Source: a virus. Taken from it: a DNA stretch of 23,450 nucleotides. Location of the stretch: UHGV virus genome UHGV-0111899, one strand, 5' to 3'. Below are positions 1-23,450 of this stretch, piece after piece. The position numbers were made by a program, and so were the translations under genes. Each line of letters starts with the position of its first letter. The first letter of the stretch is position 1. The notes under the pieces were generated by a model that saw only the letters and a list, made by a program, of their open reading frames with translations, did not search any database and was not told the origin of the DNA.

Positions 1-8184: not shown

Positions 8185-8846
8185 GCGACTTCTCCCTGTA
8201 CCTGAATCAATGTGAGGTTTCCGCAGAACACTGCGCCGGTATCGATATACATCTGGTTGGCAAATTTGAGTGGTTTCACTGCTGGCGTATGACCAAAGAT
8301 GAACGTGTCCGCGCCTTTGATTTCTTTCACGATCCCGTCTTGTGAGTTGCTGATTCGTTCGCGGTTCCAGATTATCTGCTGATGATCAACTGGCTTTCCG
8401 AACTCGTATTCGTCACAAGGATAGTCGGCGTGGCAGATGACATATTTTTTATCTTTGCTCACCAGTTCGATGATTAACGGAAGTTCATCTGCTTTATGGG
8501 CAAGAGCTTTAGCCAGAATTTCTTTGTCGTAATCGAGATTAAAGAACCAACTACCGCCATTAAGCATCCAGTGATTAACGTTTCCACGCTCTGATAAGCC
8601 ATCAATCATCATTTGCTCATGGTTTCCACGTACAGCTCTGAACCAGGGGAATGTGATTAATTCCAAGCATTCGACGTTCTCTGCACCGCGATCGACCAAA
8701 TCGCCAACCGAGATAAGCAGGTCTTTTTGGGTGTCGAATCCAATCGTATCCAGTTTGTTCATCAGGTTCGTGTAGCATCCGTGCAGGTCGCCAACTACCC
8801 AAATATTTCGGTATTTGCTGCCATCAATTCTTTCGTAATAGCGCAT
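8175..8846 (-). CDS. serine/threonine protein phosphatase (lambda orf221 / NinI-type)
   Basis: From the ATG at 8846 the translation [33 protein letters not shown]...GDLVDRG...GNHE matches recalled lambda protein phosphatase and carries the metallophosphatase motifs. The upstream part of the track ORF overlaps ninH and is rejected. Confidence 0.95.
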
Positions 8847-9030
8847 CTCTTTCACTCCATCCGCGATGAACCATGAGAACGTCGTTGACGATGGCGTGCA
8901 TTTTCCCGTCTTTATCATCAACGTATTTTCTGACCGTACCGCGACTACATTTCAGTCTGCGTGCTACTTCTGTCTGGTTTCCGTATGCTTCAACAAGCAT
9001 GTCTGGAATGGTTTTTACTGAGAACGTCAT
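8824..9030 (-). CDS. ninH: NinH
   Basis: 68-aa translation [39 protein letters not shown]... matches recalled lambda NinH. Confidence 0.9.
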
Positions 9031-9641
9031 GCGGCCTCACTTCTGCTGTTTCGCAGGTCTTTGAGTTTCTGTTGGTACTCTGCCTTGATCGCCTTGCACT
9101 CTTCGACAGTCCAGCGATGGCGGTTATGGTTTGATTCGATTTCGTCTACTGCTTCCTGCCCGATGCGGCTAATCAGTTCGACGCGATACAGAACGAGATT
9201 TCCGCTTTTGTGCTGGTTGCACACCACGCATTGCTTGTGAATATTGCGTTCATCAAATCGGAGTTGAGGTGCCGCAGCAGTTGTCCGGTAATGTCCGGCA
9301 TCCCACTGAGCAGACGTGAGCGTTCCGCACGAGATACATGGTAAGTCGCGGTCTCTTTCTCTGATGAAGGCGTTTACGGCTTGTTGGGCTTGTTTAATCC
9401 AGTAACTGCGGGGCTTTAAGGCGAGTTTTCGAATCTTAAGTTTATCTTTCTGTTTCTGCTCCTCTCGTCGTCGTTTCTTCTCTGCTGCTTTTTCCGCTTT
9501 TTCGCGTTCTTTACTTCGTCGTTCGAGTGCTATCTTGGTTCCACACTCTGGAGAGCACCACCACTGATTAGCGAATGCAGGGTGAAACCATTCCCGACAT
9601 TCATCGTTTTTACATCGTCTTCGCGCTGGTTTAGCCATCAT
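9027..9641 (-). CDS. ninG: NinG / Rap recombination-associated protein
   Basis: 204-aa translation [40 protein letters not shown]... matches recalled lambda NinG (Rap). Confidence 0.9.
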
Positions 9642-9807
9642 CTTCTTCCTCGTGCATCGAGCTATTCGAATCGCTCATCAGTTCTGCACAGCAGTGCTCA
9701 CACACGTGAACTTCCAGCACATGCAGCTTCTGACCGCAGTTAGCGCACGTTAAAGCCCGCTCGACGCTTTCTTTCTGGTATTGAATGGATTGGGATGGGC
9801 TAAGCAT
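9634..9807 (-). CDS. ninF: NinF (57 aa; below the ORF-track size cutoff)
   Basis: Manual minus-strand translation [58 protein letters not shown] matches recalled lambda NinF; its 3' end overlaps the ninG start as in lambda. Confidence 0.85.
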
Positions 9808-10168
9808 TATTGGCGTCCTGCATCATGAGAAAGACAATCATGGCGGCGCGGAGAACATTTTCATGCTCATGCTCACAAACAGGGTTGGCAGAAGCACCGT
9901 GCAAACCGCTTTCGTTCCAGTCCCAGAGAATGTTAACTCCGTTATCAGCAATAATCGGCCATGCGTCTGCTGGGTTTGCGCATGGGTTAAAGGATCCGCG
10001 CTCAACTTCTACTTCAACTGCGTCTCCGTTTACAATGTCTCCCTCAAATGAGACAAACACCATATCGCCATTCTCACCTTCCTTATAATCCGGTGATCCG
10101 TTATGAATGGCTTCGAATACCGCCACGTTGATTTCAAAATCACTTAACTGTGAATAATCCATTGTCAT
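9800..10168 (-). CDS. acidic hypothetical protein between ninE and ninF (P22 NinX-like position)
   Basis: About 120-aa Asp/Glu-rich ORF. ATG at 10168 overlaps the ninE stop (ATGA); a second ATG at 10162 has better SD spacing (GAGGA 7-8 nt upstream). Lambda has no gene at this position. Confidence 0.6.
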
Positions 10169-10341
10169 TTCCTCGCACGATTTCTTAGCCACCGGATATC
10201 CCACAGGTGAGCCGTGTAGTTGAAGGTTTTTACGTCAGATTCTTTTGGGATTGGCTTGCGTTTATTTCTGGAGCGTTTCGTTGGAAGGTATTTGCAGTTT
10301 TCGCAGATGATGTCGGTGATGCTTCGTCGCTGTCGTCTCAT
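10165..10341 (-). CDS. ninE: NinE
   Basis: Translation [58 protein letters not shown] matches recalled lambda NinE; ATG overlaps the upstream methyltransferase stop. Confidence 0.85.
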
Positions 10342-10865
10342 TCTGCCCTCCTGACGCCCTGCCCGATCGCCATCAATGCCGCTTTGGATACGGTAGTAAA
10401 CATCCGTCGAGGACTGATGAACGGTCGCCAAATCAGCAACATGGAACCTTTGCTGTTTCCCTTCTTCTCCAGCCCTGTCGATGGTTCGATAAAATTAATC
10501 CGTCCATCAGTAATGATGCGAACTTCGTCAATACTCTCCAGAGCCTTGCTGAACCATCCGACAGACATATCCTCTGGCACAAGCATCACTATCGTCTGTC
10601 TCTGTTGTATGCACTGCTCAGCGGCTTTTTCCACCCACGGCCTGATATTGCTGTACGGTGGGTTATTCCAGATTGCACCGTGGCTTATCCACTCAGAATT
10701 TAGCGCGTCGTCAGCCTCAGTTAGCCAGTGAGCGCACAGAGCGTTTTTGTCGCTCGCTGCTGAATCCAGCCAGAATCCAAACTCAATATCCAGCGCATCA
10801 AAAAGCCAGAGCGACGTTTGCCAGCAGTCCTTATCGTGTGCTGGCGTATTTGATTTGATAGTCAT
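10338..10865 (-). CDS. DNA N6-adenine methyltransferase (phage Dam-like; NPPY catalytic motif)
   Basis: About 175-aa ORF from the ATG at 10865 (overlapping the ninB stop); contains ...[20 protein letters not shown]..., the (D/N)PPY motif IV of amino-methyltransferases; occupies the lambda ninC/ninD position. Confidence 0.8.
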
Positions 10866-11302
10866 GCAGCCCGATCTCCCCATCGCGCTTTCCACTCCAG
10901 AGCCAGTCGCGCTTCGTCTGACCACTTAACGCCATGCTCTGTACCGAATGCCTGTATAAGCTCTAATAGCTCCGCAAATTCGCTTACACGCATCCTGCTG
11001 GTTGACTGGCCTATTACCACAAAGCCATTCCCGGCAAGGTTAGGAACAACGTCCTGCTGCTTTAATGCTGCGGTAAACACACACTTCCAGCTTTCTGCAT
11101 CCAGCCAGCGACCATGCCATTCAACCTGACGAGAGACGTCACCAAGGCAAGCCCAAAGCTTTCGATTCTGGTCTAAACTGCGGTTGCGTTCCTGAATGGT
11201 TACTACGATTGGTTTGGTTGGGTCTGGAAGAATTTGCTGTACCGCGTGAATAGCGTTTTGCTGATGTGCTGGAGATCGAATTTCAAAGGTTAGTTTTTTC
11301 AT
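10862..11302 (-). CDS. ninB: NinB (Orf recombination mediator)
   Basis: From the ATG at 11302, MKKLTFEIRSPAHQQNAIHAVQQILPDPTKPIVVTIQERNRSLDQNRKLW... matches recalled lambda NinB. Confidence 0.9.
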   Translation of the reverse strand: MKKLTFEIRSPAHQQNAIHAVQQILPDPTKPIVVTIQERNRSLDQNRKLWACLGDVSRQVEWHGRWLDAESWKCVFTAALKQQDVVPNLAGNGFVVIGQSTSRMRVSEFAELLELIQAFGTEHGVKWSDEARLALEWKARWGDRAA

Positions 11303-11322
11303 GACTTCCCTCTCCCCCAAAT

Positions 11323-11352
11323 AAAAAGGCCTGCGATTACCAGCAGGCCTGT
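11323..11352 (-). terminator. intrinsic terminator between ren and ninB (tR2-like)
   Basis: Minus strand reads AGGCCTGC-TGGTAATC-GCAGGCCT followed by TTTTTATTT: an 8-bp GC-rich stem with U-run. Confidence 0.6.
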
Positions 11353-11375
11353 TATTAGCTCAGTGATGTAGATGG

Positions 11376-11666
11376 TCATCTTTTAACTCCATATACCGCC
11401 AATACCCGTTTCATCGCGGCACTCTGGCGACACTCCTTAAAAATTAGGTTCGTGCTCATCTTTCCTTCCCGTTCTTCCTTGGTAGCAAACCGGTAATACA
11501 CCGTTCGCCAGACCTTACCTTCGATAACCAGAAGACCTGCCCGTGCCATTTTAGCCGCGGCCTGATTTATGCTGGTTACTGTTGCGCCTGTTAGCGCGGC
11601 AACGTCCGGCGCACAGAAGCTATTATGCGTCCCCAGGTAATGAATAATTGCCTCTTTGCCCGTCAT
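11376..11666 (-). CDS. ren: Ren
   Basis: 96-aa translation MTGKEAIIHYLGTHNSFCAPDVAALTGATVTSINQAAAKMARAG... matches recalled lambda Ren. Confidence 0.9.
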   Translation of the reverse strand: MTGKEAIIHYLGTHNSFCAPDVAALTGATVTSINQAAAKMARAGLLVIEGKVWRTVYYRFATKEEREGKMSTNLIFKECRQSAAMKRVLAVYGVKR

Positions 11667-12364
11667 ACACTTGCTCCTTTCAGTCCGAACTTAGCTTTGA
11701 GTTCTGCGATCTTCGCCAGAGCCTGTGCACGATTTAGAGGTCTACCGCCCATGACAGGAAGTTGTTTTACTGGTTCAGGGATCGCCTCACCACGGTTAAT
11801 TCTCGCAGTCATATGGACAAGCTCATCTGCGGCCTTACGGCGTAATTCCGCATCAGTAAGCGCATTGGCCCGCATGTTCTGATACAGGCTGGTAACCAGC
11901 CAGTAGTGCGCGTTTGATTTCCACGGATAAGACTCCGCATCCGGATACAGGCCTCGCTTCCGGCAATACTCGTAAACCATATCAACCAGCTCGCTGACGT
12001 TTGGCAGTCCGGCGATAACGGATGCTTCTTCCCGGCACCATGCAACAAACTGCCCGGGTGATGGCAGAAATGGTCGATTCTGCCGACGGGCTACGCGCAT
12101 TCCTGCGTTAACCTGTTCCATTGTGGTGATCCCGTTTTCCCGGAAAGCCAGAACCCACTGGCGGCGGATTTCGTTCAGTTCGTTCTGGTCACGGTTAGCC
12201 AGACTCGCCGGGAAAGTTGCCAGTAACTGGCTGAACACACCGTTGATGATCTGCGCTACCTGCTGTACCTGCGGCTTTTCGTCGTACTGTTCCGGCATGT
12301 TGTTGGCGATCCTACGCATCTGCTCACGGTCAAAGTTAACCATCTGTGCGGCGATGTTTTTCAT
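11663..12364 (-). CDS. P: replication protein P (DnaB helicase loader)
   Basis: 233-aa translation MKNIAAQMVNFDREQMRRIANNMPEQYDEKPQVQQVAQIINGVF... matches recalled lambda P. Confidence 0.95.
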   Translation of the reverse strand: MKNIAAQMVNFDREQMRRIANNMPEQYDEKPQVQQVAQIINGVFSQLLATFPASLANRDQNELNEIRRQWVLAFRENGITTMEQVNAGMRVARRQNRPFLPSPGQFVAWCREEASVIAGLPNVSELVDMVYEYCRKRGLYPDAESYPWKSNAHYWLVTSLYQNMRANALTDAELRRKAADELVHMTARINRGEAIPEPVKQLPVMGGRPLNRAQALAKIAELKAKFGLKGASV

Positions 12365-13253
12365 AGATCCACCCCGTAAATCCAGTCTGTGTTTGTCAGG
12401 TCGAGTTTTGGTTTGCTGGCTGTCACGACTGCCTGTTGCTTGTTACGGTTGATTTCGAGCTGGGTCCACTTGTCGCGGAGTTTGGCCGGGCTAAGCACGT
12501 TACCGGACCAGAAGTTGTCCTGGCATGCCCAGCGGAACAGCACGCACATGTCGCGGTGGTTACGTCCGTCACGTTCACGCATCAGGCGGATATCGTTAGC
12601 CCACCCTGCAAAATTCGGTTTTCTGGCTGATGGCGCGATGGTCTTCACCATGTCAAACATCCACTCTGCGGCGGTCAGGTCTTCTGCTGTCCCCCACTTG
12701 CTGCCGCTCTGAATTGCAGCATCCGGTTTCACCACAGAAAGGTCGTTTTCTGGCTGGTCAGAGGATTCGCCAGAATTCTCTGACGAATAATCTTTTCTTT
12801 TGTAATAGTGTCTTTTGTGTCCCCCTGTTTTGAGGGATAGCAATCCCCCAATTTGAGGGATGTTTTATCCCTCGTTTTAGGGGATTTTCCCTCGTTTTGA
12901 GGGATGCACCATTCTGAGATGTTTTTGTTTGGTCCAAACATGCCGCCTTGCTGCTTGATAATATTCATTCTGACGAGTTCTAACTTGGCTTCATTGCACC
13001 GTTTAACAGGTAACTTTGTAATCTCGCTAAGTTGAGAATCGGTGATTCTGTCCATTGGTTTATTCCACCCATAGGTTTTACGCAGAATGGCAAGCAGCAC
13101 TTTAAACTGTCGCTTGGTCAGATCTGCGCCTGAATAAGCCTCAAGCAGCATATTTGATAGTCTGGCGTAACCATCATCGAGATCTGCCACATTACGCTCC
13201 TGTCCGGCAAAGTTACCTCGGCCGAAGTTGAGTATTTTTGCTGTATTTGTCAT
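12361..13253 (-). pseudogene. O: replication initiator O, disrupted by a frameshift (apparent 7-bp deletion within the ori A/T-rich tract)
   Basis: Two track ORFs in different frames, 12729..13253 (O N-terminal domain, 154 matching residues then a 20-aa out-of-frame tail) and 12361..12843 (O C-terminal domain, 145 residues); 154+145 = 299 = lambda O length. The locus spans 893 nt versus the 900 nt needed for an intact gene. Confidence 0.8.
12787..12906. repeat. ori-lambda: four ~19-bp O-binding iterons plus shortened A/T-rich segment
   Basis: Plus-strand iterons gtccccctgttttgaggga, tcccccaatttgagggat, atccctcgttttaggggat, ttccctcgttttgagggat at about 12819-12906; adjacent A/T-rich tract at 12787-12807 is shorter than recalled for lambda. 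Confidence 0.8.
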
Positions 13254-13263
13254 AATGACTCCT

Positions 13264-13341
13264 GTTGATAGATCCAGTAATGACCTCAGAATTCCATCTG
13301 GATTTGTTCAGAACGCTCGGTTGCCGCCGGGCGTTTTTTAT
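13264..13341 (+). ncRNA. oop: OOP antisense RNA (antisense to cII 3' end) with promoter pO and terminator tO
   Basis: Sequence GTTGATAGATCCAGTAATGACCTCAGAATTCCATCTGGATTTGTTCAGAACGCTCGGTTGCCGCCGGGCGTTTTTTATT matches recalled lambda OOP RNA; upstream -35 TTGAGT, 17-nt spacer, -10 CATAAT (13251-13256); GC hairpin plus U-run at the 3' end. Confidence 0.7.
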
Positions 13342-13578
13342 TGGTGAGAATCGAAGCAACTTGTCGTGCCAATCGAGCCATGTCGTCGTCAACGACACCC
13401 CATTCAAGAACAGCAAGCAGCATTGAGAACTTTGGAATCCAGTCCTCTTCCACCTGCTGATCTGCGACTTATCAACGCCCACAGCTTCCGCTGTCTTCTC
13501 AGTTCCAAGCATTGCGATTTTGTTAAGCAACGCACTCTCGATTCGTAGAGCCTCGTTGCGTTTGTTTGCACGAACCAT
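13284..13578 (-). pseudogene. cII: cII transcriptional activator, disrupted by a 1-bp deletion frameshift
   Basis: From the ATG at 13578, MVRANKRNEALRIESALLNKIAMLGTEKTAEAVGVDKSQISRWKR matches recalled lambda CII. The frame then leaves the CII reading frame at about 13441-13451 (CC where lambda is recalled to have CCC); the CII C-terminus (DWIPKFSMLLAVLEWGVVDDDMARLARQV...EQIQMEF) continues in another frame down to 13284. Confidence 0.75.
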
Positions 13579-13657
13579 ATGTAAGTATTTCCTTAGATAA
13601 CAATTGATTGAATGTATGCAAATAAATGCATACACCATAGGTGTGGTTTAATTTGAT

Positions 13658-13689
13658 GCCCTTTTTCAGGGCTGGGATGTGTAAGAGCG
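13658..13689 (-). promoter_or_regulatory. nutR (boxA CGCTCTTACACA, boxB GCCCTGAAAAAGGGC)
   Basis: Minus-strand boxA and hairpin boxB between cro and cII, matching recalled lambda nutR. Confidence 0.7.
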
Positions 13690-13697
13690 GGAATGTC

Positions 13698-15053
<1,356 letters not shown>

Positions 15054-15093
15054 TCCCCACCTCAATCTCGATAACCAAAAAACAAACTATTTT

Positions 15094-15183
15094 CCGTTTA
15101 AAAACAATGGAGTTTGTTTTTCATGCCCCTTTTTTACAATATCTCTTGTTTACAACATACAATCTTTCTTGTAATTTTAAGCC
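15094..15183 (+). promoter_or_regulatory. 434-type left operators OL and promoter pL
   Basis: ACAA-N6-TTGT sites at 15094-15107, 15136-15149 and 15159-15172; putative -35 TTTACA (15149-15154), 17-nt spacer, -10 TAATTT (15172-15177). Transcript start near 15184, where sequence becomes the recalled lambda pL leader (ATCAGCAGGACGCACTGACC...). Confidence 0.65.
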
Positions 15184-15217
15184 ATCAGCAGGACGCACTG
15201 ACCACCATTGAAGGTGA

Positions 15218-15248
15218 TGCTCTTAAAAATTAAGCCCTGAAGAAGGGC
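15218..15248 (+). promoter_or_regulatory. nutL (boxA TGCTCTTAAAAATTAA, boxB GCCCTGAAGAAGGGC)
   Basis: Exact match to recalled lambda nutL boxA/boxB in the pL leader. Confidence 0.8.
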
Positions 15249-15406
15249 AGCATTCAAAGCAGAAGGCTTTGGGGTGTGTGATACGAAACGAAGCATTGGC
15301 CAGAAGTGCGAATCCGGATTAGCTGCAAATGAGCCAATCGTGGGGTGTTTTCGTTCAGGACTACGACTCACACACACCACCAAAGCTAACTGACAAGAGA
15401 ATCCAG

Positions 15407-15730
15407 ATGGATGCACAAACACGCCGCCGCGAACGTCGCGCAGAGAAACAGGCTCAATGGAAAGCAGCAAATCCCCTGTTGGTTGGGGTAAGCGCAAAAC
15501 CAGTTAACCGCCCTATTCTCTCGCTGAATCGCAAACCGAAATCACGAGTAGAAAGCGCACTGAATCCGATAGACCTTACGGTGCTGGCTGAATACCACGA
15601 ACAGATTGAAAGCAACCTGCAACGTATTGAGCGCAAGAATCATCGATTTTGGTATAGCAAGCCAAGTGAGTTCGGTATAACTTGTCAAGGAAGACAAAAG
15701 GTTAAAGGGAAATCCATTCCATTGGCATGA
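15407..15730 (+). CDS. N: antitermination protein N
   Basis: From the ATG at 15407, MDAQTRRRERRAEKQAQWKAANPLLVGVSAKPVNRPILSLNRKPKSRVESALNPIDLTVLAEYH... matches recalled lambda N (Arg-rich boxB-binding motif at the N-terminus). Confidence 0.9.
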   Translation: MDAQTRRRERRAEKQAQWKAANPLLVGVSAKPVNRPILSLNRKPKSRVESALNPIDLTVLAEYHEQIESNLQRIERKNHRFWYSKPSEFGITCQGRQKVKGKSIPLA

Positions 15731-15738
15731 GGTACGTA

Positions 15739-16608
15739 ATGAAGAAAATTGATTACAAGTCCATACCAAAACCAATAGACTCAGCATCAGAGCGAAAAAA
15801 ACACAAAAAAGAGGCTGAAAAATTAGCAAATTATATCAGTTTTATTAGAAACAATGCTCACGGCGATGGCGACAGGAAGTTGCTTTCAGATGCCCGGACC
15901 CAAGCGTTCAGTATACTTCGTAAGCAGATGCAATATCGTCTTCATCCAGGCTACATAATTGAAATTCGCCCGACTGAAAGACAATTGTTCTTATTAAACT
16001 CTGTCTTTGACTTTATAAACGTAGTTGGAGATCTTATCGACAGGTCTGTAGATAAGGCTCCTGATACAAATAGTTTTCTTCTAACAAATAAAGAATACTT
16101 ATATGGTAAATTTGGTATAAACGGATGGCAAAAATATGTACGATTCTTACGTGCATTCGTTGATGCGTATAAAAATTCCGACATGATTTATACATATTTG
16201 CCTGGTGGTGATAATTGTACGCTTTCGGCAGACAATAGAATATTCATACCTATACTTGGTCTTGGGCTGATTAATGCAGTAAATGAAAGAGATGTTATAA
16301 TTGTTAAGCAGTGGCGAAAGCATGAGGGATATAGATATCTGCCATGCTTTGATATATTAAAAATACAGAATAAATTCTATGTAAAAATTAAATATAAAGA
16401 AGATGTTTTCTTCCTCAGAAAAAACAAAGATCTTTTACAAGAACTTTCTGGGACAATAGATGTCATCGTAGGTTCTAGGTTTATAAAAGAACTGAAAGAA
16501 AGCAGGTCTTTCTCTCGTGTAGAGATAAGCGAGTCAGAGTTATGGGGTATATCAAATAATCCTGTAAACCACGCTCACCAACGAAATCCAAACAAAAAGT
16601 GGTCATAA
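15739..16608 (+). CDS. hypothetical protein, AT-rich orphan gene in the pL operon at the lambda ral/sieB position (candidate defence or counter-defence factor)
   Basis: 289-aa ORF from the ATG at 15739 with GAGGT SD 5 nt upstream (an alternative ATG at 15727 overlaps the N stop). Strongly Lys/Asn/Ile/Tyr-rich; by eye about one-third GC against roughly half in flanking genes. No recognised motif. Confidence 0.7.
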   Translation: MKKIDYKSIPKPIDSASERKKHKKEAEKLANYISFIRNNAHGDGDRKLLSDARTQAFSILRKQMQYRLHPGYIIEIRPTERQLFLLNSVFDFINVVGDLIDRSVDKAPDTNSFLLTNKEYLYGKFGINGWQKYVRFLRAFVDAYKNSDMIYTYLPGGDNCTLSADNRIFIPILGLGLINAVNERDVIIVKQWRKHEGYRYLPCFDILKIQNKFYVKIKYKEDVFFLRKNKDLLQELSGTIDVIVGSRFIKELKESRSFSRVEISESELWGISNNPVNHAHQRNPNKKWS

Positions 16609-16796
16609 CCCGCTCAGGCGGCTTTCATTTTCACGCAAACAACAGAATAAACACTGCACTGTGTATTCATTCCAACGAGTGAATACACGGAGCAATGTCG
16701 CTCGTAACTAAACAGGAGTCGACTTGTTCTGATTATTGGAAATCTTCTTTGCCCTCCAGTGTGAAGGCGATTTTTTATCTATGAGGATATGAATAG

Positions 16797-17165
16797 ATGT
16801 CAAACATCAAAAAATACATCATTGATTACGACTGGAAAGCATCAATAGAAATTGAAATCGACCATGACGTAATGACAGAGGAAAAACTTCACCAGATTAA
16901 TAATTTCTGGTCAGACTCTGAATACCGACTCAATAAACACGGCTCTGTATTAAATGCTGTATTAATCATGCTGGCGCAACATGCTCTGCTTATAGCAATT
17001 TCAAGCGACTTAAATGCATATGGTGTTGTGTGTGAGTTCGACTGGAATGATGGAAATGGTCAGGAAGGATGGCCTCCAATGGATGGTAGCGAAGGAATAA
17101 GAATTACCGATATCGATACATCAGGAATATTTGATTCAGATGATATGACTATCAAGGCCGCCTGA
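16797..17165 (+). CDS. Ea10-like early protein
   Basis: 122-aa ORF with GAGGA SD; size and position upstream of cIII match lambda ea10, and the sequence resembles my recollection of it, though I cannot verify residue-level identity. Confidence 0.65.
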   Translation: MSNIKKYIIDYDWKASIEIEIDHDVMTEEKLHQINNFWSDSEYRLNKHGSVLNAVLIMLAQHALLIAISSDLNAYGVVCEFDWNDGNGQEGWPPMDGSEGIRITDIDTSGIFDSDDMTIKAA

Positions 17166-17237
17166 GTGCGGCTTTACCGCATACCAATAACGCTTCACTC
17201 GAGGCGTTTTTCGTTATGTATAAATAAGGAGCACACC

Positions 17238-17402
17238 ATGCAATATGCCATTGCAGGGTGGCCTGTTGCTGGCTGCCCTTCCGAATCTTTACTTGAACGA
17301 ATCACCCGTAAATTACGTGACGGATGGAAACGCCTTATCGACATACTTAATCAGCCAGGAGTCCCAAAAAATGGATCAAACACTTATGGCTATCCAGACT
17401 AA
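17238..17402 (+). CDS. cIII: CIII (FtsH inhibitor protecting CII)
   Basis: Translation [54 protein letters not shown] matches recalled lambda CIII (54 aa); AAGGAG SD upstream. Confidence 0.9.
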   Translation: MQYAIAGWPVAGCPSESLLERITRKLRDGWKRLIDILNQPGVPKNGSNTYGYPD

Positions 17403-17514
17403 ATTCACTATCGCCACTTTTATTGGCGATGAAAAGATGTTTCGTGAGGCCGTCGACGCTTATAAAAAATGGATATTAATACTGAAACTGAGATCAAGCA
17501 AAAGCATTCACTAA
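17371..17514 (+). CDS. kil: Kil (host cell-division inhibitor)
   Basis: Translation [47 protein letters not shown] (47 aa) matches recalled lambda Kil; overlaps the cIII 3' end and gam 5' end as in lambda; AGGAG SD. Confidence 0.8.
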
Positions 17515-17885
17515 CCCCCTTTCCTGTTTTCCTAATCAGCCCGGCATTTCGCGGGCGATATTTTCACAGCTATTTCAGGAGTTCAGCCATGAACGCTTAT
17601 TACATTCAGGATCGTCTTGAGGCTCAGAGCTGGACGCGTCACTACCAGCAGATCGCCCGTGAAGAGAAAGAGGCAGAACTGGCAGACGACATGGAAAAAG
17701 GCCTGCCCCAGCACCTGTTTGAATCGCTATGCATCGATCATTTGCAACGCCACGGGGCCAGCAAAAAAGCCATTACCCGTGCGTTCGATGACGATGTTGA
17801 GTTTCAGGAGCGCATGGCAGAACACATCCGGTACATGGTTGAAACTATTGCCCGCCACCAGGTTGATATTGATTCAGAGGTATAA
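17469..17885 (+). CDS. gam: Gam (RecBCD inhibitor)
   Basis: 138-aa translation [55 protein letters not shown]... matches recalled lambda Gam. Confidence 0.9.
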
Positions 17886-17890
17886 AACGG

Positions 17891-23450: not shown

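Follow-up and report, generated by a model that had tools for sequence, protein, structure and literature searches.

In phage lambda's nin region, the stretch between ninB and ninE is occupied by ninC and ninD. Among the methyltransferases that bear the name Dam, the enzyme of E. coli itself is a protein of about 278 amino acids, and the one encoded by phage T1 is specific for GATC. The nin genes of lambda are listed in PMC8022706, and the tight packing of genes through ATGA overlaps is described there as typical of lambdoid nin regions. A further phage enzyme of this name, M.EcoVT2Dam, was cloned from phage VT-2 (Radlinska and Bujnicki 2001), and its reported target, as given in PMC6602927, is GATC; the cloning of the VT-2 dam gene by the same authors is also cited in PMC7556043. 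HP1 Dam is among the phage Dam-like enzymes listed in that article. Phages also carry adenine methyltransferases that are non-specific, and for these a broad protection against restriction has been proposed (PMC3299994, PMC7556043).

We analysed a gene of this kind in a window of 23,450 nucleotides, by which we mean the whole stretch of DNA presented as UHGV virus genome UHGV-0111899, and which as a whole corresponds to a lambda-like prophage. From 8.1 to 13.3 kb the window is made up of consecutive minus-strand genes, and within this block an intact open reading frame of 175 codons runs on the minus strand from the ATG at 10865-10863 to the TGA at 10340-10338 (Table 1). A previous reading of the DNA, made from its sequence only, had described here a methyltransferase with an NPPY motif, joined by ATGA overlaps to ninB and ninE at its two ends; its coordinates, the motif, both neighbours and both overlaps are exact by sequence, translation and Pfam, and the strand, which it had left unstated, is minus. 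The placement of the gene in the slot of ninC and ninD also holds, as it is flanked by NinB (PF05772) and NinE (PF05322). The NinB protein has 146 amino acids, the same length as its annotated homologue in a prophage of E. coli TUM14697, and Ren lies beyond it on that flank, with NinX (PF10765) being the gene after ninE on the other.

Table 1. Positions in the window of the methyltransferase (MTase) gene, its motifs and its junctions with the neighbouring genes.
Feature	Position	Strand	Basis or remark
Phage N6-adenine DNA methyltransferase CDS, 175 aa	10338..10865, stop codon included	minus	ORF and translation; PF05869, TIGR01712, phrog_111
NPPY, codons 68-71, catalytic motif IV of amino-methyltransferases	10653..10664	minus	translation
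W-Q-T-S, codons 15-18 (family motif W-x-T-P)	10812..10823	minus	Ser18 TCG at 10812-10814, against conserved Pro CCG
L-D-S-A-A-S, codons 33-38, probable equivalent of AdoMet-binding motif I	10752..10769	minus	alignment
ATGA overlap, ninB stop TGA / MTase start ATG	10862..10865	minus	plus strand reads tcat
ATGA overlap, MTase stop TGA / ninE start ATG	10338..10341	minus	plus strand reads tcat
ninB, orf-family recombination mediator, upstream neighbour of MTase	10862..11302	minus	PF05772, 7e-55
ninE, downstream neighbour of MTase	10165..10341	minus	PF05322, 3.8e-43, profile positions 1-58 of 58

Shine-Dalgarno-like sequences precede both of the starts involved, namely GGGGAG, 10 nt 5' of the methyltransferase ATG (10876-10881), and AGGAGG, 5 nt 5' of the ninE ATG (10347-10352), the latter within the 3' end of the methyltransferase gene. 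The two overlaps at the methyltransferase do not set it apart, since most junctions of the operon are built in this way: counting from O as far as the phosphatase gene, ATGA overlaps occur at 6 of the 10 consecutive junctions, the others being O/P, P/ren, ninG/ninH and ninE/ninX, this last one with the ATG that begins the Pfam match of NinX. The NinX-family reading frame (9800-10204, minus strand) is listed with a GTG start at 10204, and its Pfam match begins at residue 16; an alternative ATG at 10168-10166 makes an ATGA overlap with the ninE stop, and is probably the true start, giving a product of 122 amino acids.

The assignment of the protein to an N6-adenine methyltransferase family has strong support from profile searches, with scores well above the curated cutoffs. 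The Pfam scan matched PF05869, 'DNA N-6-adenine-methyltransferase (Dam)', at 7.2e-63 and 211.7 bits (cutoff 28.1) over positions 1-167 of the 169 in the profile, and the NCBIfam equivalog TIGR01712, 'phage N-6-adenine-methyltransferase', was matched at 1.7e-77 and 258.6 bits (cutoff 97.05) over its full length of 165 positions. The protein also matches phrog_111, 'DNA methyltransferase' (1.2e-85), and the 'orphan methyltransferase' models of PADLOC. That the enzyme is an orphan, as had been supposed from the sequence, is further borne out by its surroundings, with no nuclease gene alongside it and the flanks being NinB and NinE and then Ren and NinX, and the annotated relatives are the same in this respect. 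The label Dam-like fares in two ways: the presumed target, GATC, agrees with it, but homology to E. coli Dam does not, since in the Pfam scan of the protein at E<=0.01 no family besides PF05869 was matched, that of E. coli Dam included. Our preferred reading, which we hold with good confidence, is that the gene encodes a small orphan AdoMet-dependent DNA N6-adenine methyltransferase of the family of the HP1, T1 and VT2 'Dam' enzymes, which most likely acts on GATC and likely completes the GATC methylation of the phage DNA.

The nearest characterised relative gives the best indication of the target. In phage VT2-Sakai, the product of orf32 (NP_050531.1), which also lies between ninB and ninE, is identical to the window protein at 170 of 174 residues (98%), and the window protein departs from it by P18S, V60I, V92I, V115I and the last residue. 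By elimination we take orf32 to be M.EcoVT2Dam, because the annotation of the entire VT2-Sakai record names no other methyltransferase; a scan of three reading frames on the int side of that phage (orf3, orf4 and orf5) returned a match to DUF551 only for orf4 and no match for orf3 and orf5. Given the near-identity to the VT2-Sakai enzyme, the likeliest target of the window enzyme is the adenine in GATC, with the caution that Dam-like enzymes can show off-target methylation when they are overproduced (PMC10810198).

The gene is already known and is routinely annotated, and the exact window protein is present in public databases under the name 'phage N-6-adenine-methyltransferase'. It is 98.9% identical to the protein of mEp043 and 97.7% identical to those of HK97, HK140 and Stx phages, and at the protein level a homologue was found in 1874 phage records. 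The DNA from ninE through the methyltransferase gene to ninB is 96-97% identical to that of many sequenced lambdoid phages, with matches in 427 phage records, and the clusters nearest to this allele comprise thousands of member sequences. Annotations show the order ninB, methyltransferase, ninE in HK97, mEp043, HK140, many Stx phages and prophages of E. coli. The gene carries little weight as a discovery, its annotated copies numbering in the hundreds among phage records and occurring in genomes of E. coli and Salmonella as well. Among complete genomes, the closest relative of the window lies in the chromosome of E. coli TUM14697 (2899505-2924810; 81% coverage, 95% identity; our locus L003), where PGAP names the methyltransferase 'phage N-6-adenine-methyltransferase'. 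The integrase of that prophage adjoins a frameshifted torS, which suggests integration at or in torS, and the NinX gene is missing there between ninE and ninF.

The anatomy of the protein follows that of the family. In an alignment of the window protein with 26 homologues of 58-97% identity (alignment A1), 48 columns are invariant and all of them are retained by the window protein; among them are T17, L33-D34-x-A36, N68-x-P70-Y71 and a series of positions in the C-terminal half, P69 and A37 being nearly invariant, and NPPY is found in 117 of the 120 homologues that were retrieved. Read in linear order, the protein presents the W-x-T-P position and after it a helix, L-D-x-A-A, an acidic T-E-x-D-D, NPPY and three strand-helix units, the secondary structure being that of the predicted model. 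From this order L-D-S-A-A-S would be the probable equivalent of AdoMet motif I, and general knowledge of methyltransferase motifs leads us to infer an arrangement of the gamma class of amino-methyltransferases, in a compressed form and without a separate recognition domain. The AlphaFold model of the protein has moderate confidence (pLDDT 74.9), and its matches in a Foldseek search of the PDB are weak (best E 6e-3, TM 0.3-0.4). The top matches are mostly N6-adenine or amino-methyltransferases (TrmM, CamA, METTL4, the EcoR124I methylase subunit, PglX), which would be weakly consistent with the family, and the classification was made without them. Sequence and profile searches detected no solved structure of the PF05869 family, and the fold search gave no convincing one. 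The family is very widespread, and the window protein, at 175 residues, has no evident target-recognition domain.

What the enzyme may do for the phage can be outlined from lambda biology. Co-oriented with O, P and ren as well as with the remaining nin genes, the methyltransferase gene would be transcribed with them in lytic growth only, and its translation is linked to that of ninB and ninE by the ATGA overlaps. The likely effect of the enzyme is completion of the GATC methylation of phage DNA that replicates fast and that limiting host Dam would leave under-methylated. MutH and SeqA act on GATC sites that are un-methylated or hemi-methylated, and fully methylated progeny DNA would be a poor substrate for both; it would also be expected to withstand nucleases that cleave at or across GATC and are sensitive to methylation. 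Under-methylation at Dam sites is described for the virion DNA of lambda and P22 (PMC3299994, PMC8022706). Because the Dam enzyme of an E. coli host already marks GATC, the phage enzyme probably only raises the extent of this methylation. The counter-defence role proposed by the sequence-only reading is a plausible assumption, and weaker than usual, the host carrying the same modification. According to PMC7556043, what phage Dam enzymes do biologically has yet to be settled, and a 2025 anti-restriction screen (PMC12373910) makes no mention of this gene. Claims of anti-restriction that are based on its annotation exceed the evidence.

An alternative on the level of function is that the main role of the enzyme lies in the physiology of the phage and its host and not in counter-defence, through escape from MutH repair during Red/Orf recombination, through avoidance of SeqA or through promoters that are sensitive to Dam. 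The marking of GATC by the host, which leaves no new kind of protection for the phage enzyme to confer, speaks for such a role, as does the location of the gene between the recombination genes ninB and ninG. GATC is moreover depleted in the whole window, with 68 sites observed against 121 expected under a Markov model of second order (ratio 0.56), and among the 16 palindromic tetramers only CTAG is lower (0.21); this suggests that the site is under selection in the phage and matters to it, without indicating the pressure responsible. A physiological role would also sit well with the statement in PMC7556043 on the function of these enzymes, and with PamA, a phage-encoded methyltransferase of S. 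aureus that a review describes as Dam-like and as altering host gene expression (PMC13076061). For this locus these are candidate roles, which are nonetheless compatible with anti-restriction and do not rule it out; we regard a mainly physiological role as possible but doubtful. The narrower proposal, that the true job of the nin-region enzyme is the shielding of replicating or recombining phage DNA from MutH or SeqA and not from restriction, seems to us improbable; if it were true, the natural allele with serine at position 18, discussed below, could serve in tests as a separation-of-function or null variant. On the level of target, a relaxed or different specificity, or a substrate other than DNA, could be imagined for a protein of 175 amino acids with no obvious separate target-recognition domain, and other phage annotations of the Dam-like kind have proved misleading (PMC10810198, PMC3299994, PMC7556043). 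These precedents, however, belong to other families. L24 of phiP27, which PMC7556043 names as a homologue of a methyltransferase of relaxed specificity and whose own non-specificity is thus indirect, belongs to PF01555 (N6_N4_Mtase, a type of about 350 amino acids), is twice the size of the window protein and is unrelated to it, the BLASTP match between them having E 0.14 over 12 residues. The methyltransferase of Stx phages that was reassigned to 16S rRNA (PMC10810198) is of the MT-A70 type with a DPPW motif, and its gene is gp5 (gene 5 in the phage map of that paper), not one of the nin region. Set against the MT-A70 type (M.EcoGV / M.EcoPA8orf6770P, on the int side), the window protein has NPPY and not DPPW, no match to MT-A70, and a gene in the nin region. 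M.EcoGIX, with an SAY motif, is plasmid-borne and specific for single strands, and has no relevance to the window gene. Considering as well the reported GATC specificity of the VT2 enzyme, which is nearly identical to that of the window, and the place of HP1 Dam among the Dam-like enzymes of phages, we judge a departure from GATC methylation to be very unlikely.

Another alternative concerns not the family but this particular copy, which could be a weakened or dead allele in a decaying prophage, with the replacement of Pro18 by serine impairing cofactor binding or folding. The window protein lacks the canonical W-x-T-P, a departure of a single residue in a match that is otherwise full-length, and it scores 6.7 bits below VT2-Sakai orf32 in Pfam. 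Proline is found at this position in 26 of 26 aligned homologues and in 109 of 109 retrieved homologues that cover it, and it is kept even at 34-37% identity, in HP1 Dam (W-A-T-P) and T1 Dam (W-S-T-P). Of a 31-mer with the variant base at its centre, the serine version occurs in none of 5426 complete E. coli genomes, and the proline version in 231. The sequence-only reading made no mention of the substitution. Contigs with the exact allele also have in common a lesion in the replication gene O (12361-13253 in the window, minus strand), where a deletion of 7 bp at about 12795-12805, by which one AAAAGAA unit is lost in an A-rich stretch directly after the four ori iterons, splits the gene into an N-terminal reading frame of 174 amino acids (12729-13253) and a C-terminal one of 123 amino acids (12361-12843). 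The same split is present in three metagenome contigs that carry the exact methyltransferase allele (L008, L009 and L012), and E. coli TUM14697 has an intact O of 299 amino acids. The serine allele thus marks one prophage lineage, which may be replication-defective. Against a loss of function stands an open reading frame that is otherwise intact and runs to full length, and in which NPPY and every other invariant residue are kept. The exact protein also recurs, with constant gene order, on at least 23 contigs whose sources are several independent metagenomes and isolates, so the allele is not a sequencing error. A change from proline to serine may also be tolerated, the role of W-x-T-P being itself deduced, and P18S could mean early decay as well as a change that the enzyme tolerates. 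We therefore entertain a weakened or dead enzyme only tentatively. Because P18S falls at a position conserved in the family, it lowers our confidence in the activity of this copy and not in its descent; the activity may be reduced, is less certain than membership of the family would imply, and should not be assumed for this allele.

Our preferred reading, a small orphan enzyme that most likely methylates GATC, places the window gene at different distances from the systems described so far. The phiP27 L24 / M.EcoGI-GII type and the Hia5 group have in common with it that they are likewise orphan m6A methyltransferases of enterobacterial prophages. With E. coli Dam, an enzyme of the alpha class (MethyltransfD12), the window protein presumably has both the target, adenine N6 in GATC, and the chemistry in common, but it is much smaller and no sequence relationship between the two is detectable by Pfam scan, so that, judged from the sequences, a common target would be convergence and not membership of one family. 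HP1 Dam (orf13) and T1 Dam (ST20), with respective identities of 37% and 34% to the window protein, are the other characterised members of PF05869 and, like it, orphan phage enzymes with the motifs W-x-T-P, LD-x-A-A and NPPY, the first of them being W-Q-T-S in the window; T1 Dam differs by an N-terminal extension of 45 residues and an insertion, and the genomic contexts of the HP1 and T1 dam genes are unlike that of the window gene. The closest system is formed by M.EcoVT2Dam together with its counterparts in 933W-type Stx phages, HK97, mEp043 and HK140, which like the window protein have 175 amino acids, are 97-99% identical to it, and have in common with it the position between ninB and ninE, the overlaps and the Pfam family, the window protein being set apart from VT2-Sakai orf32 by P18S at a residue that the family conserves.

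Follow-up and report, generated by a model that had tools for sequence, protein, structure and literature searches.

In phage lambda, the replication origin ori-lambda (39034-39160) consists of four 18-bp iterons and a 38-bp High-AT sequence (PMC3349717). The initiator protein O can bind without the AT-rich region (PMC7466680), which opens once O binds to the iterons on supercoiled DNA (PMC5043065). In O itself, a flexible linker joins the origin-binding N-terminal domain and the P-binding C-terminal domain (PMC6022878). Two classes of such mutants are relevant here. The first class affects the protein. The amber mutant Oam317, which retains the 160 N-terminal residues, is counted among the conditional-lethal O mutants, O cannot do without its last five residues, and cloned O alleles of prophage mutants that had spontaneously become replication-defective (ilr) showed zero complementation (PMC6022878). 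The second class affects the DNA element. The mutations r96, a 15-bp deletion (39139-39153), and r95, a 12-bp deletion (39123-39134), both lie in the High-AT region; upon induction, the r95 and r96 prophages showed no initiation and neither a phage yield nor a rise in titre, and the O proteins of both mutants complemented as well as the wild type or better (PMC6022878).

Here we describe a natural prophage in which, very probably, the inherited loss of one heptamer unit at a recurrent mutational hotspot has broken O, shortened ori and rendered the prophage replication-defective. The window (the whole 23,450-nt stretch of the UHGV virus genome UHGV-0111899 that was analysed) is a lambdoid prophage with the head genes at the left and the integrase at the right. 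Its early right operon, on the minus strand, contains a 434-type cro, cII, O, P, ren and nin genes in this order, and a 434-type cI is located on the plus strand (14020-14652). The immunity region has 98.8% identity to those of phage 434, lambda imm434 and HK633. The O locus (12361-13253, minus strand) is 893 nt long. In lambda, 434, DE3 and dozens more phages O has 900 nt, and in six-iteron Stx-type origins it has 939 nt; the same O query aligns to 900 or 939 nt in about 1,300 E. coli genomes.

The N-terminal and C-terminal halves of O are not in one frame, so the 299-residue product that characterizes the lambda-type module is not encoded. The ORF in the N-terminal frame (12729-13253, minus strand, 174 residues) specifies the native residues 1-154, which are identical to those of lambda O, and then 20 out-of-frame residues (IIRQRILANPLTSQKTTFLW) before it ends at a TGA codon. 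The full Pfam profile PF04492 (Phage_rep_O) was matched at residues 22-115 of this fragment (E 1.4e-36). The C-terminal, P-interacting part of O lies in the -1 frame (12361-12801, minus strand) and runs from the native K154/R155 to L299 plus the stop codon, with one substitution compared with lambda (G278V). No Pfam model matched this half, and lambda O had no relative of solved structure in a sequence search of the PDB. The C-frame stop codon (12361-12363) overlaps the start of P by 4 nt, as in lambda, and P itself (11663-12364, minus strand, 233 residues) is intact (full match to PF06992, E 7e-62). By its N-terminal domain, its iterons, the adjacent A/T-rich segment and the P gene, the locus is a lambda-type O/ori module. 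Two features of a working module are missing, namely a C-terminal half in frame and an A/T-rich element of full length.

The first-pass annotation had described two ORFs that are in different frames and overlap by 115 nt, and the ORF list indeed gives an overlap from 12729 to 12843. It had further stated that the residue counts of the two halves sum to 299. This holds for the native residues (154 + 145) and not for the mechanical ORF lengths (174 + 160), the 160-residue ORF (12361-12843, minus strand) having just a mechanical TTG start as its upper end. That both halves belong to one O gene, as had been proposed, is evident from the intact 900-nt allele of E. coli 09A19CPO009, which does not differ from the O locus of the window at a single position outside of a 7-nt gap. 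The predicted deficit of 7 nt (893 versus 900 nt) was confirmed by the alignment with lambda, and both against lambda and against the closest intact allele the window O has exactly one gap of 7 nt and no further indel.

The 7 nt lost correspond to one unit of a perfect tandem heptamer, AAAAGAA-AAAAGAA, at lambda positions 39138-39151. The lambda tract reads ATTAC-AAAAGAA-AAAAGAA-AAGATT, and the tract of the window ATTAC-AAAAGAA-AAGATT. Tandem Repeats Finder described the lambda tract (39138-39153) as a repeat with a period of 7, 2.3 copies and 100% matches; at the deletion site, ACAAAAGAAAAGATT (12789-12803, minus strand), 1.3 heptamer copies are left. This residual tract falls inside the A-rich run at about 12787-12807 to which the deletion had been assigned beforehand. 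The gap has 10 equivalent placements (lambda 39138-39147). Judged from the repeat structure, a slipped-strand misalignment between two overlapping 9-bp direct repeats (AAAAGAAAA) is the likely cause of the 7-bp loss. The remaining tract also contains AAAAGAAAAG (12792-12801, minus strand), which is a 5-nt unit present twice. A second slip of 5 nt within AAAAGAAAAG would bring the total loss to 12 nt, restore the O frame and leave a linker shorter by 4 residues; among 124 O loci, no allele of 888 nt or 927 nt was found.

The same bases belong to the origin. Repeat search and alignment both revealed four iteron copies in a block inside the O gene (12821-12906, minus strand), and the individual O-binding iterons (12821-12839, 12844-12862, 12868-12886 and 12888-12906) are identical to ITN4-ITN1 of lambda. 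The A/T-rich (unwinding) element, mapped from lambda 39119-39160, extends from 12786 to 12820 on the minus strand and is 7 bp shorter than its lambda counterpart. The earlier claim that part of the unwinding element of ori has been lost is thus borne out, since the missing heptamer lies inside the High-AT region of ori-lambda; the same region also encodes the interdomain linker of O. The tract is complete in 106 of the 107 sampled alleles that lack the 7-nt deletion, the exception (L138) having lost one A. A special constraint on the A/T-rich segment was considered and rejected: its invariant run of 46 nt (lambda 39119-39164, with the allele carrying the 1-nt deletion set aside) is not significant, given that 111 of the 900 alignment columns are variable and that other invariant runs extend over 38 and 29 nt.

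The 7-nt deletion is real and inherited. An artefact of sequencing or assembly, in which case the true genome would have two heptamers and an intact O, could be suspected, because errors can accumulate in A-rich tracts of low complexity and cII has a second frameshift, located in a G run 650 nt away. The first-pass annotation had likewise raised the possibility of an assembly error. This worry is answered by the recurrence of the same junction in independent assemblies and in complete genomes. The Logan assembly of run ERR1190758 matches the window with 100% identity across positions 10602-19445, and a JGI metagenome contig (L005) bears both the 7-nt loss in O and the cII lesion. The assembly collection lists 36 blocks with the exact 174-residue product, which was observed on 21 contigs, and a second 174-residue variant with the same aberrant tail is present on 39 contigs, one of which is a chromosome of 5.16 Mb. 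Over the full 75-nt probe, the deletion junction was recovered from 9 complete E. coli genomes, with a 100% match in O55:H7 DEC5A, FDAARGOS_946 and FDAARGOS_1258 and a match of 98.7% in six O157:H7 strains, so that reference genomes of the FDAARGOS, O157:H7 and O55:H7 sets are among the carriers. In four of the four carriers inspected (DEC5A, FDAARGOS_946, F7349 and FDAARGOS_1258), PGAP labels O as 'frameshifted'. Moreover, the loss of a whole 7-nt unit is atypical for a homopolymer error, and the relative L012 combines the 7-nt deletion with an intact cII, so that the two lesions separate as heritable characters. On the strength of the independent assemblies, the artefact was rejected and is regarded as extremely improbable.

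The deletion is rare. Among complete E. coli genomes, 9 carry it versus about 1,324 with a full-length probe match (approximately 0.7%), and among IMG/VR viral contigs 3 carry it versus at least 120 with an intact junction. In the phage genome collection (INPHARED), none of the 131 records that cover the junction has the deletion, which is not significant and only weak evidence, as 1-2 carriers would be expected at a frequency of about 1%; the value fits the direction expected for a replication defect. An exact-pattern scan of the GTDB species representatives found no deletion junction, which is uninformative because this set contains one genome per species.

To characterize the backgrounds of the deletion, 124 full-length O loci were extracted from the retrieved sequences and aligned with MAFFT. 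The 7-nt gap was present in 17 of the 124 loci, which form 7 sequence groups. Outside of the gap, five of these groups have 0 substitutions compared with an intact allele, one has 2 and one (L008) has 9, and no two groups are closer to each other than 8 substitutions. Three of the 17 alleles have 932 nt (939 minus 7) and thus belong to six-iteron origins; they make up two groups, one composed of L016 and the allele of O157:H7 strain F7349 (L139, 3545-4476) and the other of L017, with L016 and L017 stemming from IMG/VR. Altogether, six complete O157:H7 genomes carry the deletion. The nearest variable site (lambda 39165) lies 14 nt from the tract, and both A and C are found there alongside the deletion. 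The carriers represent at least four immunity contexts, that is, the 434 type, a HicA-associated type, true lambda cro/cI with the Nu1/A terminase, and a P22-cro type.

The occurrence of one and the same lesion in several distinct allele backgrounds makes the heptamer repeat of lambda-type origins look like a hotspot of mutation, and the recurrence is most simply read as slippage that took place repeatedly and independently at this perfect tandem repeat. Alternatively, the deletion might have occurred once and spread to other O backgrounds by recombination, in which case the tract would be no hotspot. In favour of this, recombination among lambdoid prophages is constant, a swapped module in the Q region is the sole difference between the window and L005, and the 46 bp around the tract (lambda 39119-39164) are invariant, so that short conversion patches would be traceless. 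However, spread from a single event would need at least five separate short-patch transfers, each with both flanks identical to the local intact allele, and one of them would have had to take place between a four-iteron and a six-iteron origin that differ at the SNP located 14 nt from the tract. In addition, a perfect tandem repeat is a classic substrate of slippage, and a different indel hits the same tract. A single origin is therefore considered unlikely, and independent slippage is the reading that we prefer.

The other indel is a reduction from A6 to A5 (AAAAGAAAAAGAAAAG) in the APEC strain IMT5155 (L138; O at 784-1682, tract at about 1225-1261), whose O gene has 899 nt and is annotated as 'frameshifted'. 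UM146 and one further genome gave the same 81-nt probe match as IMT5155. From these sequences, the tract looks indel-prone in general.

A frameshifted gene need not be silent, and two possibilities of residual O activity were weighed. The first is a leaky allele. The shift required to regain the native frame is -1, and the deletion itself places the tetramer A_AAG (12792-12795) in the zero frame, from where a slip enters the native C-terminal frame. Slippage by -1 on A_AAG (GAA AAG, 12792-12797) would yield an O protein devoid of R155-K156, and the prophage would be attenuated, with a low level of initiator. Such a protein would probably be active, and the O proteins of r95 and r96, in which 4-5 linker residues are deleted, complement well (PMC6022878). 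In E. coli, no tetramer is more shift-prone than A_AAG, which reaches 5.6% with the strong pseudoknot of IS3, whereas tetramers without a proper stimulator yield 0.147% versus a background of 0.112% (PMC4066793). The motif is a tetramer and not an X_XXZ_ZZN heptamer. An RNA hairpin of 10 bp is predicted 3 nt downstream of A_AAG (12765-12788, minus strand; MFE -18.9 kcal/mol, z -3.15). Yet a spacer of just 3 nt looks short for a downstream frameshift stimulator, and intact alleles have the same hairpin, which therefore has not evolved for frameshifting. Furthermore, frameshifting would leave the origin 7 bp short, and the phage genome collection contains no carrier. Nor do the alleles themselves lend support to the idea: apart from L008, they are too close to intact alleles (0-2 substitutions, mostly 0) and hence too young to give any power to detect selection for maintenance. 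We consider the leaky allele improbable. There is a similarly slim chance that the deletion allele is not fully dead and that, through rare -1 shifts, it acts as a one-step 'dimmer': instead of being simply knocked out, the prophage would become an element that replicates weakly and spares its host.

The second possibility is a functional split initiator, in which an N-terminal protein of 174 residues and a C-terminal protein of 123 residues would both be made by translational coupling and would act together. Indeed, the stop codon of the N-terminal frame overlaps a GTG start codon in a GTGA motif (12729-12732, minus strand), from which a C-terminal ORF of 123 residues (VKPDAAIQ...) begins; gene callers predict 174 plus 123 residues with this 4-nt overlap in all relatives that carry the deletion, and the break lies exactly in the interdomain linker. 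Nevertheless, no Shine-Dalgarno-like sequence precedes the GTG, and the GTGA overlap probably arose just as a side effect of the frame change. The role proposed for O in PMC6022878 needs the N-terminal and C-terminal domains to be physically joined, and nothing suggests that the separate halves associate. A split initiator is thus extremely doubtful, and a loss of O function by truncation is the preferred reading.

Several further observations concern the remainder of the prophage. Alignment showed that the cII gene (13286-13578, minus strand) is disrupted at about 13445, where a GGG run has lost 1 nt (AAGAGGGAC to AAGAGGAC). The window, L005 and L014 have this lesion in common, and it is absent from the imm434 relative L012, in which O has the deletion and cII is intact, as well as from L003, in which both genes are intact. 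Because L012 has the 7-nt deletion together with an intact cII, the cII lesion arose after the O lesion in the lineage of the window. Over about 20 kb, both lesions included, the window and L005 match exactly apart from a module around the Q antiterminator gene that has been replaced (swap 6954-7933): all 40 mismatches fall at 7771-7933, and no alignment was obtained at 6954-7767. Evidently, to judge by this comparison, the seemingly replication-dead prophage still exchanged a module by recombination. A G run at about 13993-14000 (plus strand), in the operator/promoter region between cro and cI, is one G longer than in L012 and equal to that in L003. The pL operon includes an ORF of 293 residues (15727-16608, plus strand) between N and the cIII/kil/gam block. 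It had no PADLOC match, its 289-residue counterpart in L005 has no Pfam match on record, and it may be an accessory (moron) gene; a PADLOC scan of the neighbouring ORFs without assigned function returned nothing useful.

As for the consequences of the deletion, the O frame is broken after codon 154, and the product would comprise the origin-binding domain and the 20 aberrant residues without the P-recruiting C-terminal half. With strong genetic precedent, such a truncated O is expected to be unable to recruit P-DnaB. We strongly infer that O function is lost, because Oam317 provides a precedent and the ilr alleles fail to complement. The unwinding element, in turn, is 7 bp shorter within a tract whose 15-bp deletion in r96 inactivates ori-lambda in cis, and a loss of ori function in cis is plausible by this analogy. 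After induction, the prophage would be unable to start theta replication, which would spare the host the replicative killing and leave the prophage stranded; the frameshift in cII is a later addition in this lineage. A single 7-bp event strikes both the initiator protein and the DNA element on which the initiator acts. The overlap with r96 suggests that the shortened origin is inactive in cis; in this case, O supplied in trans by a co-resident phage would bring no rescue, and recombination would be the sole means of repair.

Overall, the lesion represents ordinary prophage decay at a mutational hotspot, and a frameshifted O has already been flagged as a pseudogene in related genomes. Beyond the first-pass annotation, the analysis identified the lost bases as a unit of a tandem heptamer, the presence of the lesion in further prophages and the frameshift in cII. 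Our literature searches found no description of a 7-bp O/ori deletion in natural prophages or of its recurrence. What appears to be modestly new is that the heptamer repeat of lambda-type origins is a site of recurrent failure. Its occurrence in several backgrounds, including the Shiga-toxin-type six-iteron origins of O157:H7, suggests a built-in fragile site that regularly strands prophages, which is relevant for predicting which prophages, Stx-type prophages included, still amplify after induction. In addition, the deletion junction offers annotators a simple sequence marker.

The PGAP pseudogenes of DEC5A, FDAARGOS_946, FDAARGOS_1258 and F7349 are the closest natural counterparts. They have the same 7-bp junction in a locus of 893 or 932 nt, but reside in other prophages with other immunity regions, and their O backgrounds differ by at least 9 substitutions from that of the window; the annotation flags the frameshift alone, without the loss of the heptamer or the effect on ori. 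Among laboratory mutants, the Rambach mutants r96, r95 and r99, which were resequenced in PMC6022878, resemble the natural lesion in being small deletions in the High-AT region of ori-lambda inside O. Indeed, r96 spans the same heptamer tract and removes it as a whole, whereas the natural deletion removes half of it. The r mutants were selected as survivors of induction, that is, for the loss of replicative killing (PMC6022878). However, the r mutations described in that source are in-frame deletions of 12, 15 or 24 bp that act purely in cis, with an O protein still active in trans, whereas the natural deletion is out of frame and truncates O. An assignment of the natural deletion to the r class was therefore rejected, 7 nt not being a multiple of 3. 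Oam317 and the RK- ilr O mutations share the other property, as they truncate or frameshift O and so abolish the initiation of replication (PMC6022878). Like the natural deletion, the ilr alleles arose spontaneously in a prophage, and they were recovered as survivors of induction, but they are laboratory isolates of lambda itself (PMC6022878). As the loss of replication would relieve the host of killing upon induction, such lesions should persist in lysogens, because this relief is the very selection that yielded the r and ilr mutants. By analogy with both sets of mutants, the natural 7-bp deletion would behave like a hybrid of the two laboratory classes, combining a deletion in the replicator, as in the ori- mutants, with a null allele of O.

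What the first reader, a model, noticed from the sequence alone, without database searches (positions are those of the whole stretch)
13438..13451. cII carries a single-base deletion frameshift
The CII reading frame matches lambda CII for the first 45 residues, then shifts; the remaining CII C-terminus is readable in another frame down to 13284. The change lies in a short C/G run (CC where lambda is recalled to have CCC). With the O lesion this points to gradual decay of a cryptic prophage, although a homopolymer sequencing error cannot be excluded for this one.
Basis: partly seen in the sequence, partly recalled or inferred. Interest (0 to 1): 0.35.

Follow-up and report, generated by a model that had tools for sequence, protein, structure and literature searches.

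The report
Real one-base frameshift in prophage cII
The lysogeny-establishment gene cII of a lambda-like prophage is broken by a genuine, inherited one-base deletion that recurs in about a dozen independent assemblies, which makes it an ordinary young prophage pseudogene and not a sequencing error.

Summary
On the minus strand, cII (13578..13286) reads AGAGGACTGG where lambda, phage 434 and the closest E. coli prophages read AGAGGGACTGG. On the plus strand this is CC at 13444-13445 in place of CCC. Residues 1-45 match lambda CII 100% in one frame, and residues 44-97 continue in another.

The deletion is not a sequencing error. The same allele is present in 11 other samples, including an NCBI isolate genome and several metagenomes. 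Some of these carry small additional differences, so they are not all the same strain resequenced.

The allele is private to one prophage lineage. This is an imm434-type lambdoid prophage integrated at attB-lambda, next to ybhC. None of about 825 complete E. coli genomes that carry this stretch of cII has the deletion.

The lesion is young. One intact prophage (strain 09A19CPO009) is identical over 2.78 kb except for this G and a 7-bp deletion in O. The CII target boxes, the oop terminator and a pO-like promoter are all still present.

The expected effect is loss of the CII tetramerisation half. That would remove activation of pRE and pI, and of paQ if the Q-antisense box marks one, and cost a resident prophage nothing.

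The "decay" reading is only partly borne out. Every other early gene tested is intact, and the O lesion looks like a recurrent slippage allele. Interest is low.

The parts
13286..13578 (-). cII pseudogene: start ATG at 13578-13576, original stop TGA at 13288-13286, 293 nt instead of 294
   Evidence: Alignment to lambda, 434 and E. coli 181.1. tblastn shows two frames. Pfam PF05269 is split between them.
13444..13445 (.). Site of the 1-bp deletion: CC on the plus strand (GG on the coding strand) where all relatives have CCC/GGG. Affects codons 45/46, AGG GAC -> AGG AC
   Evidence: Absent from about 825 complete E. coli genomes. Present in L004/L029, L013-L020, L030 and L031.
13444..13578 (-). 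Retained in-frame part, CII residues 1-45 (N-terminal helices including the helix-turn-helix)
   Evidence: 100% identity to lambda CII residues 1-45. Matches Pfam profile positions 1-46.
13213..13443 (-). Out-of-frame tail of the mutant product (76 residues). It reads through the old cII stop, the oop overlap and the O ribosome-binding site and start, and stops 40 nt inside O
   Evidence: ORF 13213..13638 / 13213..13578. O starts at 13253.
13286..13453 (-). Stranded C-terminal coding part of cII (residues 44-97: alpha4 tetramerisation helix and C-terminal tail), now in a different frame. Appears as a 55-codon GTG ORF with no obvious ribosome-binding site
   Evidence: Matches Pfam profile positions 45-91.
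13556..13569 (+). CII box TTGCGTTTGTTTGC at pRE, overlapping the 5' end of cII. Intact
   Evidence: Same position as the annotated CII site in phage 434.
13310..13337 (+). oop terminator hairpin followed by a T-run. A pO-like promoter lies at 13228-13256 (+). Both intact
   Evidence: oop is annotated at the same place in phage 434.
22108..22121 (+). CII box TTGCGTGTAATTGC just upstream of xis (xis spans 22134-22349), where lambda's pI lies. Intact
   Evidence: xis and int are intact. That this is the pI position is from my own knowledge of lambda.
12729..13253 (-). O gene N-terminal fragment (174 aa: 154 O residues plus an out-of-frame tail)
   Evidence: The exact product is found in many prophages.
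12792..12802 (.). Site of the 7-bp deletion in the AT-rich part of ori within O: ACAAAAGAAAAAAGAAAAGAT -> ACAAAAGAAAAGAT, loss of one AAAAGAA repeat
   Evidence: PGAP labels the same allele 'frameshifted' in FDAARGOS_946.
12361..12732 (-). O gene C-terminal fragment. The open frame is kept; its GTG at 12732-12730 overlaps the N-fragment stop at 12731-12729 (GTGA)
13701..13913 (-). cro of the 434 immunity type, intact (context)
   Evidence: 100% identity to 434 Cro.
14020..14652 (+). cI repressor of the 434 immunity type, intact (context: prophage maintenance does not need CII)
   Evidence: 98.6% identity to 434 cI over 210 aa.

Best explanation
A genuine, vertically inherited one-base deletion has made a pseudogene of cII in an imm434-type lambdoid prophage integrated at the lambda attachment site next to ybhC. 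The deletion removes one G from the GGG that spans codons 45/46.

Translation from the normal start gives CII residues 1-45, which include the helix-turn-helix. These are followed by 76 unrelated residues. The ribosome runs past the old cII stop, through the oop overlap and across the O start, and stops 40 nt into O. The alpha4 helix that builds the CII tetramer is no longer attached.

Inferred consequence: the product cannot activate pRE and pI, or paQ if the CII-type box antisense to Q marks one here, so a phage released from this prophage could not establish lysogeny efficiently. The resident prophage loses nothing. Maintenance uses cI transcribed from pRM, and cII is silent under repression, so the mutation is neutral in the lysogen and is carried along with the host lineage.

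The lesion is young. Its cis targets are intact, and its nearest intact relative differs by no substitution over 2.78 kb.

Shown: the deletion, its heritability, its restriction to one lineage, the split of the CII domain, and the intact surroundings. Inferred: loss of CII activity and neutrality.
For: The deletion and the two reading frames. The repaired protein is 96/97 identical to lambda CII, PDB 1XWR/1ZPQ/8IGR.

The same allele occurs in 11 other samples: JGI 3300029521, ERR1190758, SRR27381341, SRR7295725, SRR7295726, SRR13318237, SRR35865853, SRR29490267, ERZ27268167, ERZ27272441 and the isolate GCA_012905745.1. These carriers are not one strain resequenced:
- L004 has a different Q module but is otherwise identical.
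- L016 has a 5-SNP patch in O.
- L015 has 1 SNP and 1 indel.
- L030 has 1 mismatch in 12.8 kb.

Absent from about 825 complete E. coli genomes with this cII stretch. The intact twin haplotype in strain 09A19CPO009 is identical from 11178 to 13954 except for the two indels. CII boxes, the oop terminator and a pO-like promoter are intact. All other early genes are intact.

Literature:
- CII is needed only to enter lysogeny; it activates PI, PRE and PAQ and 'is no longer required' afterwards (PMC9986795).
- CII acts as a tetramer (PMC2995052).
- A 2010 study, known here only by its title in a reference list, reports that alpha4 hydrophobic residues are crucial for the tetramer (PMC3053222).
- Only the last 17 residues are dispensable (PMC3349717).
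Against: No read-level data could be inspected for the window's own assembly. No functional assay exists. The claim that a product with residues 1-45 plus a nonsense tail is inactive rests on published structure-function knowledge, not on a test. The pattern scans of GTDB representatives, IMG/VR and JGI contigs found no copy. However, the JGI scan missed a JGI contig that does carry the allele, so those negatives are weak. Neutrality as opposed to selection cannot be decided from these data.
Confidence: 0.9

Rival explanations
1. Homopolymer sequencing or assembly error: the genome really has GGG and cII is intact.
For: The site is a short G/C run. The window's own reads cannot be inspected. 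No complete RefSeq E. coli genome shows the allele.
Against: The identical deletion is present in 11 other samples, from different projects and assemblers: Logan, ENA/MEGAHIT, JGI and an NCBI isolate. A 2/3-base run is not a typical error hotspot, and about 825 other assemblies read GGG without trouble.
Confidence: 0.02
2. Selected domestication: loss of cII, together with loss of O, was favoured in the host because it disarms the prophage while keeping its immunity and exclusion genes. The two indels would then be adaptive, not neutral decay.
For: Relative to the intact twin haplotype there are two frame-breaking indels and zero substitutions in 2.78 kb. Both hit the pR operon, while cI, hex, the Nun-like gene, N, the recombination genes and the lysis genes stay intact. 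The lineage is seen in many samples. Replication from a trapped induced lambda prophage is lethal to the host ('replicative killing', discussed in PMC3349717), which gives a plausible benefit for losing O.
Against: cII is not expressed in a repressed lysogen, so its loss has no obvious benefit. The O deletion sits at a tandem 7-bp repeat and recurs on several haplotypes, so a high mutation rate explains it without selection. Two events are too few for a test. The twin haplotype was chosen as the best match and may share the segment through recombination.
Confidence: 0.07
3. Recoding: the frame is restored during expression by -1 ribosomal frameshifting or transcriptional slippage at AAG AGG AC. 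Full-length CII would still be made, at a reduced and tuned level.
For: The C-terminal frame is still fully open and unchanged. A -1 shift after AGG would recreate the exact wild-type sequence. AGG is a rare codon and GGAAGAGG resembles a Shine-Dalgarno sequence (read directly from the sequence).
Against: There is no X_XXY_YYZ slippery heptamer and no A/T run for transcriptional slippage at the site. The two-frame arrangement is not conserved: about 825 relatives have the single frame. The open C-terminal frame is expected anyway for a lesion this young.
Confidence: 0.01

Closest known systems
Bacteriophage lambda / 434 cII (Pfam PF05269 Phage_CII; PDB 1XWR, 1ZPQ, 1ZS4, 8IGR)
   Same: Same gene at the same map position: cro - nutR - cII - oop - O. 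Nucleotide sequence is 98-99% identical. The repaired product is 96/97 identical to lambda CII. The pRE box and a box just upstream of xis, where lambda's pI lies, are the same, as is the oop overlap.
   Different: One G is missing at codons 45/46, so only residues 1-45 are made in frame. The allele also has GGGGTG where lambda has its G6 run further downstream.
Laboratory cII- clear-plaque mutants of lambda and cII frameshift mutants from the transgenic-rodent cII mutation assay (from my own knowledge)
   Same: Loss-of-function point or frameshift lesions in the same 294-nt gene. The expected phenotype is failure to establish lysogeny, with normal lytic growth and normal prophage maintenance.
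   Different: Those are selected in the laboratory in free phage. This one is a natural allele fixed in a resident prophage lineage. It is not at the well-known G6 hotspot (cII nt 179-184), which is interrupted in this allele.
Conserved frameshift lesions in otherwise intact prophages, for example the tail-assembly frameshift of Salmonella prophage ST64B (PMC7067206)
   Same: A single frameshift in one gene of an otherwise complete prophage, conserved among strains of a host lineage.
   Different: ST64B's lesion blocks virion assembly. The cII lesion affects only the lysis-lysogeny decision of any progeny phage.
Frameshifted lambda-type O replication gene annotated by PGAP in E. coli FDAARGOS_946 (NZ_CP065607.1)
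   Same: The identical 7-bp AAAAGAA deletion in the ori AT-rich region as in the window, giving the same 174-aa N fragment.
   Different: That prophage has a different immunity region and an intact cII. Its O haplotype differs from the window's at 12 sites, all synonymous in the O reading frames.

Membership tests
Lambda CII transcriptional activator (PF05269) | Sequence homology to Phage_CII over the whole domain | tested here: met
   Profile positions 1-46 (E 1.7e-19) and 45-91 (E 6.3e-23) both match, but in two different frames.
Lambda CII transcriptional activator (PF05269) | One uninterrupted reading frame of about 97 codons | tested here: not met
   The frame shifts after codon 45. It is therefore a cII pseudogene, not a functional member.
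Lambda CII transcriptional activator (PF05269) | Position between cro/nutR and O, with its 3' end overlapped by antisense oop, and TTGCN6TTGC boxes at target promoters | tested here: met
   Gene order. Boxes lie at 13556-13569 (pRE), at 22108-22121 just upstream of xis (where lambda's pI lies), and antisense in Q at 7859-7872. The oop terminator and a pO-like promoter are present.
Lambda CII transcriptional activator (PF05269) | Tetramer formation and activation of pRE, pI and paQ | not testable with these tools
   Requires a biochemical or reporter assay. Loss is inferred from the missing alpha4 helix (literature).
Genuine frameshift pseudogene (as opposed to an assembly artefact) | Indel relative to intact orthologues, reproduced in independent assemblies | tested here: met
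   Found in 11 other samples. An intact twin haplotype exists.
Genuine frameshift pseudogene (as opposed to an assembly artefact) | Support from raw reads of the source genome | not testable with these tools
   No read data are accessible.
Programmed ribosomal frameshift / recoding site | Slippery motif at the shift site | tested here: not met
   No X_XXY_YYZ heptamer and no homopolymer at the site.
Programmed ribosomal frameshift / recoding site | Conservation of the two-frame arrangement among relatives | tested here: not met
   About 825 of 825 complete genomes carry the single-frame gene.
Cryptic (defective, decaying) prophage | Several inactivating lesions or deletions across functional modules | tested here: inconclusive
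   Only cII and O are disrupted. int, xis, exo, bet, gam, kil, cIII, N, cI, cro, P, ren, ninB, ninG, ninH and ninI, and the lysis genes S and R, are full length. Long open frames (183, 540 and 489 aa) lie where the same prophage in L004 has its terminase small subunit, a 540-aa gene and the portal. The tail region lies outside the window.
Cryptic (defective, decaying) prophage | Inability to produce infectious phage on induction | not testable with these tools
   Needs an induction experiment. The O frameshift predicts a replication defect, but this is not shown.

The most novel reading that the evidence does not exclude
The most novel reading not excluded concerns the companion O lesion, not cII. 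The 7-bp ori deletion recurs on at least 5 haplotypes. It places an in-frame A_AAG slip motif 3 nt upstream of a stable hairpin (-18.9 kcal/mol, z = -3.5). A -1 ribosomal shift there would restore full-length O lacking only two residues (RK). The allele could then be a dnaX-like two-product replication gene, making a DNA-binding N fragment plus a little full-length O. That would throttle prophage replication instead of abolishing it. Combined with a dead cII, it would define a semi-domesticated prophage state that has been selected for. For cII itself the evidence leaves essentially no novel reading.
Probability: 0.06. Interest if true: 0.5.

Novelty: already known. Interest (0 to 1): 0.1.

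Why it matters
It matters little beyond correct annotation. The locus should be annotated as a cII pseudogene (frameshifted), not as a 141-aa "CII family" protein, which is what gene callers produce from it.

It is a clean and datable example of the first steps of prophage inactivation. Two indels have arisen on a haplotype that is otherwise identical to an intact relative. The allele can also serve as a lineage marker for this imm434 prophage in isolates and gut or environmental metagenomes.

If the lesions proved to be selected, they would illustrate how hosts disarm prophages while keeping the immunity and exclusion genes. Nothing here requires that.

Tried and rejected
- **Exact-pattern scans.** I scanned for the deletion allele (29-mer) in GTDB representative genomes, IMG/VR and JGI metagenome contigs. 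All three returned 0. The JGI scan nevertheless missed contig Ga0244833_100808, which does carry the allele. These negatives therefore say little.
- **Look-ups of the mutant products.** Exact-protein look-ups of the 121-aa product (from the true start) and the 55-aa C-terminal ORF found nothing. Gene callers choose the 141-aa ORF from an upstream ATG, and that look-up did find carriers.
- **Rfam.** A scan of 12500-15500 at gathering thresholds gave no family. oop integrity was judged instead from the terminator and promoter scan and from the phage 434 annotation.
- **Sequencing error.** Rejected on the independent assemblies.
- **Programmed frameshifting in cII.** Rejected: no slippery motif and no conservation.
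- **The O deletion as a single old allele spread by recombination.** Weakened. The window's O haplotype is identical to an intact allele apart from the 7-bp gap (H178). It differs at 12 sites from another deletion allele, the FDAARGOS_946 type. Recurrent slippage, or short-patch conversion, fits better.
- **The O deletion as proof of a dead prophage.** Not accepted as shown. The deletion is absent from 136 phage records, but at a frequency of about 1% in prophages that absence is not significant.
- **Literature.** A search for natural cII frameshift pseudogenes gave nothing specific. The PNAS CII structure paper is not held in the library.

Full report
**What the window is.** The 23.45-kb window is a lambdoid prophage, read in the opposite direction to the lambda map.
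- int (22330-23400) and xis lie at the right end.
- Open frames of 183, 540 and 489 aa lie at the left end. The same prophage in L004 has its terminase small subunit, a 540-aa gene and the portal at these positions.
- The immunity region is of the phage 434 type: cI 14020-14652 on the plus strand, cro 13913-13701 on the minus strand, hex, N and a Nun-like gene, each 97-100% identical to phage 434.
- cII, O, P, ren, the nin genes, exo, bet, gam, kil and cIII are 97-100% identical to lambda or 434.
- In sister contigs the prophage lies next to ybhC (pectinesterase), which is the lambda attachment site.

**The observation.** On the minus strand, cII starts at 13578. The sequence reads ...AGCAGGTGGAAGAGGACTGGATT.... 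Lambda, phage 434 and E. coli 181.1 read ...GGAAGAGGGACTGG.... One G of the GGG spanning codons 45/46 (AGG GAC) is missing. On the plus strand this is CC at 13444-13445, inside the reported coordinates.
- tblastn with lambda CII gives residues 1-45 at 100% identity in frame -3 and residues 44-97 in frame -2, down to the stop at 13288-13286.
- Pfam Phage_CII is split at profile position 46 of 91.
- Putting the G back gives a protein 96/97 identical to the CII of PDB 1XWR/1ZPQ/8IGR.

**Error or mutation?** Over 501 bp the deletion is the only difference from five complete E. coli genomes. In a 67-bp search centred on the site, every top-ranked hit among 825 full-length matches shows the one-base gap, and none is a perfect match.

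Exact-product look-ups then found the same allele in other assemblies. The 141-aa ORF that gene callers derive from the mutant is encoded on 8 contigs, from Logan and ENA assemblies. Look-ups with the O fragment and with a b-region gene added a JGI metagenome contig, a further Logan contig, an ENA contig and an NCBI isolate assembly, GCA_012905745.1. All of these contain the 29-mer with GG.

In total the allele is present in 11 samples besides the window. The carriers are not all the same strain:
- L004 carries a different Q module (window 6953-7933) but is otherwise identical.
- L016 has a 5-SNP patch in O.
- L015 has one SNP and one indel.
- L030 has one mismatch in 12.8 kb.

A sequencing artefact is therefore excluded for practical purposes. 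This is an inherited allele of one prophage lineage.

**Age and ancestry.** Strain 09A19CPO009 (NZ_CM148343.1) carries an imm434-type prophage in which cII (97 aa) and O (299 aa) are annotated as intact. From window 11178 to 13954 it is identical to the window except for exactly two indels: the G in cII and AAAAGAA in O. This 2.78-kb stretch covers the 3' end of cro, nutR, cII, oop, O, P and ren. Both lesions are therefore recent.

Consistent with that, several cis elements are intact:
- the CII boxes TTGCN6TTGC at pRE (13556-13569) and just upstream of xis, where lambda's pI lies (22108-22121);
- a third box antisense to Q (7859-7872);
- the oop terminator (13310-13337) and a pO-like promoter.

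**What the mutation does (inferred).** The mutant mRNA encodes CII residues 1-45 followed by 76 out-of-frame residues. The ribosome passes the old stop and the oop overlap, crosses the O ribosome-binding site and start (13253), and stops at 13215-13213.

CII works as a tetramer that recognises direct repeats (PMC2995052). A 2010 study, which I know only by its title in a reference list, reports that hydrophobic residues of helix alpha4 are crucial for the tetramer and for the lysogenic choice (PMC3053222). Only the last 17 residues are dispensable (PMC3349717). From my own knowledge of the CII structures, alpha4 lies downstream of residue 45; this was not checked with a tool here. The product should therefore be inactive.

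CII is required only to enter lysogeny. [quoted passage not shown] For the resident prophage, which keeps an intact cI and its operators, the loss costs nothing. For any released phage it would mean a clear-plaque, poorly lysogenising phenotype.

There is no slippery heptamer and no homopolymer at the site that could restore the frame during expression. The two-frame arrangement is not conserved either. Recoding is therefore very unlikely.

**The "decay" context.** Of about 35 lambda, 434 and related proteins tested against the window, only CII and O are split. The O lesion is the loss of one copy of a tandem AAAAGAA repeat in the AT-rich part of ori. This gives a 174-aa N fragment, followed by a still-open C frame whose GTG overlaps the N-fragment stop (GTGA).

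The O allele is not private to this prophage:
- The exact 174-aa product is listed in 36 blocks of the collection. It occurs in prophages with lambda-type, 434-type, P22-Cro-type and other immunity regions, and at least one has a different integrase. Most of these have intact cII.
- About 14-18 of roughly 1330 complete E. coli genomes carry it.
- PGAP labels it "frameshifted".
- None of 136 phage records has it. At a frequency of about 1% that absence is not significant.

The deletion sits on at least five O haplotypes, whose mutual differences are almost all synonymous. The window's O haplotype is identical to an intact allele apart from the 7-bp gap (H178). It differs at 12 sites from the FDAARGOS_946-type deletion allele. 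Recurrent slippage at the repeat, or short-patch conversion, explains this best.

The O lesion is weaker support for it than it first seemed.

**Rivals.**
- Sequencing error is essentially refuted.
- Recoding has no support.
- Selected domestication is possible. There are two frame-breaking indels and no substitution in 2.78 kb, both in the pR operon. It cannot be tested with two events, and the O site is a mutational hotspot. cII loss also has no obvious benefit under repression.

**Side observation.** In the O deletion allele, the in-frame motif A_AAG lies 3 nt upstream of a stable hairpin, the ori palindrome (-18.9 kcal/mol, z = -3.5). A -1 slip there would restore O lacking two residues. 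This is speculative and is recorded as the novel case.

**Verdict.** This is a real, lineage-specific, recent one-base deletion that makes lambda-type cII a pseudogene in an otherwise largely intact imm434 prophage. Interest is low.

Noticed in passing
window 12792-12802 (O/ori), with fragments 12729-13253 and 12361-12732: The 7-bp deletion of one AAAAGAA repeat in the ori AT-rich region recurs on at least 5 O haplotypes, in prophages of different immunity types. About 1% of complete E. coli genomes with this O segment have it, and 0 of 136 phage records. Differences between the deletion alleles are nearly all synonymous in the O frames, and the window's haplotype has an intact twin. It looks like a slippage hotspot.
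   Followed up: partly
window 12735-12812 (minus strand): In the O deletion allele, an in-frame A_AAG motif lies 3 nt upstream of a 10-bp hairpin (MFE -18.9 kcal/mol, z = -3.5). A -1 ribosomal slip there would restore full-length O lacking residues RK. Separately, the N-fragment stop and a GTG of the C frame overlap as GTGA at 12729-12732.
   Followed up: partly
window 6953-7933 (Q region): This is the only segment that differs between the window and the otherwise identical JGI/ENA copies (L004, L012): a mosaic replacement of the Q antiterminator module (172 aa against 162 aa). The replaced segment contains a CII-type box, TTGCGTGGCTTTGC, at 7859-7872, antisense to Q (paQ-like).
   Followed up: no
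window 13993-14000 (plus strand): A G8 run lies just upstream of the cI ribosome-binding site, in the pRM leader. Phage 434 has 5 G here and E. coli 181.1 has 7. The length of this homopolymer varies among imm434 prophages.
   Followed up: no
window 20673-21491; loci L022-L028: The 272-aa dATP/dGTP pyrophosphohydrolase-DUF551 gene and the adjacent int are shared at over 99% identity with a quite different element at the same ybhC attachment site. That element has a P22-like tailspike, antirepressor and Arc genes. This indicates module exchange at the att-proximal end.
   Followed up: no
window 19838: A one-base difference from lambda in a T-run within orf61 changes that ORF's C-terminus. E. 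coli 181.1 shows no gap against the window here, so it is a shared allele and not a private lesion.
   Followed up: partly
window 13213-13638: Gene callers annotate the mutant cII as a 141-aa 'Phage_CII' protein starting at an upstream ATG (13638) and overlapping O. This is an annotation artefact that hides the pseudogene.
   Followed up: yes
Metagenome contigs pattern scan against L004: The exact-pattern scan of JGI metagenome contigs returned 0 hits. Yet JGI contig Ga0244833_100808, retrieved by protein look-up, contains the pattern. The two collections are not congruent, so negative pattern scans are weak evidence.
   Followed up: yes

What the first reader, a model, noticed from the sequence alone, without database searches (positions are those of the whole stretch)
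15727..16608. AT-rich orphan gene replaces the ral/sieB accessory module immediately downstream of N
In lambda the interval between N and ea10 carries ral (restriction alleviation) and sieB (superinfection exclusion). Here that interval holds a single 289-aa ORF whose composition is visibly foreign (Lys/Asn/Ile/Tyr-rich, about one-third GC by eye against roughly half in neighbours), a hallmark of horizontally acquired defence or counter-defence cargo. It is tightly coupled to N (its SD lies over the N stop), so it would be expressed at the very start of infection or induction. I recognise no catalytic motif or family, which makes it the strongest candidate here for an uncharacterised function.
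Basis: partly seen in the sequence, partly recalled or inferred. Interest (0 to 1): 0.75.

Follow-up and report, generated by a model that had tools for sequence, protein, structure and literature searches.

The report
Large protein carrying Nun's polymerase-arrest tail
The AT-rich gene after N is real and is the phage 434 gene; it encodes a folded 289-residue protein ending in the same short peptide that phage HK022 Nun uses to jam E. coli RNA polymerase, so it is probably a polymerase-arresting factor with a new, possibly TnpB-like, targeting domain.

Summary
A 289-aa ORF (start 15739; 293 aa from 15727) is translationally coupled to N. It is 34.7% GC against 48.1% for the window, and it sits where lambda has ral/sieB.

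It is not an orphan. It is 98% identical to phage 434 gene CPT_434_48, annotated 'Nun C-terminal peptide-containing protein'. It belongs to phrog_12139 and occurs in 94 of 5426 complete E. coli genomes.

Its last 14 residues (VNHAHQRNPNKKWS) are identical to the RNA-polymerase-arrest peptide of HK022 Nun. In homologs only 36-49% identical overall, V-N-H-A-H-x-R-x3-K-K-W stays invariant, is encoded with different synonymous codons, and follows a 12-residue linker of fixed length. The tail is therefore under selection.

The same tail ends many short Nun-like proteins with different arginine-rich heads. These occupy the same slot: pL, nutL, N, gene, terminator.

A sister family shares the core, carries a different conserved tail (GGLPSLGKRR) and lies between brxC and pglX in BREX operons.

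Best reading: a Nun-type transcription-arrest factor with a novel targeting domain. Its target is unknown, and I found no experimental study of it.

The parts
15234..15248 (+). nutL boxB hairpin (GCCCTGAAGAAGGGC) in the pL leader, upstream of N
   Evidence: Read from the sequence. It corresponds to the nutL stem-loop annotated in phage 434. The terminator scan also flagged it as a hairpin. Its identity to lambda nutL boxB rests on my own knowledge.
15407..15730 (+). N antiterminator gene (lambda-type ARM MDAQTRRRERRAEKQAQWKAAN). Its stop codon overlaps the ribosome-binding site of the gene under study.
   Evidence: Pfam N36, E 2.9e-26. 434 annotation. 92% DNA identity to lambda N.
15729..15732 (+). 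Shine-Dalgarno GAGG for the 289-aa ORF, overlapping the N stop TGA (15728-15730)
   Evidence: Sequence. Ribosome-binding site annotated at the same place in phage 434.
15739..16608 (+). The whole gene: 289-aa protein with a Nun-type tail (phage 434 CPT_434_48 homolog, phrog_12139)
15766..15933 (+). N-terminal helical hairpin (residues ~10-65). Its first helix is basic (SERKKHKKEAEK). It is found only in the Nun-tailed prophage family, not in the sister family.
   Evidence: AF2 helices 16-38 and 43-65, pLDDT 88-97. Alignment A2.
15946..16413 (+). Core domain (residues ~70-225): a beta strand, a helical bundle, then a beta-barrel-like region. It is shared with the BREX-associated sister family and resembles TnpB/Cas12 WED-REC.
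16456..16527 (+). C-terminal helix plus the conserved S(R/K)SFSRVEI element (residues 240-263), also shared with the sister family
16528..16563 (+). 12-residue linker (SESELWGISNNP). Its sequence is variable but its length is invariant across the family. Predicted to be disordered.
   Evidence: Mean pairwise identity 0.29; length 12 in 7 of 7 distinct members. pLDDT below 50 for residues 261-281.
16564..16608 (+). Nun-type arrest tail VNHAHQRNPNKKWS plus the stop codon. It starts at the left edge of the DNA segment shared with the HK022 nun 3' end.
   Evidence: 14/14 identity to Nun. Only PDB hit is 6ALG_N. DNA is 95.6% identical to HK022 from 16563. Invariant across diverged homologs with synonymous codon changes.
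16610..16631 (+). Weak terminator-like hairpin directly after the stop (CCGC-TCAG-GCGG-CTTTCATTTT). Diverged homologs have a strong canonical terminator at this position.
   Evidence: Sequences. Tally. The consensus scan did not call it because the stem has only 4 bp.
16749..16778 (+). Terminator annotated in phage 434 upstream of ea10 (the lambda tL1 position). It closes the N-independent immediate-early unit.
   Evidence: 434 'terminator' feature at L001 5023-5052, mapped with offset 11726. The region is 99% identical to lambda. The tL1 assignment rests on my own knowledge.

Best explanation
The gene encodes a Nun-type transcription-arrest factor with a swapped targeting module.

Expression (inferred). 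The gene is transcribed from pL together with N, before the first terminator. It is therefore made at the very start of infection or induction.

Anatomy (from the sequence and the predicted model). The protein has four parts:
- an N-terminal helical hairpin whose first helix is basic;
- a ~155-residue core that most resembles the WED-REC nucleic-acid-recognition part of TnpB/Cas12;
- a helix followed by a 12-residue flexible linker;
- the 14-residue Nun tail at the extreme C-terminus.

Mechanism (inferred from the tail and from published work on Nun). The body docks on, or near, an elongating E. coli RNA polymerase, or on the nucleic acid emerging from it. [quoted passage not shown] It cross-links polymerase to the nucleic acids and blocks translocation, as Nun residues 96-109 do.

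Likely role (the least certain step). The protein stops transcription complexes that are not the phage's own. These could belong to competing lambdoid phages, to co-induced prophages, or to the host. The phage's own N-modified complexes would be spared because the C-terminal part of N occupies the same route into the polymerase.
For: The tail matches the functional part of Nun:
- The last 14 residues are identical to Nun 96-109. The only PDB match of the last 40 residues is Nun in the arrested complex, 6ALG_N, E 1.8e-5.
- Kang et al. 2017 (PMC5386594) report that only Nun 87-109 is seen in the complex and that it 'contains all known determinants'. N97, H98, H100, R102, K106, K107 and W108 make the contacts. 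The C-terminal carboxylate pairs with R102. Nun lacking its last 13 residues is inactive and does not bind polymerase.

The tail is under selection:
- In homologs 36-49% identical overall, V, N, H, A, H, R, K, K, W are invariant.
- N103, which Kang et al. found dispensable, is among the positions that vary.
- Invariant residues use different synonymous codons.
- Mean pairwise identity is 0.83 in the tail against 0.29 in the linker, whose length is fixed at 12.
- In a back-translated motif scan, nearly all matches lie at the extreme C-terminus.

The tail behaves as a module:
- It also ends 79-123-aa proteins with diverse arginine-rich heads.
- These and the long family share one slot. An N gene lies directly upstream (gap 1-22 nt where measured) in 12 of 13 long-family loci with enough flank and in 16 short ones. 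A terminator lies directly downstream in most.
- In L005 the gene replaces N as the first gene after the repressor, as nun does in HK022.

The body looks like a folded nucleic-acid-binding domain:
- AF2 mean pLDDT is 82.7 and the tail is disordered.

Self-immunity is plausible from the literature:
- put-modified polymerase reads through Nun-dependent signals (PMC8632103).
- Nun overproduction is toxic without nut sites (PMC4496710).
Against: - No experiment on this protein was found. Arrest activity is inferred only from the peptide.
- Nun residues H93 and R94 are not conserved here (the sequence is ...SNNPVNH). In Nun they contact the -10 base pair, and R94A strongly lowers binding.
- The window's tail DNA is 95.6% identical to HK022. 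In this particular genome the tail could be a recent recombination product. Only the diverged homologs show selection.
- pL is repressed in a lysogen and no separate promoter was found (5 promoter-like sites against 5.3 expected by chance). A Nun-like role in prophage-mediated exclusion is therefore not obviously possible.
- 434-type phages use lambda-type N and boxB, so the target cannot be lambda nut. What the target is remains unknown.
- The TnpB resemblance is not statistically secure (Foldseek E >= 0.01, TM-score <= 0.29; hhalign probability 2%).
- The N-terminal basic helix has no conserved ARM signature.
Confidence: 0.6

Rival explanations
1. General host shut-off rather than specific exclusion. 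The protein uses the Nun tail to arrest any unmodified host elongation complex early in infection. That would free resources for N- and Q-modified phage transcription. The body only raises affinity for polymerase.
For: - The gene is co-expressed with N as an immediate-early gene, and no lysogenic promoter was found.
- It is linked to N genes of several ARM types. That fits protection through N's polymerase-binding part better than through RNA specificity.
- Nun itself is toxic without nut sites when overproduced (PMC4496710).
- The residues that give Nun part of its polymerase affinity (R94) are missing, so the body may supply the affinity.
Against: - L005 has the gene but no N.
- Lambdoid phages depend on host polymerase for their own early and late transcription, and they are not known for host transcription shut-off (my own knowledge).
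- A ~155-residue TnpB-like nucleic-acid-binding core is more than a simple affinity anchor would need.
Confidence: 0.2
2. The tail is a passenger. The conserved tail-plus-terminator DNA is a recombination joint of lambdoid mosaics, and the ORF merely reads into it. The body then has an unrelated role, such as a nucleic-acid-binding regulator or an anti-restriction function replacing ral.
For: - A DNA mosaic joint lies exactly at 16563, with 95.6% identity to the HK022 nun 3' end and its downstream DNA.
- The same terminator follows many tail-bearing genes.
- The gene sits where lambda has ral/sieB.
Against: - In members 36-49% identical the tail is kept at the protein level with synonymous codon differences.
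- The positions that vary include N103, shown dispensable in Nun.
- The linker length is fixed at 12 residues.
- The reading frame and the exact C-terminal end are preserved in every member.
A neutral read-through would not keep these features.
Confidence: 0.1
3. Counter-defence by mimicry. The body is a phage copy of a BREX-associated host protein, and it interferes with BREX or a related defence. The Nun tail would be secondary.
For: - The sister family lies between brxC and pglX in several independent BREX operons, and it occurs in other defence-island-like neighbourhoods.
- The region downstream of N carries anti-restriction (ral) in lambda.
Against: - Identity to the sister family is only ~20-26%.
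- The sister family has a different tail and lacks the N-terminal hairpin.
- There is no PADLOC hit.
- This reading does not explain why the Nun tail is under selection.
Confidence: 0.07
4. An RNA-guided factor of the TldR type. The TnpB-like body binds a guide RNA and directs the arrest tail to complementary DNA or RNA.
For: - The fold resembles TnpB/Cas12 WED-REC.
- TldRs show that TnpB derivatives become prophage-encoded transcription regulators (PMC10705468).
Against: - There is no RuvC or zinc-finger remnant, although these help bind the guide scaffold in TnpB.
- Only a terminator follows the gene, and no other downstream sequence is conserved.
- In BREX loci the flanking gaps are 22-34 nt.
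- Rfam finds nothing near the gene.
- Sequence similarity to TnpB is not significant.
Confidence: 0.03

Closest known systems
HK022 Nun transcription termination factor (P18683; structure 6ALG)
   Same: - The C-terminal 14 residues are identical and sit at the extreme C-terminus. They include N97, H98, H100, R102, K106, K107 and W108.
- The genomic slot is the same: the first or second gene of the pL operon, followed by a terminator.
- The DNA of the 3' end and the downstream region is shared.
   Different: - 289 aa with a confidently folded body, against 109-112 aa and intrinsically disordered.
- No canonical arginine-rich boxB-binding motif.
- H93 and R94 are not conserved.
- Coupled to a lambda-type N, so lambda nut cannot be the target.
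- Expression in lysogens is not evident.
Phage 434 CPT_434_48, 'Nun C-terminal peptide-containing protein' (UMO75312.1, OL657226)
   Same: It is the same gene: 98.0% DNA and 96.9% protein identity, with identical neighbours cI434, hex, N and ea10.
   Different: That record only notes BLASTp similarity to Nun. I found no functional or family-level analysis in the searchable literature.
Short Nun-like proteins with other arginine-rich heads (lambda-N-type, 21/P22-N-type), found here in IMG/VR and Enterobacterales genomes
   Same: Same tail, the same N-coupled slot and the same downstream terminator.
   Different: They are 79-123 aa, with an ARM head where this protein has a folded ~260-residue body.
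TnpB / Cas12 and the nuclease-dead derivatives TldR
   Same: - The family motif I-x-L-x-P-x3-Q-x3-L-x3-F aligns in register with the TnpB N-terminus.
- TldRs are also prophage-borne transcription regulators.
   Different: - No RuvC or zinc-finger domain, not even a degraded one.
- No adjacent guide RNA.
- Sequence similarity is not significant.
- The proposed effector here is a polymerase-arrest peptide, not a DNA-bound roadblock.
Lambda N C-terminal region
   Same: [quoted passage not shown] It is encoded immediately upstream of this gene.
   Different: - Its effect is the opposite (antitermination).
- It has no sequence similarity to the tail.

Membership tests
Nun-type transcription arrest factors (HK022 Nun, phrog_5632) | C-terminal arrest peptide with N97, H98, H100, R102, K106, K107 and W108, ending at or one residue after W | tested here: met
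   14/14 identity. PHROG hit E 4.3e-5. PDB hit 6ALG_N E 1.8e-5. Invariant in diverged homologs.
Nun-type transcription arrest factors (HK022 Nun, phrog_5632) | Residues H93 and R94, which contact the upstream -10 base pair | tested here: not met
   The corresponding residues are N and N/P (...ISNNPVNH). They are not conserved in the long family.
Nun-type transcription arrest factors (HK022 Nun, phrog_5632) | N-terminal arginine-rich motif that binds boxB RNA | tested here: inconclusive
   A basic helix is present at residues ~16-30 (SERKKHKKEAEK; SDSRRRKADKK in L097). It has no conserved ARM signature, and the aromatic position is not conserved.
Nun-type transcription arrest factors (HK022 Nun, phrog_5632) | Small (~110 aa), largely disordered protein | tested here: not met
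   289 aa. AF2 mean pLDDT 82.7, with residues 10-225 near 90.
Nun-type transcription arrest factors (HK022 Nun, phrog_5632) | pL-proximal gene (first, or second after N) followed by a terminator | tested here: met
Nun-type transcription arrest factors (HK022 Nun, phrog_5632) | Blocks RNA polymerase translocation; relieved by rpoC R322H, D264G and D329G | not testable with these tools
   This needs biochemistry or genetics.
TnpB / Cas12 / TldR | WED-REC fold | tested here: inconclusive
   [not shown]
TnpB / Cas12 / TldR | RuvC domain (intact or degraded DED) and a zinc-finger/TNB domain | tested here: not met
   The protein ends about 60 residues after the beta-barrel. No Pfam OrfB or RuvC hit in any of the 23 members.
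TnpB / Cas12 / TldR | Guide RNA encoded adjacent to the gene | tested here: not met
   Only a terminator is conserved downstream. No Rfam hit near the gene. Gaps of 22-34 nt in BREX loci. An RNA lying inside the coding sequence was not tested.
Lambda Ral / SieB (the genes it replaces) | Sequence homology to Ral or SieB | tested here: not met
   No Pfam or PHROG hit to either. There is no DNA homology to lambda between 15721 and 16636.
Known anti-phage defence proteins (PADLOC-DB 2.0) | Match to any defence-system model | tested here: not met
   0 families for the window protein and for the sister proteins.
phrog_12139 (unknown function) | Full-length match to the family profile | tested here: met
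   E 1.4e-203 over 289/289 positions.

The most novel reading that the evidence does not exclude
The body is a radically reduced TnpB-derived WED-REC nucleic-acid-recognition module. It has been exapted as a carrier for short effector peptides.
- In lambdoid prophages it delivers the Nun polymerase brake to particular transcription complexes, as an immediate-early weapon between co-resident phages.
- In BREX operons the same scaffold carries a different conserved peptide (GGLPSLGKRR) that plugs into another machine.
If true, this would be a new class of 'scaffold plus plug-in peptide' regulators, and a new link between BREX and transcription or another core machine.
Probability: 0.22. Interest if true: 0.9.

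Novelty: new variant of a known kind. Interest (0 to 1): 0.72.

Why it matters
Nun is the textbook case of a phage protein that stops RNA polymerase by inserting a peptide into the enzyme. It has been treated as a one-off that acts only on lambda.

Two things here change that picture. First, the arrest peptide is a portable module attached to many different targeting heads. Second, phage 434, a classic laboratory phage, and about 2% of complete E. coli genomes carry a version with a large folded head that is co-expressed with N. Transcription arrest may therefore be a common, diversifying weapon in competition among lambdoid prophages, or a host-takeover device.

The protein is small and its mechanism is directly testable with existing Nun assays and Nun-resistant rpoC alleles. 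The possible TnpB ancestry of the head, and the sister family inside BREX operons, open two further questions about how defence and transcription machinery are connected.

Tried and rejected
- Family scans. Pfam, PADLOC and NCBIfam gave nothing for the window protein or its relatives.
- Unavailable or failed tools. The afdb50 fold library was not available. The search for related loci with the 23-sequence alignment failed for lack of a conserved stretch. The 2026 TldR preprint could not be fetched.
- ARM idea. I first thought the N-terminal 'KKHKKEAEKLANY' mimics the lambda N ARM 'RRERRAEKQAQW'. This was rejected as a defining feature, because the aromatic residue and the AEK motif are not conserved in homologs.
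- TnpB by sequence. hhalign against ISDra2 TnpB (my recalled sequence was verified against the PDB) gave only 2% probability. The TnpB link is therefore not claimed as homology.
- Separate promoter. The scan is at chance level.
- Adjacent structured RNA. Rfam finds only the cIII thermoregulator further downstream. Downstream regions of diverged loci share only the terminator.
- Sister-family tail. The GGLPSLGKRR peptide has no match in PDB sequences. A PDB profile search with the whole family found nothing.
- Literature. Searches for a description of the 434 gene, or of 'Nun-like' proteins, found nothing relevant.
Full report
**1. The observation**

The ORF at 15727..16608 (+) is real. It is 293 aa from the first ATG and 289 aa from the ATG at 15739.

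The start at 15739 is the better one. GAGG at 15729-15732 lies 6 nt upstream of it and overlaps the N stop codon TGA at 15728-15730. Homologs also begin at the equivalent Met, and phage 434 is annotated that way.

The body is 34.7% GC (GC3 29.9%). The window is 48.1% and N is 47.8%. The body is the lowest-GC stretch of its length in the window; 0.13% of equal-length windows are as low.

Homology to lambda stops at 15720 and resumes at 16637. Lambda has ral and sieB in that interval.

**2. Identity of the locus**

The window is an imm434-type lambdoid. Positions 15000-17300 are 97.7% identical to phage 434 (OL657226). The order of features is cI434, hex, OL/pL, nutL, N, this gene, a terminator, ea10, cIII, kil, gam, bet.

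In that record the gene is CPT_434_48, 'Nun C-terminal peptide-containing protein', with a note of BLASTp similarity to HK022 Nun. The gene matches phrog_12139 over its full length (E 1.4e-203). Its last 20 residues match the C-terminus of phrog_5632, 'Nun-like transcription termination factor'.

The gene occurs in 94 of 5426 complete E. coli genomes, always on the chromosome and nearly always next to 'antitermination protein N'.

Pfam, PADLOC and NCBIfam give nothing. I found no paper on the gene.

**3. The tail**

The last 14 residues, VNHAHQRNPNKKWS, are identical to the C-terminus of Nun. My recalled Nun sequence was verified at 100% against HK022. The only PDB sequence that matches the last 40 residues is Nun in the arrested elongation complex, 6ALG_N, E 1.8e-5, aligned end to end.

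Kang et al. 2017 (PMC5386594) report the following:
- Only Nun residues 87-109 are ordered in the complex, and they hold all known determinants of arrest.
- N97, H98 and H100 contact the RNA, the template strand and the beta' rudder.
- R102 pairs with the C-terminal carboxylate.
- K106, K107 and W108 sit in a pocket next to the rudder.
- N103 is dispensable.
- Nun lacking its last 13 residues is inactive and does not bind polymerase.

At the DNA level, window 16563-16675 is 95.6% identical to the HK022 nun 3' end and the DNA after it. Window 16667-16778 matches HK022 DNA on the far side of its IS903 insertion. In this genome the tail therefore lies on a mosaic segment, and taken alone it could be a recombination accident.

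**4. The tail is under selection**

Database searches found diverged full-length homologs at 68%, 49%, 42% and about 36% identity. A motif scan found more (L080, L097, L124).

In all of them V-N-H-A-H-x-R-x3-K-K-W is invariant, followed by S-stop or by stop directly. The variable positions include N103. The invariant residues are written with different synonymous codons, for example V as GTA/GTT/GTG, A as GCT/GCG/GCC/GCA, and R as CGA/AGA.

Mean pairwise identity is 0.83 in the tail and 0.29 in the preceding linker. The linker is nevertheless exactly 12 residues long in all seven distinct members.

This is the pattern expected for a peptide that must reach a fixed site from a docked body. A neutral read-through into a shared joint would not produce it.

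Two Nun residues are not conserved here: H93 and R94, which contact the -10 base pair. R94A mainly lowers binding. The body may supply that lost affinity; this is an inference.

**5. The tail is a portable module in a fixed slot**

Nearly all matches lie at the extreme C-terminus of an ORF.

The 65 distinct ORFs fall into two architectures:
- Proteins of 79-123 aa with diverse arginine-rich heads: HK022-Nun type, lambda-N type (MDAQARRREKRKEKQEEW) and 21/P22-N-like (NSKNRRYKERGELIAKRK).
- The ~290-aa family of the window.

Both architectures use the same slot:
- An N gene lies directly upstream (gap 1-22 nt where measured) in 12 of 13 long-family loci with enough flank and in 16 short loci.
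- A canonical intrinsic terminator (CCCGC-loop-GCGGG-T run) follows within a few bases in most.
- In L105 and L108 a lambda-type N is followed by a Nun-like protein with a different ARM. That is what heterotypic exclusion would need.
- In L005 the long gene is the first gene after the repressor, with no room for N, as nun is in HK022.

In the window the proximal hairpin is weak (CCGC-TCAG-GCGG-CTTTCATTTT). The terminator annotated in 434 lies at 16749-16778. Either way the gene belongs to the N-independent immediate-early transcript. No separate promoter stands out.

**6. The body**

With 5 sequences the model was poor. With 23 sequences it is confident: mean pLDDT 82.7, pTM 0.72, residues 10-225 near 90, and residues 261-281 below 50. 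The predicted elements are:
- a helical hairpin (helices 16-38 and 43-65);
- a strand (72-77);
- a helical bundle (80-145);
- a beta-rich region with one helix (152-217);
- a helix (240-258);
- the disordered linker and tail.

Foldseek also ranks Cas12 structures in its top eight, but no hit reaches E 0.001 and TM-scores are 0.15-0.29. SmpB and HIRAN beta-barrels follow.

hhalign against verified ISDra2 TnpB aligns 'IIEIRPTERQLFLLNSVF' with 'FVVRLYPNAAQTELINRTL'. That is the register the fold predicts, but the probability is only 2%.

The topology (strand, helical insertion, beta-barrel) fits the WED-REC part of TnpB; that comparison rests on my own knowledge of TnpB. There is no RuvC or zinc-finger part, and no member hits a TnpB Pfam model.

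I treat 'TnpB-like WED-REC nucleic-acid-binding core' as a moderate lead. TldRs are the known TnpB-derived transcription regulators. They keep a degraded RuvC and use an adjacent guide RNA (PMC10705468). I found no sign of a guide RNA here.

**7. Sister family**

A profile search of 1.84 billion representatives found 27 proteins. Beyond the prophage family, these are proteins of ~210-330 aa (one of 473 aa). They share the core and the S-x-x-(Y/F)-S-R-V-D-F element. They lack the N-terminal hairpin. They end in a different conserved peptide, (W/R)xVxGGLPSLGK(R/H)R.

They have no annotation, and the tail has no PDB match.

In three independent sets of contigs the gene lies between brxC and pglX, in the order brxA, brxB, brxC, X, pglX. 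PADLOC confirms the flanking genes. Other members sit next to NYN/OST-HTH, RelA_SpoT, PLD and MZB genes, or next to helicases.

The distance from the SRV(D/E) element to the C-terminus is similar in both families, about 24-26 residues. This suggests one scaffold with interchangeable C-terminal peptides; that is an inference.

**8. Mechanism and its limits**

What is shown:
- the tail's identity to Nun and the selection acting on it;
- its position at the extreme C-terminus;
- the genomic slot;
- the folded body with a disordered tail.

What is inferred from published Nun work:
- The tail enters the cleft and blocks translocation.

What is only proposed:
- The body docks on the elongation complex or on emerging nucleic acid and sets specificity.
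- N-modified complexes of the phage itself are spared. [quoted passage not shown]

The target cannot be lambda-type nut, because the phage uses it itself (boxB at 15234-15248). Whether the protein excludes competing or co-induced lambdoid phages, or shuts down host transcription, is open. Nun overproduction is toxic without nut sites (PMC4496710), so a general effect is possible.

**9. Verdict**

It is not an orphan. It is a large-bodied member of a wider set of proteins that carry the Nun arrest peptide. It is already flagged by annotation in phage 434, but I found no study of it.

I rate it a new variant of a known kind. My confidence that it acts through Nun-type polymerase arrest is about 0.6.

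Noticed in passing
L135 7001-7831, L137 7001-7867, L138 4390-5256, L140 7001-7867 (sister-family genes): A sister family shares the core domain but ends in GGLPSLGK(R/H)R. It lies between brxC and pglX in BREX operons, and it matches no PADLOC, Pfam or NCBIfam model. Downstream of pglX in L135, L137 and L138 come genes of 376 aa and 423 aa and an HSP70-like gene, rather than an obvious pglZ within the fetched flank.
   Followed up: partly
L037, L040, L051, L052, L092 (88-aa ORFs); L030 3494-3758: Proteins of 88 aa begin with a lambda-N-type ARM (MDAQARRREKRKEKQEEWK...NP) and end with the Nun tail. They look like N-head/Nun-tail hybrids and would be expected to target lambda-type boxB.
   Followed up: partly
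L030 (minus strand), ORFs at 3494-3758 and 3823-4060 in reverse-complement coordinates: Two different tail-bearing short ORFs lie in tandem in one prophage. One has a lambda-N-like head; the other has no evident ARM.
   Followed up: no
L105, L108 (and L039, L061, L018): In L105 and L108 a lambda-type N gene is followed, after a 7-nt gap, by a 97-aa Nun-like protein whose ARM resembles the phage 21 N type (NSKNRRYKERGELIAKRK). The arrest factor is thus heterotypic to its own N. L039, L061 and L018 carry proteins with the same ARM type.
   Followed up: partly
L036 7398-8226, L064 (minus strand); P0002, P0042: Some E. coli copies of the gene have an altered or truncated N-terminus. They are 226 aa from the first ATG, with the N gene ~196-198 nt upstream instead of overlapping. 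Partial genes are also deposited. These are possibly decaying alleles.
   Followed up: no
L002 2978-3901 (HK022): The IS903 insertion just downstream of nun in HK022 splits DNA that is contiguous in the window: 16563-16675 and 16667-16778 match the two sides of the insertion.
   Followed up: yes
window 17225-17283: The lambda cIII thermoregulator RNA element (Rfam RF01804) is present, 88.5 bits, E 1.1e-21.
   Followed up: yes
window 14649-15053 and 15060-15130: The hex gene (protects the repressor; noted in the 434 record) follows cI434. An A/T-rich hairpin with a T run (AAACAAACT...AGTTTGTTTTT) lies between hex and OL/pL. It could terminate pRM transcripts before N and this gene.
   Followed up: no
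L004 7727-7999, L097, L080, L124 (N genes upstream of long-family members): The N proteins next to diverged long-family genes combine lambda-like or other ARMs with a P22-N-like C-terminus (...CCLPQVAIFSVKTKKKDSITARA). The long family is therefore linked to N proteins with at least two kinds of polymerase-binding end.
   Followed up: no
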